Notes under the pieces: model-generated
What the model was told of the DNA's origin: nothing
What the model saw: the letters and a program-made list of their open reading frames with translations, nothing else
The model's database searches: none
Part shown: positions 1 to 64,000 of the stretch, piece after piece
Numbering within the stretch: the stretch's first letter is position 1
Layout of the letters: the number at the start of each line of letters is the position of its first letter
Translations under genes and position numbers: made by a program
NCBI GenBank assembly: GCA_934130005.1
Contig: CAKOXD010000001.1
Coordinates: forward strand, 78,897-142,896
Direction of reading: 5' to 3'
From: an uncultured Bacilli bacterium
Lineage (GTDB): Bacteria; Bacillota_I; Bacilli_A; RF39; UBA660
DNA length: 64,000 nucleotides

Positions 1-546
1 TTTGTTTAATATTCTTTCTTCTACTCTTACAATATATTTTGTTCCTTTTTCTTCAATCTCTATCCATTCTAATTTTTCTTTATATTTGTTTAATATTTCT
101 TCTTTTATTTTTTCTTTTTCTTTATATGATTTTTTTATATTATATTTTTTTATATCATATTTTTTTAGTTCTTCCTTTATAAATTTTCTCATATTATAAT
201 CATTATGAATTACTTCTACATCAAATATTACATTAGATAATATATATATAGTAATAATTCCAATTATAATAAATAAAAGTAAGAATTTATTTTTTTTTAT
301 TATTTCTTCTAGATGTTTTAATCCATAACATCTTTTTATATCAACTTCATATATTGTTTTAATTTCTTCTATTTTTTCTATATCTTTACTATAAATTATT
401 ATTTCTATTTCATTATATTTATTTTTTTTTAAATCAAGTATTTCTATTCTGTTTTTTATTAATCTTCTAATAAATCTTTCTATATTTTTTCCGTTAATAT
501 TTAATTTTGTTTTATTTTTAAAAATATATATAAAACTATTCTTCAA
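1..546 (-). CDS. yqfD: Sporulation protein YqfD-like, N-terminal part; the gene runs off the window start
   Basis: The minus-strand frame is open from a TTG at 544-546 to position 1. The translation LKNSFIYIFKNKTKLNINGKNIERFIRRLIKNRIEILDL... resembles the YqfD N-terminus. It sits directly downstream of a yqfC-like gene, as in Bacillus. An AGGTGA ribosome-binding site overlaps the yqfC stop. Confidence 0.5.
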   Translation of the reverse strand, partial: MKNSFIYIFKNKTKLNINGKNIERFIRRLIKNRIEILDLKKNKYNEIEIIIYSKDIEKIEEIKTIYEVDIKRCYGLKHLEEIIKKNKFLLLFIIIGIITIYILSNVIFDVEVIHNDYNMRKFIKEELKKYDIKKYNIKKSYKEKEKIKEEILNKYKEKLEWIEIEEKGTKYIVRVEERILNK

Positions 547-550
547 TTTA

Positions 551-787
551 TCACCTAAGTTCTATATTATTAATATTTCCTTTTATTAAAATAGAATCAT
601 TCATTAGTTTTGATATTATTAAATTATCACCTTTAACTATTACTTCTCCATTATCATATTTTACTATTATTTTATTATTATCAAAATGTCCAATTTCTGT
701 ATAGTTTTCTATTTTTATCTTGTTTTTTAAAACATTCATAGAAAAATAATCTTCAAGTAAATAGCTTCTAAATTTATGAATGTTCAT
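551..787 (-). CDS. yqfC: YqfC/YabP-family sporulation protein
   Basis: The 78-aa ORF contains the YabP-like motif NGEVIVKGDNLIISKL...ILIKGNINNIE. A yqfD-like gene follows it. Confidence 0.6.
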   Translation of the reverse strand: MNIHKFRSYLLEDYFSMNVLKNKIKIENYTEIGHFDNNKIIVKYDNGEVIVKGDNLIISKLMNDSILIKGNINNIELR

Positions 788-851
788 ACTATCACCTATA
801 TAATAATATTAATTTTAAATTAAAATATGAAAAAAAGTAGTAAATCTACTT

Positions 852-2618
852 TTAATAATTTTTTAAAAATTCTTTTAATTTCATTGATATATTAGAAGGT
901 AATATTTTATTTAAATCATCAATGCTAGCTTCTTTTATATTCGAAATCGTTTTATATTTTTTTAGTAATTCTTTTTTTCTTTTTTCACCTATTCCATCTA
1001 CATTATCTAAAATACTTGAAAGTGCTCCTTTACTTCTTATATTTTTATGATAACTTATAGTAAAATTATGTACTTCATCTTGCATTCTTTCTAAATAATA
1101 GAATAAATTACTTTTCTTATCTACTTTTATTTCCTCTATCGGTTCATTAGCAAGTAATGCTTCTGTAGTATGTTTATTATCTTTTTTTAATCCTACTACT
1201 TTTATATTTAAGTTAAGACTTTTAATAACTTCACGTGCTACATTTATCTGCCCTATACCACCATCTACAATAATTAAATCTGGTCTTTCTAAATCATCTC
1301 TTAAAACTCTAAAATATCTTCTATATATAACTTCTCTCATTGTTCCATAATCATCATTTTTATCAGTTGTTATTTTATATTTTCTATATTCATTTTTAGC
1401 TTTTTCACCATTTTTAAATACAACCATACCAGATACATTAAAAGTTCCAAATAAATTAGAGTTATCAAATAATTCAATTCTATCTAATTTATCTAATTTT
1501 AAAACTTTCATTAATTCTTGATTAGCTAAATATGTTCTATTTTCATCTTTTTCTATTAATTCATAATCATTTTCTATTTTTATTTTAGCATTCTTATTTG
1601 CCATTTCTATCAATTTATTTTTAACACCTTTAATTGGTATTTTAACACTTGTATTTAAGTATTCTTCAAGTATTTTAGCATCAACTATATCTGGTACTAA
1701 TATTTCTTTTGGTACTAAAATATTTTTAGTATAAAAGCTTGCGATAAATCTTGTTAATTCTTCATTTATTTCATCTATCAATGGTATAGTCTTAGATATT
1801 CTTTCTTGAATTTTACCACTTCTTATAAAAAATATTTGTATACTTAAATATCCTTTAAATTCATAATATCCAATCACATCTCTATCTATACTATCATTTA
1901 TTTCTACTTTTTGTCTTGTAAGTGTTATTTCTATATAATCAAGCATTTCTTTTATTTCTAATGCTTTTTCATATTCCATCTTCTCACTATAATCATTCAT
2001 TTGTTTTTTTAATAATTCTTTTACATAATCATGGTTTCCTTTTAAAAATTCTATTATTTCTTTTTCCATTTGTCTTATTTTTTCTTCGTTATTTTTATAT
2101 TTACAATAACCTAAGCATTGTCCTATATGATAATATAAACATGGTTTTTTTTCATATGTTTTACATTTTCTTAAAGGATATATTCTATTAAGTAAATTTA
2201 CTGTAGAACGTGCAGCTGTTACATTAGGATATGGTCCATATAATCTATCTGTTTTTTTCTTTTTACCTAAATGTCTTACTATCATAAGCCTTGGTACTTC
2301 TTCATTTGTAAGTTCAATATATGGATAGCTTTTATCATCTCTAAGTAATATATTATATTTTGGATCATATTTTTTTATTAAATTTATTTCTAATATTAAT
2401 GATTCTGTTTCAGATTCTACTACTATAAATTCAAAATTTGTTATTTCACTTACTAATTTAGCTGTTTTTCCAGTATGAGTTCTATTAAAATATGAAGATA
2501 CTCTTCTTTTTAATTTTTTTGCCTTTCCAACATATATGACAACATTATCTTTATTCTTCATTAAGTAGCATCCTGGTTTATCAGGTAATAATTCTAATTT
2601 TTTCTTTATAAAATCCAT
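852..2618 (-). CDS. uvrC: Excinuclease ABC subunit C
   Basis: 588 aa. The N-terminal GIY-YIG motifs are present (PGCYLMKN...VIYVGKAKKLKRRVSSYF). Overall UvrC architecture with a C-terminal HhH region. Confidence 0.95.
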   Translation of the reverse strand: MDFIKKKLELLPDKPGCYLMKNKDNVVIYVGKAKKLKRRVSSYFNRTHTGKTAKLVSEITNFEFIVVESETESLILEINLIKKYDPKYNILLRDDKSYPYIELTNEEVPRLMIVRHLGKKKKTDRLYGPYPNVTAARSTVNLLNRIYPLRKCKTYEKKPCLYYHIGQCLGYCKYKNNEEKIRQMEKEIIEFLKGNHDYVKELLKKQMNDYSEKMEYEKALEIKEMLDYIEITLTRQKVEINDSIDRDVIGYYEFKGYLSIQIFFIRSGKIQERISKTIPLIDEINEELTRFIASFYTKNILVPKEILVPDIVDAKILEEYLNTSVKIPIKGVKNKLIEMANKNAKIKIENDYELIEKDENRTYLANQELMKVLKLDKLDRIELFDNSNLFGTFNVSGMVVFKNGEKAKNEYRKYKITTDKNDDYGTMREVIYRRYFRVLRDDLERPDLIIVDGGIGQINVAREVIKSLNLNIKVVGLKKDNKHTTEALLANEPIEEIKVDKKSNLFYYLERMQDEVHNFTISYHKNIRSKGALSSILDNVDGIGEKRKKELLKKYKTISNIKEASIDDLNKILPSNISMKLKEFLKNY

Positions 2619-2658
2619 AATATCACCTCTTAAATTATAACAAAAAAAAGATATTTTT

Positions 2659-2871
2659 TTATCTTATTTTTGAATTTTTCTTAATTTTCGTTTTAACACA
2701 TTCTAATATTTCTAATTTTTCTTCATTTGAAAGTATCTTTAATTCTTTATTATTTTCAGATATTTCTACAAGTCTTAACAAATTATTTATCTCTATTTGT
2801 TCTGATAAACTTGGAAATTCACGTTTTATTGCTATTTTTAAATTTTGTATTTGTTCTGCTTCAAAACTCAT
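2659..2871 (-). CDS. Small hypothetical protein
   Basis: 70-aa ORF on the same strand directly upstream of uvrC. No recognisable motif. Confidence 0.35.
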   Translation of the reverse strand: MSFEAEQIQNLKIAIKREFPSLSEQIEINNLLRLVEISENNKELKILSNEEKLEILECVKTKIKKNSKIR

Positions 2872-2951
2872 ATTATTTTTCCTTTCTTGACCAAATATTA
2901 TACATTTTTTTTATTTTTTGTCAATTATGTTATAATATATTTGGTGATTAA

Positions 2952-3536
2952 ATGAATACTATAAATAACAATGTAAATAATGAGTATTTAATAAACAAAT
3001 CTAAATTTATATGTTACCTAATTAAAGTAGATAATATAAGTGATATTGATTATAATTTAAATTATTTAAAACAAAAATATAATGACGCTACTCATATATG
3101 TTATGCCTATATTATTTCAAACATAAAAAGATTCAATGATGATAATGAACCATCTGGTACAGCAGGAATGCCTATTTTAAATGTATTGGAAAATAATAAT
3201 TTAAATTATGTTTTAGCTGTAGTAATAAGATATTTTGGTGGTATTAAATTAGGTGCTGGTGGTCTTGTTAGAGCTTATACTAAAAGTGTTACATTAGCTC
3301 TAGATAAGACAAGCATAAAAAAAATAAATAAATGTCTAAGGATAAGTATATGTTTTAATTATAATGAAACAAAATTAATTGATAACTTATTAAAAGATAT
3401 TAATATTATAGATAAAAAATATGATGATAATATAATATATACTTTTATTATTTTAAAAGAAGATTTTGATAAAATTAATAATTTATTATTACTAAATAAT
3501 ATTAAAATAATAAAAAAGGAAGAAATTTTATTTTGA
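2952..3536 (+). CDS. yigZ: YigZ/IMPACT family protein (UPF0029)
   Basis: Conserved block PSGTAGMPILNVL...VVIRYFGGIKLGAGGLVRAYT typical of the IMPACT/YigZ N-domain. Confidence 0.8.
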   Translation: MNTINNNVNNEYLINKSKFICYLIKVDNISDIDYNLNYLKQKYNDATHICYAYIISNIKRFNDDNEPSGTAGMPILNVLENNNLNYVLAVVIRYFGGIKLGAGGLVRAYTKSVTLALDKTSIKKINKCLRISICFNYNETKLIDNLLKDINIIDKKYDDNIIYTFIILKEDFDKINNLLLLNNIKIIKKEEILF

Positions 3537-3674
3537 TTCTTCCTTTTTTTGTATCTTTTGTTCTTTTGTTTCTTCTTTTTTATTTAAATCTGGTAAAATT
3601 ATTTCTATTCCATTAAGATCACATAATTCATTTAAGTATTCTAAATTATTTTTTGTATCTGCTTTTAGTGCCAT
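3528..3674 (-). CDS. Small ORF (48 aa) translationally coupled to miaB
   Basis: GGAGGA lies 6 nt before an ATG at 3672-3674, and that Shine-Dalgarno sequence is inside the last miaB codons. The product is MALKADTKNNLEYLNELCDLNGIEIILPDLNKKEETKEQKIQKKEESK. It is below the 60-aa threshold of the ORF track. Confidence 0.35.
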   Translation of the reverse strand: MALKADTKNNLEYLNELCDLNGIEIILPDLNKKEETKEQKIQKKEESK

Positions 3675-3675
3675 A

Positions 3676-5103
3676 TTAATCCTCCTTAATTACACCATCC
3701 ATACTCCATGTTTTAACTTCTTTTATCAAAATATTTTGAATTGTACCTATATATTTTTTATCAGCTTTAATGTTAACAAGTTTCATAGTATCTGTGTAAC
3801 CCATTAATGTATCATTTCCTTTTTCACTATACCCTTCAATTAAAACTGGAACAACTTTATTTAAATACTTCATATTTGCTTCCTTCGAATATTTATTAAC
3901 TGCTTCATTTAAACGTGCTAATCTCTCTTGTTTTATTTCTAATGGAATATCATCATTCATTTTTGCAGCAGGTGTTCCAACTCTAGGTGAAAATATAAAA
4001 GTAAATGCTCCATCATACTTACATGTATTTACAACATCTAAAGTTTCTATAAAATCTTCTTCTGTTTCTCCGGGAAAACCAACTATAATATCAGTTGTTA
4101 TTGAACTATATGGTAATGCTTCTTTTAATTTTTTATAAAGTTCTAAATAAGATTCTTTAGTATATCTTCTACCCATAAGTTTTAATATTTTATTAGATCC
4201 TGATTGAAGTGGTAAATGAATATATGGCATTATATTATCATATTTTTTTATTACGTTTATCATTTCATCTGTAAAATCCCATGGATGACTTGTTACAAAT
4301 CTTATTCTTTTAATTCCTGTTTTTGCTACATCTTCAAGAAGATTTTCCATTTTATAATCTTCTTCTAAATCTTTCCCATATGCATTAACATTTTGACCTA
4401 AAAGTGTAACTTCAAGATATCCGTCTTTTACTAATTCTTCTACTTCTTTTAATATATATTCTTTTTTTCTACTTCTTTGTTTTCCTCTAGTATATGGAAC
4501 AATACAATATGTACAAAATTTATCACAGCCATACATAATATTTATCCAAGCTTTATATTTAGAATCTCTTTTTACGGGAATATCTTCTACTATATTTCCT
4601 TCACAACTAAATACTTCAACTTCAAGTTTTTTTTCGTCAAGTGATTTTTTTAATATATGTGGTAAATTATGAATATTGTGTGTTCCAAAAACTATATCCA
4701 TCCATTTATATTCACTAATAATTTTGTTTACAACAACCTCTTCTTGTGCCATACAACCACATATACCAACTACTACACTAGGTTTTCTCATTTTTAAATT
4801 TTTAGCTCTACCTAAATATCCAAATACTTTATTATGTGCATTTTCCCTAATAGCACATGTATTAAGTAAAATTAAATCTGCTTCTTCCATATCTTGTGTT
4901 TCTCTATATGACATTTTTTCTAATATTGCCTTTATATTTTCAGAATCATGTTCATTCATTTGACAACCATAAGTTTTCAAAAAATATTTTTTATTTTTAC
5001 CTAATTCCTTTAAAGATTCATCTACTTCATATTTATCTATTTCTATTTTGTTTCTTGTTCTGATTTTTGCCTTATTTAAATTTGGTATTAACATACATAT
5101 CAC
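3676..5103 (-). CDS. miaB: tRNA-i6A37 methylthiotransferase MiaB (radical SAM)
   Basis: N-terminal UPF0004 motif FLKTYGCQMNEHDSE (MiaB-type, not MtaB or RimO). A radical-SAM CxxxCxxC motif (CTYC) and a C-terminal TRAM-like region are present. Confidence 0.9.
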   Translation of the reverse strand: MICMLIPNLNKAKIRTRNKIEIDKYEVDESLKELGKNKKYFLKTYGCQMNEHDSENIKAILEKMSYRETQDMEEADLILLNTCAIRENAHNKVFGYLGRAKNLKMRKPSVVVGICGCMAQEEVVVNKIISEYKWMDIVFGTHNIHNLPHILKKSLDEKKLEVEVFSCEGNIVEDIPVKRDSKYKAWINIMYGCDKFCTYCIVPYTRGKQRSRKKEYILKEVEELVKDGYLEVTLLGQNVNAYGKDLEEDYKMENLLEDVAKTGIKRIRFVTSHPWDFTDEMINVIKKYDNIMPYIHLPLQSGSNKILKLMGRRYTKESYLELYKKLKEALPYSSITTDIIVGFPGETEEDFIETLDVVNTCKYDGAFTFIFSPRVGTPAAKMNDDIPLEIKQERLARLNEAVNKYSKEANMKYLNKVVPVLIEGYSEKGNDTLMGYTDTMKLVNIKADKKYIGTIQNILIKEVKTWSMDGVIKED

Positions 5104-5158
5104 CTAAGTAATTATAACAAAAAAAAACTAACTATACAATTACTTATTTTATTCTTAG

Positions 5159-5575
5159 TTAATTTTTTTTAGTAATTACTTTTATCTTAATTTTTTGATT
5201 TATATAATTAATCATATAATTTACAATTTTATCAACTTCTAAAACATTTACTGGTTTTGAATTTTCTATTATTTTTTTTATTTTTTCTTCAGTTAAATTA
5301 ATTATTATAATTTCTGATTTTAAATCTATATATGAATACTTTGGATTTTCAGTAGCTATAAGTATTAAATTTATAAATCTATCATAATTGTTATCCTCAG
5401 ATATTTCAAATAATTTATTAATATCTTGATATTTTTTTAGCATATCAAAAGATTCCATTATTTTTTTCAATTCATGCATATAACCTTTCAAGTATTCAAA
5501 ACTAACATCATGATAACAATAACCATATTTATATAATAATGTAATATATAACTTAGTAAATTCTATTTCTTCCAC
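5159..5575 (-). CDS. Hypothetical protein
   Basis: 138-aa ORF between miaB and dnaJ. No motif recognised. Confidence 0.45.
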   Translation of the reverse strand: MEEIEFTKLYITLLYKYGYCYHDVSFEYLKGYMHELKKIMESFDMLKKYQDINKLFEISEDNNYDRFINLILIATENPKYSYIDLKSEIIIINLTEEKIKKIIENSKPVNVLEVDKIVNYMINYINQKIKIKVITKKN

Positions 5576-5656
5576 TTAAATCACCTTTATCATTATATGT
5601 TTTATTATATGAAATTTTTATCGAATTTTGTAAAAAAAAGATAATTTTAATTATCT

Positions 5657-6766
5657 TTATAAATATTTATTTATTTTATTTATTTCATTATTTGGATCTA
5701 AGTTAGTACTATTCAATTCTTCAAATAATTTTTTTTGTTCTTTTGTAATTTTTTTAGGAATTATTATATTTAAAATTACATACATATCTCCTTTATTATT
5801 AGAGTTTACATTAGTAATTCCTTTTCCTTTTAACCTATGTCTATCACCTGATAAACTTCCTGCTGGTATTGTTAGTTTTACATTTCCATATAATGTAGGT
5901 ATATCTTTTTTACAGCCTAAAACTGCTTCTGTTATCGTAATTGGAAGCTCTATATAAACATCATTTTCTTCTCTTTTAAATAGAGGATGTTCTTTTACAA
6001 CAAATTCTAAATAAACATCTCCATTTTCTCCTCCATTGCTTCCCATTTCTCCTTTACCTTTTAGTCTAAGTCTATTTCCAGTATCAACACCAGCTGGTAT
6101 CTTAACTTCAATTGTTTTATTTTCTTTTATTTTACCTAAACCGCGACATTTAGGACATTTTCTATCAAAGGTATAACCATCTCCACCACATGTATGACAT
6201 GTAGTTCTTGATTGAAAAACGCCAAACATAGTTCTTTGTTCTACAACTTCCATTCCACTACCATTACAAGTTGGACATGTTTTTTTAGAATGACCACCAA
6301 GTCCATTACATTCCGTACATTCTGTATAAACGTCCATTTTTATGTCTTTTTCACAACCAAAAACTGCTTCCTCAAATGTTAGATTTATTCTCATAAGTGA
6401 ATCATTACCACGTCTTGCTCTATTTGATGATTTTCTAGAACCACCAAATCCAAAACTACTACCAAATAAATCTCCAAATATATCGGAAAAATCAAAATCT
6501 CCGAAATCAAATCCAGAAGCACCTGCACTACCATTTTGAAATGCAGCATGTCCATATCTATCATATTGACTTCTTTTTTCTTTATCAGAAAGCACAGCAT
6601 ATGCTTCTTGTATTTCTTTAAATTTTGCTTCAGCATCCGGTTCTTTTGAAACATCAGGGTGATATTTTTTAGCTAATTTACGAAATGCTGATTTTATATC
6701 TGCATCGCTAGCATTTTTATCAACACCTAAAACTTCATAATAATCTTTTTTATTCACATACTTCAC
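5657..6766 (-). CDS. dnaJ: Chaperone DnaJ
   Basis: J-domain start KDYYEVLGV with HPD. A G/F-rich region and four CxxCxGxG zinc-finger repeats are present. Confidence 0.95.
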
Positions 6767-8571
6767 CTTCTTTTTGTTTTATATAAATTTTTAAATTCAT
6801 CAATTGTCTCATCAAACATTTTAATAGCACTTTCTATTACATCACTTTTAGTAACATCAACACCAGCTACTTTAAGTTCATTAACAGGGGTATCACTACC
6901 ACCTAATGTTAAAAACTTCAAATATTTTTCTAAGGCATTTTCTTTTTTATTTACAATACCATCTACAATGTAGCATGCACAAGATAATCCAATAGCGTAT
7001 TTATAAACATAAAAATCATAATAGAAATGAGGAACTCTCATCCATTCATATCTAATTAAATCATCAACGACTACATTATCCCCAAAATATTTTTTATTTA
7101 ATTTATAATATTCATTCGATAATAATTCATTAGTTAAAACTTTGCCTTGTTCTTTTATAGCATGCATATCACGTTCAAACTCAGCAAACATAACTTGTCT
7201 ATAAATTGTTGTTCTAAAAAGTTCCATCATATTATTTAATATATATAATTTTTCTTCTTTATCTTCACTATTTTCAAGTAAATAATGATTTAACAACATT
7301 TCATTAACAGTAGAAGCAACTTCTGCTACAAATAATCTATAACTTGAATTATTATATGTATTATTTTTACATGAATAATATGTATGCATTGAATGTCCTA
7401 ATTCATGAGCAAGGGTTGAAACATCATTTAATTTTCCTTCAAAGTTTAAGAGTACGAATGGGTTTGTATCATAAAATCCACTAGAATAAGCTCCGCCTCT
7501 TTTTCCAACATTGTTATAGACATCTATCCATCTTTCATCAAATGCTCTATTTATATTTTTAATATAATCTTCACCTAAAATACTTAATGCTTTTATAACA
7601 GTATTTTTTGCATCTTCAAATGTATATTCTTTATCATATTTTTTTATTAATTCAACATAATTATCATATAAATGTAATTCTTCTAAATTTAATATTTCCT
7701 TTTTTACATCAAAATATTTATACACTATGTCCATATTTTTATTTATTGTATCAACTAGATTATTATATACATCAGGTGTTATATTATCTCTAAACAAAGA
7801 AGCTTCTAAACTACTATTAAAGTTTTTCATTTTAGCTATACTTGTTAAATATTCTACATTTCCTTTAAAAGTGGTTGAAATAGTATTTTTAAAATTAGAG
7901 TATGTACTAAATAAAAGTTCAAATGCATTTTTTCTAACTTTTCTATCTTCTGATTGTAAAAATACTGTATAATTACTTTCTGTAAGTTCAACATCTTTTC
8001 CTGTTTCATCTTTAACAATGCCAAATTTCATATCAGAATCTGTTAATGCTTCATATGCCTCTTCAGGTATATCAAGTACTTTGGATAAAATAGATAACAT
8101 CTTTTCTTGGTCTTCTGTTAATTTATGATTTTGGTGTCTATAAAATTGTTGTAAATTAAATCTATATTTTTCTAATTCTTTATTTTGTTTTATATATTCT
8201 TCTACAGTTTCGTATGATTTTTCATACATTTCTGAATCTACAAATGAAGACTCTTCACTATATTTTGTAAGTAAATCATCTATTAATCCTTTATATTCTT
8301 GATATTTTGTATTTGTTGTATCTGAATCAAAATTCAAATGAGCATAATAATATAACTTATATAATTTTCTTGTTAAATCATCATCAAATTCTAAATATTC
8401 TAATAGAGAATCTGCACTATCTAGCAATTTTCCTTTGAAATTTTTTACTTTTTCCATTTCTTTACTTACAATTTTTATATTTTCAAAGAATTCTTTTTCA
8501 GTTTTAAATATTGTAGTTAAATCCCATTTATATCTTTCATCTATTTCATTTCTTGTTTTTTGTTTTTCCAT
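6763..8571 (-). CDS. pepF: Oligoendopeptidase F (M3B family)
   Basis: 602 aa. HELGHSMH zinc motif and M3-type architecture. It overlaps the dnaJ start by 4 nt. Confidence 0.85.
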
Positions 8572-8628
8572 TTTTTTCTCCTTTAATAGTGATAAAGTTC
8601 TAGATAACTAGAACTTCACCATAAATTA

Positions 8629-10458
8629 TTATTTTTCTTCAAATTCAGCATCTACTACTGTATCATCTTTTTTATCATTATTAGTTGAATCATTAGATTC
8701 ATTATTTTCATTTGCTTCTTTTGCTTTTGCAGCTTCTTCATATACTTTAGTTGCAAATGCCATAGCTGTTTCTTGTAATGCATCTTTTTTAGATTTAATA
8801 TCTTCAATGTTATCTTTTTCCATTGCATCTTTTAATTCTTTTATTTGTTTTTCAGCTTTTTCTTTATCTTCACTACTAATTTTATCTCCTAAATCTTTAA
8901 TTGATTTTTCAGTTTGGAATACTAATTGTTCTGCTTCATTTTTAACTTCTGCTTCATTTTTTTTCTTTTCGTCTGCTTCACGATTAGCTTCGGCTTCTTT
9001 TACCATTTTATCAATTTCATCATCTGATAAATTAGTAGAAGATGTTATAGTAATTGATTGTTCTTTTCCAGTACCTAAATCTTTTGCTTTAACGTTTACT
9101 ATACCATTAGCATCTATATCAAAAGTAACTTCAATTTGTGGTACTCCTCTTGGTGCAGCAGGTATATTTGTAAGTTGGAATCTACCTAAAGTTTTATTAT
9201 CACTTGCCATTGGTCTTTCACCTTGTAAAACATGTATATCAACAGCTGGTTGATTATCTGCAGCAGTTGAGAATACTTGACTCTTACTAGTTGGAATTGT
9301 TGTATTTCTTGGAATTAATACTGTACATACATTTCCCATTGTTTCAATACCAAGTGAAAGTGGTGTAACGTCTAATAATACTATGTCATCTACTTCTCCT
9401 TGAAGTACTCCACCTTGAATTGCAGCTCCCATAGCAACTACTTCATCTGGGTTAACTCCTTTTGATGGTTCTTTTCCTAATTCATTTTTAATTAAATCAA
9501 CGACTTTTGGTATACGAGTAGAACCACCAACTAATAATATTTTATCTATGTCATTTTTAGTTAAATTAGCATCTTTTAAAGCTTTTCTTACTGGTTCTAA
9601 AGTAGAATCTAATAAATCACCTATTAAATCTTCAAATTTTGCTTTTGTTAAATTTACTGATAAATGAAGTGGTCCATTTTCACCTTGAGTAATAAATGGA
9701 ATAGAGATTTCAGTTGAAGACATTCCACTTAAATCTTTTTTAGCCTTTTCAGCTGCATCTTTAACTCTTTGCATAGCCATTTTATCATTAGTTAAATCAA
9801 TACCATTTTCACGTTTAAATTCACTAACTAAATAATCCATAATTCTTTGATCGAAGTCATCTCCACCTAAATGGTTATTACCACTTGTTGATAATACTTC
9901 AAATACACCATCACCTAATTCAAGAATTGAAACGTCAAATGTTCCTCCTCCTAAATCGTAAACTAATACTTTTTCATTTTTATCTTGTTTATCAAGTCCA
10001 TAAGCAAGTGCTGCAGCAGTTGGTTCATTAATAATTCTTTCAACTTCTAATCCTGCAATTTTACCAGCATTTTTAGTTGCTTGTCTTTGTGAATCATTAA
10101 AATATGCTGGAACAGTTATAACTGCTTTTGTAACTTTTTCACCAAGATATGCTTCAGCTGTATTTTTAAGATCAGTTAAAATCATAGCAGATATTTCTTC
10201 TGGAGTATAATCTTTTCCATTTACATGAACTTTTTCACTAGTTCCCATTTTTCTTTTAATTGAATATACTACATCTGGATTTGTAATCATTTGGTTTTTA
10301 GCTTTTATACCAACGATTGTTTCTCCATTTTTAAATGCTACTACTGATGGAGTAGTACGACTTCCTTCTGGATTAGCTATTACTTTAGCTTCTCCACCTT
10401 CATATACACATACACAACTATTTGTTGTACCTAAATCTATACCTATTGTTTTACTCAT
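8629..10458 (-). CDS. dnaK: Chaperone DnaK (Hsp70)
   Basis: [10 protein letters not shown] and DLGGGTFD motifs, with a C-terminal EEK tail. The start is probably the MSK at 10458. The ORF could extend to 10467. Confidence 0.95.
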
Positions 10459-10473
10459 AAATATCACCTTTCC

Positions 10474-11142
10474 TTATTCACTAACTTTAACCATTGCTGG
10501 TCTAATTACTTTATCTTTTAAAATATATCCTTTTCTTAAAACATCAACAACAGTTCCTGATTCTTTATCTGATTTTTCAGTCATAACTGCTTGATGATAA
10601 GCAGGATCAAATGGTTTATTAACACCATCAATTGGTTTAATATCAAATTTTTCTAAAACAGTAATTAAATTTCCATATACCATTTTAAATCCTTGTAAAA
10701 ATTTTGATACTTCATCTTCTAAATTATCATCATCCATCTTGATTGCACTTTCGAAATTATCAATAATTGGAAGCATTTCAAGAATTAAATCTTCATTTGC
10801 ATATTTAAGCATTTTTGATACTTCATCATCTTTACGACGACGATAATTTATCACTTCTGCTTTTTCTCTTAATAATTTATCATTTAATTCATTTATTTCT
10901 TTTAAAGCAGAATCTAATTTTTCTTTTAATTCTTTTTCTTCTTTTTTACCTTTGTGTTTTTCTTTTGAATCATGTTTTTTTGAATCATCAGAATGTTTAA
11001 CATCTTCTGTTTTGCATTCGCATTTATCATTACATGTGCATTCATCTTTTTTACATTCACATGTTTCATCACATGTTACTTCAGCATTTTGATTAGAGTC
11101 ACTATTTTGATTACATGTACAATTTTTTAAATCTTTTTCCAT
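10474..11142 (-). CDS. grpE: Nucleotide exchange factor GrpE with a Cys-rich N-terminal extension
   Basis: The core GrpE region (LKEKLDSALKEINELNDKLLREKAEVINYRRR...) is preceded by about 45 residues containing nine Cys in CxC-type spacings. Confidence 0.9.
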   Translation of the reverse strand: MEKDLKNCTCNQNSDSNQNAEVTCDETCECKKDECTCNDKCECKTEDVKHSDDSKKHDSKEKHKGKKEEKELKEKLDSALKEINELNDKLLREKAEVINYRRRKDDEVSKMLKYANEDLILEMLPIIDNFESAIKMDDDNLEDEVSKFLQGFKMVYGNLITVLEKFDIKPIDGVNKPFDPAYHQAVMTEKSDKESGTVVDVLRKGYILKDKVIRPAMVKVSE

Positions 11143-11144
11143 GT

Positions 11145-12134
11145 TTACTTCCTTTCTATGTTTTCTTTTATATATTCTAAAAGCATTGTTGCTCTATCAT
11201 ATTCCATTCTCTTTGGCCCTATAATTGCTATAGTTCCTAAAACGCCATCAACATCATATTTAGTTTTAATTATTGTTACATCATCATCAAATTCATTTTC
11301 ACTACCTATATAAATGTTTATGCCATTTTCTTCTTCTTTTATATTACTTATAAAATCTTTATCTTCAAATTTAGAAATGATTTTTTTTATTTTATCAGCA
11401 TCACTAAATTCAGGCTGTTTTAATATATTTGCTCTTCCTTTCATTTTTATATTTGATTCAGTTGTTACATCATTTATAAAATTACAGAAAGCATCAAATA
11501 ATTGTTTTTGAGAATTTACATTATCTTTTATTATTGGTTTTACTTCAAATTCAAGTTTTTCTACTACCTCATCTATTGGAGTACCAACAATATGCTTATT
11601 TATTATATCAATTGTTTGTTTTATTTCTAAAGCAGATATTTCTTCATCTAAAACAACATTTCTATTTTCAACATGTCCTTTATCTGTAACAATAATTGCT
11701 ACTAAGTTATTTTCATTTATAGGTATTACTTCAACTTTACTTATTTTGTTTTCACTTGACGTATTACCCAAAGATATTAATGTACAATTTGTAAGTTCAG
11801 ATACAATTTCTAAACTTTTTTCAATTGTATCACTTAATACAAGTGAACTATTATTAAATACAGTTTGAAGTTTCAACATATCATTTTTATTTATTTTTGT
11901 TGTTTCCATAATGTTATCAACATAATATCTATATCCTGCTTCACTAGGAATTCTACCTGAAGATGTGTGGGTTTTTTCTAAATACCCTAAATCCTCTAAA
12001 TAACTCATTTCATTTCTTATTGTTGCACTTGAACAGTTTAAATTTTGTTCTAATGATTTAGAACCAATAGGTTTGGCTGTTTTGATATATTCTTCAACAA
12101 TTAGCTTTAATAACTTTATCTGTCTACTATTCAC
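11145..12134 (-). CDS. hrcA: Heat-inducible transcription repressor HrcA
   Basis: 329 aa. An N-terminal winged-helix region (KTAKPIGSKSL) matches HrcA. GTG start, preceded by AGGAGGTG. Confidence 0.95.
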   Translation of the reverse strand: MNSRQIKLLKLIVEEYIKTAKPIGSKSLEQNLNCSSATIRNEMSYLEDLGYLEKTHTSSGRIPSEAGYRYYVDNIMETTKINKNDMLKLQTVFNNSSLVLSDTIEKSLEIVSELTNCTLISLGNTSSENKISKVEVIPINENNLVAIIVTDKGHVENRNVVLDEEISALEIKQTIDIINKHIVGTPIDEVVEKLEFEVKPIIKDNVNSQKQLFDAFCNFINDVTTESNIKMKGRANILKQPEFSDADKIKKIISKFEDKDFISNIKEEENGINIYIGSENEFDDDVTIIKTKYDVDGVLGTIAIIGPKRMEYDRATMLLEYIKENIERK

Positions 12135-12178
12135 AAAACACCTCCTTTAGCACTCTCTAACCCTTACTGCCTATTTCA

Positions 12179-12207
12179 TTATACTATTATATGTTAGCAT
12201 TGTCAAT
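12179..12207 (-). promoter_or_regulatory. Sigma-A-type promoter of the hrcA operon
   Basis: On the minus strand, TTGACA (12202-12207) is followed by a 17-nt spacer and then TATAAT (12179-12184). It overlaps the CIRCE element. Confidence 0.55.
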
Positions 12208-12221
12208 ATATGAGTGCTAAT
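12195..12221 (-). promoter_or_regulatory. CIRCE-like operator (HrcA binding site)
   Basis: The minus strand reads TTAGCACTC-N9-CAATGCTAA. The left arm is perfect and the right arm has 2 mismatches. An additional perfect GAGTGCTAA half-site lies at 12148-12156 next to the ribosome-binding site. Confidence 0.6.
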
Positions 12222-12285
12222 TTTTAATATATTTATATTTTTTTATGAACATATTTTTGAATATTATACAAAATAAAAAGGATTT

Positions 12286-12975
12286 TTATGATCCTACTAT
12301 ATTTTTTAATCTTTTAATTACTTTTTTTTCTATTCTAGATATATATGATTGACTTATACCCAACATTTTAGCAACATCTTTTTGAGTCATTTCTTCATTA
12401 TTAAAAAGTCCATATCTAAGTATCATTATTTGTCTATCTCTTTTATTTAATTTATTTATTTCTTTTTGAAGAATTTTCTTATCATTTTCCTCTTCTATTC
12501 CTTTTGTTACTATATCAGCATCTGTTCCTAATATATCTTCTAAATGAAGTTCATTTCCCTCTGCATCATAACTTAAACTATCTTCAAATGAAACTTCTGT
12601 CTTTCTCTTTTTATTTTTTCTTAAATACATTAATATTTCATTATCTATACATCTTGATGCATAAGTAGCAAGTTTTATATTTTTATCTAATTTATATGTG
12701 TTAACACCTTTTATAAGTCCTATTGTTCCTATACTTACTAAATCTTCTAAATCTACTTTAGTGTTCTCATATTTTTTTGATAAATATACTACTAGTCTTA
12801 AGTTATGTTCTATTAACTTTTCTCTAGCATGTATATCTCCATTCATTGATTTTTCTACATATTTAATTTCTTCTTCTTTAGAAAGAGGTTCTGGTAATTT
12901 GTCAGTACTACCTATAAAAAATATATTATTTTTTATTAATACTTCCTTTATTTTTTTTATTAATTTTTTTATCAT
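12286..12975 (-). CDS. sigE: Sporulation sigma factor (pro-sigma-E-like)
   Basis: Sigma-70 regions 2-4 are present. The N-terminal pro-sequence (FFIGSTDKLPEPLS) is as in SigE/SigK. Its start abuts the stop of a spoIIGA-like gene. Confidence 0.8.
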   Translation of the reverse strand: MIKKLIKKIKEVLIKNNIFFIGSTDKLPEPLSKEEEIKYVEKSMNGDIHAREKLIEHNLRLVVYLSKKYENTKVDLEDLVSIGTIGLIKGVNTYKLDKNIKLATYASRCIDNEILMYLRKNKKRKTEVSFEDSLSYDAEGNELHLEDILGTDADIVTKGIEEENDKKILQKEINKLNKRDRQIMILRYGLFNNEEMTQKDVAKMLGISQSYISRIEKKVIKRLKNIVGS

Positions 12976-13761
12976 TTATTTTTCCAATATAGTTTGCCCT
13001 ATTATGCAATCTATTCCTTCCATTTTAATTTTTAAAGGTGATAATCCTATTAAAATATTCTTTTTTAATTCTATCCCATCTATATTTACTTTATCTGGTT
13101 TTATACATTTAATTAAACTATTATTATTTATAGTATTTATTGGAACTAATATATAATTATCTATATCTTTTTCTTTTATAATATTTTTATTAATTATTAT
13201 TATTGGTAAATTTAAATATGGATCTTTTAATTTATTTCCTGTATCTAAATAAGAATTTAAATTTAATATTCTATCTTTATAATATATGTCTATTTTATGA
13301 TAATAAGAATAATTATTTTTTAATTCCTTATTTTGTTTTATATATAAATATAATATTAAAGGTGATATTATTAATAATAAAATAAAGTTTATACTAAGAC
13401 CATTATGATAAAAAACAATTCCTTCCTTTTTATATGAAAATTCTATATTAAGTAAATATAAAAATCCCCCTAATATAATACTTGAAATATATAAATATGA
13501 AAGATTTTTTATTGTATATTTTAAATTTTTATATCCAAATGTTATCAAAATCATAATAATACTTATAAATATTTTAAAAACAAATAATTCAATACTATTT
13601 ATTTTTATAAATAATAAAAGTACACTAAGTGATCCTATTAAACTTCCAATTATAAGTCTTATAATTTTAATATTTCTCTTTAAGGTGAGTGCCACTGTTA
13701 ACAATAATATTAAATCAAAAGAAAAATTAATAAATAATACTAAATCAAGATATATTTTCAT
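12976..13761 (-). CDS. spoIIGA: Sigma-E processing peptidase SpoIIGA-like
   Basis: The N-terminus is polytopic and membrane-spanning. The C-terminal domain carries an LDTGN aspartic-protease-like motif. It sits immediately upstream of the pro-sigma gene. Confidence 0.7.
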   Translation of the reverse strand: MKIYLDLVLFINFSFDLILLLTVALTLKRNIKIIRLIIGSLIGSLSVLLLFIKINSIELFVFKIFISIIMILITFGYKNLKYTIKNLSYLYISSIILGGFLYLLNIEFSYKKEGIVFYHNGLSINFILLLIISPLILYLYIKQNKELKNNYSYYHKIDIYYKDRILNLNSYLDTGNKLKDPYLNLPIIIINKNIIKEKDIDNYILVPINTINNNSLIKCIKPDKVNIDGIELKKNILIGLSPLKIKMEGIDCIIGQTILEK

Positions 13762-13781
13762 ATTATCACCTAGTTTATTAT

Positions 13782-13814
13782 AAAAAAAAAGACATAATAT
13801 TTATGTCGTTTTTT
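13782..13814 (-). terminator. Rho-independent terminator after lepA (bidirectional shape)
   Basis: Perfect palindrome GACATAA-TAT-TTATGTC flanked by an A9 run and a T6 run. Confidence 0.6.
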
Positions 13815-13815
13815 G

Positions 13816-15612
13816 TTAATTATCTTCCATTTTAAGTACTGATAAAAATGCTTCTTGAGGGATTTCTACATTTCCTACCATTTTCATTCTTTTTTTACCT
13901 TCTTTTTGTTTTTCAAGTAATTTTCTTTTTCTTGATACATCTCCACCATAACATTTAGCAAGTACATTTTTTCTTACAGCTTTTATTGTTTCACGAGCTA
14001 TTACTTTACTTCCTATACAAGCTTGAATTGGTACTTCAAATTGTTGTCTTGGAATTATTTCTTTTAATGTAGAAACTACTTGTTTTCCTCTATTGTATGC
14101 AAAATCTTTATGAACTATAATACTTAATGCATCAACTATATTTCCATTTAATAAAATATCCATTTTTACTAAATTTGATTCTTTATATCCTATAATTTCA
14201 TAATCAAATGAAGCATATCCTTTTGTATAAGATTTTAATTTATCAAAAAAATCATATACTATCTCTGAAAGTGGAATTTCATAATGAATATTTACTCTTG
14301 TTTTATCTAAATATTCAAGTGAAACATAATTACCTCTTTTATTTTGACAAAGTTCCATTATAGGTCCAATATACTCACTTGGAACAAATATATTTGTTTT
14401 TATATATGGTTCTTTTATATTATTTATTTTTACTTTTTCTGGCATTTTTGATGGACTATCAACCATTATATGTGTTTTATCTGTAAGTTCTACATCATAA
14501 ATAACAGAAGGAGATGTTGCAATTAAATCTATATTAAATTCTCTCTCAATTCTTTCTTCAATTATTTCCATATGTAATAGACCTAAAAAACCACATCTAA
14601 ATCCAAAACCTAATGCTTCAGAGGTTTCAGGAGAAAACTCTAAAGATGCATCATTTAATTTTAATTTTTCTAGTGCTTCTTTTAAATCTTCAAATTTGCT
14701 TGATTCGATTGGATATATCCCACAGAAAACCATAGGTTTCATTGGTTTATATCCTTCTATAGGTTCTATATTTTCATTAGCTTTAGTTATTGTATCCCCT
14801 ACTTTTACATCTTCTATACTTTTAATACTAGCAGCTAAAAATCCTACTTCTCCTGTTAAAAGTTCATCACATTTTTGTTCATATGGATTATGTACACCAA
14901 GTGATGTCACTTCATAAGTAGCTCCAGTTGCTATCATTTTAATTTTATCACCTATTTTAATTTTTCCATCCATTATTCTTATAGAAGTTACAATTCCCCT
15001 ATATGCATCAAAATAGCTATCAAATATTAATGCTTTAAGTGGATTTTCTATATTTCCTTTAGGAGCAGGTATTTTTTTTATTATTTCTTCTACTAATTCT
15101 TTTATTCCAATTCCGCATTTAGCACTTACAAGTAATATATCTTCTTCTTTAAATCCAAGTGTATCCATTAATTCTTTTTTTACCTTATCTATATCTGCAT
15201 TTGGTAAATCAATTTTATTTATTACTGGTATTATCTCTAAATTATTTTCAAGTGCTAAATATAAATTAGCAAGTGTTTGTGCTTCTATACCCTGAGCAGC
15301 ATCAACAACAAGTATAGCTCCTTCGCATGCCTTTAAACTTCTTGATACTTCATACGAAAAATCTACATGTCCTGGCGTATCTATTAAATGTAAATAATAT
15401 TCTTCATTGTTATATTTATATTTTAATTGAACTGCATTAAGTTTTATTGTTATACCGCGTTCTCTTTCTATATCCATATTATCTAATAATTGTTCTTTTT
15501 TTTCTCTTTCACTTACAGCTCCTGTTATATCAAGTATTCTATCTGCTAATGTACTTTTACCATGATCTATATGAGCTATTATTGAAAAATTTCTTATGTT
15601 TTGTTGTTTCAT
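13816..15612 (-). CDS. lepA: Elongation factor 4 (LepA)
   Basis: 598 aa. GTP-binding motifs AHIDHGKST and DTPGH are present, together with the LepA C-terminal domain. Confidence 0.95.
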
Positions 15613-15658
15613 GATATCACCTAATTCATTATATCACGGATATTTTTTTATGTAAATT

Positions 15659-15686
15659 AAAAAGAAAAATACCATTAAGGTATTTT
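15659..15686 (-). terminator. Terminator hairpin downstream of the pilin gene
   Basis: AAAAATACC-ATTAA-GGTATTTTT stem-loop directly after the pilin stop codon. Confidence 0.5.
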
Positions 15687-15689
15687 TTA

Positions 15690-16758
15690 CTAATTGATTT
15701 CCCATTCAGAAAAGAAGACGTAAGTCGCCTCTGGTCTTAACACATAGTTTCCTGGCTCAAAAGATATAGTTTTATAATTTTTAGTATTACCTGTACTGAA
15801 CTTTATATAAACTTCTTCAGAATTATCATCATTTACAGTACTAATTATAGCCGTATTTCCACTACTACCACCACTATCAGAGTAACGTGATCCAGAAAAC
15901 GATATTGTAATTGGTGTTTTAACTGTAAAGTATACATAGCAATTAACCATTTTATAAACAGAAAAGGCCTTTGTAAAAGAAATAAAATTAGTAGTATAAT
16001 CGCCATCAGTCAATCCTTCATATAACTTATTCATTAAATCTTTATCAGAAGATTCGACCTTTCCAGTACTTGCCTTTCCACCAAATGTTCCCTTAGTAAA
16101 TACAAGTGGCGCATCATCTATATTTACGGTTATAGCTACTTTTTTTATTGGCACATTATCTTTTGATATAATTATTTTTACTTTTCCACTCTTCTTAGCA
16201 ATAACAAGTCCATTTGAATCTACTGTAGCAATATTTTCATCACTACTTATATATGTATATCCATCCTCATGTTCTAATTGCAACCTTTTATACATTGACT
16301 TTTTTTGCACTGTTAATTTATTAGTTGAACATGTTCCAATTACATTTGATTTATTACTACTATATTCTATTTCATACCCATTTATACATAATGATGCATT
16401 TTCTACCTTTTTTTTACTTATTGTTACTGTTCCACTACTTGGTCTAGTTCCTTTAACATTGATACTATCTTCTATATCCAACACATCAATATCTTCGCCA
16501 TTTTCTATTAGTGGATATTTGTCTTTATTTATCATATTCATTGAATTATTATATTCAATCGCCTCTATATATCCATATGCACTATCTACTGCGGCACTTT
16601 TTCTTGCATCATTTATCATGTTTAATATTATTGGTGTTGCGATTAATGCAATGATTGCTAATATCACTATAACTGCAAGTAACTCTATAAGTGTAAATCC
16701 TTTCTTTAGGTTATCTAAATAACCCCCCCCCGAATTTTCTATTTGCTAACATAATCAT
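15690..16758 (-). CDS. Type IV pilin-like protein, out of frame at a homopolymer: an ATG and leader (MIMLANRKFGGG) lie in a different frame from the pilin body
   Basis: The pilin frame reads ...YLDNLKKG|FTLIELLAVIVILAIIALIATPII..., a canonical prepilin-peptidase site with the N-terminal hydrophobic helix. There is no in-frame start upstream of KKGF. The only nearby start is the ATG at 16756-16758, which lies upstream of the C9 run at 16723-16731 and is in frame only if the run were 8 or 11. The ORF-track CDS 15690..16667 starts at a GTG inside the helix. Confidence 0.7.
16723..16731 (-). repeat. Homopolymeric C9 tract (G9 in gene sense) in the pilin leader
   Basis: Nine consecutive C in a genome of roughly 25% GC, exactly between the ATG and the prepilin cleavage site. 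Confidence 0.9.
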
Positions 16759-16784
16759 ACCTACTTTCTATTTTCTACATATTA

Positions 16785-16813
16785 ATAATACAACAAAAAA
16801 TATCTTTTTGCAA
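16785..16813 (-). promoter_or_regulatory. Sigma-A-like promoter of the pilin gene
   Basis: On the minus strand, TTGCAA is followed by a 17-nt spacer and then TATTAT, about 25 nt upstream of the ribosome-binding site and ATG. Confidence 0.45.
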
Positions 16814-16820
16814 GTTAAAT

Positions 16821-17177
16821 TTACCCTAACATATTATTAAGAAAATTAAATGTTGCCTCTAATCCTTTTGAAACAGTATTTCCTATTTTATCAGATATTT
16901 TATTTCCTATTTTTGATAATTTTGATTCATAATTATTACTTTCTTTTACAACATAATCATTAATATCTATATTTTTCCCTTCATCTACATCTTTTTCAAA
17001 TTGTTTTATTTTTTCCTCTGTTAGTACCTTTTTATTATGTTGTTCAAATTCATAATAACCAGTTGCTTCTGATATATAAAGAGCTGTAAATCCTACTAAT
17101 AATATTAAAAAGAATTTCCAAAATATTTTACTTATTATTTTTTTTACTTTTTCATTTTCCATTTTAACCCTCCACAT
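16821..17177 (-). CDS. yqxA: YqxA-like small membrane protein
   Basis: 118 aa with one N-terminal transmembrane segment. It overlaps the end of spoIIP by 14 nt, and its position between spoIIP and lepA matches Bacillus synteny. Confidence 0.45.
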   Translation of the reverse strand: MWRVKMENEKVKKIISKIFWKFFLILLVGFTALYISEATGYYEFEQHNKKVLTEEKIKQFEKDVDEGKNIDINDYVVKESNNYESKLSKIGNKISDKIGNTVSKGLEATFNFLNNMLG

Positions 17178-18138
17178 ATTCTTTTATTATATCTGACATT
17201 GCAATTGATGTATTCATAACTTCTTCAATAGTATTCTCTACTCCTCCAAATTCTATTAAAACAATATTTTTATTTAAATCTTGATTATAAATCCCATTTA
17301 CATATTTTCCTTCTTTTTTTAATATTCCTCTTGATAAGTTTGGATATTTTTTATTTATTATACTATTAAGTTTATTTGCCGTTTCTAAATTTTGTTTATA
17401 ATTCTTATGTTCTAATCCTACTACAAATAAAACTTTAGCATACTTTTTATTATTTATAACAACTGTTGTTGCTTTTTTACTTACAGAATCTCTGTGCAAA
17501 TCAATTATTAATTTTAAATTTGGGTATTTTTTTAATGTATCTTTTATATAATATCTACTTGCTTTATAACTATTACTATAATCCCATCCATTTGTATTTA
17601 AAAAATCTTTTATATTACCAGTCTCTACTATAGTATTTATTTTTTTATTATTAAGATTTTCTCTTAATATATATGATGCCATCATAACATTTGGTGTTAT
17701 ATTATAATCTTCATATATTTTTTTATTATAACTTTCAAGTTGATGTGTATTATATATATACACTAAAGGATTATCAACTTCCTCTTTTTTTGGATCTTCT
17801 ATATATTTACTATTTTCATTTTTTTCTTGTTTATTATCTGATGCCGTAGTACTATACATCACTTTTATAGAATCATCAGTTTTATAATTAAAATTATTTT
17901 CTAATATATTAACAGGATCTTTTAAATCTAAATTCAATACTAATTTTATGGTTTTGTTTAATATACTATTATAATCTTTGATATATAATTCATAATATTT
18001 TTTGTCATTTAATAATAACTTAATAAATTCTTCATTGTTATTAGTAAGTTTTATTTTTATATATATACTATTTACAACTTCAAGAATTAAAAATATTATT
18101 ATAATATAACTTGTATATTTAAATATTCTTTTTTTCAT
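17164..18138 (-). CDS. spoIIP: Stage II sporulation protein P
   Basis: An N-terminal signal anchor is present. Conserved SpoIIP blocks include VYIYNTHQLESY, LIIDLHRDS and VLIEFGGVENT. Confidence 0.8.
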   Translation of the reverse strand: MKKRIFKYTSYIIIIFLILEVVNSIYIKIKLTNNNEEFIKLLLNDKKYYELYIKDYNSILNKTIKLVLNLDLKDPVNILENNFNYKTDDSIKVMYSTTASDNKQEKNENSKYIEDPKKEEVDNPLVYIYNTHQLESYNKKIYEDYNITPNVMMASYILRENLNNKKINTIVETGNIKDFLNTNGWDYSNSYKASRYYIKDTLKKYPNLKLIIDLHRDSVSKKATTVVINNKKYAKVLFVVGLEHKNYKQNLETANKLNSIINKKYPNLSRGILKKEGKYVNGIYNQDLNKNIVLIEFGGVENTIEEVMNTSIAMSDIIKEYVEG

Positions 18139-18204
18139 AGAATCACCCTTTTTAATGATTATATGATTTTTTTTATAAATATATTGTCAAAAAAAAGATA
18201 CATT

Positions 18205-18648
18205 TTAGTATCTTTTTATTTTTTTTAATAATTTATTCTGAATTTCAATATTATCTTCTCTAAATATGTTATATATACTATAATATACTTCATTTATTTC
18301 TTCTTTTCCTTGCATTATATTTATATAATAATCTAATATTTTTATTTTATTTTCATCTATCAATTCTAAATATTCTTTACTAATAATTATATTATCAAAT
18401 AAAAGTAAAGATTTATCTGTTAATACAAGTTCATATACATTTTCATTTATTTGGAAAAAATAAATATCTAAAATTACTTCAGAATTATAATGATGTTTTA
18501 TTTGTTCTTTTATTTTTTCTTTATTTTCTAATAATAAAGTATTAACAGGTTCTTTTTTATATTTTGTTGCATTATTTACAATGAATGATTTTTCTAAATA
18601 AGAACCTTTTTTACTTAAATAACCAAAATTAAGCATATTTACCCCCAT
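18205..18648 (-). CDS. Hypothetical protein
   Basis: 147-aa ORF with no recognisable motif. Confidence 0.45.
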   Translation of the reverse strand: MGVNMLNFGYLSKKGSYLEKSFIVNNATKYKKEPVNTLLLENKEKIKEQIKHHYNSEVILDIYFFQINENVYELVLTDKSLLLFDNIIISKEYLELIDENKIKILDYYINIMQGKEEINEVYYSIYNIFREDNIEIQNKLLKKIKRY

Positions 18649-18657
18649 ACAATTTTT

Positions 18658-18867
18658 CTAAAATCCTTGTATAAAACACAATACAAAGAATACTACACCT
18701 AGGAGAATTGTTAATCTTGTTATAAATAATTCTCCTCCTCTTTCTTTTCTATTTTGAAATAATTGACTACTTCCGCCTGATATTATATTTGATTCATCTA
18801 CTTTTCCAGCTTGTAATAAAACAACAGCTATAAGTAATATTGATACAATTATTAGTGCTATTTTCAT
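18658..18867 (-). CDS. secG: Preprotein translocase subunit SecG
   Basis: 69 aa with two transmembrane segments. The motif LIAVVLLQAGK...GG...LF is typical of SecG. Confidence 0.75.
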   Translation of the reverse strand: MKIALIIVSILLIAVVLLQAGKVDESNIISGGSSQLFQNRKERGGELFITRLTILLGVVFFVLCFIQGF

Positions 18868-18919
18868 AATTTCCTCCCAACATACTATAATTTATCATAA
18901 TTTATTATTTTTATCAAGT

Positions 18920-19894
18920 TTATTCTAGTATTTTTCCTATTATACTTGTTTTATCTTGTAAACCATTTAAATATTCTATTGTTTTCATTTTCTTTTTGCC
19001 TTCTATTTGCAATTCAGTAATAACAATTTCACCATTACTTACTTTTACCCCAATTCCGTCTTCATAAATATTTAAAATTTGTCCATTGATTTTAAAAGGA
19101 TCAGCATAACTAGATATTCTAGAAGACCATATTTTCATTCTTTTACCTTCAAATATAGCATATGCACCTGGCCATGAATTAAGTCCTCTTATTTGATTAT
19201 ATACTTGTTTTGTAGTTTTATTAAAATCAATCTTTTCGTCTTCTTTACTTATGTTTTTAGCATATGTTGCTTCATCATTATTTTGAGGTGTTCTCTTAGC
19301 TGTACCATTTATTATACTAGGTAATACTTCAAGTAATAAATCAGTTCCTAAAGCACTTAATTTATCATGTAATGTAGAAGCAGTATCAGTGTCTTCTATT
19401 TCTATTTCTCTTTCTTCAATTATATCTCCTTCATCCATTCTAGGATTCATATGCATAATTGTAATTCCTGTTTTTTTATACCCGTCTATAATAGCATGGT
19501 GTATAGGTGCTCCTCCTCTTAATTTTGGAAGAAGTGATGCATGTACATTAATACATCCATATTTAGGATATACTAAAAGTTCTCTTGGTATTATTTGACC
19601 ATATGCACATGTAATTATCAAATTTGGATGTAATGAAACTACATCTTGCCATTCTTCCTTTATTTTTTCTGGCTGTAACACTAAGATAAGATTATCGTTT
19701 GCAAATTTTTTTACTGGAGATGCTGTTAAAACACCATTTCTACCAACTTTTTTATCTGGTTGTGTAACAACAGCCCTTACATTATAGTTTTTAGTTAATG
19801 CTTCAAGTATTGGTACACTAAATTCTGGTGTTCCCATAAAAACAATTCTAACTTCTTCATCTACATTAATTTTATCTATATCATAATTTTCCAT
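18920..19894 (-). CDS. fmt: Methionyl-tRNA formyltransferase
   Basis: N-terminal RIVFMGTPEFSVPIL. A formyltransferase core with HASLLP is present, plus the Fmt C-terminal domain. Confidence 0.9.
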   Translation of the reverse strand: MENYDIDKINVDEEVRIVFMGTPEFSVPILEALTKNYNVRAVVTQPDKKVGRNGVLTASPVKKFANDNLILVLQPEKIKEEWQDVVSLHPNLIITCAYGQIIPRELLVYPKYGCINVHASLLPKLRGGAPIHHAIIDGYKKTGITIMHMNPRMDEGDIIEEREIEIEDTDTASTLHDKLSALGTDLLLEVLPSIINGTAKRTPQNNDEATYAKNISKEDEKIDFNKTTKQVYNQIRGLNSWPGAYAIFEGKRMKIWSSRISSYADPFKINGQILNIYEDGIGVKVSNGEIVITELQIEGKKKMKTIEYLNGLQDKTSIIGKILE

Positions 19895-19986
19895 TTTATC
19901 ACCATATATATTCTATCATAAAACACAAAAAAACAAAAGGGAGACTTTTGTTTAATCGAGAATATTACTCGAGGGTATATTTATAT

Positions 19987-20063
19987 TGGTGACCAGTACG
20001 AGATTCGAACTCGTGAATGCTGCCGTGAAAGGGCAGTGTGTTAAGCCACTTCACCAACTGGCC
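19987..20063 (-). tRNA. tRNA-Glu (anticodon UUC)
   Basis: Cloverleaf GGCCAGTTGGTGAAGTGGC...CTGCC-CTTTCAC-GGCAG...TTCGAATC...ACTGGTCACCA. CCA is encoded. It resembles Bacillus tRNA-Glu. Confidence 0.85.
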
Positions 20064-20073
20064 AAAAAAAATA

Positions 20074-20149
20074 TGGCGCCTAATGTAGGACTCGAACCTA
20101 CGACCTGTCGGTTAACAGCCGAATGCTCTACCAACTGAGCTAATTAGGC
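20074..20149 (-). tRNA. tRNA-Asn (anticodon GUU)
   Basis: GCCTAATTAGCTCAGTTGGTAGAGC...anticodon loop CTGTTAA...GGTTCGAGTCC...ATTAGGCGCCA. Confidence 0.85.
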
Positions 20150-20268
20150 AACCCCATATCAGTTTGTCTTAATCACTAAGACTATTTCATTATATACTAG
20201 ATTAAAGCATTTGGCAATACCTTTTTTAAAATTTTTTTATTTTTTTTATTTTATAGAAAAAGTACATA

Positions 20269-22014
20269 CTAATTTCTTATTTTAATATGTACTTCTCTTA
20301 ATTGTTTTTCATCAATAATGCTTGGAGAACCCATCATTTTATCTTCTCCACTAGCTAATGCTGGGAATGTAATTACTTCTCTTAAATTTGTTTCATCTTT
20401 TAAAAGCATTAACATTCTCTCAATTCCAGGAGCCATTCCTGCATGTGGTGGTGCTCCAAATTGGAAAGCATTATATAAAGCTCCAAATCTTTCTTTTACT
20501 ACTTCTTTATCATATCCTACTAAGCTAAATGCTTTTTCTAGGCACTCTACATCATGATTACGAACAGCTCCACTTGCCATTTCATATCCATTACATACAA
20601 AGTCAAATTGATATGCTTTAATATCATCTAAATTATCACTTTCTAAAGCCTTAATTCCACCTTGTGGCATACTAAATGGATTATGTCCAAAATCATATTT
20701 CTTTTCTTCTTCATTATATTCAAACATAGGGAAATCATTAACTATGCAGAATTCATATCTGTTTTTATCTATTAAATCTAATTTATTTCCTAAATGAGTT
20801 CTAATTAACCCTGCATTTTTAATAGCAACATTTTTATCTCTATCAGCTATAAAGAAGATAACTGAATTTTCTTTTAATGAAGCTTTTTCAATTAAATCTT
20901 TTTTATTTTCTTCTGTTAAGAATTTATCAATGGGTCCTTTAAATGTATTATCTTCTAATAGTGATAAATATCCAATACCAGGCATTCCGATTGTTTTAGC
21001 ATAATCTACTATTTCATTAAACCAACTATTTGATTTTAAAGCAATATCATCTACCTTAATACCTTTTACATTAACTCCTCTAAATGGTTTAAATTCAGAT
21101 TCTTTAAAGATTTCACTTAAATCTATTATTGTAAGTGGATTTCTTAAATCAGGTTTATCAGTTCCATATTTTTCCATAGCTTCACTATAAGGTATTCTTC
21201 TAAATGGTCTTTTTGAAACTTCTTTTTTGCTAAAGTGAGTAAATGTATCATAGAAAATTTCTTCACCTACATTATACACATCATCTTCTTCAACAAAACT
21301 CATTTCAAAATCTAATTGATAAAATTCTAGTGCTCTATCAGCTCTTGTATCTTCATCTCTAAAACAAGGTGCGATTTGATAGTATTTTGAGAAACCTGAA
21401 CACATTAATAATTGTTTAAATTGTTGAGGTGCTTGTGGTAATGCATAAAATTTTCCTTTGAATTTACGTGATGGAATTATAAAATCTCTTGCTCCTTCTG
21501 GACTTGATGCTGTCATAATTGGTGTTTGAACTTCAGTAAATTCTAGTGAATCCATTTTGTTTCTTAGATATTTTAAAAGTTCTGCTCTAAATTTAGTCAT
21601 ATTATGTACTTTTTCATTTCTAAGATCTAAGTATCTATATTTTAATCTAACTTCTTCATTTACATCTTTAGATGTCATAATTTCAAATGGAAGATTATGT
21701 TTTGCTTTTCCAAGTACTTCTAGACTATCTACAAGTATTTCTATTTTTCCAGTTTTAATTCTTTCATTATAATCATCTTCACTTCTTTTTCTTACAGTTC
21801 CACTAAGAGTTATTGCTGATTCTTTTGTAAGTCCTTCAAATATAGAATCATCATTACTTACTACTTGAACTGTTCCATATTCATCTCTAACATCTACAAA
21901 TATAACTCCACCATGATCTCTTATATTTTCAATCCATCCAGCAATTCTAACTTTTTTACTGTCCATTTCTTCAGTTATTTGACCACAATATATTGTACGA
22001 TATTTATTTTCCAT
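20269..22014 (-). CDS. aspS: Aspartate--tRNA ligase, bacterial type with GAD insertion
   Basis: 581 aa. An N-terminal OB fold is present. Class II motifs FRDEDTRADR and GAPPHAGMAPGIERM are present. Confidence 0.95.
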   Translation of the reverse strand: MENKYRTIYCGQITEEMDSKKVRIAGWIENIRDHGGVIFVDVRDEYGTVQVVSNDDSIFEGLTKESAITLSGTVRKRSEDDYNERIKTGKIEILVDSLEVLGKAKHNLPFEIMTSKDVNEEVRLKYRYLDLRNEKVHNMTKFRAELLKYLRNKMDSLEFTEVQTPIMTASSPEGARDFIIPSRKFKGKFYALPQAPQQFKQLLMCSGFSKYYQIAPCFRDEDTRADRALEFYQLDFEMSFVEEDDVYNVGEEIFYDTFTHFSKKEVSKRPFRRIPYSEAMEKYGTDKPDLRNPLTIIDLSEIFKESEFKPFRGVNVKGIKVDDIALKSNSWFNEIVDYAKTIGMPGIGYLSLLEDNTFKGPIDKFLTEENKKDLIEKASLKENSVIFFIADRDKNVAIKNAGLIRTHLGNKLDLIDKNRYEFCIVNDFPMFEYNEEEKKYDFGHNPFSMPQGGIKALESDNLDDIKAYQFDFVCNGYEMASGAVRNHDVECLEKAFSLVGYDKEVVKERFGALYNAFQFGAPPHAGMAPGIERMLMLLKDETNLREVITFPALASGEDKMMGSPSIIDEKQLREVHIKIRN

Positions 22015-22016
22015 AA

Positions 22017-23480
22017 TTACCTCTTTTCTATTTCTTCTATGATCATACTTCTTGTCATAGCAGGATTTGCTTGTCCTCTTGTTTTTTTCATTACTTGACC
22101 TACTAAGAAATCAACTATATTTGTTCTACCATTTTTATATTGTTCTATAGAAGCTGGTTGTTCAGTTAATACTTCATTAATAACACTTAATATAGCACCT
22201 TCATCACTATTTTGTTTTAAACCTTTTTCTTCTACTATTTTAGTTGGTTCTTTTTCTTCAGTTAATGCAATATATAATACCTCTTTTGCTTGTTTGCTTG
22301 AAATATCTTTATTATCTACTAATTTGATTAAATCAACTAACATATTTGGTCTTAAAAATATATCATTTATATTTAAATCAAATTTATTTAAATGACCTAG
22401 TATTACACTTGTAATCCAGTTTGAACTTGCTTTTGGATTTGCACCTAATTTAATTGTTTCTTCATAATAATCAGCTACATCTTTTTCTTTTACAAGTATT
22501 TTAGCATCATATTCACTTATTCCATAACTATTTATATATTTTTCTTTTCTTTCATTTGCAAGTTCAGGAATAGATTTTCTAATTTCATCTAACCATTCTT
22601 TTGTTATTTTATATTTTGGAATATTTGGTTCTACAAAGTATTTATAATCAATAGCATCTACTTTACTTCTCATACGTATTGTAGTACCAGATTCTTCATC
22701 CCATCTTCTTGTTTCTTGAACTACAACTTCGTCATAATTTCCATCTTCTTTTGCATCCATTTGTCTTTCTATTTCAAAATTAATTGCATCTCTTACTCCA
22801 CCAAATGAATTGACATTTTTTATTTCAACTTTTGTTCCCCAATTATTAATATCTTCTGGATCTAAATTTTTATCCATTATTGAAACATTAACATCACATC
22901 TTATTTGACCTTTTTTGCTATCAGCTTCACTTATTCCAGCATATTGATAAATACTTCTCATAGTCTCTAAAAAAGATACTGCTTCATCTGCTGAATGAAA
23001 GCATGGTTCAGTAACAAGTTCAAGAAGTGGAACACCAGCTCTATTATAGTTAATTAATGTAGATGAACCTATATGTTCACTTGCTGCTGCATCTTCTTCT
23101 AGATGAAGATTATTAATCAAAGCAGTTTTCATCTCTCCATTACATTCATATTCAAGTTTTCCATATATACCAACTGGTGCTGGTTTAGTTTCTTGAGTAA
23201 TCTGAAATCCTTTTGGAAGATCTGGATAATAGTAATTTTTTCTTTCAAAATACATATATTCTGGTTGTTTACAATTTAAAATCATAGATGCCATAAGAGA
23301 TTTTTTTACTGCTTCTTTATTAACAACTGGAAGTGTTCCAGGAAACGCCATATCAACTGGTCTTATATTTGAGTTAGGAAGTTCTGTATACCCATTTCTA
23401 GCACTTGAAAATACTTTTGATTTAGTTTCACTAATCTCACAGTGCATTTCAAGTCCAATCATTACTAAATAGTTATCCAT
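22017..23480 (-). CDS. gatB: Asp/Glu-tRNA amidotransferase subunit B
   Basis: 487 aa. GatB motifs IGLEMHCE and NRAGVPLLE are present. Confidence 0.95.
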   Translation of the reverse strand: MDNYLVMIGLEMHCEISETKSKVFSSARNGYTELPNSNIRPVDMAFPGTLPVVNKEAVKKSLMASMILNCKQPEYMYFERKNYYYPDLPKGFQITQETKPAPVGIYGKLEYECNGEMKTALINNLHLEEDAAASEHIGSSTLINYNRAGVPLLELVTEPCFHSADEAVSFLETMRSIYQYAGISEADSKKGQIRCDVNVSIMDKNLDPEDINNWGTKVEIKNVNSFGGVRDAINFEIERQMDAKEDGNYDEVVVQETRRWDEESGTTIRMRSKVDAIDYKYFVEPNIPKYKITKEWLDEIRKSIPELANERKEKYINSYGISEYDAKILVKEKDVADYYEETIKLGANPKASSNWITSVILGHLNKFDLNINDIFLRPNMLVDLIKLVDNKDISSKQAKEVLYIALTEEKEPTKIVEEKGLKQNSDEGAILSVINEVLTEQPASIEQYKNGRTNIVDFLVGQVMKKTRGQANPAMTRSMIIEEIEKR

Positions 23481-24934
23481 TATTTAACCTCCTTTGCTAT
23501 TTGGTTTTTATAGTTCATTTTACTTTCTAGTGCATACGCAATATTAAGTACTGTTTGATCATTATAACAATTACCAGTAATATTTAAAGCAACTGGAAGA
23601 TTATCTATAAATCCATCTGGTATTGTAATTGATGGAAATCCACCAAAGTTTCCAACTTGTAAATGTTCTTCTAGGGCTGCTGTATTATCATCTAGTATAT
23701 CTTTTGATCCATCTAAATGTTTTGCAGGTCCACTACCAACTGGTAATATTACAGCATCATATTTTTGATAAAGCTTCTTCCATTCATCAACTAATAATCT
23801 TCTAACCCTTTGTGCATTATAGAAATATCTATCTTTATTTTGCTTTTGAAGTACATATGAACCAATTACAAATCTTCTTTTAATAAGTGGTGAAAATCCT
23901 TTTGTTCTATGATTTTTCATTTGTTCAATATATGTATTTCCTTCTCCCCTTGGACCAAAAATAAATCCTGTTAAATTAGACATATTGCTTGTAGCTTCAG
24001 CACATGAAATAACTACATAAACACTAGGTAGTGCATTAAGAAGTGTTTTATCAACAGATACTGCGTCAACTTCCATTCCAAGTTCTTTGCAAAGTTCTAA
24101 TTTCTCTTTGAAATTTTCTAAATGTTCTTTAAGCTCCTTACTTGCATTTGGATAATTTTCTATATCACATATTTCTTTTATATAACATAATTTTTTACCT
24201 TTAACATCTTTATTTAAATCTTTATATAAATTTATTTTGCTTGAATCCCAACTAGTCATATCATATTTGTCGATTCCTTTCATATTATCAACAACAATTG
24301 CAGCATCTTCTACACATCTTGATAATACACCTAAATGATCTAGGCTTGATGCAAAAGCAAATAATCCATATCTAGAAATCATTCCATATGTTGGTTTATA
24401 TCCGACAATTCCACAATATGCAGCCGGTTTTCTAATAGAGTCACCTGTATCTGATCCTGTTGCATAAGGATAGACTCCAGCAGCTACAGCACAAGCAGAT
24501 CCAGCACTTGATCCAGCACACATACGAGTTTTATCCCATGGGTTTCTAACAATACCAGTATGACCAGTTGTTCCAGTTCCTCCCATTCCAAATTCATCCA
24601 TTACAGTTTTATTAACCATAACAGCATTTGCACGTTTTAAATTTTCTATTGCAGTTGCATCAAAAAATGGTACATAATCTTTTAATGTATTTGATGAACC
24701 TGTAGATAAAATACCTTTGGTTGAATAATTATCTTTAACTCCATAAGGAATTCCGGATAATAAGTTATCTGTGACAATATCACCTTTAGCATCATCTAAA
24801 ATAGTAACAAATGCATTATATTTATCTTGTACTTCATGAGATTTTTTAAGTGATTCTTTTACAAGTTCATCACTAGTTACTTTTTTATTTACTAAATCTT
24901 CATGTAATTCTTTAATTGTTTTTTCCATATACAT
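23480..24934 (-). CDS. gatA: Asp/Glu-tRNA amidotransferase subunit A (amidase)
   Basis: Amidase signature GGSSAGSA and the GxSxG region are present. The start is likely the ATG at 24932-24934, 1 nt after the gatC stop and with an AAGGTGGTGGG ribosome-binding site. The ORF track extends to 24985. Confidence 0.9.
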   Translation of the reverse strand: MYMEKTIKELHEDLVNKKVTSDELVKESLKKSHEVQDKYNAFVTILDDAKGDIVTDNLLSGIPYGVKDNYSTKGILSTGSSNTLKDYVPFFDATAIENLKRANAVMVNKTVMDEFGMGGTGTTGHTGIVRNPWDKTRMCAGSSAGSACAVAAGVYPYATGSDTGDSIRKPAAYCGIVGYKPTYGMISRYGLFAFASSLDHLGVLSRCVEDAAIVVDNMKGIDKYDMTSWDSSKINLYKDLNKDVKGKKLCYIKEICDIENYPNASKELKEHLENFKEKLELCKELGMEVDAVSVDKTLLNALPSVYVVISCAEATSNMSNLTGFIFGPRGEGNTYIEQMKNHRTKGFSPLIKRRFVIGSYVLQKQNKDRYFYNAQRVRRLLVDEWKKLYQKYDAVILPVGSGPAKHLDGSKDILDDNTAALEEHLQVGNFGGFPSITIPDGFIDNLPVALNITGNCYNDQTVLNIAYALESKMNYKNQIAKEVK

Positions 24935-24935
24935 A

Positions 24936-25229
24936 TTATCCCACCACCTTTGGTACTTCAACTTCTCTATCTGTACAAACATCACAGTTAGAAAGTAAAT
25001 CTTCTATATCAATTGATTCTTCTACTTCATCTTCTCTAAGTTCAAACTCAAAATCATCTAAACAATGTGTCATTGGTTCTACTTGACTTATATTTGGTAT
25101 CTCGTTTATTAAATCGATATTTTTATCAATTATTTCAAATTCATCTAATACCATTTGATTTTCTTCTTCTGTTAAACCGATTAAAAGCTTTTCTGCATAA
25201 TCGTCTACCATTTCTTTAGTAAATTTCAT
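24936..25229 (-). CDS. gatC: Asp/Glu-tRNA amidotransferase subunit C
   Basis: 97 aa, acidic. It is first in a gatCAB arrangement. Confidence 0.8.
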   Translation of the reverse strand: MKFTKEMVDDYAEKLLIGLTEEENQMVLDEFEIIDKNIDLINEIPNISQVEPMTHCLDDFEFELREDEVEESIDIEDLLSNCDVCTDREVEVPKVVG

Positions 25230-25245
25230 ATAATCACCCTTTCAA

Positions 25246-25457
25246 TATAAAAAAGGATAGTACCTAAGGAGTGCTTATGCACGGTACCATCCTTTTATTT
25301 TCTTAATTAAATAACGGTATCAACCGAATATTCCTACTAATTTCAGAATATCAACTCCATGGTGTTTTTCATATTAAGCTTTTCTGTTAGTTCTCACTAT
25401 CCTAACTCACTTTTAGACAGTTTTTAATATTACTCTCCACTTCCCTGTTTTTAAAAC
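25246..25457 (-). ncRNA. T-box riboswitch leader of the gatCAB-aspS operon
   Basis: On the minus strand, the T-box sequence AAAAGGATGGTACCGTG (25280-25296) overlaps a 10-bp terminator helix, GGATGGTACC...GGTACTATCC, followed by a T-run. Stem I is upstream and carries AGUGAG motifs. Candidate specifier triplets AAC or GAU lie in the GUGAGAACUAACAG segment. Confidence 0.65.
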
Positions 25458-25463
25458 ATAATT

Positions 25464-25492
25464 ATTGTATCAATTTTATTATAAAATGTCAA
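25464..25492 (-). promoter_or_regulatory. Consensus sigma-A promoter for the T-box/gatCAB transcript
   Basis: On the minus strand, TTGACA (25487-25492) is followed by a 17-nt spacer and then TACAAT (25464-25469). Confidence 0.6.
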
Positions 25493-25493
25493 T

Positions 25494-26549
25494 TTATTTT
25501 AGATTTATTGTTTTCAAAATATTATTATAATAATTTGTACAAATTTTATTATTGTCTTCACTTACTACTCTATATTCAAAAACATAAACTTTATTATCTT
25601 TTGTAGTTGTTAAAACATAATTTGTTCCAAATGAATTTTGATATATAAAATTATCCCATTGGATATTATTTATAGTATCAACTTTTACATCATTTACTTT
25701 ATAGTATTCTGCCATTTCCTTTATTAGTTTATTAGAATTCGTATACTGAAGAACACTATTTAATGAAAATTTACAATCATTTATTCCATCATTATATTCA
25801 TATTCAAGACCTGAATTATCATTCATAAATCCTTCTTTAAAATTATTGGGAATTGTAATACTTAATTTATCTAATATGTTTATACTTGTATCATACGTTA
25901 GACTACCATCATATTTTTTTGAAGTATTATATTCTATATTAATATTATTTGTATTTTCTATATTATTATTAATATCATTTTTATTTAAGTTATCTTTAAT
26001 TACTTTAAATACTGACATATTTATAGCACTAACTAATATAGAAATTAAAATAATCATTAAAATCATTTTTATAAAACTCGTTCCACCTTTTTTATGACAT
26101 ATTTTTATTAACTCTTCTTCACTTTTATTAATTTTTTTTATTTTCATTATCTCTTTATAACTTTTTTCTAAGTAATATTTATTTATAAATATTCCAAGTA
26201 GTACTGATATTATAAATGTTATAAAAATTGTTATATAAATAATTATATTATTATTAAAACAATTATAAGCAGTTAAAAGTAAAGTTATTATAAAACATAT
26301 TATAAATCCTAGTCCATACATTTTTCTATATAATAAATAATATCCATTAAATAAAAAAGCTGGTATTGAAAATTTTCCTTTTAATATTTTTTCTTGATTC
26401 TTTTTTATATATGCAATTAATAAATTTGTATCTGATACTTCATATTTAACTATATTATTATTTGTATCTATATTACTTTGAACATTTATATTTTCTATAT
26501 TATTTTGATCATTTTTAATATTTACATCATTATTTATACTGTTATTCAT
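25494..26549 (-). CDS. Hypothetical membrane protein (DUF2628-like region)
   Basis: 351 aa. An Asn-rich low-complexity N-terminus is followed by a PAFLFNGYYLLYRKMY motif, then 3-4 transmembrane segments and a C-terminal domain. Confidence 0.45.
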   Translation of the reverse strand: MNNSINNDVNIKNDQNNIENINVQSNIDTNNNIVKYEVSDTNLLIAYIKKNQEKILKGKFSIPAFLFNGYYLLYRKMYGLGFIICFIITLLLTAYNCFNNNIIIYITIFITFIISVLLGIFINKYYLEKSYKEIMKIKKINKSEEELIKICHKKGGTSFIKMILMIILISILVSAINMSVFKVIKDNLNKNDINNNIENTNNINIEYNTSKKYDGSLTYDTSINILDKLSITIPNNFKEGFMNDNSGLEYEYNDGINDCKFSLNSVLQYTNSNKLIKEMAEYYKVNDVKVDTINNIQWDNFIYQNSFGTNYVLTTTKDNKVYVFEYRVVSEDNNKICTNYYNNILKTINLK

Positions 26550-26623
26550 AATAACCTCCTATTATTCTATAATTATATAATACTATTTTTTTTAATTTCA
26601 GTAAAGTAAAAATTAAAAACAAA

Positions 26624-27232
26624 TCAAAAGATTTGTTTCATTCTATATTTATTTATTATTCTTTGTTCTTTTTTAAGAATTTTTTCTTTGTTACTTTTCA
26701 ATTCTTGAAAAGCTTTTTTCTCATTAAGTGTTAAAATACTTTCTAACATGGTATCTTGTTCTATTTTTTCTAAATCTCTAAATATATCAAATTGAGACTC
26801 ATTTTTTTCTTCTTTTGTTATATTATATTTTTCTTTTATAATATCATAATATTTATCTATTTCTATTATATTGTCATCTATTTTTATTAAATTTATTTTG
26901 CTTAATGCATTATACATTTGTGAAGCTAATATAATTTTTTTAGGTAAAAATTCTATAAATTCACTTCTTAATGATACTATATCAAATCCATCTTTTAATA
27001 TATAATATTTTTTACCATTTTCATCTTTACTTAAAAAATATATTGCATTACTTTCATTTACTTCAAATGAAAAATCAATTGTATTATTTAATCTTTCTAA
27101 ATTATAGTCAATTGCTTCTATAAATTTATAAATACTATTTGCTGTTAATACCATATTTGATTCACTACTATATATATAATTATATAAAAGAGCTAATGAA
27201 ATAATATCTTTATTAATTAGTTTACTTTTCAT
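26624..27232 (-). CDS. Hypothetical protein
   Basis: 202-aa ORF with no motif recognised. Confidence 0.4.
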   Translation of the reverse strand: MKSKLINKDIISLALLYNYIYSSESNMVLTANSIYKFIEAIDYNLERLNNTIDFSFEVNESNAIYFLSKDENGKKYYILKDGFDIVSLRSEFIEFLPKKIILASQMYNALSKINLIKIDDNIIEIDKYYDIIKEKYNITKEEKNESQFDIFRDLEKIEQDTMLESILTLNEKKAFQELKSNKEKILKKEQRIINKYRMKQIF

Positions 27233-27261
27233 AAATTTACTCCTTTATTAATACTCAATTT

Positions 27262-27338
27262 TGGTGATCCGTATGGGATTCGGACCCATGAATGTAGCCT
27301 TGAGAGGGCTATGTGTTAAACCACTTCACCAACGGACC
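27262..27338 (-). tRNA. tRNA-Glu (anticodon CUC)
   Basis: GGTCCGTTGGTGAAGTGGTTTAACAC...TAGCC-CTCTCAA-GGCTA...GGTCCGAATCC...ACGGATCACCA. It lies directly downstream of gltX. Confidence 0.8.
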
Positions 27339-27423
27339 ATAAATCACATATCAATATTATCATTAATATGTGAATTTTTCAATATATTTTTTATATTTAT
27401 AATTTCTAAATATTTAGGTTATT

Positions 27424-29076
27424 TTAAATTAAACTTATTCTCTTCTTTATTCTTTCTTTTCCTAGTAATTTTAATATTTCATATAAATCAGGAGTCATAC
27501 TTGAAGTTGTAACAGCAACTCTAATTACTGTTGAGACATCCGCAACATTTCCTTTAAATTTATTGGGATTTTCTTTGTATTCTTTCATATTTGATGCATA
27601 GCCTAATTCTTCCGATAGTTCTTTTACCTTATTAAACCAAGTATCTTTATCATCATCGTCACTATAATATTTATTTATATATGTATTTAATATCAATTTT
27701 ATTTCTTCTTTATCTTTTATATTTAAAAAATCATATTCTTTTTCTTCTTTTTCAAATAATTCATCATACATATACCATATTTGTGGTTTTATGGCTTTAT
27801 AATTTTCATAATCTTTTCTAGGCTTTTTTTGTTCTCTTTCTATATTTAAAATGTTTGTTGTATATTCTTCATATTTAGAGATTAAATCAAAGAATTCTTT
27901 ATCATATTTTTTTGACCAATTATACAAATCACTATATACTTCTTTAGCACTCATTTTGCTTATAATATTTTTAGATATATTATTTAGTTTTTCTATATCA
28001 TATAAAGCCCCACCGCTAGATGACATTTTTTTTGGTGAAAAAGGAAATTCTAGATATGATTTTTCTGGATTTTTATCATGCCATTCTTCATAATTAGAAT
28101 TAATTATTGTCATTAATGATTCAATAACGGCTAAAGTTGGATATCCATTTTCTTCATAATAACTCATTGTTGCTTCTGGATCTTTTCTTTTACTTAATTT
28201 TCTTACACTATTTCCTTCTTTTTTAACAATTAATGGTGTATGAATGTATTTAGGAGGCTTTGCATCAAATGCTTTAAAAAGTTCTATATGAATTGGTACT
28301 GATGGTAACCATTCTTCCCCTCTTACAACATGTGTTGTTCCCATTAAATAGTCATCTACAAAATGAGCAAAATGATATGTTGGAAGTCTATCACTTGATT
28401 TCATTATTACTATGTCTTGATCATTTTCTGGAAGTGATAATGTACCTCTTACTAAATCTTCAAGAAAAAATCTTTTTTCATTATCCCCAAGTGATTTAAA
28501 TCTAATAACATATTCTTCTCCATTTTTTATTTTTTCTATTTTTTCTTCTATACTTAAATTTCTACATTTAGCATATCTTCCATAATATCCAATTCTTGCT
28601 TTATACTTTTCTTGTTTTTTTCTTATTTCTTCTACTTCTTCTTTTGTACAAAAACAAGGATAGGCTCTATCAATTTCGATTAAATATTTAATAAATGTAT
28701 GATATATTTCTTTTCTTTCACTTTGAATATATGGACCATAATTTCCTACTATTTTACCTTCATATTCGTATTCATCAGGTTTTACACCATAATGATTTAA
28801 TGTTTTCATTATAAGTTCAACAGCTTCTTTTACTTCTCTTTTTTGATCTGTATCTTCATTTCTTAAATAAAATATACCATTACTATTTTTAGCTAAAACG
28901 TAATCAATTATTGCTTGATAAAATCCACCTAAATGCATAAAACCTGTTGGGGATGGAGCAAAACGAGTTACTTTTTCTCCTTCATTTAAATTTCTTTTTG
29001 GATAAATATTTTTATAATCTTCTATTGTTTTTGTAACGTCTGGAAATATTATATTAGCTAAATCTTTATTTGTCAT
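27424..29076 (-). CDS. gltX: Glutamate--tRNA ligase
   Basis: Class I HIGH-region motif RFAPSPTGFMHLGG and a KLSKRK (KMSKS) motif are present. 550 aa. Confidence 0.85.
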   Translation of the reverse strand: MTNKDLANIIFPDVTKTIEDYKNIYPKRNLNEGEKVTRFAPSPTGFMHLGGFYQAIIDYVLAKNSNGIFYLRNEDTDQKREVKEAVELIMKTLNHYGVKPDEYEYEGKIVGNYGPYIQSERKEIYHTFIKYLIEIDRAYPCFCTKEEVEEIRKKQEKYKARIGYYGRYAKCRNLSIEEKIEKIKNGEEYVIRFKSLGDNEKRFFLEDLVRGTLSLPENDQDIVIMKSSDRLPTYHFAHFVDDYLMGTTHVVRGEEWLPSVPIHIELFKAFDAKPPKYIHTPLIVKKEGNSVRKLSKRKDPEATMSYYEENGYPTLAVIESLMTIINSNYEEWHDKNPEKSYLEFPFSPKKMSSSGGALYDIEKLNNISKNIISKMSAKEVYSDLYNWSKKYDKEFFDLISKYEEYTTNILNIEREQKKPRKDYENYKAIKPQIWYMYDELFEKEEKEYDFLNIKDKEEIKLILNTYINKYYSDDDDKDTWFNKVKELSEELGYASNMKEYKENPNKFKGNVADVSTVIRVAVTTSSMTPDLYEILKLLGKERIKKRISLI

Positions 29077-29182
29077 AATTTCACATCCTTAATAAACCTA
29101 ATTAATTATAACATTTTTTTTATATTTTGTATATTATAAAGTTGACAAAAAATAAACATATTTAAATAAATTTTTGTTAATT

Positions 29183-29221
29183 AAAAAAGGATACATTTGA
29201 CTTATAAATCAGATGTATTCC
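29183..29221 (-). terminator. Rho-independent terminator after the alcohol dehydrogenase gene
   Basis: On the minus strand, GGAATACATCTGA-loop-TCAAATGTATCC is followed by TTTTTT. Confidence 0.55.
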
Positions 29222-29239
29222 TCTACTAGATATGATTTT

Positions 29240-30262
29240 TTATTTATTTGGATCTACTATTACTTTTATTAATTCACTTTTTCCACTTGATAATTCTTCA
29301 TACACTTCTTGTACTTCTTCAAGAGTTATAGTTTTAGATAAAAATTTCAACACATCTATTTGTTTATTACTCATAAGTTCTATACAAGTTTCGAATTCTT
29401 CTTTAGTATATGCGATTGCCCCTTTTATAGTTATTTCTCTTAATACAGCAACTACACTTGGTATTGTTATTGGCATTGGTGATACACCAACCAATATAAT
29501 TGTTCCACCAGGTTTTACAGCCATTAAAGATGTTGATACCGCACTAGAATTACCACAACACTCTATAATTATATCAAATCCATCTTTTATTTTTTTATTA
29601 ATATTAGTTATTATATTTTGGTCAGCTTTAAAATACTCATCGCATACACCAAGCTTTATAGCATTTTTTCCTCTTTTATCATTTGCTTCAGAAATAGCTA
29701 CATAACTTGCTCCTTCTAACTTTGCAAACATAGCAGCTCCTAATCCTATTATTCCGCCACCTATTATCAAAACTTTATCTCCAACTTTTATATTTGCTAG
29801 ATGTATTGCATGAAGTGATACTGCAGTTGGTTCTACCATAGCAACTTCTTCATCAGTTACATTTGTTGGTACCTTTATTACCATATCACTTCTTACATTT
29901 ATTTTACTAGTTAATCCACCAGGATTATTAATTGAAAGTCCTAATGCTTGATTCCAAGTTTCACTACAATATTGACTATTACCATTTAAACATGCATAAC
30001 AGTGACCACATGGACTTATAGGAAGAGCTGTTACTCTATCACCTTTTTTTAAATCACTTCTATCAGCTGGTTCTATTACTGTTCCACAAAACTCATGTCC
30101 CATTACTAATCCTTTTGGATTACCTAAATCAAAATTATGAATATCAGAGCCACATATTCCAGTTTTCTTTACAGCTATCATTACTTTATTTTTTTCTACT
30201 TGAGGTTCTTCTATATCTTTTATTTCAAATTTCTTTACATCTTTTATTGCAACACATTTCAT
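29240..30262 (-). CDS. Zn-dependent alcohol dehydrogenase (MDR family, threonine/sorbitol-DH-like)
   Basis: GHEFCGTV catalytic-zinc motif, CGHCYAC structural-zinc motif and GGGIIGLGAA Rossmann motif are present. Confidence 0.85.
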   Translation of the reverse strand: MKCVAIKDVKKFEIKDIEEPQVEKNKVMIAVKKTGICGSDIHNFDLGNPKGLVMGHEFCGTVIEPADRSDLKKGDRVTALPISPCGHCYACLNGNSQYCSETWNQALGLSINNPGGLTSKINVRSDMVIKVPTNVTDEEVAMVEPTAVSLHAIHLANIKVGDKVLIIGGGIIGLGAAMFAKLEGASYVAISEANDKRGKNAIKLGVCDEYFKADQNIITNINKKIKDGFDIIIECCGNSSAVSTSLMAVKPGGTIILVGVSPMPITIPSVVAVLREITIKGAIAYTKEEFETCIELMSNKQIDVLKFLSKTITLEEVQEVYEELSSGKSELIKVIVDPNK

Positions 30263-30355
30263 ATTATCCCTACTTTCTAATTTATTATATCACGTATAAC
30301 ATTAAACATAAAGTTTTAATATTAACTATTAAAAAAAAGTGAAAAAATTCACTTT

Positions 30356-32713
30356 TTATTCATTACTTTTTAAACTTGAAACCATATCTATTTTATTAAC
30401 TTTTTTAGAAAGTATATGAGATGAAATGACTGAAACTACTAATGTTCCTATAATAGCATATATATATGAGAATATTTTTATATATGCTTGCATATCATAA
30501 TTTTCTTCTAATGCCATTTTAAATATAAAATCTGTCATAAAATATCCAAATGGTAATCCTATTATAATTGCAACTATAGTTATCCAATTATTTTGTTTTA
30601 CATATATTTTCTTTATTTGTCTATCTTTAAATCCTAATACTTTCAATGTAGCAAATTGATATTGTTTTTCTGTAAATGATAATATACCTAAATTATATAT
30701 TATAACTGTTCCTAATATAGCCGCTATAGATATAAGTAAAATAATCATTGATTTCATTGTATTAAGCATATTATTCATACCATCTTTTATATTATCTTTA
30801 TTTTGAATAAGTTCTACTCCATCAATTTCTTTTACATGGGTTAAATCTTTATTTGTATATATTGTATCTGGTTTATATTCAATACCTATTTTTTCTAAAT
30901 ATTTTTTTGTCATTTTAATATTTTGATTTTGTGGATTTCTATCTAAACCTACTATTTTAGTTTCATAGTATTTTTTATCACCGTATATATGCCATTTAAT
31001 AGTATCTCCTACTTTTAGATTTTCATTTTTAGCCATTTTTTCTGTTATATAAATTCCATCATCTTTTAATTTAATATATTTACCATTTTTATCTGTAAAT
31101 CTTACATAATCATTTGCATCTGTTACAAATATTGTATTTGCTTCAATTTTATCTATTTTTGTTTCTATTCCAATTGTATATGAAGTATTATCTGAATATT
31201 CACTTATCAATTTATTATATTGATTTTCTGTTATATTTTCTTTCAAAGTTAATTTATATTTAAAATTATATAAATCTTCAAATTGCCAAGATATAAAATT
31301 ATTCATCGTATCTAAAAGACCAAATGCACATACAAGAATCATTGTACATCCACTTATTCCGGCAATTCCCATAAATGTACGAGCTTTATTTCTCAATATA
31401 TCTCTAAGATTCCATTTGCTTTCAAGCTTCATTTTTTTAAATATTCCTTTTGATGTAATAGATAAACTTTTGTTTTTCACATTAGGCATTTTTGCTCTTA
31501 AAGTTTCTGCTGGTTTCTCTTTTAATACTGATTTTGTTGTAAAATAAGTTACTAAAGAGATAATCATTACAACAATTATTGCAATTAAGAAACTACTTAA
31601 ATCTACTACTGCACGACCATTTGGAACTTCAAAATATTTCATTTCCATTCCAATAAAGAATTTTCCTATTAAAAGTGGTCCTGCTATTAAAGCTGCTATA
31701 GATGCTAGAAGTGATACATAAAATCCATAACCTATATAATGTTTAGCTATTTTTGATTTTCTAAATCCTAATGCTTTTAGTGTACCTATTTGAATTCTTT
31801 GTTTTTTTACTACTCTTGTCATAGTTGTTATTACAGATAGTATTGCTATAAATAGAAACAAACATGAAAATACTCCAACATAAGTTTCTCCTTCATCTAT
31901 TTCACCTTGATATGTTGAATATGAAGGTGTATCTTTTATATCAATAACTGCTAATGGATTAATTTCATTTTCTATTTTTTCTTTTATTTCATCTATATCT
32001 TCTTCATTATTTAAATCTACCATAAGATAATTATAAACAATATAATCTTTATAGTTATAATCAGGTAACATTTGATTTAATGTTTCTAAATCTATATTCA
32101 TTTCTGTTATTACATTTTTTGTTATTATCTCTTCTGGTATATATTTACTTGATATATATGAGAATCCATAATTTTCATGATTTGGAAATAATTCTGATTC
32201 ATCTTTTACATCATATACATGATCTGGAACATTTATAAGTCCTTTTATTTCTTTTTTAAAAGTATAACCATTATATTTTAATTCAATTTTATCGCCTACT
32301 TTTAATTTATTTTCTTTAGCATAAAAATTATCTAACCAAATTCCATCTACATCACTTTTAAATTCTTCACCATCTACTATATAAAATTTAGAAATTTGAT
32401 TACTTTCAATAAAATTTATTTGTAGTGTTTTTTCTTCACTTATATTAGCAAGTAAAGAAAGTTTTCTTTCAGCATTCTTAACACCATCTATTTTTTTTAC
32501 TTTTTCTAAATCATCTTGACTTATATTATTACTTAAAACATTTAAATCTTGTAAATTATTATTTTTATAAAATTTATTTGCAGTTATCTGCATTCCATCC
32601 ATATATGATCTAACACCGCTATAGACTAATACTCCTAAAAATACCATTAGAAAGATTGTTACAAATTGTGATTTGTTATTTTTTATATCACGAAATAGTT
32701 TTTTATTTAACAT
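30356..32713 (-). CDS. ABC transporter permease, FtsX-type, two FtsX modules with large extracytoplasmic domains
   Basis: 785 aa. An N-terminal transmembrane segment is followed by an extracellular domain and four transmembrane segments, and this unit is repeated. Typical of MacB/FtsX-like permeases. Confidence 0.8.
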   Translation of the reverse strand: MLNKKLFRDIKNNKSQFVTIFLMVFLGVLVYSGVRSYMDGMQITANKFYKNNNLQDLNVLSNNISQDDLEKVKKIDGVKNAERKLSLLANISEEKTLQINFIESNQISKFYIVDGEEFKSDVDGIWLDNFYAKENKLKVGDKIELKYNGYTFKKEIKGLINVPDHVYDVKDESELFPNHENYGFSYISSKYIPEEIITKNVITEMNIDLETLNQMLPDYNYKDYIVYNYLMVDLNNEEDIDEIKEKIENEINPLAVIDIKDTPSYSTYQGEIDEGETYVGVFSCLFLFIAILSVITTMTRVVKKQRIQIGTLKALGFRKSKIAKHYIGYGFYVSLLASIAALIAGPLLIGKFFIGMEMKYFEVPNGRAVVDLSSFLIAIIVVMIISLVTYFTTKSVLKEKPAETLRAKMPNVKNKSLSITSKGIFKKMKLESKWNLRDILRNKARTFMGIAGISGCTMILVCAFGLLDTMNNFISWQFEDLYNFKYKLTLKENITENQYNKLISEYSDNTSYTIGIETKIDKIEANTIFVTDANDYVRFTDKNGKYIKLKDDGIYITEKMAKNENLKVGDTIKWHIYGDKKYYETKIVGLDRNPQNQNIKMTKKYLEKIGIEYKPDTIYTNKDLTHVKEIDGVELIQNKDNIKDGMNNMLNTMKSMIILLISIAAILGTVIIYNLGILSFTEKQYQFATLKVLGFKDRQIKKIYVKQNNWITIVAIIIGLPFGYFMTDFIFKMALEENYDMQAYIKIFSYIYAIIGTLVVSVISSHILSKKVNKIDMVSSLKSNE

Positions 32714-32716
32714 ATA

Positions 32717-33427
32717 TTACCACACAACCTCGTCTATATCTTTAGGTTTTTTATTTAACTCATTACTTTCTACTTTTCCATTTTTTAGTCTTATTACTCT
32801 ATCTGCTACTTCTGCTATTAAAGCATTATGAGTAACTATAATTACTGTATTTTCTCCATTATTAGCATCACATTGTTTTTTTAATAATTTTAATACTTCT
32901 ACTCCAGTTTTTGAATCAAGAGCTCCTGTTGGTTCATCACATAGAAGTAATAATGGATCCTTTGCTATTGCTCTTGCTATAGAAACTCTTTGTTGTTCTC
33001 CACCAGATAATTGATTTGGAAATTTATTATAATGTTTTTCTAACCCAACTTCTTTTAATATTTTTTTTGCATTTTTTGGCTTTTTTACAATATCATTAAC
33101 AATTTGTACGTTTTCTAAAACTGTAAGTGTAGGTAATATATTATAAAATTGAAAAATAAAACCTATATTTTCAGCACGATATTCAGTTAATTCTTTATCA
33201 TTATAACTAGATATAATATCATCCATTACTTTTATTGTCCCACTAGTTGCTTTATCCATTCCGCCAAGTAAATTTAATAAAGTTGATTTTCCTGCTCCAC
33301 TAGGTCCTAATATTACAACAAATTCACCCTTATTTATTGTAAAATCTACTCCATCTAGAGCATTAAATTTCTTTTCTCCAATTGTATATGTCTTTTTTAC
33401 GTTTTTAAAACTAATTAATTCTTTCAT
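32717..33427 (-). CDS. ABC transporter ATP-binding protein (MacB/LolD-like)
   Basis: Walker [10 protein letters not shown], signature [14 protein letters not shown] and Walker B LLLCDEPT are present. Confidence 0.9.
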
Positions 33428-33572
33428 ACATTCTCCCTTCTTAATATGAATTATATTTCACATTTCATAATAATTATACCATTTATTTTAATTAAGTCAA
33501 TAAAAGTTGAAATATTTTTCACATTTACTTTTTTTAGTTTTTATAGTATAATTAATCTCAGGAAGTGGTTTT

Positions 33573-34172
33573 ATGACAAGAATACCTACACAAAAAAGAA
33601 GTATTGAAAAAAAGAACAAAATAATAGAAAAAGGTTTTTACCTAATGTGTAATAATGGTTATTTCAAAACAACTACATATGATATAGCTAAAGAAGCTAA
33701 CGTTTCTACTGGTATTATATATCAGTATTTCAATGATAAAAAGGATATTTTTATGGTTGGAATTAAGAATTATTCTGATAAAATTATGTTTCCTACTATT
33801 AATATTTTAAAAAAAGCTGATTTAAAAAATAAAAATATTGAAAACATGATTAGTAATATAATTGATTCATTTATAAAAACACATACTCTTTCTAAAAAAG
33901 AACATGAAGAAATTATGGCATTATCTCATTTAGATGATGATATAGAAAAAATATTTCTTGAAAAAGAAATAAATACTACAAATAGAATTGTTGAAGAGCT
34001 TAATAATAATGGTTTTATTCTTGAAAATGCCTATGAAAAAGTTCATATTATAATGGGTATTATTGAAAACTTTTGTCATGAAGTTGTATATCATAAACAT
34101 AGTTCAATAAATTATGAAAATATGAAAAAAGAAGTTATTAAAATTGTTGATAATATTTTAAAAGAAGATTAA
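33573..34172 (+). CDS. TetR/AcrR family transcriptional regulator
   Basis: The N-terminal HTH region TTYDIAKEANVSTGIIYQYF is typical of TetR_N. It is divergent from the ABC operon. Confidence 0.8.
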   Translation: MTRIPTQKRSIEKKNKIIEKGFYLMCNNGYFKTTTYDIAKEANVSTGIIYQYFNDKKDIFMVGIKNYSDKIMFPTINILKKADLKNKNIENMISNIIDSFIKTHTLSKKEHEEIMALSHLDDDIEKIFLEKEINTTNRIVEELNNNGFILENAYEKVHIIMGIIENFCHEVVYHKHSSINYENMKKEVIKIVDNILKED

Positions 34173-34225
34173 TAGTCTTTTTTTTTATAAAAAAAACTAA
34201 TTCATATGAATTAGTTAAATATCAA

Positions 34226-34302
34226 TGGTAGCGAGAAAGAGATTCGAACTCTTGACCTATCGGGTATGAACCGATTGCTCTAGCCAGCTGAGCTATCTCG
34301 CC
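34226..34302 (-). tRNA. Elongator tRNA-Met (anticodon CAU)
   Basis: GGCGAGATAGCTCAGCTGGCTAGAGC...anticodon loop TTCATAC...GGTTCGAATC...TCGCTACCA. Very similar to Bacillus elongator tRNA-Met. Confidence 0.85.
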
Positions 34303-34366
34303 ATTTAAAGAACAAATTAATTATAACAAATTTGTTCTAATTTGACAATACTATTTTAATATTTTT

Positions 34367-34747
34367 TTACTTTAATCTATTATCTAATATTTTTCTTAAA
34401 TGTTCTACTTTATCAAATTCCATGTTATGTGTTACTTTTATTATATTTTTATACATTAAATAAAATCTAATCATAACTACTATAAATGTCAATAGTATTA
34501 CAAAAGTCCCTAATAAATATAAATCTAATATAAGAAAATATATACCTACTCCAAATCCTATCATTGCACCTACAAGTAAAAATAATGATATCATTTTATT
34601 TCTCATTTCAGTTTCTAATAAAGTTACTTTTGCTTTTAAATATTTTACTTGTTCATCTTTATCAAGTTCTTTCATTATATTATTATATATAATTTCACTT
34701 TTACTATTCTCATTTCCATTAATTGCTATATCTATTTTTTCATTCAT
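34367..34747 (-). CDS. Hypothetical small membrane protein
   Basis: 126 aa with two predicted transmembrane helices. Confidence 0.4.
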   Translation of the reverse strand: MNEKIDIAINGNENSKSEIIYNNIMKELDKDEQVKYLKAKVTLLETEMRNKMISLFLLVGAMIGFGVGIYFLILDLYLLGTFVILLTFIVVMIRFYLMYKNIIKVTHNMEFDKVEHLRKILDNRLK

Positions 34748-34779
34748 ACCTAATCCCCCACAACATAATTATATCATAA

Positions 34780-35292
34780 CTATTTAATTTTACCAAACTT
34801 GTTTAAAGGAAAAATTGCTACTTTTACTTTTCCTTCTATTTGATCTTTACTTATAAAACCTATAATTCTACTATCTGTTGAATTATTTCTATTATCACCT
34901 AATACCAAATAATAATTATCTGGTATTTTTATAGTTTCTCCTTCATCAAATAAAACAGATATATCGAAATCATTAGTTTTACTATTTTTTTTGAAGTTTT
35001 CTTTTACCTCTTTATTATTTACATATAACTTATTATCTACATATTTTATATGTTCGCCTGGAAGTCCTATTATTCTTTTAATTAGTTTCTCATTTTGATA
35101 TTTTAAAACAACAATGTCAAATCGTTTATAGTTTTTATCATATTTTTTTAACATTAATATTTCATTATCATTAAGTGTTGGATACATTGATAATCCATCT
35201 ACTTGAACAGGTGTAATTATAAAAGTTCTTATTATAATTACTACAAAAATTATTACAATATAAGGAATTATTTCTTTAATTATTTTTTTCAT
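34780..35292 (-). CDS. lepB: Signal peptidase I
   Basis: N-terminal transmembrane segment. The catalytic Ser motif GLSMYPTL and the box-E-like motif VLGDNRNNSTDSR are present. Confidence 0.85.
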   Translation of the reverse strand: MKKIIKEIIPYIVIIFVVIIIRTFIITPVQVDGLSMYPTLNDNEILMLKKYDKNYKRFDIVVLKYQNEKLIKRIIGLPGEHIKYVDNKLYVNNKEVKENFKKNSKTNDFDISVLFDEGETIKIPDNYYLVLGDNRNNSTDSRIIGFISKDQIEGKVKVAIFPLNKFGKIK

Positions 35293-35313
35293 TTTTATAA
35301 AAAAAGAAAGTGG

Positions 35314-35664
35314 TTAGGCCACTTTATCTCTTCTTTCTTTGATTTTTGGTTGACTAACTAAAGATCTAATATAACCAAGTTTAGCACGTCTAACTTTACC
35401 TTTTCTTACAACTTCTATTGAATCAATAAGTGGTGTATTCATTGGGAAAGTTCTTTCAACTCCAATACTTTGTGATTTTTTTCTTACTATAAAGTTTTTT
35501 GATATTCCAGATCCTTGAATAGACATTACAATTCCTTCAAAAGCTTGGATTCTTTCTTTATTTCCTTCTTTGATTTTGTAATTAACTCTTACAGTATCAC
35601 CAACACGGAATTCTGGTAAATCAGTTCTTATTTGACTTTTAGTTATTTGTTCAATTTTATTCAT
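35314..35664 (-). CDS. rplS: 50S ribosomal protein L19
   Basis: [27 protein letters not shown] matches the L19 N-terminus. The start is at the ATG at 35664 with a GAGAGGAAG ribosome-binding site. The ORF track extends to 35703. Confidence 0.9.
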
Positions 35665-35766
35665 AATACGCTTCCTCTCTATTTTTGTTTTTATATTGAT
35701 CATAAGTTAACATTCCTAGCGGATCAACTACTTAATTTTAACATATTTTTTTTTAAAAATCAACTA

Positions 35767-36225
35767 TTATCTTGATTTTCCTTTTTCTTCTACTTCATAT
35801 ATTTCTTCTTGTTTGTAAATTAATTTAGATTTTATTTCATTTTCTAATATACTTATTTTTTTTAACAATAAATTTATATATTTTTGATCAAGATATTTTC
35901 TATATTTATATTCAACTATTGATTTATAACGAGCTAAATCATTAAGAGCAAGTTTTAAATCTGTTGAGCTTTCTCCTTCATCATTATCCATTAATGATAT
36001 TATATATTGTAAATAAAAATCTAATTTTCTTTTTACCTTTTTCTTTAACAATTTTTGTATAAATGAAGGTTTTACTATTATTAGAGAATTAACTTTAACA
36101 CCGTTATATTTTATATTATTTTTAGGTTTTACTTTAAAGCCATTTAATTTTGAATAATCAATGTATATTTTATCACCATTGTATTGTTCTTTTACTATTG
36201 TGTAAGTCTTTTCCATATTAATCAT
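35767..36225 (-). CDS. Hypothetical protein
   Basis: 152-aa ORF between trmD and rplS. It overlaps the trmD stop. Confidence 0.45.
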   Translation of the reverse strand: MINMEKTYTIVKEQYNGDKIYIDYSKLNGFKVKPKNNIKYNGVKVNSLIIVKPSFIQKLLKKKVKRKLDFYLQYIISLMDNDEGESSTDLKLALNDLARYKSIVEYKYRKYLDQKYINLLLKKISILENEIKSKLIYKQEEIYEVEEKGKSR

Positions 36226-36889
36226 CCTCTTTTAATAAATCTGGTCTTCTAATCTTTGTCCTTTTTATACTTTCATTTAAACGCCATTTATTTATATTTT
36301 CATGATGTCCAGATAGTAATACTTCTGGAACTTTTAAACCTCTAAATTCTTGTGGTCTAGTATATACAGGATAATCTAATAAATTGTTATTAAATGATTC
36401 ATTCTCATATGATTCTTTTTCTATAACTCCATCTATTAATCTTGTTATACTATCCGTTATTACCATAGCAGGTAACTCACCACCTGTAAGTATGTAATCT
36501 CCTATACTTATTTCCATATCAACAAAATTTCTTATTCTTTCATCATATCCCTCATAATGTCCACACACTAATATAATATGCTTTTTTAAGCTTAAATCAA
36601 ATGCTTTTTTTTCAGTATATTTTTCACCTTGTGGGCACATTAGTATTACTGTTGTATCTATTGTTTTATATTCTTCTATTGCTCTTACTACTGGTTCTGG
36701 CATAAGTACCATTCCTTTACCTCCACCATAACCATAATCATCAACTTTTTTATTTTTATCTAAGGTAAAATTTCTAATATCATGTACATTTATTTCAACT
36801 AATTTTCTTTCACGTGCTCTTTTAATAATTGATTCGTTTAAAAATCCTTCGAACATTGCTGGAAAAAGCGTAAGAATATCAATTTTCAT
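36218..36889 (-). CDS. trmD: tRNA (guanine37-N1)-methyltransferase
   Basis: MKIDILTLFPAMFEGFLNESIIKRA. A SPOUT-fold core with GGYEGYDERI is present. Confidence 0.9.
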   Translation of the reverse strand: MKIDILTLFPAMFEGFLNESIIKRARERKLVEINVHDIRNFTLDKNKKVDDYGYGGGKGMVLMPEPVVRAIEEYKTIDTTVILMCPQGEKYTEKKAFDLSLKKHIILVCGHYEGYDERIRNFVDMEISIGDYILTGGELPAMVITDSITRLIDGVIEKESYENESFNNNLLDYPVYTRPQEFRGLKVPEVLLSGHHENINKWRLNESIKRTKIRRPDLLKEDD

Positions 36890-37373
36890 CCAACAATCCC
36901 TCTATTTCTTTTATATATATTTTTTTATTATCTAATTCTATTTTATCTATAAACTCATTTATATATGGTATTAAATATTTTTTTTCATTATTTTTTACTA
37001 CTAATATATCATGTGCTTTACTTTTTATTATTTCTTTTAATTTACCTATTTTCTTATTATTTGAATATACATCTAATCCAATAATATCTTCATCTAATAT
37101 TCCATCAATTTTTAAATCTTCTCTTTTTATATAAACGTTAGAACCTTTATACTCTAAAACATCATTTATATCAATTATATTTTTAAATGTTACCATATCA
37201 TATATTTTATGTACACGATATGTATTTATTACTTCTTCTTTTTTTTCTTTTCCTATATAAACTTTAAAATCTTTTTTTAATACTTCTTTTTTATATTTAA
37301 AATCCGAGATGATTCTTACTTCTCCTTTTATGCCGTGAGTATTTACTATTTCACCTATACATATAAAATTCAT
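36879..37373 (-). CDS. rimM: 16S rRNA processing protein RimM
   Basis: IGEIVNTHGIKGEVRI N-terminal motif and a PRC-barrel C-terminus are present. Confidence 0.85.
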   Translation of the reverse strand: MNFICIGEIVNTHGIKGEVRIISDFKYKKEVLKKDFKVYIGKEKKEEVINTYRVHKIYDMVTFKNIIDINDVLEYKGSNVYIKREDLKIDGILDEDIIGLDVYSNNKKIGKLKEIIKSKAHDILVVKNNEKKYLIPYINEFIDKIELDNKKIYIKEIEGLLDEN

Positions 37374-37381
37374 AAAACCAC

Positions 37382-38110
37382 CTACTTATCTAATTCATAA
37401 AGTATTATACTAGTTGCAACCCCTACATTTAAACTTTCACACGCTTCATTCATATCTATATAAATGAATTGGTCACACAAGTTTTGAACATCTTCACTTA
37501 TTCCATTTCCTTCATTGCCCATTATTATAACAAATTTTTCAAATTTTGCAATACTTTTTAAACTATTTCCATGAGTTACTTTTGTACCGATTATTTGATA
37601 ATTGTTTTCTTTTAATTTTGGAATTGTCTCAAGTAAATTTTTTCTTATTATATTTATATGAAATAATAATCCTTGACTTGCCCTAATTACTTTTGAATTA
37701 TATAAATCAACTGTATCATCACTTAAAATTATAGTATCTATGTTAAATGCAACCGCACTTCTTATTATAGTTCCTAAATTACCGGGATCTTGAATTTCAT
37801 CAAGTGCCAATATTCTATTACCATAATTTTCTTGTTCTAATAGCTTATTACAAACTGCTAAAACAGGTTGTGGTGATTCAAGCTCACTTATATAATTAAT
37901 AACATCATTTGTTACATATATAGTTGGTACATCTAATGGGAAAATTTCATTTTGTTCCAAAATTAATTCTTTTATCATTCCCTTTTTATATGCCTCTAAT
38001 ACTAAATGTTCTCCTTCAACTATAAATAAATTTTCTTTATCTCTATATTTTTTTTGATTTAATTTTTTTATATTTTTTATTTTTTCATTTTTTATATTAC
38101 TATATAACAT
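37382..38110 (-). CDS. TrmH/SpoU-family RNA 2'-O-methyltransferase (RlmB-like)
   Basis: SpoU motifs LDEIQDPGNLGTIIRSA and MGNEGNGI are present. Confidence 0.8.
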   Translation of the reverse strand: MLYSNIKNEKIKNIKKLNQKKYRDKENLFIVEGEHLVLEAYKKGMIKELILEQNEIFPLDVPTIYVTNDVINYISELESPQPVLAVCNKLLEQENYGNRILALDEIQDPGNLGTIIRSAVAFNIDTIILSDDTVDLYNSKVIRASQGLLFHINIIRKNLLETIPKLKENNYQIIGTKVTHGNSLKSIAKFEKFVIIMGNEGNGISEDVQNLCDQFIYIDMNEACESLNVGVATSIILYELDK

Positions 38111-38185
38111 AAAATCACCTAATATTATTTTATCATTTTTAGAAAATTAAGTCTATAAAAAAAGATATAGTGTTTTTTCTATACC

Positions 38186-39049
38186 TTAACTTAATTTAAC
38201 ATATTTTTTATTAATCTTTATAACAGGTCTTATATAATGACTATCAGTTGTTACTGATGATGTAGCTAACGTATTATTATTTACATAATATGCTGAAGTA
38301 GTACCATATGTAGTACTTGTCCAATATTCACCATTTATCCATGTTTTATCTGCATCATTTACTATTGTTTTTATAACATTTTCGAATTCATCTTTTGTGA
38401 TTAACCTTTTTTCTGTTGCATAATTCCATGTATAATTTTCATTTAAAAATGTATCAATAGCATCTGGATTATCATTATTAGTACATGAAGTACACCAAGC
38501 TATTTTATTACTATTACTACTTGCTAATATACCAATTATGTAATTATCTCTTTCATCACTTTTTTCTATTACATAAAATTCACTAGTTTTTTTATCACCA
38601 ACAGTTACTAATACTTTATCTCCTATTTCATATTTTGTAAATTCTTGATCAATAACTTGATATTCTAATTTATTATTTTGTTTTTCTATTACAATTTCCA
38701 TTGTATCACTAAAAGCTTTCTTTGTTCTTACATTTTTTAAATCAGAATCTATATATCCACCATCTTGAAGATCTTTTAATGTAATAATTAATCTAGAATA
38801 GTTTTGACTACATTTGTCTATATCAGAATATAAGCACTCTACTTTTGTGTTACTAGAATTCGGAAGTATAGCTAAATTGTCAGAACCCCAGATTTTTGCT
38901 GCCGATTCAATATTTTTTATTTGATCATTATATAAATTTGTTTTATATTTTTTTAGCGATCCAGTTATTCCAGGAACTGTTACTAAAGCAATTAAAGCTA
39001 ATACAGTTAAAACAGCTAAAAGTTCTATCAATGTAAATCCTTTTTTCAT
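38186..39049 (-). CDS. Type IV pilin-like protein with a large C-terminal domain
   Basis: MKKG|FTLIELLAVLTVLALIALVTVP is a class III signal peptide with the N-terminal pilin helix. The start is the second ATG, with an AGGTGA ribosome-binding site. The ORF track begins 6 codons upstream. Confidence 0.75.
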   Translation of the reverse strand: MKKGFTLIELLAVLTVLALIALVTVPGITGSLKKYKTNLYNDQIKNIESAAKIWGSDNLAILPNSSNTKVECLYSDIDKCSQNYSRLIITLKDLQDGGYIDSDLKNVRTKKAFSDTMEIVIEKQNNKLEYQVIDQEFTKYEIGDKVLVTVGDKKTSEFYVIEKSDERDNYIIGILASSNSNKIAWCTSCTNNDNPDAIDTFLNENYTWNYATEKRLITKDEFENVIKTIVNDADKTWINGEYWTSTTYGTTSAYYVNNNTLATSSVTTDSHYIRPVIKINKKYVKLS

Positions 39050-39118
39050 ATTATCACCTATATACATAATATCAAAATAAATTTATATTTTCAAATATTT
39101 AAGTAAATATAATGTAAA

Positions 39119-40399
39119 TTATTCTTGTGGTTCTACATTTAAAATGGTTTTATTTTCAAAACTTATTTTATTAATAAATTTTGAAAAATCATCATAATTT
39201 AAATTTTTATAATGTTCATATACATTCATATCTATTTTATTATCTCTAATTATTGAATTCATAATAAATGAATTTAAACTATATATATTATCACTCATAT
39301 ATATACAAGAACTTAATAATATTTTTTTCTTTCTTAAAAATTCTTTTTCTTCTACTTTTTTATTTCTTATTTCTTTATCTATTTCTTTTAACAGTTCCTC
39401 ACTTCTATCAGTAGAAGCTTCTATAATTAAAACTAAATGTTTATCAGTTTTTAATGTACTATATAAAATATCTTTTGTAACAGTTTTATTTTCTTTTAAT
39501 TTTTCTAAAACTTTTGATGTTGAACCTATTTTAATATCAGCATATATACCAATATAATTTAATATTGTAATCTCATCCATATTTATGTCTTCTATATTTA
39601 TTTTATATGCTACTAATATTTTAGGAATTGTAACATTCATATAACATATATCATTTTTTTTAGAAACTGTATCTGGTTCTAAATATTCTTTTACTTTTAT
39701 TTCTTCAAGTGTTTTAAATTTTTTATTTTTTTGATTTTGTTTTACAACATCAATTATATTTTGGGGATCAACATTTCCAGTTACAACTACAAACATATTA
39801 GATGGATTATAAAAGGTATTATAACATGTATATAAATCTTCTTTTGTTATTTTTCTTATACTTTCAACAGTTCCACCAACTGGTATCTTAATAGGATGTT
39901 CAACAAACGTATTATAGATAATCTTTTCATTAGGATTACTATCAGGATCATCTTGATACATTTTTAACTCTTGTTCTATTATTCCTTTCTCTTTTTCTAC
40001 ATTTTCATATGTAAAATAAGGTTCTTGAACAAAGTCCAATAAATAATTTAAATTTTCATTTATTTTTTCCTGTGTTACAAACAAATATGTTGTTTTAAAA
40101 TTAGATGTATTTGCATTACAATCTGATCCAGTTTTACTAAAAAAATTGAAAGGATCTTCACCATCTTTTTGTTCAAATACTTTATGTTCTAAAAAATGAG
40201 CTATTCCATCAGGAAATTTCTTCATGTTTTTTTCTCCTATTGGAATAAATTCATTTTGAATAGATCCATAATTAGTTGAAAAAGTAACATAAACATTATT
40301 TACATCTTTTTTAGGTACTACAAACACTCTAAGCCCATTAGATAATACTTCTTCAAAAATATCAACATCCAAATTATAAAGTTGAATCTTCTTCATCAT
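39119..40399 (-). CDS. M16-family zinc peptidase (insulinase-like, active subunit)
   Basis: The inverted zinc motif HFLEH (HxxEH) lies near the N-terminus. Confidence 0.8.
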   Translation of the reverse strand: MMKKIQLYNLDVDIFEEVLSNGLRVFVVPKKDVNNVYVTFSTNYGSIQNEFIPIGEKNMKKFPDGIAHFLEHKVFEQKDGEDPFNFFSKTGSDCNANTSNFKTTYLFVTQEKINENLNYLLDFVQEPYFTYENVEKEKGIIEQELKMYQDDPDSNPNEKIIYNTFVEHPIKIPVGGTVESIRKITKEDLYTCYNTFYNPSNMFVVVTGNVDPQNIIDVVKQNQKNKKFKTLEEIKVKEYLEPDTVSKKNDICYMNVTIPKILVAYKINIEDINMDEITILNYIGIYADIKIGSTSKVLEKLKENKTVTKDILYSTLKTDKHLVLIIEASTDRSEELLKEIDKEIRNKKVEEKEFLRKKKILLSSCIYMSDNIYSLNSFIMNSIIRDNKIDMNVYEHYKNLNYDDFSKFINKISFENKTILNVEPQE

Positions 40400-41645
40400 T
40401 ATCTATCCCTTCTAATAAAAATATTTTATCTATTTCTACTTTGTTTGCAAAAGATATAATATCTTCTTTTGTTACTTTTTTTATTTGTTTTATTCTAGTA
40501 TCAACTAAGTCTAAATTAGCATATTCATGTGATAAATAATTAGATATTATTAAATTTTGATTATCATAAATTTCTTTGCAACTACTTGTATATATTTTTT
40601 TAGCTTCAGTTATATCTTTGTTACTAACTTTACCATTTTTTATTTTCTCTAATTCTCTTTTAATTAAATCAATTGTTTTTTCATAATTTTTTCTATTTAT
40701 GCCAGCAACTATAGTCATAGTTTTGGATAAAACAGATACATTAGAATTTATATAATAACATAGTGAATTTTTTTCACGAACCACTTGAAATAATTTTGAG
40801 TTTGGACTTCCACCTAATATCAAAGAATATAAACTTGATACATATTTTAATTCGAAGTCTGAAACATTAAAGAACTTTAATCCGATAGCTAATTTGCTTT
40901 GATTAATATTTAGTTTTTCTTTTATTTCTTTTTCTTCTGCTTTATCTAAGGTTAAATAATGTTCTAAATTTTCATTTAATCTAATCGTATTTGGAACGTA
41001 TTTATTAAATATCTCTTCATATGTGTTTTCTATATTACCAATTATAAATATATCTATTATGTCGTTTTCAATTACTGTTTTATAATAATCATATAAATTA
41101 GTAGATGTAATTTTATCCAAATCTTCCAAATAACCACATGATCTATAAGAAAATGGTCCATCAGACATTTCTTCATATAATCTAATCAAACTATATTTTT
41201 TAGTATCATCTTTTAAACTTTTTATATCTTCTTCTAATGTTTTCTTTATTAAATCAAAATATTCTTTTTCAAATTTATTTTCATTTATATTTGGATTAAA
41301 TATAAGTTCAAGTAAGAAAATTATTGATTTTTTTATCATATCTTGTTCTGTGTATTTCTCATTTAAAAATGTTTCTTTAAATGAAATAATATGATAATTA
41401 CCAGATTTATATGGAGATGAACTTATACCAACTCCATATAATTCTTCTGTTTCTATTTCTATATCTCTTGAAGTTTTATATTTTTTACTAGAATTAATAA
41501 GCATATCATTTAAGAAATTTCTAATTGTTATTTCATCTTTTTTTATTTTTCTTTTAAAGTTAATTCTAAGATTAATAGTTTTAAATTTATCAGTTTTAAT
41601 TATATGTAAATTATAATTATCTTTTTTTATTTTTTGATATTCCAT
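40374..41645 (-). CDS. M16-family peptidase-like protein (no HxxEH; probable non-catalytic partner)
   Basis: 423 aa with insulinase-like architecture but no zinc motif. It overlaps the adjacent M16 gene. Confidence 0.7.
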   Translation of the reverse strand: MEYQKIKKDNYNLHIIKTDKFKTINLRINFKRKIKKDEITIRNFLNDMLINSSKKYKTSRDIEIETEELYGVGISSSPYKSGNYHIISFKETFLNEKYTEQDMIKKSIIFLLELIFNPNINENKFEKEYFDLIKKTLEEDIKSLKDDTKKYSLIRLYEEMSDGPFSYRSCGYLEDLDKITSTNLYDYYKTVIENDIIDIFIIGNIENTYEEIFNKYVPNTIRLNENLEHYLTLDKAEEKEIKEKLNINQSKLAIGLKFFNVSDFELKYVSSLYSLILGGSPNSKLFQVVREKNSLCYYINSNVSVLSKTMTIVAGINRKNYEKTIDLIKRELEKIKNGKVSNKDITEAKKIYTSSCKEIYDNQNLIISNYLSHEYANLDLVDTRIKQIKKVTKEDIISFANKVEIDKIFLLEGIDNDEEDSTL

Positions 41646-41685
41646 TTTATCACCTCTTTTTATTATGTACTAATATATTTTTTTA

Positions 41686-42393
41686 TTACATATAAAGAGT
41701 CGATTCTAAAGCAATTTCTATCATATTATTAAAAGAGTTTTGTCTTTCTAAGCTTGTTGTTTCTTCTTTTGTTATAAAGCTATCAGAAATTGTAAGTAAA
41801 CATGCAGCTTTTTTATTTAATACTTTTGCATTATGAAATAGCGCGAAGGATTCCATTTCAACTGCTTGGCATCCATATTTTTTATTTAACTCTTCATAGT
41901 TATTATTTTCTTTATAAAATACATCACTGCTATGAATATTACCATAATATATTTTTTTATTTAAGTTATTTGCAACATTTTTTATTATGTCATTTAATTC
42001 TTTAGATCCTCCTTGTAGTTCATTTAAATCATTATTTTGTGTTTTGGCAAAACTTGATTCAGAGTAACATTTATCAACTAATAAAACATCATATAAATTT
42101 AAATCTTTTGTATAGGAACCTGCTGAACCAACTCTTATTATGTTATCTACATCATAAAATTTATATAATTCATATGAATATATACCAATACTTGGCATTC
42201 CCATTCCACTTGCCATTACAGTTACTTCTTTATCTTTATATAATCCTGTATAAGCAAACATACCTCTAACACTATTAACTAATTTATAATTTTCTAAATA
42301 TTTTTCCGCTATCATCTTTGCTCTTAATGGATCTCCTGGCATTATTACAGTTTTTGCTATTTCTTCTTTTTTTGCTTCTATATGTGGTGTCAT
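41686..42393 (-). CDS. deoD: Purine nucleoside phosphorylase DeoD-type
   Basis: MTPHIEAKKEEIAKTVIMPGDPLRAKMIAE... matches the PNP/UDP-1 family. Confidence 0.9.
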   Translation of the reverse strand: MTPHIEAKKEEIAKTVIMPGDPLRAKMIAEKYLENYKLVNSVRGMFAYTGLYKDKEVTVMASGMGMPSIGIYSYELYKFYDVDNIIRVGSAGSYTKDLNLYDVLLVDKCYSESSFAKTQNNDLNELQGGSKELNDIIKNVANNLNKKIYYGNIHSSDVFYKENNNYEELNKKYGCQAVEMESFALFHNAKVLNKKAACLLTISDSFITKEETTSLERQNSFNNMIEIALESTLYM

Positions 42394-43277
42394 ATTATTC
42401 CTCCTATATATCTTTCTATTTCTTTTATTGTATTATTAAAATTTTCATAATCAGTATTAAACCATTTAACATTCATTTGATTATTAAACCAAGTATATTG
42501 TCTTTTTGCATACCTTCTACTTTTTTGTTTAATAAGTTCAATTGAAACATTTAAAGTTTCATTTCCTTCAAAATATGGAAATAATTCTTTATAACCTATT
42601 GGTGTTAATACGGCTTTGGTTCTAATATTAGAATCATATATTTTTTTTGCCTCTTCTATTAAACCTTTTTTTAACATCTGATCTACTCTATTATCAATCA
42701 TAGAATATAATTTTTTTCTATCTGTTGTAAGTCCTATAAATATAGTATCATATAACAATTCAGTTGTTTTTTCTTTTTCACTTATTTTATTACCTGTTGA
42801 ATAATAATAATCAAGTGCTCTTTCTACTCTTTTTCTATTGTTAATATGTATTTCTGTATTAGGATCAATTTTTAATAATTCTTTATATAATTCTTCATTT
42901 GTATATTTTGAATAATCTTTTTTTACACTTTCAATATTAAATTTATAATCATATAAACAGGCTTTTATATATAATCCAGTTCCTCCTACTATAATTGGTG
43001 TTTTTCCTTTATCAAATATTTCATCGATAGCTTTTCTAGAATCTCTTTGATAGTCAAACACACTATAATCGTCAGTTATATTTTTAATACTTAAAAGATG
43101 ATGATTTATATTTTTCATTTCTTCTTTTGTTACTTTAGCAGTTGCAATATCCATTCCGTAAAATATCTGAGTTGAATCTGCATTTATAATTTCACCATTA
43201 TATTTTAAAGCAAGTTCTATACTTAATTTAGTCTTGCCAACAGCAGTCGGACCTACTATACATATTATTTTTCTCAT
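42390..43277 (-). CDS. miaA: tRNA dimethylallyltransferase
   Basis: P-loop IVGPTAVGKTKLSIELA and an IPT-family core are present. Confidence 0.9.
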   Translation of the reverse strand: MRKIICIVGPTAVGKTKLSIELALKYNGEIINADSTQIFYGMDIATAKVTKEEMKNINHHLLSIKNITDDYSVFDYQRDSRKAIDEIFDKGKTPIIVGGTGLYIKACLYDYKFNIESVKKDYSKYTNEELYKELLKIDPNTEIHINNRKRVERALDYYYSTGNKISEKEKTTELLYDTIFIGLTTDRKKLYSMIDNRVDQMLKKGLIEEAKKIYDSNIRTKAVLTPIGYKELFPYFEGNETLNVSIELIKQKSRRYAKRQYTWFNNQMNVKWFNTDYENFNNTIKEIERYIGGII

Positions 43278-43285
43278 TTTATCAC

Positions 43286-44245
43286 CTATTTATAATTTCT
43301 TTTTAACACTTTTTTATAACATTCAGTAAAAATTTCATAAGTATTTTTTGATAAATCATCAGTATCATAGTCTAAATTTAAATAATCAAGCACTTGAGAA
43401 AATTTATATTCTTTTAATTTATCATTTAATTCAAAAAATTCATTAATATTTTTTTTATTGTTTTTAATTCTATAATACATATAACAACCTATAAAACATC
43501 CCAATATATATTGTTGTTCATTATCTAACGTTAATTTTTCATCTTCTTCTATTTTTTTAAAAACCGTTACCAAATCATAGACATATTCATTTTTTGTATC
43601 ATTTATAACATTCATTATTTTTCCAAAATCAATGTACATATCATCTAAATATTCTGATAATAATCTTAAATTAATATCAATTTCTATTGCTTTAGATTTT
43701 ATAGCGAAAAGTGTTAAATTATTAGGTATTCTAGAATCTTTAATACCTTTTTCTATTAAAAAATCTTCAAATAGTAATTCTCCTAAAAAGGATAGTCCTT
43801 CTGTATAAAAATATCTAGTAAAGCTTTCACAGTTTATATCAATATTTAAATCATGTATAAATTCGTGTACAATTGAAAAAGCATCTTCTATTGTTCCTTT
43901 TAAAGGAATAAAAATAATTCTTTTTTTATAAATATCATCGTATTCACTATATGCAGTTAATACATTAGCATAGTCATTTTCAAATATAAATGTTCCATCA
44001 TTTAATCTTTCAATTAAAATATCATAGTAATCTTTATTCATTTTAAAGAAAAATTCTTTTGCTAATTTTATATTTTCATCTTTACTTACTTTTTTTGTAA
44101 ACTTAAAATCATAATCTCTGTCTTCAAATGATAAAACTATATTATTTAATTTTTGTATTAATAAATAATCAGTTTTATCACTACTCTCTGTTAATTTTAT
44201 ATAATTTTTAGTAGCATCACATATTATTTCAAATTCATTTTTCAT
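43286..44245 (-). CDS. Hypothetical protein with an HExxH motif
   Basis: 319 aa. It contains SIVHEFIHD. No other assignable features. Confidence 0.45.
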
Positions 44246-45267
44246 TTTATAAACATCGCATCTCCAAAAGAGAAAAATCTATATTTATGATTAACAGCTT
44301 CTTTGTAAGCATTTAATATGTTGTCTTTTCCAGCTAATGCACTTACAAGCATAACAAGAGTAGATTTTGGAAGATGAAAATTAGTAATTAAAGCATCAAT
44401 AGCTTTAAATTTATACCCAGGATATATAAATATATCTGTCCAACCAGAACATTCTCTAAATTCACCATATAAGTTCATTATAGTTTCAAGTGTTCTAGTA
44501 GAAGTAGTACCTACACTAATTATTCTTCTATTATTTTTTTTAGCTTCATTTAAAACATTAGCTGTTTCTTTACTCATCATGTAATATTCAGAATGCATTT
44601 TATGATCATTTATATTTTCAACATTAACAGGTCTAAAAGTTCCAAGTCCAACATGTAAAGTAACATATTCTATTAAAATACCTTTTTCTTTTATTTTATT
44701 TAATAAATCTATTGTAAAATGTAATCCTGCTGTTGGAGCAGCTGCTGAACCTATATTTTTAGCATATACTGTTTGATATCTATCTTTATCATTTAGTTTT
44801 TCATGAATATAAGGTGGCAATGGCATTTCTCCTAATTTATCTAATATTTCATAAAATATTCCATTATATTTAAATTCAAAAACTCTAATTCCTTCTTCTT
44901 TAATATCAACACATTCAGCACTAAGTAATCCATCACCAAATATTACTCTTGTACCTATTTTTATTCTTTTAGCTGGTTTAGATAAACATTCCCATTTATT
45001 ATTTTCTAGTTCTTTTAACATTAAAACTTCTATTACTGCTTTTGTATCTTCTTTTTCTCCTATAAGTCTTGCTGGTATTACTTTTGTATCATTTAAAACA
45101 AGTACATCACCCTGATTTAAATAATCAATAATATTATTAAAATGTTTATGTTCTAATTCACCTGTTTGTTTATCTAAAACTAACATTTTAGATGAATCTC
45201 TTTTTTCTAGAGGAGTTTGCGCTATTAACTCTTCTGGTAAATAATAATCAAAATCTTCTGTTTTCAT
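44242..45267 (-). CDS. queA: S-adenosylmethionine:tRNA ribosyltransferase-isomerase
   Basis: [31 protein letters not shown] is a canonical QueA N-terminus. Confidence 0.9.
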
Positions 45268-45284
45268 TTTATCACTTCTTCTAT

Positions 45285-46280
45285 TTAATTTTCTTTCTTA
45301 ATGTTTAAATGTTTATATGCTTTTTCTGTTACCATTCTACCTCTACTAGTTCTTTTTAATAAGCCGATTTGAAGTAAATATGGTTCATAAACATCTTCAA
45401 TTGTTGATTGCTCTTCACCTATACTTGATGCGATTGCTTCAATTCCAACTGGACCACCATTAAATTTTTCTATAATAGATTTTAATAAATTATAATCAGT
45501 ATCATCAAGTCCTAGCGAATCAACCTTTAATCTATCTAAGGCTGTTTTTGTAATTTCTAAATCAATAATACCATTATTCATTACATAAGCAAAGTCTCTT
45601 ACACGTTTAAATAATCTATTAGCGATTCTTGGAGTACCTCTACTTCTTCTTGCAAGTTCATAAGCAGCATCTTCATCAATTTGAGTATTTAAAACTCTTC
45701 CTGTTCTTTTTACAATTTCTTTTAACTCATCTTCTGTATAAAATTTTAATTTTGAAATTATTCCAAATCTATCTCTAAGTGGACTTGAAAGATCACCAGC
45801 TCTAGTAGTTGCACCAACTAAAGTAAAAGGTGGTAAATCAATTCTAATATTTCTACTAGTAGAGTCACTTCCTACAATTATATCTAGTTTAAAATCTTCC
45901 ATTGCAGGATATAAAATTTCTTCTATATATTTAGGAATTCTATGAATCTCATCAATAAATAAAACATCCCCTTCTTCTAATGTTGACAAAATAGCTGCTA
46001 AATCGCCTGTTTTTTCTATAGAAGGTCCACTTGCAGTCTTTATATTACTTCCAAGTTCATTAGCAATTATATAAGCAAGGGTTGTTTTACCAAGTCCGGG
46101 AGGTCCATACAAAAGAACATGGTCTAATGATTCATCTCTCATCTTTGCTGCTTTTATATAAATATCTAAGTTTTCTTTTACTTCAGTTTGACCAATATAT
46201 TCATCTATACTATCAGGTCGTATTGTTTCTTCAAAAGTATCCTCAACTAATTCATGATTAGTTATCACTCTCTCATCCAT
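45285..46280 (-). CDS. ruvB: Holliday junction helicase RuvB
   Basis: AAA+ Walker [10 protein letters not shown] and Walker B DEIHR are present. Confidence 0.95.
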
Positions 46281-46289
46281 TTAATCACC

Positions 46290-46841
46290 TCATTTTAACA
46301 GCATTTTTAAAGCTTCTTTAATTTGAACTTCTATTTTTTGCTTATTATCAATATTTGGTATAATTTTCTTTATATCTTGTTTTTTATAACCAAGTGCTTC
46401 TAATGCTTCTATTAACTCATCATTTAATAAAGTATTTGAATCTTCTTTTACAACTAATTTTCCTTTTAAATCCAGAATTATTTGTCTAGCAACTTTATCA
46501 CCAATCTTTGGAAATTTTTTTAAGTAATTAACATTTCCATTTTCTATTGCACTAACAACTTCATCAATTGAACCACTCGCAATTATTGGTAATGCCATTT
46601 TAGGTCCTAAACCTTTTACATTTATAAGTTTCAAAAATAAGTCTTTTTCACTTTTCTCTTTAAATCCATATAAAGAAATATCATCTTCTGAAACTTTTTG
46701 ATACAAATATATTTTATATTCTTTATTCAATGTATATGAATAAGGATTAGAAGTAAAAATAATATATCCTATTTTATTATTTTCTAAAATAATATAATTA
46801 CTATCAATCTCAGTAACTACTCCATTTATATAACCATACAT
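46290..46841 (-). CDS. ruvA: Holliday junction DNA helicase RuvA
   Basis: MYGYINGVV... An OB domain, HhH motifs (GLGPKMA) and a C-terminal domain are present. Confidence 0.9.
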   Translation of the reverse strand: MYGYINGVVTEIDSNYIILENNKIGYIIFTSNPYSYTLNKEYKIYLYQKVSEDDISLYGFKEKSEKDLFLKLINVKGLGPKMALPIIASGSIDEVVSAIENGNVNYLKKFPKIGDKVARQIILDLKGKLVVKEDSNTLLNDELIEALEALGYKKQDIKKIIPNIDNKQKIEVQIKEALKMLLK

Positions 46842-46941
46842 ATAATTTAATCACCTTCTATATTATAACATAAGCTTCATTTAAATGATACCATACATTT
46901 GTTTGTAATTCAAGTAAAAATTAAAATAGTATCAATAAATA

Positions 46942-48333
46942 CTATTTTAATTCAAATATTGTACCTTCTCTTGTATCTTTAATTATTATTCCATCATTTT
47001 CCAAATCATTTCTTATCTTGTCTGCTAATGCATAATCCTTATTTTCTTTTGCTTGTTTTCTTTTTTCTATCATATCATTTATATATATTAATTTTGATTC
47101 ATCTATATTTTCTTTAGAAATTAAATTTAAAGATAGTACTTTATCAAAGTTTTTTATTAATTCAATTTTTGTTTTCCCATTTATTAATTCATCTTTAATA
47201 ACATCATAGATAACTGTAATAGCATTTGATGTATTTAAATCATTTTCTAAAGCTTTAATAAATTCATTGTTATACATACTAAATTTAACTTCATCTAATA
47301 TTCCTTCATCTTTTATATTTTTTATTTTCGACAATAATTTATCATAGGATTTTTTTGCTTGATCTAATGCATCATAACTAAAAACTAAAACTTTTCTATA
47401 AGATGAATTTAAACACATAAATCTATAATCAAGTGGACTATATCCTTTAGATTCTAATAATGAAATGGTTAAAAAATCGCCTTTACTCTTACTCATTTTT
47501 CCAGTTTTATCATTTAAATGTTCACCATGAATCCAATAATTACACCATTTATGTCCAAGATATGCTTCAGACTGAGCTATTTCGTTTGTATGATGTGGAA
47601 AAATATTATCAACTCCACCACAATGTATATCTAGATTTTCTCCTAAATTTTTTATACTTATTCCAGAACATTCTATATGCCATCCTGGATATCCAACACC
47701 CCATGGACTATTCCATTTTAACTCTTGATCACTAAATTTTGATTTTGTAAACCATAAAACAAAATCAGCTTGATTTTTTTTGTTACTATCTTCTTCTACA
47801 CTCTCTCTTACACCAACAACCATTTCATCTATTTTATGATTTGTAAGCTTATAATAATCATTTAATTTAGATGTATCAAAATAAACATTACCACCACTTA
47901 TATATGCATAATCTAAACTTAAAAGTTTAGTAATAATTTCAATATACATATCAATATTATCGGTTGCTTTTGATACAATTTCTGGCCATTTAACATTTAA
48001 TTTTTCTAAATCCCTTTTAAATTCTTTTGTATAAAAATCAGCTATTTCTAATACTGTTTTATGTTCTCTTAAAGCACCTTTTAACATTTTATCTTCGCCA
48101 CTATCAGAGTCACTTGTTAAATGTCCAACATCAGTGATATTCATACATCTCTTAACATTGTATCCAATATAATTTAAAGTTTTTTCAAGTATATCTTCAA
48201 ATATATAAGTTCTAAGATTACCTATATGTGCATAATGATATACTGTAGGTCCACAAGTATACATAGTTACCATTTCTTTATCATATGGTATAAATTCTTC
48301 TATTTGTCTTGATAAAGTATTATAAATTTTCAT
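46942..48333 (-). CDS. cysS: Cysteine--tRNA ligase
   Basis: HIGH motif CGPTVYHYAHIGN and KMSKS motif are present. 463 aa. Confidence 0.95.
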   Translation of the reverse strand: MKIYNTLSRQIEEFIPYDKEMVTMYTCGPTVYHYAHIGNLRTYIFEDILEKTLNYIGYNVKRCMNITDVGHLTSDSDSGEDKMLKGALREHKTVLEIADFYTKEFKRDLEKLNVKWPEIVSKATDNIDMYIEIITKLLSLDYAYISGGNVYFDTSKLNDYYKLTNHKIDEMVVGVRESVEEDSNKKNQADFVLWFTKSKFSDQELKWNSPWGVGYPGWHIECSGISIKNLGENLDIHCGGVDNIFPHHTNEIAQSEAYLGHKWCNYWIHGEHLNDKTGKMSKSKGDFLTISLLESKGYSPLDYRFMCLNSSYRKVLVFSYDALDQAKKSYDKLLSKIKNIKDEGILDEVKFSMYNNEFIKALENDLNTSNAITVIYDVIKDELINGKTKIELIKNFDKVLSLNLISKENIDESKLIYINDMIEKRKQAKENKDYALADKIRNDLENDGIIIKDTREGTIFELK

Positions 48334-48418
48334 GTTATCACTTCCTAATTAATTATAACATAGTTATCTAATTATATACAATTATTTAAAGAAATTTAAA
48401 TTTTTTTATAATAAGGTA

Positions 48419-48447
48419 TTGCACTATTTTAACAAATATGTTATTAT
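48419..48447 (+). promoter_or_regulatory. Candidate promoter of the tRNA cluster
   Basis: TTGCAC is followed by a 17-nt spacer and TATTAT, about 18 nt upstream of the first tRNA. Confidence 0.4.
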
Positions 48448-48464
48448 TATGGAGTAATGCGTAT

Positions 48465-48541
48465 GGACCTTTAGCTCAGTTGGTTAGAGCATCCGGCTCA
48501 TAACCGGACGGTCGTAGGTTCGAGTCCTACAAGGTCCACCA
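48465..48541 (+). tRNA. tRNA with CAU anticodon, probably tRNA-Ile2 (lysidine); not an initiator
   Basis: GGACCTTTAGCTCAGTTGGTTAGAGC...CTCATAA...GGTTCGAGTCC...AAGGTCCACCA. The 1:72 pair is fully matched, so it is not an initiator. The sequence is close to Bacillus tRNA-Ile(CAU). Confidence 0.7.
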
Positions 48542-48548
48542 TTTTAAT

Positions 48549-48632
48549 GCAGGTGTGGCGAAATTGGCAGACGCGCTAGACTTAGGATCTAGTGGTTAAT
48601 CCGTGGGGGTTCAAGTCCCTTCACCTGCACCA
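48549..48632 (+). tRNA. tRNA-Leu (anticodon UAG)
   Basis: GCAGGTGTGGCGAAATTGGCAGACGC...CTTAGGA...a long variable arm...GGTTCAAGTCC...CACCTGCACCA. Confidence 0.85.
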
Positions 48633-48645
48633 TTCATAAAAAAAT

Positions 48646-48670
48646 TAACCGGAAAGACGGTTTTTTATTT
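48646..48670 (+). terminator. Weak hairpin plus T-run between tRNA-Leu and tRNA-Gln
   Basis: AACCG-GAAAGA-CGGTT followed by TTTTTTATTTT. Confidence 0.3.
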
Positions 48671-48684
48671 TATCCTTTTTAAAT

Positions 48685-48758
48685 TGTCCTATAGCCAAGT
48701 GGTAAGGCAGTGGGCTCTGACCCCATCATCGTTAGTTCGAATCTAACTAGGACAACCA
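48685..48758 (+). tRNA. tRNA-Gln (anticodon CUG)
   Basis: TGTCCTATAGCCAAGTGGTAAGGC...anticodon loop CTCTGAC...GTTCGAATC...TAGGACAACCA. Confidence 0.75.
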
Positions 48759-48759
48759 C

Positions 48760-48833
48760 GCCGATTTAGTTTAATGGTAAAACAAATCCCTCGTAATGAT
48801 TAGATGTAAGTTCGATTCTTACATTCGGCACCA
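48760..48833 (+). tRNA. tRNA-Thr (anticodon CGU)
   Basis: GCCGATTTAGTTTAATGGTAAAAC...loop CTCGTAA...GTAAGTTCGATTCTTAC-ATTCGGCACCA. There is one acceptor mismatch and one anticodon-stem mismatch. Confidence 0.6.
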
Positions 48834-48834
48834 G

Positions 48835-48909
48835 ATTGATTAACACTCGAACTTTTTCGAGATAAATATAAAAACTACTCTCAAATTAAATTGAAAGTAG
48901 TTTTATTTT
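48835..48909 (+). repeat. Direct repeat copy 1 (75 bp, contains a terminator-like hairpin)
   Basis: ATTGATTAACACTCGAACTTTTTCGAGATAAATATAAAAACTACTCTCAAATTAAATTGAAAGTAGTTTTATTTT is nearly identical to 49891-49965. Internal hairpins are CTCGAA-CTTTT-TCGAG and AAAACTACT...AGTAGTTTT followed by a T-run. Confidence 0.85.
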
Positions 48910-48976
48910 GTAAATTTAATAACACACATGAAAATTGACATAATCATTATTTGTATATGATAAATATTATATATTT

Positions 48977-49642
48977 TTAATCATTTACCTTATTAAATAA
49001 ACTATTCTTTATGTATAATATGTCTTCTATGGATTTTCCTATATTAAATGTTCCATTTCCTACTGGGTAAAAAACTGAATAACATTTATATTTTTTATTA
49101 TTAATAATTTTTTCAAATTGTTTTTTTCTACACTGAGAAACAGATATTTTTTCATTTAGTACAATCGAACTAACTTGATTACCAAACAATACTATTACTT
49201 TTGGATCAATAATTTCAATTTCTTTTTCTAATAAATGTAGATATTCTTTGTAAATATTATCTGGTAATGGTCTTGCGTCTATTTGCGTGCACTTTCCTAA
49301 ATTAGTTATAAAATATTTATGTTTTTTTACATTCTCATACACAATACTTGCAAACTCTTCAGTCCAATCAGCACCTTTAATATTTTTAATTTTATTATAT
49401 ATATCTTTATCAAGCATTCCGAGTTCATAAAAAAAACTCCAAATGTTTTTAGTTCCTATCCAAGGAGATTTTAATCCTTTCCAATTCTTGGAAGATGCAA
49501 TATTTCTTCTTGTTGGATTCATAAATACAAAGCAAATATCGGGATTTTTATCACATCCGCCATTATAGATAGAATCTAATTCTTTAGCTCCATACTTTTG
49601 TTGCAATTTATCATACTCTTTAGTTAAATTATTTAAAGTCAT
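48977..49642 (-). CDS. Uracil-DNA glycosylase superfamily protein (family 4/5-like fold)
   Basis: Its motifs line up with family-4 UDG blocks. FVFMNPTRRN aligns with the (V)GEAPG block. KYFITNLGKCTQIDARPLPD aligns with VYITNIVKCRPP...PLP. VIVLFGNQVSS aligns with IIVPLGAVA. The likely start is the ATG at 49642, with GAGGAG 6 nt upstream. The ORF track uses a TTG at 49648. Confidence 0.7.
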   Translation of the reverse strand: MTLNNLTKEYDKLQQKYGAKELDSIYNGGCDKNPDICFVFMNPTRRNIASSKNWKGLKSPWIGTKNIWSFFYELGMLDKDIYNKIKNIKGADWTEEFASIVYENVKKHKYFITNLGKCTQIDARPLPDNIYKEYLHLLEKEIEIIDPKVIVLFGNQVSSIVLNEKISVSQCRKKQFEKIINNKKYKCYSVFYPVGNGTFNIGKSIEDILYIKNSLFNKVND

Positions 49643-49727
49643 ATACAACTCCTCTGTTACCTTTTTCTTTTAATTTTCTTTCATAATATCTGATTTTTGC
49701 TCTGTTTGTTGTTGTTAATAAATACAT
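49629..49727 (-). CDS. Small basic ORF (32 aa) with a strong Shine-Dalgarno sequence, overlapping the UDG-like start
   Basis: GGAGG lies 10 nt upstream of the ATG at 49725-49727. The product is MYLLTTTNRAKIRYYERKLKEKGNRGVVYDFK. Its stop overlaps the UDG-like start region. Confidence 0.3.
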   Translation of the reverse strand: MYLLTTTNRAKIRYYERKLKEKGNRGVVYDFK

Positions 49728-49890
49728 AATTTTTATACCTCCATTCTGTATTTAATTATACTATATTCTGACCACGTTTACTAGTTAATTATTTTTTAAT
49801 TTATATTTTTCTGATATACTTGTAACAGTTAATTTTATTACTAAATCTTTCTTTTGTTCAAAGAGTTTACTTCTTCCTTTAAGGCATCAA

Positions 49891-49965
49891 ATTGATTAAC
49901 ACTCGAACTTTTTCGAGATAATATAAAAACTACTCTCAAAATTAAATTGAAAGTAGTTTTATTTT
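49891..49965 (+). repeat. Direct repeat copy 2 (75 bp)
   Basis: Matches 48835-48909 except for two single-base indels. Confidence 0.85.
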
Positions 49966-50111
49966 TACAGCAAACTTATATCTACTATAATCAATAAACT
50001 CATCATTAAAAACTTTAACAAGAATTAATTCAAGTATTAGTGAATTGTTTTAAATTATAAAATATGATATTATATATTCATTAATTATTACAAGTAAAGG
50101 AAAGATTATTT

Positions 50112-51038
50112 ATGAAAATTGATTATTTTTGTTTTAGTATTCCAAGTCTATATCAAAATGATTATATTTTAAATAAAAAAGATGATGAAAATGATATTTG
50201 GATAAAAAATAAAGAAAAAGAATTAATGGACTCAGCTAGAGAAAATAATATGCTGATAGTATTTGATAGAACAACTAAAAAATTTTATATGAATAATAAA
50301 GAATTTGATGTCAAAGGCAAGGTTATATTTCCTAGAAGTTTTATTCTTTATGAAGAAGAACTTTTAAAAAAATTAGAAGAGAATGGTGCAATATCTATTC
50401 AAACAATGAAAGATATTGAAAACATAGAAAATTGGCCTCAAAAAATTCAACCTATTTATAGAAAAGTAATTGAAACAACATATAAAGATTTCAAACTCAA
50501 TAATGAATATTATAAATCTCTTTTTAAAAACATATTTTTTAAAACTGCTAAAAAAACTAATACTCATTGTACTTTAAAATCCTTTGGATTTATAGATATA
50601 TGCGGTGAAAAAATCTTTTTTACAAAACCAACATTATGGGATGTATCTTCAGATGACAATATTTTTCTTTCTGAAACATTTGAATCTATTATAGATATAG
50701 AAAATGACATGGATTGCAAAGAATATAGAGCCTTTGTTATAAATAATAATTTATTAAGCATTTCTAGATCATATATTGATTATCCAACAGAAATACCTAA
50801 TGAAGTTAAAACATTTATTAAAGAACAAATAGAAAAAACCTCTTCTATAAATGATTTCCCTAACAGTTATGTTTTAGATGTGGGACAAATGATTATAGAT
50901 AATAAAGAAGTAATTGACATTATAGAATATAATCAAATAACTTCATCTGGATTAGAAGTATGTAATCTTTTAGTTGATAACTTAATAAATTATAATAAAT
51001 CTAAAAGAAAAGAAAAAATATTAATTAAAAAAAATTAA
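50112..51038 (+). CDS. ATP-grasp fold protein of unknown substrate
   Basis: 308 aa with ATP-grasp-like spacing. There is a Lys block (IFFKTAKK), an E/R block (EYRAFVINNNLLSISRSY) and an acidic Mg block (YVLDVGQMIIDNKEVIDIIEYN). A terminator hairpin (AAACATAT-AAT-ATGTTT plus T-run) follows at 51075-51100. Confidence 0.55.
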   Translation: MKIDYFCFSIPSLYQNDYILNKKDDENDIWIKNKEKELMDSARENNMLIVFDRTTKKFYMNNKEFDVKGKVIFPRSFILYEEELLKKLEENGAISIQTMKDIENIENWPQKIQPIYRKVIETTYKDFKLNNEYYKSLFKNIFFKTAKKTNTHCTLKSFGFIDICGEKIFFTKPTLWDVSSDDNIFLSETFESIIDIENDMDCKEYRAFVINNNLLSISRSYIDYPTEIPNEVKTFIKEQIEKTSSINDFPNSYVLDVGQMIIDNKEVIDIIEYNQITSSGLEVCNLLVDNLINYNKSKRKEKILIKKN

Positions 51039-51125
51039 CTTTCAAATTTTTAAATTTAAAAACATATAATATGTTTTTTTATTATAAAAAAGAATATTAT
51101 TTATAAATGAAACATATAATTTACC

Positions 51126-51623
51126 ATGAAAACAATTATACACGATTTAGATAATGTTAAAACAAAAGAAAATTCAAATAATATCACAATATTAGAAGAT
51201 AAATTAGTAAATAATTGTATTGGATGTTTTAATTGTTGGACAAAAACACCAATGAATTGTATACATAATGATAATTTAAAAAAAACATCTAAAAAATTAT
51301 TAGAATCTGATACATTAATAATTGTAAGTAAAAACACAAATGGTACTTATAGTTCACATGTAAAAAAAATACTAGAAAGGAATATTGGATTTGTATATCC
51401 CTACTTTGTAATAAGAAAAAATGAAATACATCATAAATTAAGAAAAAATGAAACAAAAAATTTTATATTGATAATTTATGGAAAAACAACAAATAATGAA
51501 AAAAAACTATTACAAGATTTAGCACTTAGAAATTCCTATAATTTTAACTTAGAAATTAAAAATATCATATTTTGTAAAAATCAAAGTGAAGCTAGGAGAA
51601 AACTATATGAACACATATATTAA
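51126..51623 (+). CDS. Iron-sulfur-flavoprotein-like protein (Isf/NADPH-FMN-reductase-like, divergent N-terminus)
   Basis: CIGCFNCWTKTPMNC Cys cluster followed by an SDTLIIVSKNTNGTYSSHVKKILER block, as in Isf-type flavoproteins. The usual N-terminal SGSPR phosphate-binding loop is not evident. Confidence 0.5.
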   Translation: MKTIIHDLDNVKTKENSNNITILEDKLVNNCIGCFNCWTKTPMNCIHNDNLKKTSKKLLESDTLIIVSKNTNGTYSSHVKKILERNIGFVYPYFVIRKNEIHHKLRKNETKNFILIIYGKTTNNEKKLLQDLALRNSYNFNLEIKNIIFCKNQSEARRKLYEHIY

Positions 51624-52173
51624 CTGTAGTCCAAAATTAAAAAATAGTAATTCTGAATACTTTATTAATTTGATTAAAAATAATAAAGATACAATAAATT
51701 ATATTTATAAAGATAACATTAAAAATATAAAAGAAAATATAAAAAATAGTAACAATATAATATTTGTATATCCCCTATATATAGATACAATTCCATCAAA
51801 ATTAATTGAGATAATAGAAAATTTAGATAGTAATTTACTCAATAAAAAAAATTGTTATATTATATGTAATTGTGGATTTTTAGAACCATCTCATAATAAT
51901 CTTTCTATAAAAACAATGGAAAATTGGATTGCAAAAAATAATGGTATTTTTATGGGATATTTAAGTATAGGAAGCGGAGAAATAATTGGAATAACAAAAA
52001 GAAATAAATTATTAAAATTTTTCTGTAAAGATTTTTTAAAAAAAATAAATAAATTTAAAAAGAATTTAGATAACAATAATAAAGTTTATCTAACAACAAA
52101 TATAAAATGGCTAAATAAAAAATTTTTTTGTATTATATGTAATAAATTCTTTAAAAAAAGAATACAAAATTGA
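51607..52173 (+). CDS. Flavodoxin-like NAD(P)H-dependent FMN reductase family protein
   Basis: N-terminal INCSPKLKNSNSEYF (phosphate-binding SPK motif). IIFVYPLYIDTIPSKLIEIIENL is typical of the FMN_red/flavodoxin-like fold. The start is taken at the ATG at 51607 after AGGAGAAAACTAT. The ORF track begins at 51586. The reading frame overlaps the preceding gene by 17 nt. Confidence 0.6.
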   Translation: MNTYINCSPKLKNSNSEYFINLIKNNKDTINYIYKDNIKNIKENIKNSNNIIFVYPLYIDTIPSKLIEIIENLDSNLLNKKNCYIICNCGFLEPSHNNLSIKTMENWIAKNNGIFMGYLSIGSGEIIGITKRNKLLKFFCKDFLKKINKFKKNLDNNNKVYLTTNIKWLNKKFFCIICNKFFKKRIQN

Positions 52174-52215
52174 TAAATATAACAAAATATGATAAAATTT
52201 TCTTAGGAGGTTTTT

Positions 52216-52695
52216 ATGAACAAAAGAGATGATTATATTGATTGGGATACATATTTTATGTTAGTTGCTAAAGTATCTGCACTAAGAAGTAAAGATCCAA
52301 ATACTCAAGTTGGAGCATGTATAATAAACGATGAAAAAAAAATAATCAGTTGTGGATATAACGGTGCGCCTAATGGATTTAGTGATGAAATCATGCCATG
52401 GAATCGTGATGGTGATTTTACAAATTCAAAATATGCATATGTATGCCATGCGGAATTAAATGCTATATTAAATTCAAATGCTGATTTAAGAGGTACAACT
52501 ATATATGTTGATTTGTTTCCATGTAATGAATGTGCTAAAGCAATCATTCAATGTGGAATAAAGAAAGTAATATATCTATCAGATAAATACAATGGTACTG
52601 ATGGTAATGTGGTTGCAAAGAAAATGTTTGATGAATGTGGTGTTATATATGAAAAGTTCAAAGAGCAAAATAAAACATATCAAATAAAATTATAA
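52216..52695 (+). CDS. comEB: dCMP deaminase (ComEB family)
   Basis: Zinc-binding motifs CHAELNAI and PCNECAK are present. 159 aa, as expected for deoxycytidylate deaminase. Confidence 0.9.
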   Translation: MNKRDDYIDWDTYFMLVAKVSALRSKDPNTQVGACIINDEKKIISCGYNGAPNGFSDEIMPWNRDGDFTNSKYAYVCHAELNAILNSNADLRGTTIYVDLFPCNECAKAIIQCGIKKVIYLSDKYNGTDGNVVAKKMFDECGVIYEKFKEQNKTYQIKL

Positions 52696-52696
52696 A

Positions 52697-52722
52697 AAAA
52701 ATGCTAAAAAGCATTTTTTATT
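52697..52722 (+). terminator. Bidirectional terminator between convergent genes
   Basis: A-run, then AATGCT-AAAA-AGCATT, then T-run. Confidence 0.6.
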
Positions 52723-53137
52723 TATTTATCATATTTAACAAATTAATTTTGAACAAATCTTTATCCGAATGTTCTTTGGATACCATAACACCTTTATATG
52801 TAACAAGTTCAGATTGATGTCCTTCACTTAAAATATCTTCGGGAGTCAATTTATTTAACATAACTATCTTTTCATTCTCATACACAACATAATGTAATTT
52901 AATTTCACCATGAACTTTAGCAAATAAAGTATCTGTAGGCAATTTTAATTCATAACTTTTAGTATTATTTTTTTTATTTGTTGAAATTAATTCTCCTAAA
53001 AAATTACCTTCTTTTAATTTTTGATAATAATCAAAACGTAATTTTTTATAAGCTAACATATTATATTTTTTTAGTGAACGTTCAAGTTTATGAAATTCAT
53101 TTTCATTTACATAATCAAATAGATATGTTTCTTTCAT
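52718..53137 (-). CDS. Hypothetical protein; weak resemblance to RelE/ParE-type toxin beta-core
   Basis: 139 aa. A KVHGEIKLHYVVYENEKIVMLNKL segment resembles the RelE-family strand pattern. No antitoxin partner is evident. Confidence 0.4.
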   Translation of the reverse strand: MKETYLFDYVNENEFHKLERSLKKYNMLAYKKLRFDYYQKLKEGNFLGELISTNKKNNTKSYELKLPTDTLFAKVHGEIKLHYVVYENEKIVMLNKLTPEDILSEGHQSELVTYKGVMVSKEHSDKDLFKINLLNMINK

Positions 53138-53202
53138 AATGTTGCCCTCCCTTATTATTAGGTATTCTCTCTATTATAGATAATATCATATTTATATTTT
53201 AA

Positions 53203-53238
53203 AGTCAATAAAAGAAAAAGAGTGTTTATTAACACTCT
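53203..53238 (-). terminator. Rho-independent terminator of the surface-protein operon
   Basis: On the minus strand, AGAGTGTT-AATA-AACACTCT is followed by TTTTTCTTTTATT. It overlaps the stop codon. Confidence 0.55.
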
Positions 53239-54844
53239 ACATTTTTTTTACATCATTAGATGCAACTTCATATGATTCTGAATATGTCATAATAGCTTCT
53301 TTTAATTGTTTTAAACTGTTTAAAGACATTTCAAGTGAACTATTATATACTAAATCATCATATGTACTATTGTAACCAGCTATATATCCATTATTGAATG
53401 CATCTGATTCTCCATCAACTCTTGGATTAGTATTTCTAATACCCATTCCATAGTCTGTTCTAGCTTGATTACTTCCAGCTACATTTCCTCTTTTGAAATC
53501 TTGTTCAAATTTAACAAAGCCATCATATGTAGCATTATAACTTTTACTATATACTTCATTCCATTTTGCACTTTTACCAGCAACTGAAGGTCTATCAGTT
53601 CTAGTTCTAGCATTATAATCAGCTGTTGCTTGTGCATCTCCTGCATTCCAAGCTTCTATATATTCTTCTTCTGTTAATTCTACAACTTTACCATCATTAT
53701 CTGTTACAGTTTCAGTAGTTCCTTCTTTTTTATCTTCAGGTACTTGATCTGGAGATACAGTTGTTGTAGTTGTTCCAATTCTTTTTGAACTTTCACTATC
53801 AACTATTTGTTGTTGTCTTGCATTTTCTTGTTCTACATATTCTTCACTAACTGTTTTACCTTTATATTTTGATAAATCTAATTGACTAGATATACGTGAG
53901 ATAATCATACTATAAGAATAGTTACTATCACAATTTTCTACAAAGGAATTAGCTTGAAGAAATTTAGCAACTAATATATCTTCAGTTATAGATTCAAATC
54001 TACTTTCATAACTTCCTTGTGAAGCATCTTGATTCATTGTATTATCTACTTCACCTGTTGTTACTACTTTATCTGTACAAGCTTCTTCTATAGAGTTTAC
54101 TAATTGTATTTTTGTATCTTCATCAGTTACAACATTATCTAATAATATCATACTATCAGCTACCATAAATAATGTTTGTGGATTAATATCTTGAACAACA
54201 TTTTGATCTGTAATAATTGCTTCTTTTATACCAATTAATTCATCTAAATATTGCTTTGTTAATTCAGCATTACCATCCTTAATAGCTTGATTGTAATTTG
54301 CTACTAAATCAACATATTGTTTTAAATATTCATAATCATTTTTATCCTTAATTTCACCATTTTCATCTTTAGCAAATAATGATTCAACTTCGATTTTATT
54401 TTCATTATCTGATACAGCTATTCCATCTGACATAGTTGCAACAAATGTTACAAAATCTTTAGTCATAGTAGCTGAATCTAATTCACCATTTTGATTAATA
54501 GTTCCTAGAGTTCTAGAATCAATATCACCTAGGTTAAATGTAATATATGAATTTGTAATAAATTCTACTTTATCGTTTTTATTTTCTTCAGTAATTTCTA
54601 CTACACCATTTGGTAAAAGTTGATTATTAGTTAATTCAACAATATTTTTTTCAATATCATTAATATTATTAATAACATTTTGATTTGCATCATTGATTTC
54701 ATTAGCTTCAGTTGTTACTTCAGATGTTAATTCTACTGTAGGTTCTGCATCTTTACTACAAGCAGTAGTTGTACCAGCAAGAGCTAATGCCCCTGCTAGT
54801 ATTAATGCTTTTGCTCTACTAGATAAATATTTTATATTTTTCAT
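53237..54844 (-). CDS. Putative lipoprotein, large secreted protein of unknown function
   Basis: The signal peptide KALILAGALALAGTTTAC|SKD is lipobox-like. The rest is acidic and Thr-rich. GC content is visibly above the local average. Confidence 0.55.
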   Translation of the reverse strand: MKNIKYLSSRAKALILAGALALAGTTTACSKDAEPTVELTSEVTTEANEINDANQNVINNINDIEKNIVELTNNQLLPNGVVEITEENKNDKVEFITNSYITFNLGDIDSRTLGTINQNGELDSATMTKDFVTFVATMSDGIAVSDNENKIEVESLFAKDENGEIKDKNDYEYLKQYVDLVANYNQAIKDGNAELTKQYLDELIGIKEAIITDQNVVQDINPQTLFMVADSMILLDNVVTDEDTKIQLVNSIEEACTDKVVTTGEVDNTMNQDASQGSYESRFESITEDILVAKFLQANSFVENCDSNYSYSMIISRISSQLDLSKYKGKTVSEEYVEQENARQQQIVDSESSKRIGTTTTTVSPDQVPEDKKEGTTETVTDNDGKVVELTEEEYIEAWNAGDAQATADYNARTRTDRPSVAGKSAKWNEVYSKSYNATYDGFVKFEQDFKRGNVAGSNQARTDYGMGIRNTNPRVDGESDAFNNGYIAGYNSTYDDLVYNSSLEMSLNSLKQLKEAIMTYSESYEVASNDVKKM

Positions 54845-54868
54845 TTTAATCTCCCCTTTTATTAGTTA

Positions 54869-56383
54869 TTATTTTACACGAACTGTTTTAGTGTTTCCTG
54901 TATATTTATATCCTGCATTTAATAATTTTTTATCGTTATAAGTACTCCATTTTAAATCTACAGTTCCAGGTGTTACTATTTTCTTTCTAAATCTATAGAA
55001 AGTAGTTTTTTCACCTTTAGTAATTAAATCTCTATATCTATAATAAGTTGTAATTGTTGTTTTTGTTTCTAATTTTCTATATCTATAATAAGTTGTTGTT
55101 ACATCTTCATATACTGGAGTTGTTACTGTTTTTGTTTCATATCCTGTTAAAATAGTTCTATTTCCTAAGATAACTGTTTTTACAGTATTACGTTTAGCAC
55201 AACTATATGATGTAGATGTAATTGGTGTTCTTTGGTAAACTTTATAAACAAATGTTTTACCTGCTGTACAATTACCATCACAATACCAATTATATGTACC
55301 AACTAATTCATATCTTATTAATGCTGAACTTGTTTGTTTTGATGAGAATTTTTGCATACCAATATATGTTTCATTAAATCCAGATACAGTAGATGTTACA
55401 TTATATTGTGTACATGTTGTTACATTTTTTGAACCTATTGGTACTTTAATTGTTTCATATTTTGGTTTTGAGTAATCAGTTGTTGTTGTTTTAGTATTAC
55501 CTTTTAATACTTTTTTAGTTTCTGTTTTTGTTTCTACATCAACAGTATCAGATTCTTTTACTTCATTTGTTGACCATTCTGACCAGTTAGAATAAGTCTT
55601 AGTTGTTTTTTTATCTTCTTTTGTTTGAACTTGTCTTTTATCTGTTGCTTTTACTTCATTTGTTGACCATTCTGACCATGCAGTATAATATGATTCTTCA
55701 CTTGTTTCAGTTTTTGATTGAACTTCAACAGTATCAGATTCTTTTACTTCATTTGTTGACCATTCTGACCAATCTGTATATCTTGTAGTACCTGCTGTTG
55801 TTTTTTTGTATTCGTATAATGTATTGTATTTTGGAGTTACTTTTGTAGTTGTTTTTTTAGTTTCTGATTTATATATTTTAGAAGTTGTTCCTTTTTTCTC
55901 ACATAATTCTCCAGAACAATAATTATAACATCCTAAATGAACTAATAAGTAATTCTCTTCTTCACCACATTTTAAATTAACTTTCATAAGATATTCTTTA
56001 TCATTACTTTTAGTAATTTCAACATATGAAGAATCTAAATCACATTGTTTTCCATTTTTATCTGTAAATGGTAAGATTATTTTTTTATCAAGCATTTCTC
56101 TTAATGTTATTTTAGCAGTTGCTCCTACTTTTTGAGGTAATCTTTCATTTGTAAAATAACTTTGTGCTGCATCTTTCATATCATAGATGTTTTCATTAAA
56201 TATACGATCCGTTAATACTGATAAACCATCAGAATTATTTTTTGAATTATCAATTGATGAAACAGCTTTCTTTAAATCACTTTTCATTGGAAATAACCAA
56301 ATTAAGATAAATATAAATAAAGCTACGAATAAGAATTGTAAAATTACATTTCTCATTGAAAAATTGTTTGTTTCGGTATACAT
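54869..56383 (-). CDS. Membrane-anchored Thr/Lys-rich repeat protein
   Basis: An N-terminal transmembrane anchor is present. There are three tandem ~32-aa repeats of the form Y(T/S)xWSEWSTNEVK(E/A)(S/T)D..., plus Cys-rich segments. A G7 ribosome-binding site and two consensus promoters lie upstream. Confidence 0.55.
   Translation of the reverse strand: MYTETNNFSMRNVILQFLFVALFIFILIWLFPMKSDLKKAVSSIDNSKNNSDGLSVLTDRIFNENIYDMKDAAQSYFTNERLPQKVGATAKITLREMLDKKIILPFTDKNGKQCDLDSSYVEITKSNDKEYLMKVNLKCGEEENYLLVHLGCYNYCSGELCEKKGTTSKIYKSETKKTTTKVTPKYNTLYEYKKTTAGTTRYTDWSEWSTNEVKESDTVEVQSKTETSEESYYTAWSEWSTNEVKATDKRQVQTKEDKKTTKTYSNWSEWSTNEVKESDTVDVETKTETKKVLKGNTKTTTTDYSKPKYETIKVPIGSKNVTTCTQYNVTSTVSGFNETYIGMQKFSSKQTSSALIRYELVGTYNWYCDGNCTAGKTFVYKVYQRTPITSTSYSCAKRNTVKTVILGNRTILTGYETKTVTTPVYEDVTTTYYRYRKLETKTTITTYYRYRDLITKGEKTTFYRFRKKIVTPGTVDLKWSTYNDKKLLNAGYKYTGNTKTVRVK
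55520..55800 (-). repeat. Three tandem ~96-nt repeats inside the surface-protein gene
   Basis: ACTTCATTTGTTGACCATTCTGACCA recurs at about 55560, 55654 and 55746 with conserved flanks. Confidence 0.8.
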
Positions 56384-56388
56384 AAATA

Positions 56389-56395
56389 CCCCCCC
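56389..56395 (-). repeat. Homopolymeric G7 (gene sense) forming the ribosome-binding site of the repeat-protein gene
   Basis: AAAGGGGGGGTATTT-ATG. Seven G in an AT-rich 5' UTR. Confidence 0.8.
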
Positions 56396-56409
56396 TTTAA
56401 AAATTTTAT

Positions 56410-56545
56410 GTTCCCTATACTATCACAGAAACTTTGTTCTGTCAACAATTTTCACACATTTTTGTAAAAAAGTTTCAAAAGTCAATTTTGATATTGATTT
56501 CTAAAGCTTTTCTTTTCTTTGTTGTGATTAAATTCTACCACATTT
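56410..56545 (-). promoter_or_regulatory. Tandem consensus sigma-A promoters upstream of the surface-protein operon
   Basis: On the minus strand, the distal promoter is TTGACA-N17-TAGAAT with an extended -10 (TGgTAGAAT). The proximal promoter is TTGACA-N17-TAGTAT. Confidence 0.5.
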
Positions 56546-56556
56546 TAGGGATTTTG

Positions 56557-56823
56557 TCAAATTTTAATACGAACAATCGTACTGCCTACATTGTTGTAAC
56601 AGATCATATATTCTAGAACATTTTTATTTTTTTTCAAAGTTTCATGTGTAGCACTTTTTAATATTCCACTACCTATTCCATGAATAATAATGAATTTTTC
56701 ATTTTTTAATTTAATATTTTCTTTTATAAAATCATTGATTGCTAAAATTGCAGACATTCTATCATATCCATGTAAGTCAATTTTAGGTAAATTATCAACA
56801 AACAATGTACTACTTAAATTCAT
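56557..56823 (-). CDS. Smr (small MutS-related) domain protein
   Basis: IDLHGYDRMSAILAINDFI...IIHGIGSGILK matches the Smr domain. The start is taken at the ATG at 56823, preceded by GGAAGAGG. The ORF track extends to 56910. Confidence 0.65.
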   Translation of the reverse strand: MNLSSTLFVDNLPKIDLHGYDRMSAILAINDFIKENIKLKNEKFIIIHGIGSGILKSATHETLKKNKNVLEYMICYNNVGSTIVRIKI

Positions 56824-56964
56824 ATTCTTTCCTCTTCCATTATATGTCACAGTTAATATTATAAAACAAAAAACATTATTAAACAACAAATATTTAAAAT
56901 ATTGTATCAAAAAAGTAAATAGCTTTTCTCTATTTACTTTTTGTCTAAATTTCTAATAATTATA

Positions 56965-59595
56965 TTAGTTATTACCTTTTTCTTTAATTGCAGCTTGTGC
57001 AGCAGCAAGTCTTGCTATTGGTACTCTAAATGGTGAACATGAAACATAAGTTAAACCAATATTATGACAAAATTCAACACTAGAAGGGTCCCCTCCATGT
57101 TCTCCGCAAATACCTAATTTAATATCTGATCTTACTTTTTTTCCAAGCTCAACTGCCATTTTTACAAGTTTTCCAACACCTTTTTGATCAATTCTTGCAA
57201 ATGGATCTTGTTCATAAATTTTATTTTCATAATAAGAATCTAAGAATTTTCCAGCATCATCTCTTGAAAATCCAAATGTCATTTGTGTTAAGTCATTTGT
57301 TCCAAATGAGAAAAATTCAGCTTCTTTTGCTATCTCATCTGCTGTTAATGCTGCTCTTGGAATTTCAATCATTGTACCAATATGATATTCCATATTAGAA
57401 TTTTTTTCTTTTTTTACTAATTCAGCTGTAGAAACGACTATATCCTTAACAAATTTTAATTCTTTTACTTCTCCTACTAATGGAATCATAATTTCTGGTA
57501 CAATATCAAATCCATCTTCTTCTTTTACCTCTATTGCAGCTTCCATTAATGCCCTAGTTTGCATTCTAGCAATTTCTGGATATGTAACGTCAAGTCTACA
57601 TCCTCTATGTCCCATCATAGGATTAAATTCATGAAGTTCACTACATTTTGCTTTTAAATGTTCTACTGTAACATTCATATCTTTAGCAAGTGCTACTATA
57701 TCAGACTCTTCTTTAGGTAAAAATTCATGAAGAGGTGGATCTAAATAACGAACAGTCATTGGAAGGCCTTTTAACTCTTTATACATTTCTTTAAAGTCGC
57801 CTTTTTGGTATGGAATTAATAATGATAAAGCTTTTTCTCTTTCTTCTAATGTTTCAGATAAGATCATTTTTCTAATAGCAAAGATTCTTTCTTCATCAAA
57901 GAACATATGCTCTGTACGACAAAGTCCTATTCCTTCTGCACCTAATTCAATGGCTTTTTTAGTATCTCTTGGTGTATCAGCATTCGTTCTTACACCTAAT
58001 TTTCTATATTTATCCGCCCACTCCATAACGCGTTTAAATTCTCCTACTACTTTAGCGTCTACTGTTTCAATTTTACCATCATAAATATATCCTGTTGTAC
58101 CATCAATAGAAATAATATCACCTTCATGATATGTCTTTCCATCCAAAGTGAATTCTTTATTTTCTTCATCCATTTGAATTTCTCCACATCCTGATACACA
58201 ACAAGTTCCCATTCCACGAGCCACTACTGCAGCATGACTAGTCATTCCACCACGTACTGTCAAAATACCTTGACTTGCTTTCATTCCTGTAATATCCTCT
58301 GGTGAAGTTTCAAGTCTAACAAGAATTACTTTTTCTCCATTTTTATTCCAAGCTTCTGCATCTTCTGCTGTAAATACTACCTTACCACATGCAGCACCTG
58401 GACTAGCTCCTAATCCTTTACCAACAGGTTTTGATTTTTTTAAGGAATCAACATCAAATTGTGGATGTAACAATGTATCTAAATTTCTTGGATCAATCAT
58501 TAAAACTGCTTCTTCTTCAGTACGCATTCCCTCATCTACTAAATCACATGCAATTTTCAAAGCAGCTTGTGCTGTTCTTTTTCCATTTCTAGTTTGTAAC
58601 ATATATAATTTGCCATGTTCAACAGTAAATTCCATATCTTGCATATCTCTATAATGAGATTCTAATATTTTACAAACTTTTTTAAATTCTATAAATGCTT
58701 CTGGAAATTTGGTTTCCATTTCATTGATTTTCATAGGAGTACGAACACCAGCTACTACATCTTCTCCTTGTGCATTTGTTAAAAATTCTCCAAATAATCC
58801 TTTTTCACCTGTTGCTGGATCTCTAGTAAATGCAACTCCTGTTCCACAGTCATCACCCATGTTACCAAATGCCATAGATTGAACATTTACTGCAGTTCCC
58901 CATGAATATGGAATATCATTATCTCTTCTATAAACATTAGCTCTTGGATTATCCCATGAGCGAAATACTGCTTTTATAGCACCCATTAATTGTTCTTTTG
59001 GGTCATCAGGAAAATCTTTTCCTATCTTTTCTTTATATTCTTCTTTAAATTCTCTAGCTAATTCTTTTAAATCTTCAGAATCTAATTCAATATCTTGAGT
59101 TACTCCTTTTTCTTGTTTCATTTTATCTATAAGTTGTTCAAAATATTTTTTTCCAACTTCCATAACTACATCTGAATACATTTGAATAAACCTTCTATAA
59201 CAATCCCATGCCCATCTTGGATTATTTGATTTTTCTGCTATTACATTAACAACTTCTTCATTTAATCCTAAATTAAGAATTGTATCCATCATACCTGGCA
59301 TTGAAGCTCTAGCACCACTTCTTACTGATACTAATAATGGATTTTCCATATCTCCAAACTTCTTACCAGTTATTTTTTCCAATTTTTCAATATACTCATT
59401 TATTTGAAATTGGATTTCATCACTTATTTCTTTTCCATCTTCATAATATTTTGTGCAAGCTTCTGTTGTAATTGTAAATCCTTGTGGAACAGGAAGACCT
59501 ATATTTGTCATCTCAGCTAAATTAGCTCCTTTTCCACCTAGTAAGTTTCTCATACTAGCATTACCCTCACTAAATAGGTAAACGAATTTTGTCAT
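56965..59595 (-). CDS. ppdK: Pyruvate, phosphate dikinase
   Basis: 876 aa. A PEP-utilising enzyme mobile domain with the GGMTSHAAVVARG catalytic-His loop is present. N-terminal ATP-grasp and C-terminal TIM-barrel domains are present. Confidence 0.95.
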   Translation of the reverse strand: MTKFVYLFSEGNASMRNLLGGKGANLAEMTNIGLPVPQGFTITTEACTKYYEDGKEISDEIQFQINEYIEKLEKITGKKFGDMENPLLVSVRSGARASMPGMMDTILNLGLNEEVVNVIAEKSNNPRWAWDCYRRFIQMYSDVVMEVGKKYFEQLIDKMKQEKGVTQDIELDSEDLKELAREFKEEYKEKIGKDFPDDPKEQLMGAIKAVFRSWDNPRANVYRRDNDIPYSWGTAVNVQSMAFGNMGDDCGTGVAFTRDPATGEKGLFGEFLTNAQGEDVVAGVRTPMKINEMETKFPEAFIEFKKVCKILESHYRDMQDMEFTVEHGKLYMLQTRNGKRTAQAALKIACDLVDEGMRTEEEAVLMIDPRNLDTLLHPQFDVDSLKKSKPVGKGLGASPGAACGKVVFTAEDAEAWNKNGEKVILVRLETSPEDITGMKASQGILTVRGGMTSHAAVVARGMGTCCVSGCGEIQMDEENKEFTLDGKTYHEGDIISIDGTTGYIYDGKIETVDAKVVGEFKRVMEWADKYRKLGVRTNADTPRDTKKAIELGAEGIGLCRTEHMFFDEERIFAIRKMILSETLEEREKALSLLIPYQKGDFKEMYKELKGLPMTVRYLDPPLHEFLPKEESDIVALAKDMNVTVEHLKAKCSELHEFNPMMGHRGCRLDVTYPEIARMQTRALMEAAIEVKEEDGFDIVPEIMIPLVGEVKELKFVKDIVVSTAELVKKEKNSNMEYHIGTMIEIPRAALTADEIAKEAEFFSFGTNDLTQMTFGFSRDDAGKFLDSYYENKIYEQDPFARIDQKGVGKLVKMAVELGKKVRSDIKLGICGEHGGDPSSVEFCHNIGLTYVSCSPFRVPIARLAAAQAAIKEKGNN

Positions 59596-59695
59596 AAATC
59601 TCCTCCTATCTTGACAATATAATTATAACAAATCAAATTATTTTATTCAATAAATTTTATTTTATTATATAAAAGTTATTTTTATTAAAAATATA

Positions 59696-59750
59696 TAAAA
59701 AAAGATTTTCTAAAATTGCAATTAAATGCAACAAAGAAAATCTTTTGGAT
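59696..59750 (-). terminator. Terminator after the DUF4163/DUF3298-like gene
   Basis: AAGATTTTCT...AGAAAATCTT 10-bp stem with an internal TTGCA/TGCAA stem, followed by a T7 run on the minus strand. Confidence 0.5.
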
Positions 59751-59757
59751 AGACTTA

Positions 59758-60582
59758 CTAATCAACTTTAATTATTGTATCAAATTCACCTGTACCTGCA
59801 GGAATAATTAGTTTTACAACAACATTTAATTTTCCATCTTCTGAAATAAAATATATTAATGAATTATCATTTACAGAATTTTTATAATTATTTATACTCT
59901 TTGTATTGTATTCCTTTATTTCATCATCACTAAAATTTTTTAATTTTTCTTTCATAGTATTTGTAATTGCTGTTTCAACTTTTGAATCAATATTTGAAGA
60001 ATTAAATCCTAAAGTTTCATAGACTTCTTTATATGATAATTTATTACCTGTTTTTAAATCAATATTATATGCATAGTATTTTGGATGAACAACATCAGTT
60101 GCCCCAATTCCATATGATAAAATAACTGAAGCGTAATTTGATGTAATATATTTTTTATAATTACATGGGTCAACATATGTTAATTTATCTTTTATTCCTT
60201 CATTATATTTATTAATTGCATCATCAAAGACTTTTTTTATTTCATTATTTGCTGATGTAGCATAATCTGATTTAATATTAATATATGGAACTATTATATC
60301 TTTTGCATAATATGTACCAGACTGTGTTTTATATGAGGAAGCATTTACTGTTTTAGTATATTCAGCATCATATATCCACTCTTTATCATTATTAATTTTT
60401 GAAACTGTATTATCAGTTTTAGGAATATCTTCTTTAATAGTATTGCCATTATTATTGTTATTATTGTTTTTATTATTATCTTTTATAAATGATTCATAGA
60501 CAATATATCCTCCCATTAATACTACTAATACTGACAGTAATGTAATTACAATATAAATTTTTCCACTTTTATTATTTTCCAT
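59758..60582 (-). CDS. Membrane-anchored protein, DUF4163/DUF3298-like (RsiV-like fold)
   Basis: N-terminal transmembrane segment, then an N-rich linker. The C-terminal LIYFISEDGKLNVVVKLIIPAGTGEFDTIIKV resembles DUF3298. Confidence 0.45.
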   Translation of the reverse strand: MENNKSGKIYIVITLLSVLVVLMGGYIVYESFIKDNNKNNNNNNNGNTIKEDIPKTDNTVSKINNDKEWIYDAEYTKTVNASSYKTQSGTYYAKDIIVPYINIKSDYATSANNEIKKVFDDAINKYNEGIKDKLTYVDPCNYKKYITSNYASVILSYGIGATDVVHPKYYAYNIDLKTGNKLSYKEVYETLGFNSSNIDSKVETAITNTMKEKLKNFSDDEIKEYNTKSINNYKNSVNDNSLIYFISEDGKLNVVVKLIIPAGTGEFDTIIKVD

Positions 60583-60630
60583 ACATATTCCCCTCGCTAT
60601 TATAATTATAACATAAATTTGATATTTTTT

Positions 60631-61218
60631 TCAAAGTTTTATTTTTTTTACTTTTTCTAAATAACATTTACCACATAATGGAACATATTCTATATTTTTA
60701 TTTTTACCATCTATCTCTATTTCATTTCCATCTAAAGTATATTTGTTATCAACTTTTCTTCCAACAAATCTAGCTATTTCCATACATTTACATAATGTTT
60801 TTAATTCTTCTAGTTCCTCTGCTATTTCAAGTAATCTTTTAGATCCTTCAAATGATTCCATTTTAAAATTTGTTCTAAGACCATAACATATAACTGGAAT
60901 ATCTAACTTTTTTGTAATTAAAAATAATTCATCTACTTGTTTTTTATTTAAAAATTGTGCTTCATCTACAAAGATACAAGCTAAATTATCAGTTATTTTA
61001 TTTTTAATTAGTTCTAATATTGATTCATCGCCTATTAATATATCAACATCTCTTTTTAATCCTATTCTAGAATCAAGTTTATTACTTCCTTTTGTATCAA
61101 TAATAGGTTTCATTACTATTACATCATACCCACATTCCTCATAATTATGGGCTGTTCTTATTAAATCAATACTTTTACCACTATTCATTGATCCATATTT
61201 AAAATGTAACTTTGCCAT
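60631..61218 (-). CDS. tdk: Thymidine kinase
   Basis: P-loop GSMNSGKS and a C-terminal zinc ribbon (CxxC...CGKC) are present. Confidence 0.9.
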   Translation of the reverse strand: MAKLHFKYGSMNSGKSIDLIRTAHNYEECGYDVIVMKPIIDTKGSNKLDSRIGLKRDVDILIGDESILELIKNKITDNLACIFVDEAQFLNKKQVDELFLITKKLDIPVICYGLRTNFKMESFEGSKRLLEIAEELEELKTLCKCMEIARFVGRKVDNKYTLDGNEIEIDGKNKNIEYVPLCGKCYLEKVKKIKL

Positions 61219-61219
61219 T

Positions 61220-61576
61220 TTATACCTCTTTTCTAATCCATCTCATTATAACTTCTACTATATAATCTATCTCTTCTTTAGTTAAATTTTTATTTTTATC
61301 TATATGATGAATTTTCATCAAACATCCTCTACAACATGTTCCAGTAGCATGTTGAGCTATAAATACAGGATGTGAATTTTGTTTCATTGGTGTCTGTCTT
61401 CCGTCATTTAAAATATTTTTAGGAGCTAATCTTTTTTCTATAAAAAAATATGCATCTTCTTTTATCTTATCAAAACCTTTATCTAAAACATATTTTTTCA
61501 TATTATTATTTAAATGAAAAGAACCTCTAAACTTAGTTTTAGATAAGCTATCTAATAAAAAATCTATTTTGTTCAT
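61220..61576 (-). CDS. DUF4186-family protein
   Basis: The conserved HATGTCCRGCLMKIH block is characteristic of DUF4186. Confidence 0.55.
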   Translation of the reverse strand: MNKIDFLLDSLSKTKFRGSFHLNNNMKKYVLDKGFDKIKEDAYFFIEKRLAPKNILNDGRQTPMKQNSHPVFIAQHATGTCCRGCLMKIHHIDKNKNLTKEEIDYIVEVIMRWIRKEV

Positions 61577-61577
61577 A

Positions 61578-62465
61578 TTATTTTTCCCTCGCTCTTGGAT
61601 GAGTTTTTAAGTATACATTTCTTAATCTTTCATTTGTTATATGTGTATATATTTGTGTTGTTGACATACTAGAATGTCCAAGTAATTCTTGTACACTTTT
61701 TAAATCTGCACCATTTTCTAGCATATGTGTAGCAAATGTATGTCTTAATGTATGAGGACTAACATGATAATCAAGTTCACCTTTTTTTAGAATTTTATTA
61801 ATTATTAGTCTAATACCTCTATCAGTTATTTTTTCTCCATTTTTATTTAATACTAAATATTCACTATTTTTATTTAATACTTCTCTACTATTTTTTAAAT
61901 ATAATTCTAATAATTCTTGCAGCGTATTTCCATATAACACATATCTTTCTTTATTTCCTTTTCCTAATATTAAAATTCTTTTTTCATTAAAATTAATATC
62001 TTTCATTTTTATATTTACAAGTTCACTTACCCTTACCCCTGTTGAATATAAAAGTTCTAATATTAATGAATCTCTTAATCCTAGAATATTTTCTTTGTCC
62101 GGAATATTTAATAAAATTTCAAGTTCATCATAGTATAGAAAATTAGGAAGTTTTTTATCTAATTTAGGATTTGATATTAAGAGCATAGGATTATTTTTTA
62201 TAATTTTTTCTTCTTTTAAATATTTATAAAAACTTCTTAATGTACTTATATGTCTAGATATAGTTTTTTTAGAATAATTTTTATCAAACATATATGTTAA
62301 ATATTTTCTTACAAGTTTATAATTCGTTTTTGTTATATCAATATTTTCTTTATTTAAATATTCTTGATATTCTAATAAATCTTTTTCATAATTTTTATAA
62401 GTATTATCAGAATAATTTTTTTCTATCTTTAAATATTTTAAAAATTTTACTATATCTTGTTTCAT
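61578..62465 (-). CDS. xerC: Tyrosine recombinase, XerC/XerD family
   Basis: 295 aa. The C-terminal catalytic region HTLRHTFATHMLENGADLKSVQELLGHSSMSTTQIYTHI contains the R...HxxR...Y residues. Confidence 0.85.
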   Translation of the reverse strand: MKQDIVKFLKYLKIEKNYSDNTYKNYEKDLLEYQEYLNKENIDITKTNYKLVRKYLTYMFDKNYSKKTISRHISTLRSFYKYLKEEKIIKNNPMLLISNPKLDKKLPNFLYYDELEILLNIPDKENILGLRDSLILELLYSTGVRVSELVNIKMKDINFNEKRILILGKGNKERYVLYGNTLQELLELYLKNSREVLNKNSEYLVLNKNGEKITDRGIRLIINKILKKGELDYHVSPHTLRHTFATHMLENGADLKSVQELLGHSSMSTTQIYTHITNERLRNVYLKTHPRAREK

Positions 62466-62467
62466 AA

Positions 62468-64000
62468 TTATTTAACCTTGCCATTTAAATTATTTAAAAC
62501 ATTGATATATTCTTCTAAAGATATATAATTTAATACTTCTTCTTTATTATCAATTATGTAATTCTTTTTTATATATAACTGATACATATATAAAACTTTA
62601 ACTTCTCCATTATCGTTATAAGTTATAGGTTCTTGGTATTCAATTTTTATATTTTCATTTGGAATATCAATTTTTTCACTACAAGCTTCTGTTTTAACTA
62701 AAATCCAAGAATTAAAATCATTAGCTTCATCTATAGTCAAATTATATTTATTTAAGTATTCCTCTAAATTGTCAATTTTTCTTTTTTCAAAGATTTCTTC
62801 TAGTTCACTAATTACTTCTTTTTCCATATCAATTCTAGAATAACTTTCTTCCATATCATCTTCTTTTAAATAGACATTTTGCTTTTTTAGTAAGATTTCA
62901 AATTGATCACAGTTTTCTATATAATTTGAATATTTAACAATATAATCAAATTCAGTACTAGTATTTAATTTATTTTTTTCATTTTGTAAAAAATAATTCA
63001 TTAAAATTAATCTTATTTCTTTTTTACTTTCTTTTGAATATGTTATGTTATTATTTTCACTTTTTAATTCATCATCCATAAGCATTATAAGTCTTATAGC
63101 ATCTTCTTTAGTACCACTAATTTCTTCTAATGCATTTATAAGTGAATTTAAATCTCCATTATCTTCATATTCTTTTATTTTTTCTTCTCCTAATATCATC
63201 ATAAGCATTTCTACATAATTTTTTTGTGTTGCATATGATGGACTAGTATATTTGGCATTTATTCCTTCTAGTACAGAACTTCCTATTTCTATATCATTTT
63301 CATTTTTCATTGTAAAACTAACATATATTATTTTTTCATCTAAGCTTATACTTGCACATTTACTAGCATGTCTAAATTCATGAAAAATTGTATCTTTATT
63401 TTCTTCTAATACTATATTTTTATTAAAAACCATTTTATGATTTATATAATCAAAATAGGCAATAGCAGATGGGTTATCAGAATTATTTTTTATATCTTCA
63501 CTATCTAATTCTTCTATCTTTATATTACTCATATTATAGTAAAATAAAGTTAAATCTTCACCATTATGCTTTTCTATATATTCTTCTATAAATGGTTTAT
63601 ATTTATCACTTATATTTGGATTAATTTCATAAATATAATTTATATCACAATTAACATCTATATAATTTATAAAATCCTCTTTTTTTACTTGTTCATAACA
63701 TAAATTTTCATTTGTTTCTATTATTATGTTATTATATCCATCTCTAGTTAAACTAATATCATGAAGTTTTAAAGCAAATAATGAAACAAATAAAATCTCT
63801 GTACCTAATAAAACAACATATTTAGTATTTTTTTTGTCATAGCAAATTCCTTCAAATTTTGATTCATATATTCTTTTTAATTGAATTAGTTCCTTTAATG
63901 ATACATATTCATATCTTTTACCATTAATTTTTAAGAAATATCTTTTACCGGTCTCATCTGCAAATATTTGATACCATTCATTTTTATATTTTATTTTACT
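62468..64000 (-). CDS. Hypothetical HExxH-motif protein, partial; the N-terminus lies beyond the window end
   Basis: The minus-strand frame is open from 64000 through the 354-aa ORF listed in the track. It contains IFHEFRHAS. Confidence 0.45.
   Translation of the reverse strand, partial: SKIKYKNEWYQIFADETGKRYFLKINGKRYEYVSLKELIQLKRIYESKFEGICYDKKNTKYVVLLGTEILFVSLFALKLHDISLTRDGYNNIIIETNENLCYEQVKKEDFINYIDVNCDINYIYEINPNISDKYKPFIEEYIEKHNGEDLTLFYYNMSNIKIEELDSEDIKNNSDNPSAIAYFDYINHKMVFNKNIVLEENKDTIFHEFRHASKCASISLDEKIIYVSFTMKNENDIEIGSSVLEGINAKYTSPSYATQKNYVEMLMMILGEEKIKEYEDNGDLNSLINALEEISGTKEDAIRLIMLMDDELKSENNNITYSKESKKEIRLILMNYFLQNEKNKLNTSTEFDYIVKYSNYIENCDQFEILLKKQNVYLKEDDMEESYSRIDMEKEVISELEEIFEKRKIDNLEEYLNKYNLTIDEANDFNSWILVKTEACSEKIDIPNENIKIEYQEPITYNDNGEVKVLYMYQLYIKKNYIIDNKEEVLNYISLEEYINVLNNLNGKVK

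Follow-up and report, generated by a model that had tools for sequence, protein, structure and literature searches.

The GrpE co-chaperone encoded in the window, the analyzed 64,000-nucleotide stretch of DNA from an uncultured gut Bacilli bacterium with a very AT-rich genome, begins with a Cys-rich tail, and Cys- or His-rich tails were found on the GrpE proteins of many of its gut-dwelling relatives. As far as sequence can tell, these tails point to a connection, so far undescribed, between the DnaK machine and metal handling. The reading that we favor with moderate confidence, based on sequence and analogy, is that a disordered metal-thiolate (metallothionein-like) tail has been placed on a CIRCE/HrcA-controlled GrpE, where it would act mainly as a stress-coexpressed metal sink or buffer.

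The grpE gene, its operon, and its Cys-rich tail

The grpE coding sequence (positions 10474 to 11142, minus strand), delimited with the list of open reading frames and by translation, comprises 222 codons plus the stop codon, and its product begins with MEKDLKNCTCNQNSDSNQNAEVTCDETCECKKDECTCNDKCECK. Residues 60 to 222 matched the Pfam GrpE model PF01025 with 168.6 bits (cutoff, 25.8), and the NCBIfam GrpE equivalog NF010738 was matched with 158.1 bits (cutoff, 137). The best solved relative was 4ANI (E = 6.9e-33; query residues 67 to 222), and the GrpE structure 1DKG was also matched (E = 4.7e-22; residues 75 to 221); this homology spans the long helix, the helical domain, and the beta-domain. 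The gene lies in a Firmicutes-type context with hrcA, dnaK, dnaJ, and a CIRCE operator. We conclude from its sequence that the protein is a bona fide housekeeping GrpE with a predicted role in ADP release. This agrees with the earlier note, according to which a genuine GrpE follows the extension, and both the Pfam and NCBIfam matches and the homology to 4ANI and 1DKG bear it out.

The order of the operon in the window is hrcA-grpE-dnaK-pepF-dnaJ, and 77 of 80 related genomes share the hrcA-grpE-dnaK part of it. The first gene, hrcA (11145 to 12134, minus strand), encodes the heat shock repressor (Pfam HrcA C-terminal domain, 174.7 bits). Upstream of it is the CIRCE operator TTAGCATTG-N9-GAGTGCTAA (12194 to 12220), which differs from the consensus TTAGCACTC-N9-GAGTGCTAA at two positions and was matched in none of 100 shuffles. 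Directly downstream of grpE is dnaK (8629 to 10467, minus strand; Pfam HSP70, 825.7 bits); its true start is likely the ATG at 10458, giving 609 amino acids, the length at which dnaK is called in a 99%-identical contig (L081). Between dnaK and dnaJ lies pepF (6763 to 8571; NCBIfam pepF, 639.6 bits), and dnaJ itself (5657 to 6766, minus strand; NCBIfam DnaJ_bact, 433.7 bits) encodes an intact CxxCxGxG zinc finger. An Rfam scan of the window revealed nothing bearing on the grpE tail.

The extension was suspected in the earlier note to be no annotation artifact, given a 2-nt distance between the hrcA stop codon and the grpE start. Indeed, the hrcA TAA (11145 to 11147) and the grpE ATG (11142 to 11140) are separated by 2 nt, and a strong Shine-Dalgarno sequence, AAAGGAAG (11148 to 11155, minus strand), is located within the 3' end of hrcA and ends 5 nt before the ATG (...GAAAGGAAGTAAAC-ATG). 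The next in-frame ATG, GTG, or TTG is codon 97, inside the conserved GrpE domain, so a real start further downstream has no in-frame codon to use between codons 1 and 97. The earlier note had also named absence or variability of the segment among near-identical strains as a sign of misassembly. This was not observed: a database protein (P0139) was identical to the window GrpE, and six further near-identical variants, all of 222 amino acids and found on about 20 contigs, kept all nine Cys residues except for one singleton C41Y. A 99%-identical strain carried a synonymous TGC>TGT change at Cys41. For P0139 itself no contig was on record, and contig context was taken from P0138 instead. Since the tail is kept in seven near-identical variants on about 20 contigs, it is not an assembly error. 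Moreover, identical or 98 to 99% identical proteins were assembled independently in several studies, and equivalent tails occur in more than 100 homologous clusters. We therefore rejected the explanation that the start is misplaced or that the Cys-rich segment is chimeric or misassembled, in favor of which nothing was found and to which we assign only a negligible probability.

The whole N-terminal tail (residues 1 to 61; 10960 to 11142, minus strand) is made up of a Cys-rich core and, after it, a linker rich in Lys, His, and Asp (residues 44 to 61); the interval highlighted in the earlier note (10990 to 11142) corresponds to grpE codons 1 to 51. All nine Cys residues of GrpE are located in the tail, at residues 8, 10, 24, 28, 30, 35, 37, 41, and 43, while the remaining 179 residues are free of Cys. 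Translation confirmed the CxC, CxxxCxC, and CxCxxxCxC spacings given earlier. The core (residues 8 to 43; 11014 to 11121, minus strand) is 25% Cys, acidic, and without aromatic residues, and residues 1 to 47 together contain 13 Asp or Glu, 6 Lys or Arg, no His, and no Phe, Tyr, or Trp. An example of a tail peptide is DLKNCTCNQNSDSNQNAEVTCDETCECK. Reading of the codons revealed that the Cys-free 13-residue spacer between Cys10 and Cys24 was made by an 18-bp in-frame tandem duplication (11086 to 11126, minus strand; 2.3 copies) encoding CNQNSD / SNQNAE (Tandem Repeats Finder score, 52; 83% matches). With nine Cys residues and this spacer, the window tail is a comparatively weak version of the module.

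Against the Cys background of the window (1.18% in ORFs of at least 100 amino acids), the probability of at least 9 Cys in 45 residues is 2.7e-9, or about 5e-5 after correction for about 20,000 windows, and chance is therefore not an explanation for the tail. It is the densest 45-residue Cys stretch of the window; the next densest, with 6 Cys, is the zinc finger of DnaJ. The tail is predicted to be disordered: in an AlphaFold2 model, residues 1 to 61 had pLDDT values below 50 and no secondary structure, and the long helix started at residue 62. In line with this, the solved structures 4ANI and 1DKG could be aligned only from residues 67 and 75 on. This model, computed from a 40-sequence alignment, had a mean pLDDT of 54.7 and a poorly modeled beta-domain, and was used for tail disorder only.

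The composition called metallothionein-like in the earlier note was recovered. Like metallothioneins, the tail has clustered CxC Cys (25% in the window, 31.6% in the clade), and aromatic and hydrophobic residues are absent or nearly so. Metallothioneins are free-standing proteins of low molecular weight, whereas in the window the module forms the N terminus of a 222-amino-acid GrpE. A Pfam scan (E ≤ 10) gave no metallothionein match to the window tail, and hence no detectable homology to the curated metallothionein families. The tail of one homologue scored just below the threshold of Pfam Metallothionein PF00131 (21.9 versus 23 bits).

Distribution and evolution of the module

The earlier note had raised the question of whether the tail is lineage specific. 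Comparison with relatives revealed that a large clade of uncultured gut Bacilli with low GC contents shares the tail, which is thus not strain specific. At least five tail Cys were found in 117 of the 120 closest homologues (54 to 98% identity; median, 12.5; maximum, 23 in the delimited tail and up to 24 per protein), and in a set of 80 species-representative metagenome-assembled genomes (MAGs) of uncultured gut "Bacilli/Tenericutes" (25 to 33% GC), 47 had at least four tail Cys, 32 had none, and 1 had one to three; both 117/120 and 47/80 are biased upward, because homologues were ranked with the full-length query, tail included. This all-or-none distribution is expected of a functional module and not of scattered Cys residues. 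According to record titles and contig sources, the tail-bearing bacteria live in humans, rabbits, deer, mice, and chickens.

Tails are 30 to 80 residues long in the clade, and the last Cys is 0 to about 30 residues away from the helix. Distances between Cys residues are mostly 2 (CxC, 679 cases) and 4 (299 cases). Across the clade, the Cys-containing span has 31.6% Cys but only 0.2% Tyr, 0% Phe, 0% Trp, 0.2% Leu, 0.1% Ile, 0.2% Val, and 0.2% Arg, compared to 3 to 10% of these residues in the GrpE cores. Codons for Tyr, Phe, Trp, and Arg are a single mutational step away from TGY. That these residues are missing in a genome under AT pressure speaks for selection to keep Cys. Furthermore, other tails occupy the same position of GrpE: mixed tails with His and CxC were found at the loci L024 and L025, where they contain HEHKHEECKCHE repeats, and at L026, L033, L038, L041, and L060, and pure His tails were found at L028 (23 His residues) and L039 (14 His residues).

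The sequence of the tail turns over, while its character is kept across hundreds of species-level clusters. Median identity to the window was 34% in the tail versus 73% in the core, and in close pairs the tail evolved about three times as fast as the core. Tandem duplications that preserve the reading frame lengthen the tails, as read from the repeats in L025 (39 bp, 4.2 copies), L044 (63 bp, 3.7 copies), and the window. In 29 independent close pairs, Cys sites were not more conserved than other tail sites (3.6% versus 4.2% changed; Fisher P = 0.75), and position-specific constraint is therefore not demonstrable. On a rough tree, the trait flipped at least about 16 times. Given this frequent gain and loss and the 32 of 80 related species with neither a Cys nor a His tail, we conclude that the tail is dispensable.

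The same CxC module was detected on other proteins. It is an internal insert in DUF1292 proteins (contig L086, 23.5% GC), the C-terminal tail of a small ferredoxin (contigs with 23% GC), and part of a C-terminal fragment of ValRS; it is also present on a divergent GrpE with 25% identity to the window GrpE. In addition, it is fused to a transmembrane (TM) helix in one protein (P0147; contig L085, 41% GC) and is free-standing in a 52-amino-acid ORF with 19 Cys (positions 122 to 280 of contig L209, 23% GC). An NCBIfam scan of three module carriers (P0145, P0156, and P0147) gave no match, and DUF1292 is absent from the window and the related loci. When the tail-only profile A2 was used against 1.84 billion representative proteins, three matches had an E value of ≤0.001 (the TM-anchored protein and two GrpE fragments), but this profile, being short and compositionally biased, says little on breadth. 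A word-indexed search with the tail-only profiles A2 and A3, in which few matches passed the whole-database E value, revealed the DUF1292, ferredoxin, ValRS, and divergent GrpE carriers. A scan of metagenome contigs with the degenerate DNA pattern E-CxC-x3-4-CxC-x3-4-CxC was swamped by (TG)n microsatellites (CVCVCV) and is unfit for a census; protein-like matches were found only on L209, L200, L208, and L149. In about 480 kb around grpE across 80 genomes, no other carrier of the module was found, and thus GrpE is a strongly preferred host. Storage alone would leave this preference unexplained.

Proposed function and alternatives

Metal binding can be inferred from the sequence as the most reasonable chemistry for the tail. 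In the proposed mechanism, the usual Cys-free disordered N terminus of GrpE is replaced by an acidic module of about 36 residues, free of hydrophobics and with nine Cys in CxC pairs, which a basic flexible linker joins to the dimerizing coiled coil. Reduced thiolates would bind soft or borderline ions such as Zn(II), Cu(I), and Cd(II) as metal-thiolate clusters, and Ni or Co may be bound in the His-rich relatives. If the 9-Cys beta-domain of mammalian metallothionein is taken as a guide, each chain could hold about three divalent ions or four to six Cu(I), and this load would be doubled in the GrpE dimer. Because the operon is under CIRCE/HrcA control, the sink would be produced in step with the chaperones that handle metal-induced misfolding, which suggests metal buffering as the primary role. 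The tail would thus serve mainly for buffering or sequestration of metal at the DnaK machine, possibly also for its delivery, and would leave the nucleotide-exchange core unaffected.

The earlier note had instead suggested that the tail senses metal or redox state and that this sensing is coupled to nucleotide exchange on DnaK. We found no specific support for this suggestion, and four observations speak against a precise switch: Cys counts range from 0 to 24, Cys positions are no more conserved than their neighbors, gains and losses are many, and the module is present on unrelated proteins and on its own. The Hsp33 switch is a fixed four-Cys zinc site, and a zinc/redox switch of this type was rejected, as the tails, with their varying number of unconserved Cys, contain no fixed and conserved four-Cys center. 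More generally, the Cys tails of the GrpE dimer might sense metal or oxidation, and bridging or a disulfide might then alter GrpE activity and tune the DnaK cycle, either because the thermosensing helix pair is clamped at its N-terminal ends or because the tail then contacts the substrate-binding domain of DnaK differently. A parallel dimer, as judged from 1DKG and 4ANI, would place two tails together, but the linker of about 19 residues between cluster and helix in the window is predicted to be flexible and would weaken mechanical coupling. Redox regulation has been reported for vertebrate GrpEL2, via a Cys disulfide, and for yeast Mge1, via Met oxidation (PMC6089081, PMC5807549); however, the hosts of the tail are gut anaerobes, in which oxidative signaling is less obvious. 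The GrpE N terminus was reported to aid substrate release from DnaK, although this role is debated (PMC12987570). Further in line with a switch, the module shows a clear preference for GrpE, its only carrier in the approximately 480 kb of grpE neighborhoods, and the occurrence of the module on the 25%-identical GrpE suggests something GrpE specific. On the other hand, a fixed ligand set is normal for a tuned switch, while here the number of Cys and the length of the linker vary widely, Cys positions lack specific conservation, the tail was often gained or lost, and the module is also found on DUF1292, ferredoxin, and ValRS and on its own. Since Cys count, positions, gain and loss, and unrelated carriers all behave in this way, an autonomous, capacity-type module for metal binding fits better than a tuned sensor, and we regard the switch as possible but doubtful.

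A slippage-prone, low-complexity repeat without a selected function, which the disordered terminus is permissive enough to tolerate, would be consistent with the growth by tandem duplication, the hypervariability of the tails, the Cys sites that evolve no slower than their neighbors, and the many species without a tail. However, drift at 24% GC should yield runs of Asn, Lys, Ile, Phe, and Tyr and not 32% Cys with hydrophobics and aromatics nearly absent. Neither are the bimodal counts (0 or at least 4 Cys), the persistence of the character during sequence turnover, and the always intact reading frame in line with neutrality, near-identical strains retain all Cys, and the alternative tails are enriched in His, the other classical metal ligand. 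We consider a neutral origin quite unlikely. Even less probable, in our view, is another Cys chemistry, be it an Fe-S cluster, a protein thiol or persulfide buffer in cells without low-molecular-weight thiols, or a thioether substrate of a radical-SAM enzyme (SCIFF/ranthipeptide-like). The thiol density is high, a ferredoxin is among the other carriers, and Cys-rich peptides flanked by Asp, Asn, and Thr superficially resemble ranthipeptide precursors. Yet CxC with acidic spacers is typical of metal-thiolate clusters and not of Fe-S motifs (CxxC or CxxxC plus a distant Cys), so Fe-S binding by CxC-only motifs is unlikely, and both the Fe-S and the zinc-ribbon readings were considered and set aside. 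A SCIFF/ranthipeptide precursor was rejected as well, because the Cys-rich segment belongs to GrpE, whose gene is flanked by hrcA and dnaK; no radical-SAM maturase adjoins grpE in the window or in the 80 related loci. In addition, His-only tails are inexplicable by thiol chemistry.

Beyond the metal sink or buffer that we prefer, two extensions can be considered. Tentatively, the tail might be an active part of the chaperone cycle and not a mere passive sink: it might strip adventitious Cu(I), Zn, or Cd from metal-misfolded clients upon their GrpE-triggered release from DnaK, or bridging of the two tails by metal or a disulfide might set the stability of the thermosensing helix pair; in that unlikely case, metal or redox status would be wired directly into the Hsp70 cycle throughout a clade of gut bacteria. 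As a related possibility, hosts with reduced genomes may rely on abundant proteins with Cys-rich tails as the principal thiol and metal buffer of the cytosol. Under anaerobiosis, Cu(I) aggregates proteins, and DnaK/DnaJ/GrpE is protective (PMC9040851); a thiolate tail on GrpE would directly link this protection to anaerobic copper defense. If the tails bind metal, they would constitute a large unnoticed reservoir of metallothionein-like sequence in common uncultured gut bacteria. The occurrence of Cys-only, Cys-plus-His, His-only, and plain tails on cores that are nearly the same provides natural variants for probing the debated N terminus of GrpE.

Comparison with known systems

From residue 62 on, the protein resembles canonical GrpE of E. 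coli (1DKG) and Geobacillus kaustophilus (4ANI), with the long helix, the helical domain, and the beta-domain, and it shares with them the operon, CIRCE control, and a disordered acidic N terminus. The N termini of the two best-studied GrpE proteins, those of E. coli and B. subtilis, are not known to contain Cys, in contrast to the window tail. A 2025 review of the GrpE family does not mention a metal- or Cys-rich N terminus (PMC12987570), and no published description of such a GrpE tail was found in reviews and in the full-text literature including GrpE. GrpEL2 (Cys87 disulfide), Mge1 (Met oxidation), and Hsp33 are similar in that a chaperone component is tuned via a sulfur-containing residue (PMC6089081, PMC5807549, PMC12987570). 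However, they use one residue or a fixed site that is conserved and located in or near the folded part, while the GrpE tails have 5 to 24 nonconserved Cys and are predicted to be disordered.

With metallothioneins (the mammalian 9-Cys beta-domain, fungal Cu-thioneins, SmtA/BmtA, and MymT), the module shares about 30% Cys, CxC clusters, the lack of aromatics, the size, and a predicted disorder in the metal-free state. It differs from them in that the window has it as a fusion to GrpE and in that it is without detectable homology to a curated metallothionein family. SmtA and BmtA have His and aromatic residues as features of a zinc-finger-like fold, which the GrpE tail lacks. The thioredoxin-metallothionein chimera TrxA of Runella aurantiaca is another bacterial protein of the housekeeping type that is naturally fused to a metallothionein-like domain; it binds metals and raises metal tolerance in E. 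coli (PMC13578184). In contrast to the GrpE tails, it has another carrier, phylum, and metallothionein sequence, and it is a single protein and not a clade-wide hypervariable tail.

The closest analogue is HspA (GroES) of H. pylori, likewise an essential co-chaperone of a major chaperone machine, one end of which is extended by low-complexity sequence with many metal ligands. In H. pylori, the His/Cys-rich C-terminal extension of HspA is dispensable for chaperone function and serves in Ni binding, storage, and detoxification (PMC3856676); the tails nearest to it are the His-plus-CxC tails of L024, L025, and L038. HspA is a GroES with a C-terminal, His/Cys-rich, Ni-binding extension that is a Helicobacter specialty, while the tails described here are N-terminal on GrpE, dominated by Cys in CxC pairs, variable, spread over many species, and predicted to bind metal. 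If they do so, GrpE would be a further core chaperone component recruited for metal handling after H. pylori HspA, and this would be, to our knowledge, the first such case for GrpE.

The heat-shock operon and its GrpE

The window has a G+C content of 24.3%, and lepA, spoIIGA, sigE, hrcA, grpE, dnaK, pepF and dnaJ lie on its minus strand. Upstream of hrcA (11145..12134, minus), grpE (10474..11142, minus; 222 residues) and dnaK (8629..10467, minus), we located a CIRCE operator (12194-12220) with two mismatches to the consensus; none of 100 shuffles of the sequence produced a CIRCE match. The grpE product matched Pfam GrpE over residues 60-222 (168.6 bits) and satisfied the NCBIfam GrpE equivalog NF010738 (158 bits; cut-off, 137), and its alignment to solved GrpE structures begins at residue 67 (4ANI) or 75 (residue 46 of 1DKG). 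From the gene set, the GrpE family matches and the CIRCE operator, we conclude that this is an ordinary HrcA/CIRCE heat-shock operon encoding an ordinary GrpE.

Between dnaK and dnaJ lies pepF (oligoendopeptidase F, 639.6 bits; 6763..8571, minus), with a 4-nt overlap with the dnaJ start. This insertion is unusual for a heat-shock operon and is also kept in L081, a Hadza human-gut contig 99% identical to the window. The genes spoIIGA (sigma-E processing peptidase) and sigE are located directly upstream of hrcA (12286..13761, minus); they scored below the equivalog cut-offs and are thus divergent. Given their presence, the 24%-GC organism appears to retain sporulation genes, though Tenericutes or Mollicutes is a frequent label for its relatives.

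Elsewhere in the window, a T-box leader (102 bits; 25264..25454, minus) is followed downstream by genes putatively identified by eye as gatC (24936..25229), gatA (23480..24985), gatB (22017..23480) and aspS (20269..22014). Two minus-strand ORFs of ~300 aa (38186..39067 and 15690..16667) have, in translation, prepilin-type N-termini (e.g., MKKGFTLIELLAVLTVLALIAL), which suggests type IV pilin or competence pseudopilin-like proteins.

A clade-wide cysteine-rich tail

The first 43 residues of the window GrpE contain nine Cys (positions 8, 10, 24, 28, 30, 35, 37, 41 and 43), and the remaining 179 contain none. Translation thus confirmed the nine Cys of the metallothionein (MT)-like extension described in the earlier note, in exactly the CxC, CxxxCxC and CxCxxxCxC spacings. 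At the Cys background of the long ORFs of the window (1.18%), the probability of nine in 45 residues is 2.7e-9, and in Cys density the tail ranks first in the window, above the DnaJ zinc finger. Acidic residues outnumber basic ones in residues 1-47 (13 D+E versus 6 K+R), where aromatics and His are missing; residues 48-75 are basic and contain His. An 18-bp duplication (11086-11126), encoding CNQNSD/SNQNAE, accounts for the spacer without Cys that separates Cys10 from Cys24. In an AlphaFold2 model that was otherwise poor, residues 1-61 had no structure and a long helix began at residue 62.

That the tail is an artefact is scarcely credible. A Shine-Dalgarno sequence, AAAGGAAG, ends 5 nt ahead of the grpE ATG, the hrcA stop lies 2 nt upstream of this ATG, and the first later in-frame ATG, GTG or TTG is codon 97, within the conserved domain, all of which bears out the earlier view that the extension is unlikely to be an annotation artefact. 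The tail is also neither absent nor variable among near-identical variants: P0139, which is identical to the window protein, and six variants were found on ~20 independently assembled contigs; all have 222 aa and keep all nine Cys except for a singleton C41Y. Furthermore, the Hadza contig has the same operon at 99% identity over 6.7 kb, with a synonymous TGC>TGT change at Cys41. We conclude that the tail is translated.

The 120 best homologues (54-98% identity) all came from metagenomes or from MAGs with no more specific name than "Bacilli/Firmicutes bacterium"; their median identity to the window protein was 73% in the GrpE core and 34% in the tail. A one-genome-per-species scan yielded at least 595 related loci, of which the best 80 were analyzed after re-calling genes. 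These 80 were all from uncultured gut MAGs (25-33% G+C; human, rabbit, deer, reindeer, mouse and chicken hosts) labelled Bacilli, Tenericutes, Mollicutes or "Acholeplasma sp. CAG:878," and 77 kept the hrcA-grpE-dnaK order. At least five tail Cys were present in 117 of the 120 homologues and at least four in 47 of the 80 loci (three in one, none in 32), fractions that overestimate prevalence since both samples were ranked by the full-length query. Tail Cys in the 120 homologues had a median of 12.5 and a maximum of 23 within the delimited tail; whole proteins contained as many as 24 Cys. A rough neighbor-joining tree of GrpE cores implies at least ~16 changes of state for the trait. The Cys-rich GrpE tail is a clade-wide trait.

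Between their first and last Cys, the clade tails consist of 31.6% Cys, 22% Glu, 10% Asn, 7% Asp and 7% Lys, and Leu, Ile, Val, Phe, Tyr, Trp and Arg each make up at most 0.2%; the GrpE cores contain 3-10% each of Leu, Ile, Val, Phe, Tyr and Arg, and Trp is missing there too. Cys-Cys spacing is mainly 2 (CxC, 679 cases), then 4 (299 cases). This composition is the classical MT signature. A single mutation turns a TGY codon into one for Tyr, Phe, Trp or Arg, and the lack of these residues despite a strong AT bias argues that the Cys are kept by selection. In-frame tandem duplication expands the tails (39 bp × 4.2 at locus L025 and 63 bp × 3.7 at L044, both with 94% match).

Among the best 80 loci, mixed His and CxC tails occur at L024 and L025 (both with HEHKHEECKCHE repeats), L026, L033, L038, L041 and L060, and pure His tails occupy the same place on GrpE at L028 (23 His) and L039 (14 His). 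What the tails share is metal-ligand residues rather than Cys itself. His-rich tails of sister species reach 24 His (e.g., four copies of HEHKHEECKCHE), and on the rough core tree His-bearing tails fall in a few neighboring groups rather than one clade.

The module on other proteins

Tail-only profile searches gave few matches, yet these were informative. DUF1292 proteins (PF06949; P0144-P0146, P0148, P0149; 804..1223 on contig L086, 23.5% G+C) from very low-GC gut contigs carry an internal insert of two to four tandem CGCKEGKECTCGDD repeats mid-domain, between ...YAVLTEL and ESLFILEI..., the same module as in the GrpE tails, here placed in a loop of a small protein unrelated to GrpE. A small ferredoxin (Fer4_13/Fer4_15; P0152, P0156; L087 5001..5357, L088 1292..1648) has a C-terminal CxC tail of ~55 residues on contigs at 23% G+C that also encode the spore proteins YutH, YunB and CotJB and a Mn catalase. 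The module also lies ahead of a coiled coil in a ValRS C-terminal fragment (579-bp contig), at the N terminus of a GrpE only 25% identical to that of the window (567-bp contig) and at the N terminus of P0147, in which a Cys-rich domain is joined to a TM helix (contig L085, 41% G+C). On a metagenome contig with 23% G+C, it constitutes a whole free-standing 52-aa ORF with 19 Cys (L209 122..280, minus; MEDKEKIETCSCGCECEECNCDESCECGCDCEECECNECCDCEECSCEDCNC; 37% Cys), whose start resembles GrpE tails. This small ORF, which has a 1288-aa ORF immediately upstream, may by its sequence represent a stand-alone bacterial metallothionein.

No other module-bearing protein was found in ~480 kb flanking grpE across the 80 genomes, and no further module-like segment within the 64-kb window. 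Therefore, GrpE is the strongly preferred carrier of the module, not the sole one. CxC- or His/Cys-rich C-terminal tails were also seen on unrelated proteins of higher-GC bacteria, by eye a 560-aa FAD-dependent, glycerol-3-phosphate-dehydrogenase-like protein (L208 3109..4788; human-gut contig) and a NifX/NifB-like protein ending in HGHGHGHGHCGCGKH (L200 3047..3988).

Metal sink, switch or neutral repeat

Most economically, the tail would be an autonomous, disordered, MT-like metal-binding module on a fully conventional GrpE, and we lean toward its being a metal sink. The metal chemistry proposed in the earlier note is likely, judging by composition and analogy, with only a slim chance of some other Cys-based chemistry; its coupling to nucleotide exchange found no support. 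The mammalian MT beta-domain has nine Cys, and by analogy the window tail could accommodate about three divalent ions in each chain. Expression tied to the HrcA/CIRCE regulon would mean that the module is made together with the chaperones that cope with protein misfolding caused by metals.

That the tail instead acts as a switch, sensing metal or redox state to regulate nucleotide exchange, is unlikely. The GrpE N terminus has been implicated in substrate release (PMC12987570), and redox regulation has been reported for GrpEL2 and Mge1 (PMC6089081, PMC5807549), but the tails differ greatly in their number of Cys and in linker length, conservation of individual Cys positions was undetectable (changes in 3.6% of comparisons at Cys sites versus 4.2% at other tail sites; P = 0.75), the trait was repeatedly gained and lost, and unrelated proteins also carry the module. 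For these reasons, a capacity-type buffer fits better. Taken alone, the same observations also fit a neutral repeat expansion, which is nevertheless quite improbable in view of the composition, bimodality and persistence of the tails and their His-rich alternatives.

Databases annotate these proteins plainly as "nucleotide exchange factor GrpE," and searches of openly available full texts yielded no description of a Cys-rich, His-rich, MT-like or metal-binding GrpE N terminus. Neither zinc nor metal is named in a 2025 review of GrpE-like factors, which discusses Cys for GrpEL2 only (PMC12987570), and GrpE goes unnamed in the accessible part of a 2024 review of bacterial metallostasis. Precedents for an MT-like module on GrpE come from three systems. 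The His/Cys-rich extension of Helicobacter pylori GroES (HspA) binds Ni for storage and detoxification, and H. pylori survives without it (PMC3856676); in another bacterium, a thioredoxin naturally joined to a metallothionein binds metals and increases metal tolerance (PMC13578184); and anaerobic Cu(I) kills by aggregating Cys/His-containing proteins, with DnaK/DnaJ/GrpE being protective (PMC9040851). The His-rich GrpE tails of the sister species resemble Hpn/HspA-type Ni-binding sequences. In summary, MT fusions and chaperones with metal-binding tails both have precedents; a clade-wide MT-like tail on GrpE does not appear to have been described.

Follow-up and report, generated by a model that had tools for sequence, protein, structure and literature searches.

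A poly-G tract in the leader-coding region of a modular type IV pilin-like gene as a candidate slipped-strand switch in uncultured gut Bacilli

The locus described here raises the question of how a type IV pilin gene could be expressed when its leader, in the assembled sequence, has no in-frame start codon. The window, by which is meant the whole 64,000-nucleotide (64 kb) stretch of DNA that was analysed, has a GC content of 24.3% and contains an intact pilin frame of 351 codons that is split from a dead-end frame of 13-15 codons by a run of nine G residues. The preferred explanation, which is considered probable, is that the locus is a single-gene transcription unit for a modular pilin, and that a hypermutable poly-G tract within the sequence encoding the cleaved leader controls whether it is expressed.

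Reading frames around the tract

The tract lies between the start region and the prepilin cleavage site, as the sequence-only reading of this DNA had stated, and begins 19 nt past the ATG codon at 16752-16750 (Table 1). The frame from the ATG at 16758-16756 reads MIMLANRKFGGGLFR before it closes at a TAA codon. Compared with this ATG frame, the pilin frame is shifted by +1; it opens immediately past a TAG codon (16748-16746) and reads QIENSGGGYLDNLKKG up to the cleavage site and FTLIELLAVIVILAIIALIATPIIL beyond it. Re-reading of the frames at different tract lengths agreed with the earlier proposal that a run of eight or eleven would fuse leader and pilin, since G8 and G11 join the two frames (ON) and G7, G9 and G10 do not (OFF). 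Because a G7 or G10 tract leads into a TAG codon, and only G8 and G11 fuse the frames, one phase in three is ON at this locus. A change in tract length therefore alters the reading frame, as is expected of a contingency locus.

The lack of an in-frame start ahead of the KKGF motif, also claimed previously, was upheld, the earliest ATG, GTG or TTG codon of the pilin frame being a GTG at 16667, within the hydrophobic helix. A non-canonical or internal start was rejected on the grounds that none of these codons is present between the TAG at 16748-16746 and this GTG, and initiation at the GTG itself would result in loss of the cleavage site and half of the helix. The idea that the G run serves as a Shine-Dalgarno sequence for a later start, which came from a G7-TATTT-ATG arrangement elsewhere in the window (56379-56395), was likewise rejected; no in-frame start is present 3' of the tract in the window gene or in the homologs L009-L011.

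With regard to the start codon, the ATG that had been named originally (16758-16756) is present and is in another frame than the pilin, but alignment with homologs (MLANSK..., MVANSN..., MIANRK...) and the spacing from the AGTAGGT motif favour the second ATG, at 16752-16750, which gives an 18-residue leader (MLANRKFGGGYLDNLKKG). Motifs of the AGGT or AAGGAG type are located at an equal distance from the start in homologs. The promoter match upstream is weak when considered alone because such matches are common in the AT-rich DNA of the window; the same layout, TTGAAA-17-TAT(T/A)AT, is present upstream of homologous genes in L001, L011 and L019. A search against Rfam returned no match near the pilin locus.

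Table 1. Features of the pilin locus, in window coordinates; a slash marks the predicted cleavage site
Feature	Position	Strand	Basis or remark
Sigma-70-like promoter, TTGCAA-17 nt-TATTAT	16785..16813	-	9/12 matches
Shine-Dalgarno-like AGTAGGT, 6 nt 5' of ATG 16752	16759..16765	-	Read from sequence
Start region ATG ATT ATG	16750..16758	-	Second ATG (16752-16750) matches homolog starts; first is 16758-16756
G9 homopolymer in leader-coding region, proposed slipped-strand switch	16723..16731	-	C9 on the plus strand, G9 on the coding (minus) strand
TAA at which the short frame of 13-15 codons closes in the assembled, putative OFF phase	16711..16713	-	
Prepilin cleavage site L-K-K-G/F	16695..16709	-	Gly -1 at 16700-16698, Phe +1 at 16697-16695; N_methyl, leader rules (PMC4471445)
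Hydrophobic alpha1-N segment FTLIELLAVIVILAIIALIATPIIL	16623..16697	-	Glu at +5
Pilin reading frame, 351 sense codons plus stop (15692-15690)	15690..16745	-	Predicted mature modular pilin of ~335 aa
Ig-like Big_2 / HL_N-beta domain	16125..16262	-	PF02368 26.6 bits, PF21461 31.8 bits; model strands 147-222
C-terminal beta-sandwich, like galactose-binding CBM32-type modules	15693..15983	-	Model and Foldseek
Terminator-like hairpin AAAAAUACC/GGUAUUUUU then U run, directly past the stop	15658..15687	-	-8.2 kcal/mol, z = -3.2
lepA promoter-like site, after the hairpin	15656-15628		

The predicted pilin and its modules

Class III leaders are hydrophilic and end in Gly, with Phe or Met at +1 and Glu at +5 (PMC4471445). 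The cleavage region of the pilin frame, YLDNLKKG/FTLIELL, conforms to this pattern, with Gly in position -1, Phe in +1 and Glu in +5, and the hydrophobic segment that follows agrees with the ∼21 mostly hydrophobic residues expected in the N-terminal half of the long alpha1 helix of type IV pilins. The frame matches the Pfam N_methyl family (PF07963) with 33.9 bits against a cut-off of 21.2, and an AlphaFold2 model has a 50-residue N-terminal helix at residues 21-71 (pLDDT 85-89), all of which supports the original identification of a type IV pilin with a KKG/ cleavage site. In the model the helix is followed by strands at 85-140. Foldseek matches in the PDB were mostly to the C-terminal modules, and no pilin chain is among the top 50. 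Matches of the C-terminal sandwich included the CBM32 structures 4lks, 2v72 and 4a41 and a Big_2-CBM56 structure, 7quz, with a target TM-score of ∼0.5, for which reason the fold match is only moderate.

A modular pilin has been defined as a pilin module joined to at least one further domain that is not peculiar to type IV pili (Raynaud et al. 2021), and here the pilin module is accompanied by Big_2, HL_N-beta and the C-terminal sandwich. Sequence and model together identify the predicted product as modular type IV pilin-like, in which a class III signal peptide precedes a pilin module and two further domains, one Ig-like and the other CBM32-like; the last of these probably binds glycans, its fold pointing to ligands of the galactose or mucin type. 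Approximately 6,400 homologs were returned by protein search, and the modules carried by paralogs comprise LamG, FN3, LRR, ALK_LTK_GRD and DUF6273. Among the window ORFs scanned against Pfam, which amount to about half of those of at least 100 aa, neither a prepilin peptidase nor any gene for pilus assembly was present.

Tract conservation, length variation and selection

The tract is the sole G/C run of eight or more in the window, the next longest being a C7 at 56389-56395, and G9 occurred in none of 100 dinucleotide-preserving shuffles, in line with the earlier view that a nine-nucleotide G/C run would be unlikely by chance here. GGG accounts for 33 of the 836 Gly codons of the window (3.9%), which places the probability of three consecutive GGG codons at ∼6e-5, and other GGG tripeptides in the window are encoded with GGA, GGT or GGC. 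Across 97 kb of related loci, G/C runs of seven or more are confined to the leader tracts. The tract is kept against both base composition and codon usage.

Homologs from other metagenomes have the long leader in frame, following the pattern M-x-[AT]-N-x-K-x-GGG-YL-x-N-x-KKG/FTLIELL. The in-frame leaders of three distant homologs, namely P0071 (MFTNSKPGGGYLDNPKKGF), P0061 (MVANSNFGGGYLKNTNKKGF) and P0050 (MVTNCKNGGGYLNNTQRKGF), are each encoded with an uninterrupted G9 at the DNA level. A leader of the M-x-x-N-x-K type, with 16-21 residues, was present in 11 of the 120 best hits, and a second protein search, confined to the leader and helix, yielded a few more G-leaders, its matches being for the most part short, incomplete proteins from the ends of contigs. 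In-frame start codons were found in L009, L010, L011, L014 and L016; since homologs were gathered by protein search, the sample is biased towards ON alleles. The tract reads CCG GGG GGG GGT TAT in L009 and GGG GGG GGG TAT in L010 and L011, all being G9 and in frame, and the retention of G9 in differing codon phases indicates conservation at the nucleotide level. A leader segment of ∼33 nt with the poly-G is present in L010 and missing from the otherwise near-identical L022. The pilin genes of the window and its homologs are single-gene insertions adjoining lepA, infB/rbfA or prfB.

Variation in tract length was observed between near-identical alleles in three allelic groups, whose members share 99.75-100% identity across as much as 1.6 kb, with the tract as the sole internal indel in every pair. 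In the first group, the tract is G9 in L010 (520 aa) and G10 in L012 (475 aa, called from an internal Met), with three mismatches in 1,350 bp. The second comprises L011 with G9, L016 with G12 (one additional Gly) and L017/L018 with G7, with 0-1 mismatch in 1,600 bp, the product of the G7 allele being present on six contigs. In the third, L013 with G8 (a truncated call of 463 aa) differs from L014/L015 with G10 (511 aa) by four mismatches. Tract lengths across the homologous genes are thus G7, G8, G9, G10 and G12, and the proteins called from these alleles are either complete or shortened at the N-terminus in step with them. All of these sequences are from metagenome assemblies, in which homopolymer lengths are less reliable; nevertheless, the gaps of 2-5 nt, the recurrence of the same lengths in independent assemblies (L017/L018, L014/L015) and the presence of one product on six contigs argue against assembly error as the source of the differences. 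For the window locus itself one tract-bearing allele is known, the length variation being that of the three homologous genes. DNA-pattern searches for further strains returned only the same MAG, RGIG9051, among genome contigs, and three unrelated chance matches with a GC content of 33-42% among metagenome contigs.

These allele pairs, which differ only in tract length, lend support to the slipped-strand phase variation that had been suggested for this gene. It is envisaged that mispairing during replication would alter the tract by one or more bases, such that G8 or G11 would yield the full prepilin, MLANRKFGG(G)GYLDNLKKG/FTLIELL..., whereas translation of G7, G9 or G10 alleles would stop at roughly 13 codons, the assembled sequence presumably representing the OFF phase. 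Prepilin peptidase would then strip the leader encoded by the tract, so that the transition from G8 to G11 would add a single Gly to the discarded peptide; with the tract in the removed leader, in-frame changes in length should come at no cost to the mature protein. As an adhesin, the ON product would be exposed on a type IV filament, most likely at the tip.

That the window sequence merely contains an assembly or sequencing error, the true tract being G8 (or followed by one T fewer) and the gene intact and constitutively in frame, is regarded as improbable. The window appears to be taken from an assembled genome or MAG, for which a 325-aa product with a GTG start is recorded at NCBI and ENA; G9 runs are error-prone, and the corresponding sequence in L010 and L011, TTC/AAT-G9-TAT, is one base shorter than the TTC-G9-T-TAT of the window. 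Against this, the same truncated 325-aa product is present on three contigs, although these are perhaps not independent, and the closest relative, L001-L003, shares the out-of-frame phase without a long homopolymer. Moreover, length differences of 2-5 nt in homologous genes are repeated in independent assemblies, and a true G8 allele would itself remain a hypermutable switch. The sequence-only reading had held sequencing error to be an equally good explanation; the homologous alleles make it a much weaker one for the phenomenon in general, and it retains some force for the single allele of the window.

A second alternative is that the gene is a fixed pseudogene, silenced by a dead-end frameshift with the G9 as a leftover. 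In the closest relative (L001-L003, 94% identical at the amino acid level) the tract is replaced by GGGGGAG, exactly 3 nt shorter, and the frames are kept apart just as they are in the window, so both known alleles of this gene are out of frame. With a tract degenerated to G5AG, L001-L003 should be unable to switch easily, indicating that loss of the switch also occurs in the lineage, and an IS30-like element lies just upstream in L001. Yet the 351-codon frame is unbroken in both the window and L001, despite an estimate from base composition that about one in ten random codons would be a stop. The ratio dN/dS between the two is 0.197 (33 synonymous and 27 non-synonymous differences) where a pseudogene should approach 1 and gather stops or indels in its body, and it is 0.02-0.08 over the first 230 codons. 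The C-terminal third, where dN/dS is 0.53 and a patch of six consecutive residues has changed, speaks for decay. By contrast, the promoter, Shine-Dalgarno sequence, start codon and uninterrupted G9 are all kept in the window, where an unselected G9 at 24% GC should decay as it has in L001. Taken together, these observations render the pseudogene explanation quite unlikely.

The comparison with L001 indicates that the pilin frame is one that evolved under purifying selection. The strongest signal is across FTLIELL... and the next 20 codons (codons 16-60 of the pilin-frame alignment), where dN/dS is 0.02, with 12 synonymous differences and one non-synonymous; as this stretch is upstream of every internal start, it appears to have been translated from upstream during the divergence of the two alleles. 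The value of dS is 0.53 in the FTLIELL-helix region and 0.12-0.17 elsewhere in the gene, and L001 and L019 are similar at their 5' ends; the selection signal in the helix could stem in part from gene conversion with paralogs.

Programmed recoding, in which the G9 allele would be expressed at a set low level through RNA polymerase slippage or +1 ribosomal frameshifting, is very improbable. Runs of A/T are known to undergo transcriptional slippage at about this length of nine bases, the G-rich, Shine-Dalgarno-like run is located 3 nt 5' of UUU AGA UAA in a manner reminiscent of prfB, and both the +1 position of the pilin frame and TTT AGA TAA are common to the window and L001; however, tract-bearing homologs are mostly in frame, L001 has no long homopolymer to slip on, and AGA, being common in AT-rich genomes, is presumably not a 'hungry' codon. 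A prfB- or Ty1-like +1 shift at UUU AGA UAA was rejected on two specific grounds: homologs have leader and pilin in frame, and no shift site or slippery motif is common to the OFF alleles, which end on different codons, L012 reading GGG GTA TTT AAA GAA TAC CAA TAA and L013 GGG TAT TTT AAA TAA.

Comparison with known switching systems

If the tract is a switch, as is preferred here, the locus looks like a homopolymer contingency gene of the Neisseria pilC kind, in this case in monoderm gut Bacilli. According to Jonsson et al. (1991), as cited in PMC13190605 and PMC5953494, Neisseria pilC1/pilC2 undergo poly-G phase variation in the signal-peptide-coding region. As in the N. gonorrhoeae and N. 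meningitidis pilC genes, for which the Neisseria phasome table gives G9-20, the tract is in the signal-peptide region of a putative pilus-associated adhesin, where slippage would shift the frame on or off and in-frame changes would be confined to the discarded peptide. The PilC/PilY1 proteins, however, are not pilins but tip-associated beta-propellers with a class I signal peptide in diderms, whereas the window tract falls within a class III leader, that of a pilin-type subunit from a monoderm at 24% GC, and is common to a subset of a large family of paralogs, approximately one-tenth of the 120 highest-ranking hits.

In terms of the encoded protein, the nearest counterparts are the modular pilins of Streptococcus sanguinis, PilB with a vWA module and PilC with a lectin module (PMC8179133, PMC9934059), which resemble the predicted product in being from a monoderm and in having a class III signal peptide, a small pilin module and C-terminal modules, which presumably act as adhesins when exposed on the filament. 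The modules themselves differ, being Big_2 and a CBM32-like sandwich in the window gene. The S. sanguinis genes are in a pil locus and encode a leader of 7 residues, whereas window-type genes are situated by housekeeping genes, some with a poly-G leader of 18-21 residues. Neither PMC8179133 nor PMC9934059 reports repeat-mediated switching of the S. sanguinis pilins.

Contingency genes with homopolymeric tracts are established in Campylobacter jejuni, Helicobacter pylori and Haemophilus influenzae (PMC3315296, PMC3068675), and the present tracts resemble these in being G/C runs of ∼8-12 towards the 5' end of surface-structure genes, in AT-rich genomes, with lengths that vary among otherwise identical strains. 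Those species, however, are pathogens and diderms, and the genes affected there mainly encode glycosyltransferases, restriction-modification systems and outer-membrane proteins. The literature yielded no account of pilin-leader tracts in Firmicutes or Bacilli, and homopolymer contingency loci, which are textbook knowledge for a few diderm pathogens, are hardly documented in uncultured gut members of these groups. Pentanucleotide repeats are present in the signal-sequence coding regions of Neisseria opa (CTCTT) and Streptococcus pyogenes sclB (CAAAA), the latter being a Gram-positive case. There, as proposed for the window gene, a repeat in the signal-peptide region gates translation and leaves the mature protein untouched; opa and sclB do not encode pilins, though, and have class I signal peptides, and the repeat in the window gene is a homopolymer.

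A broader proposal, advanced with some hesitation, is that uncultured AT-rich gut Bacilli have scattered genes for modular pilins tipped with lectins or adhesins, a subset of which is switched singly by a portable poly-G leader of ∼33 nt and at least one group of which, that of P0050, is also diversified at the C-terminus by a diversity-generating retroelement, the whole forming a combinatorial pilus-tip contingency system in monoderm commensals. No description of such a system in monoderm commensals was found. Should the poly-G switch be confirmed, it would point to stochastic switching of glycan-binding pilus subunits as a strategy for colonisation or for immune and phage evasion in these organisms, and the natural ON and OFF alleles would be of use in testing the ligands of modular pilins. 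The rule M-x-[AT]-N-x-K-x-(G)n-YL-x-N-x-KKG/FTLIELL may serve to spot phase-variable pilin genes in metagenomes, where alleles in the apparent OFF phase are routinely mis-annotated by gene callers as 'Ig-like domain' proteins with a truncated N-terminus (P0001, P0124 and P0129-P0131).

Reading frames around the poly-G tract

On the minus strand, the start of the pilin gene reads ...AGTAGGT ATG ATT ATG TTA GCA AAT AGA AAA TTC GGGGGGGGG TTA TTT AGA TAA CC TAA AGA AAG GAT TTA CAC..., and both ATG codons lead into a frame that is closed by TAA at 16713-16711, giving the peptide MIMLANRKFGGGLFR. The pilin frame lies one base on from the ATG frame, is open from after TAG at 16748-16746 to the stop at 15692-15690, and its translation begins QIENSGGGYLDNLKKGFTLIELLAVIVILAIIALIATPIIL. 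No ATG, GTG or TTG was found in this frame upstream of GTG 16667, which falls within the hydrophobic helix, confirming the claim of the sequence-only reading that no in-frame start precedes KKGF. The remaining anatomy described there, namely a G9 run between the start and the cleavage site and an ATG out of frame, was likewise present when the window was re-read. Frame analysis bears out the further claim that a tract of 8 or 11 would fuse leader and pilin: G8 or G11 joins the start to the pilin frame (ON), and with G7 or G10 the TAG is reached (OFF). The G9 is the only G/C run of at least 8 nt in the 64 kb window (24.3% GC) and arose in 0 of 100 dinucleotide-preserving shuffles, in keeping with the earlier judgement that it is improbable by chance.

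Features of the window, with position, strand and basis
Feature	Position	Strand	Basis
Promoter-like site ahead of pilin gene	16813-16785	minus	pattern match
Shine-Dalgarno-like sequence	ahead of pilin ATG	minus	sequence reading
G9 tract (C9 on plus strand)	16723-16731	minus	sequence reading
Terminator-like hairpin of pilin gene		minus	folding of 3' region
Second orphan prepilin-type gene	38186-39067	minus
T-box leader	25264-25454	minus
Amidase-family (GatA-like) ORF	23480-24985
tRNA genes (n=8)	19987-20149, 27262-27338, 34226-34302, 48465-48833
G7 run	56389-56395	minus
ORF downstream of G7 run	54869-56383

The pilin gene stands alone, flanked on one side by lepA and on the other by a 118-aa ORF without annotation, upstream of which lies spoIIP. 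A Pfam scan covering approximately half of the window ORFs of at least 100 aa turned up no pilus machinery. The T-box leader, which precedes the GTG start codon of the amidase-family ORF by ∼280 nt, and the tRNA genes are ordinary features. The second-longest G/C run of the window, a G7 (AAAGGGGGGGTATTTATG), makes up the Shine-Dalgarno region of an ORF whose 504-aa product begins with a hydrophobic segment, contains WSEWSTNEVK repeats and matched no Pfam family; together with TATTT, this run forms a string similar to the leader-tract context of the homologous loci L010 and L011.

Tract conservation and length variation among homologues

The N-terminal 130 residues of the pilin are common to ∼6,400 clustered proteins, with identity of up to 77%, the C-terminal modules being highly diverse; the MAGs behind all named family members bear the label Bacilli, Lactobacillales or Mollicutes. 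Among the 120 best matches, the leader is short (MK(N)KKG type) in 105 and long, at 16-21 residues (M-x-[AT]-N-x-K-...-KKG), in 11. In the distant homologues P0071 (MFTNSKPGGGYLDNPKKGF), P0061 (MVANSNFGGGYLKNTNKKGF) and P0050 (MVTNCKNGGGYLNNTQRKGF), the long leader is nearly as in the fused window reading, indicating that the upstream ATG is the genuine start and the G-rich stretch coding sequence. The genes for all three have an unbroken G9 at the equivalent position, and the codon phase differs while the run is the same (GGG GGG GGG TAT in L010 and L011; CCG GGG GGG GGT TAT in L009). GGG accounts for 33 of the 836 glycine codons in window genes, other Gly-Gly-Gly tripeptides in the window are coded by GGA, GGT or GGC, and across related loci totalling 97 kb (24-30% GC), G/C runs of at least 7 nt are confined to the leader tracts. 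Taken together, these data argue that selection targets the homopolymer itself as opposed to three glycines.

Within 90%-identity clusters of tract-bearing proteins, three kinds of variant were observed: an additional glycine (P0126, GGGG), N-terminally truncated calls from the internal Met of ...LNMI... (P0124, P0129-P0131), and an MGGY start (P0125, on six contigs). At the DNA level, L010 (G9, in frame) and L012 (G10, out of frame) have 3 mismatches in 1,350 bp; L011 (G9) and L016 (G12), both in frame, and L017/L018 (G7) have 0-1 mismatch in 1,600 bp; and L013 (G8, out of frame) and L014/L015 (G10, in frame) have 4 mismatches in 1,600 bp. Since no comparison shows an internal indel other than the tract, tract length changes far faster than point substitutions accrue, and decides whether a full prepilin is possible. 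This pattern is characteristic of slipped-strand contingency loci, and the G7-G12 range among near-identical alleles lends support to the phase variation suggested by the sequence-only reading. That reading had given sequencing error as an equal alternative. A homopolymer miscall in the window assembly is, however, considered improbable, and would leave the nature of the element unchanged. The homologous alleles are from different samples and assemblers, and differences of 2-5 nt, repeated in independent assemblies, do not resemble homopolymer miscalls.

In L017/L018 the long-leader frame is lost at G7, and the ATG formed by AAAT ahead of the tract (around 1001-1010) and the first G of the run is now in frame, providing a second start with a 12-residue leader, MGGYLNNTQRKG. 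By inference, this start is also in frame at G10 in the P0050 group, so that two of the three tract phases would give a prepilin, each with its own leader. This second-start form is resembled by P0214 and P0231 (MGGG...).

L010 (860-) and L022 (1201-) are versions of one gene, in a single 90% protein cluster, that share the Shine-Dalgarno context (TAAAGGAGTGTAAA) and the downstream neighbour prfB and differ in their upstream genes. The L022 leader is short (MNQKNKKGF) and without tract, whereas L010 has ∼33 nt more, G9 included; the tract-bearing leader behaves like an exchangeable cassette in this pair.

Relatives of the window locus and its past selection

The sole close relative of the window locus is in the water-deer MAG RGIG9051 (GCA_017936845.1), where the gene reads ATG TTA GCA AAT AGT AAA ATC GGGGGAG TAT TTA GAT AAC CTA AAG AAA GGA. 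Its decayed tract, G5AG, is exactly 3 nt shorter than that of the window, and hence out of frame in the window's phase. In the more distant P0132 (L019-L021), ATT AGG AGA AGT TAT occupies the tract position, in frame and without a homopolymer, a locked-ON form; the switch can therefore be lost in either state. An IS30-like element lies directly upstream of the RGIG9051 pilin promoter (L001, ∼4780-5790, a transposase ORF between inverted repeats ttgaaatttcaaccgcacc and ggtgcggttgaaatt), and contigs JAGBES010000012 and JAGBES010000031 of this MAG carry the same pilin-lepA segment.

Compared with L001, the closest relative, the window pilin gene shows 33 synonymous and 27 non-synonymous differences, an overall dN/dS of 0.197; over FTLIELL..., a stretch upstream of all possible internal starts, the counts are 12 and 1 (dN/dS 0.02). 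The 351-codon frame is also intact, where random expectation on that strand is ∼1 stop per 10 codons. Through most of the gene's history, translation has therefore begun ahead of the cleavage site. Given this purifying selection and the unbroken G9, a fixed pseudogene is as doubtful as a miscall, and the window gene is read as a live switch, putatively in its OFF phase. Programmed recoding, by transcriptional slippage or a +1 frameshift, is very improbable, since homologues are in frame and no shift site is common to OFF alleles.

Values of dS against L001 are uneven, at 0.54 for lepA (13816-15612), 0.12-0.17 for the pilin body and 0.53 for the N-terminal helix region. Recombination or gene conversion has therefore shaped the pilin gene, and may have a share in the selection signal; such a mosaic points to a pilin body exchanged recently or to a 5' end altered by gene conversion. 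In the C-terminal module, six consecutive residues are changed relative to L001 (TKAFSVYK vs TTYYYTYN).

The encoded pilin and its proposed switching

The fused window protein matches Pfam N_methyl at 33.9 bits (cut-off 21.2), and also Big_2 and HL_N-beta. Its Gly, Phe and Glu at positions -1, +1 and +5, respectively, are features that define the class III signal peptide (PMC4471445). The AlphaFold2 model (mean pLDDT 76.9) comprises a single N-terminal 50-residue helix followed by a beta-sheet domain, an Ig-like domain (147-222) and a C-terminal beta-sandwich (257-352), the last two of which matched Big_2-CBM56 and galactose-binding CBM32 modules in Foldseek (target TM-score ∼0.5). By the definition of Raynaud et al. 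2021 (PMC8179133), these data mark the gene product as a modular pilin, which, from the model, probably binds glycans.

In the proposed mechanism, the gene would be transcribed from its own promoter and translated from ATG 16752. When the G run is replicated, slipped-strand mispairing would leave it at G8/G11 (ON) or at G7/G9/G10 (OFF), the OFF lengths encoding a peptide of 13-15 residues. The prepilin made in the ON phase would enter the membrane, prepilin peptidase would presumably cut off the 18-19 residue leader with its glycines, and the mature pilin of ∼335 residues, with Ig-like and CBM-like modules, would join a type IV filament. Called products agree with tract phase in the homologues.

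In mechanism, the nearest parallel is Neisseria pilC, in which poly-G within the signal-peptide-coding region switches the pilus tip adhesin (PMC13190605) and the tract is G9-20 (PMC5953494); the closest protein precedents are the Streptococcus sanguinis modular pilins PilB and PilC (PMC8179133, PMC9934059). Full-text literature searches turned up no account of pilin genes in Firmicutes/Bacilli being switched by a homopolymer. The switching principle is rated as known; its location in a pilin's class III leader and its host group of uncultured, monoderm, AT-rich gut Bacilli are rated as new, and here a subset of a paralogous family has the tract in common. Contingency loci would thereby extend to under-studied microbiome members, tract phase would explain a class of truncated, mis-annotated genes, and the phase-variation reading is directly testable on existing reads.

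The second orphan prepilin-type gene of the window (MKKGFTLIELL..., 293 aa, N_methyl 29.2 bits) has an ordinary short leader without repeat and lies among housekeeping genes. Family members are single-gene insertions by core translation genes, in the infB/rbfA gap or upstream of prfB or lepA (L019, 5001-6137; L010, L012 and L022; the window), none being in a pilus operon. A very large number of prepilin proteins are partial, 49-121 aa long, and stop where their contig does (P0133-P0252); assemblies evidently break within the N-terminal module that is conserved across this multi-copy family, and copies per genome are thus probably underestimated in MAGs.

The P0050-group pilin (L011; also L016, L017 and L018) is targeted by a diversity-generating retroelement. 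In L011, a 145-nt variable region at the 3' end of the pilin gene (3164-3308) is 88% identical to a template repeat 307 nt downstream (3471-3615), with all differences at template adenines, and MutS_I-like, bAvd and reverse-transcriptase genes follow. With the tract in its leader, this gene thus has both a poly-G switch and hypervariation.

Follow-up and report, generated by a model that had tools for sequence, protein, structure and literature searches.

The gatC-gatA-gatB-aspS operon described here, found in a gut bacterium, is very probably controlled by a T-box transcription attenuator that reads tRNA-Asn. The locus as a whole is best explained by T-box(Asn) attenuation of gatCAB-aspS serving the indirect route to Asn-tRNA(Asn), together with a separate transcription unit for the tRNA pair downstream, and we give this reading a probability of about 0.62. 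The architecture of the leader RNA, its specifier, the identities of the genes and the separate tRNA promoter are conserved in relatives, whose loci are denoted by L numbers below. All elements named in a preliminary description of the window (the whole 64 kb stretch of DNA analyzed) are present, and the locus lies on the minus strand throughout.

The T-Box Leader and Its Operon

25464..25492, minus strand: operon promoter, TTGACA (25492..25487), 17-nt spacer, TG-extended TACAAT (25469..25464), 11/12 matches
25264..25454, minus strand: T-box leader RNA with Stem I, Stem II, Stem IIA/B and antiterminator (RF00230)
25354..25448, minus strand: Stem I with GA/K-turn region, specifier loop (AGAGUA ... 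GAAAAACA), AG bulge (AGUGA) and distal loop (GAUAGUGAGAA) (RF00230 alignment)
25364..25366, minus strand: specifier codon AAC (Asn) (covariance-model position, conservation, TBDB rule)
25328..25351, minus strand: Stem II (AUAUUCU / GGAAUAU, 7 pairs) with GAA...AGUA loop (RF00230 alignment)
25266..25294, minus strand: antiterminator, AAGGA/UCCUU and GUGC/GCAC helices around the 7-nt bulge UGGUACC (fold, RF00230)
25249..25296, minus strand: intrinsic terminator, 14-bp helix AAAAGGAUGGUACC / GGUACUAUCCUUUU and U-run (fold)
24936..25229, minus strand: gatC (TIGR00135)
23480..24934, minus strand: gatA, ATG at 24934 (TIGR00132, 433 bits)
22017..23480, minus strand: gatB (NF004012, 564 bits, cutoff 338)
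20269..22014, minus strand: aspS, bacterial-type AspRS of 581 aa (NF001750, 728 bits, cutoff 443)

The leader is identified as a T-box because it matches the full RF00230 model (positions 1-219) with 102.4 bits (gathering score 93, E 1.8e-21), because homologous leaders of relatives reach 94-147 bits and because Stem I and Stem II covary. In Stem I, 79% of cells pair, and sliding the 3' partners leaves no more than 46%; both sides have changed in 17 of 20 pairs, and the covariation score is reached by 0 of 500 shuffles. Stem II exhibits many compensatory changes over 34 leaders. Stem III is not found in the leader, its positions being deleted in the RF00230 alignment. Of all sites in 19800..25700, the operon promoter scores highest. 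The region shows no general enrichment in promoter-like sites (21 observed vs. 37.9 in shuffles), and the position of this one therefore carries more weight than its match. Transcription would start about 7 nt past the TACAAT box, at a likely start site near 25457 and thus roughly 228 nt ahead of the gatC ATG (25229). GatC scores 46.7 bits against TIGR00135, just below the cutoff of 47.1 (E 3e-12), and the best PDB match of GatB is Aquifex GatB (E 7.5e-131). The genes are separated by 1 nt (gatC/gatA) and 2 nt (gatB/aspS) or overlap by 1 nt (gatA/gatB). The preliminary description had proposed this promoter, this tight packing, a T-box sequence overlapping a strong terminator helix and a T-box identity to be tested with the covariance model, all of which hold.

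The specifier is unambiguously AAC (Asn), as fixed by the covariance-model alignment, by its invariance in related leaders and by the covariation of the flanking helices. The codon sits in the loop GAAAAACA, with a conserved purine (A25363) and then the helix CCAU after it, and its position agrees with the TBDB rule, which counts nt 2-4 of the specifier bulge, starting at the bulge's 3' end, as the specifier. All 34 of the 34 related leaders have AACA, in an alignment with a mean column identity of 50%. A codon related to Asn or Asp had been expected and the choice between AAC and GAU (Asp) left undecided; GAU is ruled out by the same evidence. The segments GUGAGAACUAACAG and GGAUAGUGAG, earlier considered as specifier segments, are rejected and represent the AG bulge and distal loop of distal Stem I.

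The T-box sequence AAAAGGAUGGUACCGUG is itself the 5' arm of the 14-bp terminator helix, which folds with -22.9 kcal/mol (z -4.54; 0 of 200 shuffles equally stable). The antiterminator reaches -7.7 kcal/mol if the terminator 3' arm is left out of the fold. Its bulge contains UGGU (25289..25286), the site for the tRNA 3' end NCCA; the discriminator G73 of tRNA-Asn fits UGGU by wobble, and relatives with UGGC pair Watson-Crick. We infer that the leader responds to tRNA charging. Nascent Stem I would offer AAC to the GUU anticodon of tRNA-Asn, and the G73-C-C-A 3' end of an uncharged tRNA would pair with UGGU, hold the weak antiterminator and let the polymerase read into gatCAB-aspS. With aminoacylated tRNA-Asn, the terminator would form and transcription would stop ahead of gatC. 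The most likely purpose would be to produce more of both enzymes of the indirect route, in which AspRS would form Asp-tRNA(Asn) and GatCAB would amidate it to Asn-tRNA(Asn), when uncharged tRNA-Asn builds up. Since a T-box senses only 3'-end acylation, the AspRS step would be reported directly and amidation only indirectly.

The tRNA Pair and the Specificity of the Switch

20257..20297, minus strand: hairpin over the aspS stop codon, then UUUUUCU, likely a terminator or the 3' end of the operon mRNA (fold)
20189..20217, minus strand: predicted tRNA-pair promoter TTGCCA-17-TATAAT with A-rich tract upstream, 11/12
20166..20182, minus strand: 5'-terminal small hairpin of the predicted pre-tRNA leader, GUCUUA-GUGAU-UAAGAC (comparison of relatives)
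20074..20149, minus strand: tRNA-Asn(GUU), G1-C72, G73, 8-nt D-loop, encoded CCA (73.2 bits)
19987..20063, minus strand: tRNA-Glu(UUC), G1-C72, A73, encoded CCA (61.2 bits)
19920..19953, minus strand: predicted terminator of the tRNA unit, AAACAAAAG-UCUCC-CUUUUGUUU and UUUUGUGUUUU (fold of 19990..19905)

As previously described, tRNA-Asn(GUU) and tRNA-Glu(UUC) lie downstream of aspS, the former beginning 119 nt past the stop codon and the latter 10 nt beyond. Judged from the sequence, the two genes are more than a tail of the operon and form a transcription unit of their own because a conserved promoter precedes tRNA-Asn and a hairpin with a U-run closes aspS. This hairpin (-14.7 kcal/mol, z -4.97) is also present in L001. 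The promoter is conserved in L001, L002, L003, L006, L008, L025, L026, L031, L034 and L053 and stays with the tRNAs where another gene parts them from aspS. The small hairpin of the pre-tRNA leader is kept, with differing sequences, in L002, L003, L025, L031, L034 and L053. Any read-through from aspS would add to the expression of the pair.

It appears improbable that the pair is mainly the 3' end of the T-box mRNA, in which case the switch would set the supply of its own ligand. The tRNAs share the strand with aspS and sit close to it, the hairpin between them is absent in L002 and L003, and tRNA-Asn genes lie inside the T-box transcript in many relatives. However, aspS of the window ends in a stable hairpin with a U-run, a promoter with 11/12 matches and an A-tract is located 40 nt before tRNA-Asn, and the conserved promoter block stays with the tRNA pair even across 0.6-1.3 kb from the synthetase gene (L001, L008, L034, L053). 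The switch might also answer a second tRNA, as the two-codon Asn/Glu T-box of Clostridium acetobutylicum reportedly does. In the window, A precedes AAC, so that a one-base shift yields no GAA (Glu); GAA occurs only as the S-turn motif, 5 nt farther upstream. In the A-rich loop GAAAAACA, AAA (Lys) is available one base ahead of AAC, and the lysK T-box of B. cereus, with specifier AAA, reportedly responds partially to tRNA-Asn, but there is no functional reason for a link of Lys to the operon. Furthermore, UGGU matches A73 tRNAs (tRNA-Glu, tRNA-Lys) by Watson-Crick pairing and tRNA-Asn with its G73 only by wobble; the tRNA-Glu of the window has A73. In L011, L017, L035 and L039-L048, G precedes AAC and creates overlapping GAA/AAC codons. 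Over the leaders, however, this base varies freely (A, U or G), and hence there is no constraint of the second-codon kind. We regard a second ligand as highly improbable.

The Probable Indirect Route and the Origin of the Asn Specifier

The Asn T-box probably serves the indirect Asn-tRNA(Asn) route here. This link is drawn because AAC is kept with aspS and gatCAB in operons without asnS (the window, L001-L010 and L039-L048, the last with the order aspS-gatCAB), because in L035 an AAC T-box is followed by an archaeal-type 'aspartate--tRNA(Asn) ligase' (433 bits, cutoff 353), asnS and gatCAB, because physical linkage of tRNA-Asn genes to the operon runs through the whole clade and because the AspRS of the window shares RDHGGVIF with three solved Asp/Asn ligases, whereas E. 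coli has RDLGSLIF. In its anticodon-binding domain, this AspRS most resembles the Asp/Asn ligase of P. aeruginosa. In the preferred reading, the enzyme would charge tRNA-Asn. In many relatives, T-box leaders lie directly upstream of tRNA-Asn genes; we found no report in the literature of a tRNA-Asn gene as T-box cargo.

G1-C72 occurs in the tRNA-Asn of the window and in 56 of 56 tRNA-Asn genes of related loci, while tRNA-Gln keeps U1-A72. For N. meningitidis GatCAB, U1-A72 is the single positive determinant and a change to G1-C72 costs 102-fold in kcat/KM; S. aureus GatCAB has the same preference. In a survey of 547 genera, U1-A72 was present in every genus dependent on GatCAB alone, and all genera lacking it, among them Mycoplasma, Erysipelothrix and Acholeplasma, encode AsnRS. 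These three are the nearest cultured relatives. Given the published need for U1-A72, the G1-C72 pair counts against the indirect Asn route here. The same holds for the U1-A72-discriminating 3-10 turn, which GatB keeps by length with differing residues (ADSKKG vs. VKMEEG in S. aureus); comparison with PDB and S. aureus GatB revealed no archaeal-type deletion. Of the earlier proposal that a T-box controls the indirect Asn route next to its substrate tRNA, the T-box, AAC and gatCAB plus aspS stand. The adjoining substrate is unproven, with G1-C72 in place of U1-A72 and asnS in the homologous operons of many relatives.

Because asnS lies in the same T-box operon in many relatives (L021, L029, L032, L034, L036, L053, L035, L078 and L065), the Asn specifier could originate with asnS. 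The T-box would then have begun as the control of asnS within a mixed operon (asnS, aspS and gatCAB in various orders), from which the lineage of the window lost asnS or moved it elsewhere. GatCAB would act only in Glu-tRNA(Gln) amidation, a discriminating AspRS would serve tRNA-Asp, AsnRS would be encoded outside the window, and tRNA-Asn control of gatCAB-aspS would be a tolerated leftover and not a pathway-specific design. [quoted passage not shown] Moreover, the asnS T-box of L065 shares the unusual terminator design of the window. We nevertheless consider such an inheritance unlikely. A specifier that was only a leftover could drift or disappear, as has apparently happened in L037, L040, L046, L050 and L055, where comparison of the relatives' loci with RF00230 found no T-box, but none of the leaders deviates from AAC, and more than 20 of them have no asnS in the operon. 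The constant T-box cargo across architectures is gatCAB and not asnS, the archaeal-type Asp-tRNA(Asn) ligase beside gatCAB in L035 and L078 argues for tRNA-dependent Asn synthesis, and RDHGGVIF speaks against a discriminating AspRS. Since asnS is often found in the same operon of relatives, either the GatCAB of this clade accepts G1-C72 tRNA-Asn or the Asn T-box was inherited from an asnS operon. Under the indirect route, which we prefer, the encoded GatCAB would amidate G1-C72 tRNA-Asn. If the gatCAB of the window is the sole copy, Gln-tRNA(Gln) formation would depend on it as well, and a switch that answers Asn alone would be odd as the only control.

Comparison With Known Systems

Canonical T-boxes (Bacillus subtilis tyrS and glyQS; RF00230) and the window leader have in common Stem I with K-turn, S-turn, specifier loop, AG bulge and distal loop, Stem II, Stem IIA/B, an antiterminator with a 7-nt UGGN bulge and a competing intrinsic terminator. 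The window leader differs in that it lacks Stem III and in that the 5' arm of its terminator is the antiterminator 5' strand plus bulge, unlike relatives L006-L053, in which this arm is the antiterminator 3' strand. Its cargo is also different, consisting of an amidotransferase and the synthetase for Asp while Asn is sensed.

The T-box operon of C. acetobutylicum reportedly comprises the whole transamidation pathway, AspRS included, and aspS in the operon, which the preliminary description had presented as a difference from that species, is none. This fits the finding that one of three aspS genes in C. acetobutylicum carries a T-box and that the amidotransferase genes have none immediately before them (Wels, 2008). 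The operon is the closest known system (Saad et al., 2012, J Biol Chem 287:20382; Saad et al., 2013, PNAS 110:12756), reportedly with an AAC T-box over an AspRS and GatCAB operon in which uncharged tRNA-Asn induces the indirect route, as would be the case in the window. Both hosts are low-GC Firmicutes. In C. acetobutylicum, however, the T-box lies on aspS, as in L039-L048, whereas the order in the window is gatCAB-aspS. The window loop reads A-AAC, while the Clostridium switch is reported to owe its dual Asn/Glu specificity to overlapping GAA/AAC codons. The window leader differs further by the missing Stem III and by a terminator that sequesters the T-box sequence. The C. acetobutylicum tRNA-Asn has U1-A72, and its genome encodes three aspS, two gatCAB and one asnS, compared with one copy of each operon gene seen in the 64 kb of the window.

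The bacterial indirect Asn pathway (Neisseria, Helicobacter, Pseudomonas, Thermus, Staphylococcus) uses the same two enzymes as found in the window. Its likeness extends to a tRNA-Asn D-loop without the extra nucleotide 20A and to a tRNA-Gln that keeps U1-A72. [quoted passage not shown] Archaeal GatCAB (Methanothermobacter thermautotrophicus) takes G1-C72 tRNA-Asn and ignores the first base pair, which is what the GatCAB of this clade would have to do; archaeal GatB lacks the 3-10 turn, whereas the GatB of the window has a segment of bacterial length and is bacterial by sequence. An Asn T-box on a transamidation operon is an already known kind of system, from which the window departs in that the neighboring tRNA-Asn is without the base pair normally required by the amidating enzyme.

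The T-box leader and its specifier

The minus-strand leader ahead of gatC matches the Rfam T-box model RF00230 at 25454..25264 over the whole model (positions 1-219) with 102.4 bits against a gathering score of 93 (E 1.8e-21), which bears out the T-box that the preliminary description had recognized from the sequence alone. The leader is, with high confidence, an Asn-specific T-box attenuator with a predicted response to tRNA charging.

We called the specifier position by the TBDB rule. In the RF00230 alignment, the 3' strand of the specifier loop is GAAAAACA (25370..25363), followed by the helix strand CCAU. It runs from the S-turn GAA over a single spacer base to the codon AAC (25366..25364), with a conserved purine behind it. 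AAC sits exactly where the rule places the codon: in AGAGUA ... GAA-A-AAC-A-CCAU the S-turn is followed by the codon, at nucleotides 2-4 counted from the loop's 3' end, and by the purine. For comparison, 80 related gatB loci (handles of the type L001) were gathered from uncultured gut Bacilli genomes and 34 leaders were aligned. AACA is unchanged in 34/34 leaders despite a mean column identity of 50%, and AAC is the specifier in every T-box read among the relatives. The Stem I helices flanking the specifier loop are paired in 79% of cells across the 34 leaders vs at most 46% with the partners slid; both sides change in 17 of 20 pairs, and the covariation score was reached by 0 of 500 shuffles. 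Stem II shows many compensatory changes across the aligned leaders. RNAalifold on the unguided alignment recovered Stem II and missed Stem I, which was tested with an explicit structure instead. The Stem I AG bulge AGUGA and the distal loop GAUAGUGAGAA align to the AGAGA and distal loop of the model, the platform for the tRNA elbow, and the distal Stem I helix 5 is paired in 97% of cells.

Either AAC or GAU (Asp) had been considered as specifier. AAC stands on the RF00230 alignment, its invariance and the covariation. GAU was rejected, as GGAUAG and GAACUAAC belong to the distal part of Stem I, its loop and stem. The two segments in which the codon had been sought are in fact the AG bulge, the distal loop and the stem of Stem I. 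An additional Glu specificity of the window leader was also rejected, since the base preceding AAC is A, not G.

Operon, promoter and terminator

The operon is made up of the following features, all on the minus strand:

25492..25464, minus: promoter TTGACA-17-TACAAT, 11/12 plus TG extension, the best promoter-like site of the region
25296..25249, minus: terminator, 14-bp helix AAAAGGAUGGUACC / GGUACUAUCCUUUU and further U (UUUUUU), -22.9 kcal/mol, z -4.5
25294..25266, minus: antiterminator, AAGGA/UCCUU and GUGC/GCAC around the bulge UGGUACC, -7.7 kcal/mol
25229..24936, minus: gatC, NCBIfam best match, 46.7 bits, slightly below the equivalog cutoff
24934..23480, minus: gatA, NCBIfam best match, 433 bits, slightly below the equivalog cutoff
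23480..22017, minus: gatB, NCBIfam, 564 bits, far over the cutoff
22014..20269, minus: aspS, bacterial-type AspRS, NCBIfam, 728 bits, far over the cutoff

The leader extends over about 228 nt before gatC, and the gene junctions measure +1 (gatC/gatA), -1 (gatA/gatB) and +2 nt (gatB/aspS). The operon thus joins an Asn specifier with AspRS and GatCAB, an arrangement of the C. acetobutylicum type. A candidate internal promoter for gatB (TTTAAA-16-TATAAT, 23588..23561) was set aside because it lies away from a gene boundary and such matches are fewer in this AT-rich region than shuffles give. Within the 64-kb window we found no paralogues of AspRS, AsnRS or LysRS, no asnS, asnA or asnB, and no additional copy of aspS or gatCAB.

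The antiterminator has the order AAGGA-UGGUACC-GUGC...GCAC-UCCUU, a T-box sequence with a UGGN bulge. The T-box sequence itself provides the 5' arm of the terminator, an unusual topology that excludes the antiterminator, and hence the small antiterminator hairpin falls inside the terminator loop. Together with the absence of Stem III, this arm distinguishes the leaders of the window and of L001-L005, its nearest relatives, from the remaining ones; in L006-L053 the terminator takes the antiterminator 3' strand, the usual way. In L065, the Asn T-box that precedes asnS shares the unusual terminator design of the window. The UGGU of the window pairs with G73 of tRNA-Asn by G-U wobble only, which TBDB accepts, whereas UGGC in many relatives allows Watson-Crick pairing with G73.

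Upstream, the neighbourhood contains a further synthetase and tRNA gene; two sporulation genes lie on the other side of the operon:

29076..27424, minus: gltX (GluRS, 309.6 bits, about 35 extra N-terminal residues)
27338..27262, minus: tRNA-Glu(CUC), the less common anticodon
17164-18138 and 12976-13761, minus: spoIIP and spoIIGA homologues

gltX and tRNA-Glu(CUC) are encoded 2 kb upstream of the T-box operon on the same strand, so that both synthetase partners of GatCAB are clustered in the region; no T-box precedes gltX in the window. Neither of the two minus-strand ORFs between tRNA-Glu(CUC) and the T-box promoter (25494-26549 and 26624-27232) matches a known family. One of them, 351 aa long, is a low-complexity, asparagine-rich ORF with only 42% identity over part of its length in L001, where the flanking genes are 96-100% identical. 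Based on the spoIIGA and spoIIP homologues, the organism is read as a spore-forming Firmicute, and this small-genome gut lineage, which records label variously as Bacilli, Erysipelotrichaceae or Tenericutes, appears to retain sporulation genes.

The downstream tRNA-Asn/tRNA-Glu unit

Downstream of aspS, the minus strand carries:

20297..20257, minus: hairpin over the aspS stop codon, then UUUUUCU, -14.7 kcal/mol, z -5.0
20217..20189, minus: tRNA promoter TTGCCA-17-TATAAT after an A-rich tract, 11/12, 40 nt before tRNA-Asn
20149..20074, minus: tRNA-Asn(GUU), starting 119 nt past the aspS stop codon
20063..19987, minus: tRNA-Glu(UUC), 10 nt past tRNA-Asn
19953..19920, minus: hairpin and U-run closing the tRNA unit

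The next gene after tRNA-Glu(UUC) is fmt. The tRNA promoter block is kept in ten relatives, and it remains with the tRNA-Asn/tRNA-Glu pair across 0.6-1.3 kb of intervening sequence after the synthetase gene in L001, L008, L034 and L053. Judged by these sequence elements, the pair is a separate unit, and T-box control is probably not its primary control in the window genome. The preliminary description had let the tRNAs follow the operon directly: the adjacency is real and recurrent, but the hairpin at aspS and the conserved promoter argue against an operon tail. As the aspS hairpin is absent in L002 and L003, some read-through might be possible there.

A 6-bp hairpin GUCUUA...UAAGAC directly follows the -10 box of this promoter (window 20166-20182, minus strand) and is kept with differing sequences in L002, L003, L025, L031, L034 and L053, so the tRNA precursor may begin with a conserved structure. 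L001 is near-identical to the window (GatB 99%, AspS 100%), except that an extra segment of about 1.3 kb, containing an ORF, separates the aspS hairpin from the tRNA promoter (L001 10210-11567, vs window 20150-20268).

Operon architectures in the relatives

gatCAB is the constant T-box cargo among the relatives, while the synthetase partner changes.

Operon architectures at the related gatB loci
T-box, gatCAB, aspS, then separately promoted tRNA-Asn/tRNA-Glu: window, L001-L003, L006, L008, L025, L026, L031
T-box, 1-5 tRNA-Asn genes, gatCAB, (asnS), aspS: L007, L011-L019, L021-L023, L027-L029, L032
T-box, (tRNA-Asn), gatCAB, asnS, no aspS after: L034, L036, L038, L053, L060
T-box, aspS, gatCAB: L039-L048
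T-box, asnS, aspS, gatCAB: L065 group
T-box, archaeal-type Asp-tRNA(Asn) ligase, asnS, gatCAB: L035
No T-box at gathering score: L037, L040, L046, L050, L054, L055, L062, L078

The position of asnS (AsnRS, 580-630 bits) within the homologous operon differs among the relatives: L021 5232-6626, L029 4800-6173, L034 5139-6518, L053 8461-9834, L036 8461-9840, L035 3844-5211, L078 3860-5227 and L065 about 2093-3480. In L035 and L078, an archaeal-type aspartate--tRNA(Asn) ligase (433-444 bits) is encoded directly upstream of asnS and gatCAB. In L030 (1499-7806), hisS, a divergent aspS (40% identity) and gatCAB come after a T-box.

In the relatives listed below, full T-box leaders (94-147 bits, Rfam) with an AAC specifier precede 1-3 tRNA-Asn genes, and gatC comes only after those. 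In total, Rfam supports full leaders that end 15-40 nt ahead of tRNA-Asn genes at eleven loci. Most of the listed loci have this spacing between leader and first tRNA; L015 has about 160 nt there, with a promoter-like site. A T-box leader directly before tRNA-Asn implies that the riboswitch would gate transcription of its own ligand tRNA.

Regions with a T-box leader ahead of tRNA-Asn genes
L007: 188-696
L015: 4733-5189
L016: 1725-2114
L017: 4882-5188
L018: 150-507
L022: 4767-5189
L023: 2719-3141
L029: 1067-1481
L032: 143-559
L036: 4790-5195

The most elaborate layout, L021 1010-2022, has two Asn T-boxes in tandem on one predicted transcript, with five tRNA-Asn genes between them, followed by gatCAB-asnS-aspS:

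1010-1038: perfect consensus promoter
1044-1290: T-box 1
1326-1741: five tRNA-Asn genes
1752-1973: T-box 2, starting 11 nt past the last tRNA

No promoter-like site above 9/12 was found in L021 between the two T-boxes. In the other tRNA-first loci, a conserved hairpin ACAAGUCC-N3-4-GGACUUGU with U6-7 separates the last tRNA-Asn from the gatC ribosome-binding site (L011 5205-5224, L016 2125-2145; also L012, L014, L017, L018, L019, L022, L028, L029, L032, L036 and L038), leaving no space for a promoter ahead of gatC. This hairpin might act as a leaky terminator, serve in processing or stability, or be left over from the terminator of a second T-box.

A probable indirect route to Asn-tRNA and the G1-C72 pair

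The most probable purpose of the T-box operon, to which we assign a probability of roughly 0.6, is the indirect Asn route, in which AspRS makes Asp-tRNA(Asn) and GatCAB amidates it to Asn-tRNA(Asn). GatCAB, which the route requires in bacteria, is encoded in the operon. A working route is favoured by the retention of AAC in more than 20 leaders of operons that lack asnS, by the dedicated Asp-tRNA(Asn)-type ligase adjoining gatCAB in L035 and L078, and by the sequence RDHGGVIF in the window AspRS, common to the Asp/Asn ligases of Pseudomonas and mycobacteria. We judged the AspRS residues by direct comparison with solved enzymes: RDHGGVIF occurs in the enzymes of P. aeruginosa, M. tuberculosis and M. 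smegmatis, while E. coli has RDLGSLIF. A second region, RSED, is neither the non-discriminating RPEG nor the RDEK of E. coli, and the NCBIfam label is only aspartate--tRNA ligase. The literature searched yielded no citable source that ties these residues to tRNA-Asn recognition.

The window tRNA-Asn (GCCUAAU...AUUAGGC-G-CCA) points the other way, with G1-C72 and G73 and hence without the U1-A72 pair expected for the bacterial indirect route. G1-C72 is found in 56/56 tRNA-Asn genes of the related loci, whereas their tRNA-Gln genes have U1-A72. For bacterial GatCAB, U1-A72 is the sole positive determinant and a G1-C72 mutant was 102-fold worse; the S. aureus enzyme shows the same preference via a GatB 3-10 turn that is missing in archaeal enzymes. 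In a survey of 547 genera, U1-A72 was present in 186/186 genera that have GatCAB and lack AsnRS as well as GlnRS. Under this rule, GatCAB would not be expected to accept the window tRNA-Asn as a substrate. The D-loop AGUUGGUA has 8 nt and lacks the extra nucleotide 20A, a tRNA-Asp antideterminant. The Asn T-box might alternatively have been inherited from an asnS operon, in which case GatCAB would serve only Gln and AsnRS would be encoded elsewhere. This reading is favoured by the G1-C72 pair, by the frequency of asnS in the relatives, and by the pattern in the nearest cultured relatives (Mycoplasma, Erysipelothrix and Acholeplasma), which lack U1-A72 and all encode AsnRS and AsnA. We nevertheless consider inherited control clearly less likely than the indirect route.

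[quoted passage not shown] In 81/81 GatB sequences of the clade, Ser, Thr, Asn or Ala stands in place of the anchoring Met of the S. aureus, Aquifex, Thermotoga and Pseudomonas enzymes, and Lys or Arg in place of the following residue, Glu in the solved enzymes. The resulting motif is D-[S/T]-[K/R]-K-G (81/81) vs x-M-E-[E/K]-G in the solved bacterial enzymes. Thermus GatB has Pro at the Met position and yet uses U1-A72; the Met replacement is therefore a lead only. Most GatB proteins of the clade also have an insertion of 5-7 residues (DKNLDPEDINNW) just past the following strand. We tentatively propose, at somewhat less than even odds, that the bacterial GatCAB of this clade is no longer bound to U1-A72 and can amidate Asp carried by a G1-C72 tRNA-Asn. 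The Asn T-box would then act as the hub of a self-contained unit for Asn-tRNA supply, with T-box-gated tRNA-Asn in many members, and the window tRNA would have moved behind aspS with its own promoter.

Comparison with known systems

Two well-supported rules are in conflict here, namely that T-box specifiers report the controlled pathway and that bacterial GatCAB needs U1-A72, and in this clade one of them has to give way. The outcome would be either a novel way in which a bacterial amidotransferase recognizes tRNA or a T-box specifier that can long persist on an operon it has ceased to serve logically. The interest of the locus comes mostly from this conflict and from the T-box-to-tRNA arrangement in the relatives, where a sensor governing the synthesis of its own ligand would provide a feedback unlike that of a sensor governing an enzyme. 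The comparative T-box surveys consulted describe synthetases, biosynthetic genes and transporters as cargo and leave tRNA genes unmentioned; within the literature searched, we found no report of tRNA genes under T-box control.

The window operon alone is a further example of the regulatory design of C. acetobutylicum, in which a T-box responding to tRNA-Asn and controlling the transamidation pathway is known. The T-box transamidation operon of C. acetobutylicum reportedly contains an AspRS; hence aspS in the window operon is not new, and the departure from Clostridium that the preliminary description had seen in it falls away. Wels et al. place the C. acetobutylicum T-box on one of three aspS genes and saw no T-box immediately ahead of the amidotransferase genes. 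The C. acetobutylicum T-box carries overlapping GAA/AAC codons and also binds tRNA-Glu. In contrast, the window reads A-AAC, while the overlapping G-AAC of C. acetobutylicum is found in L011, L017, L035 and L039-L048 among the relatives of the window.
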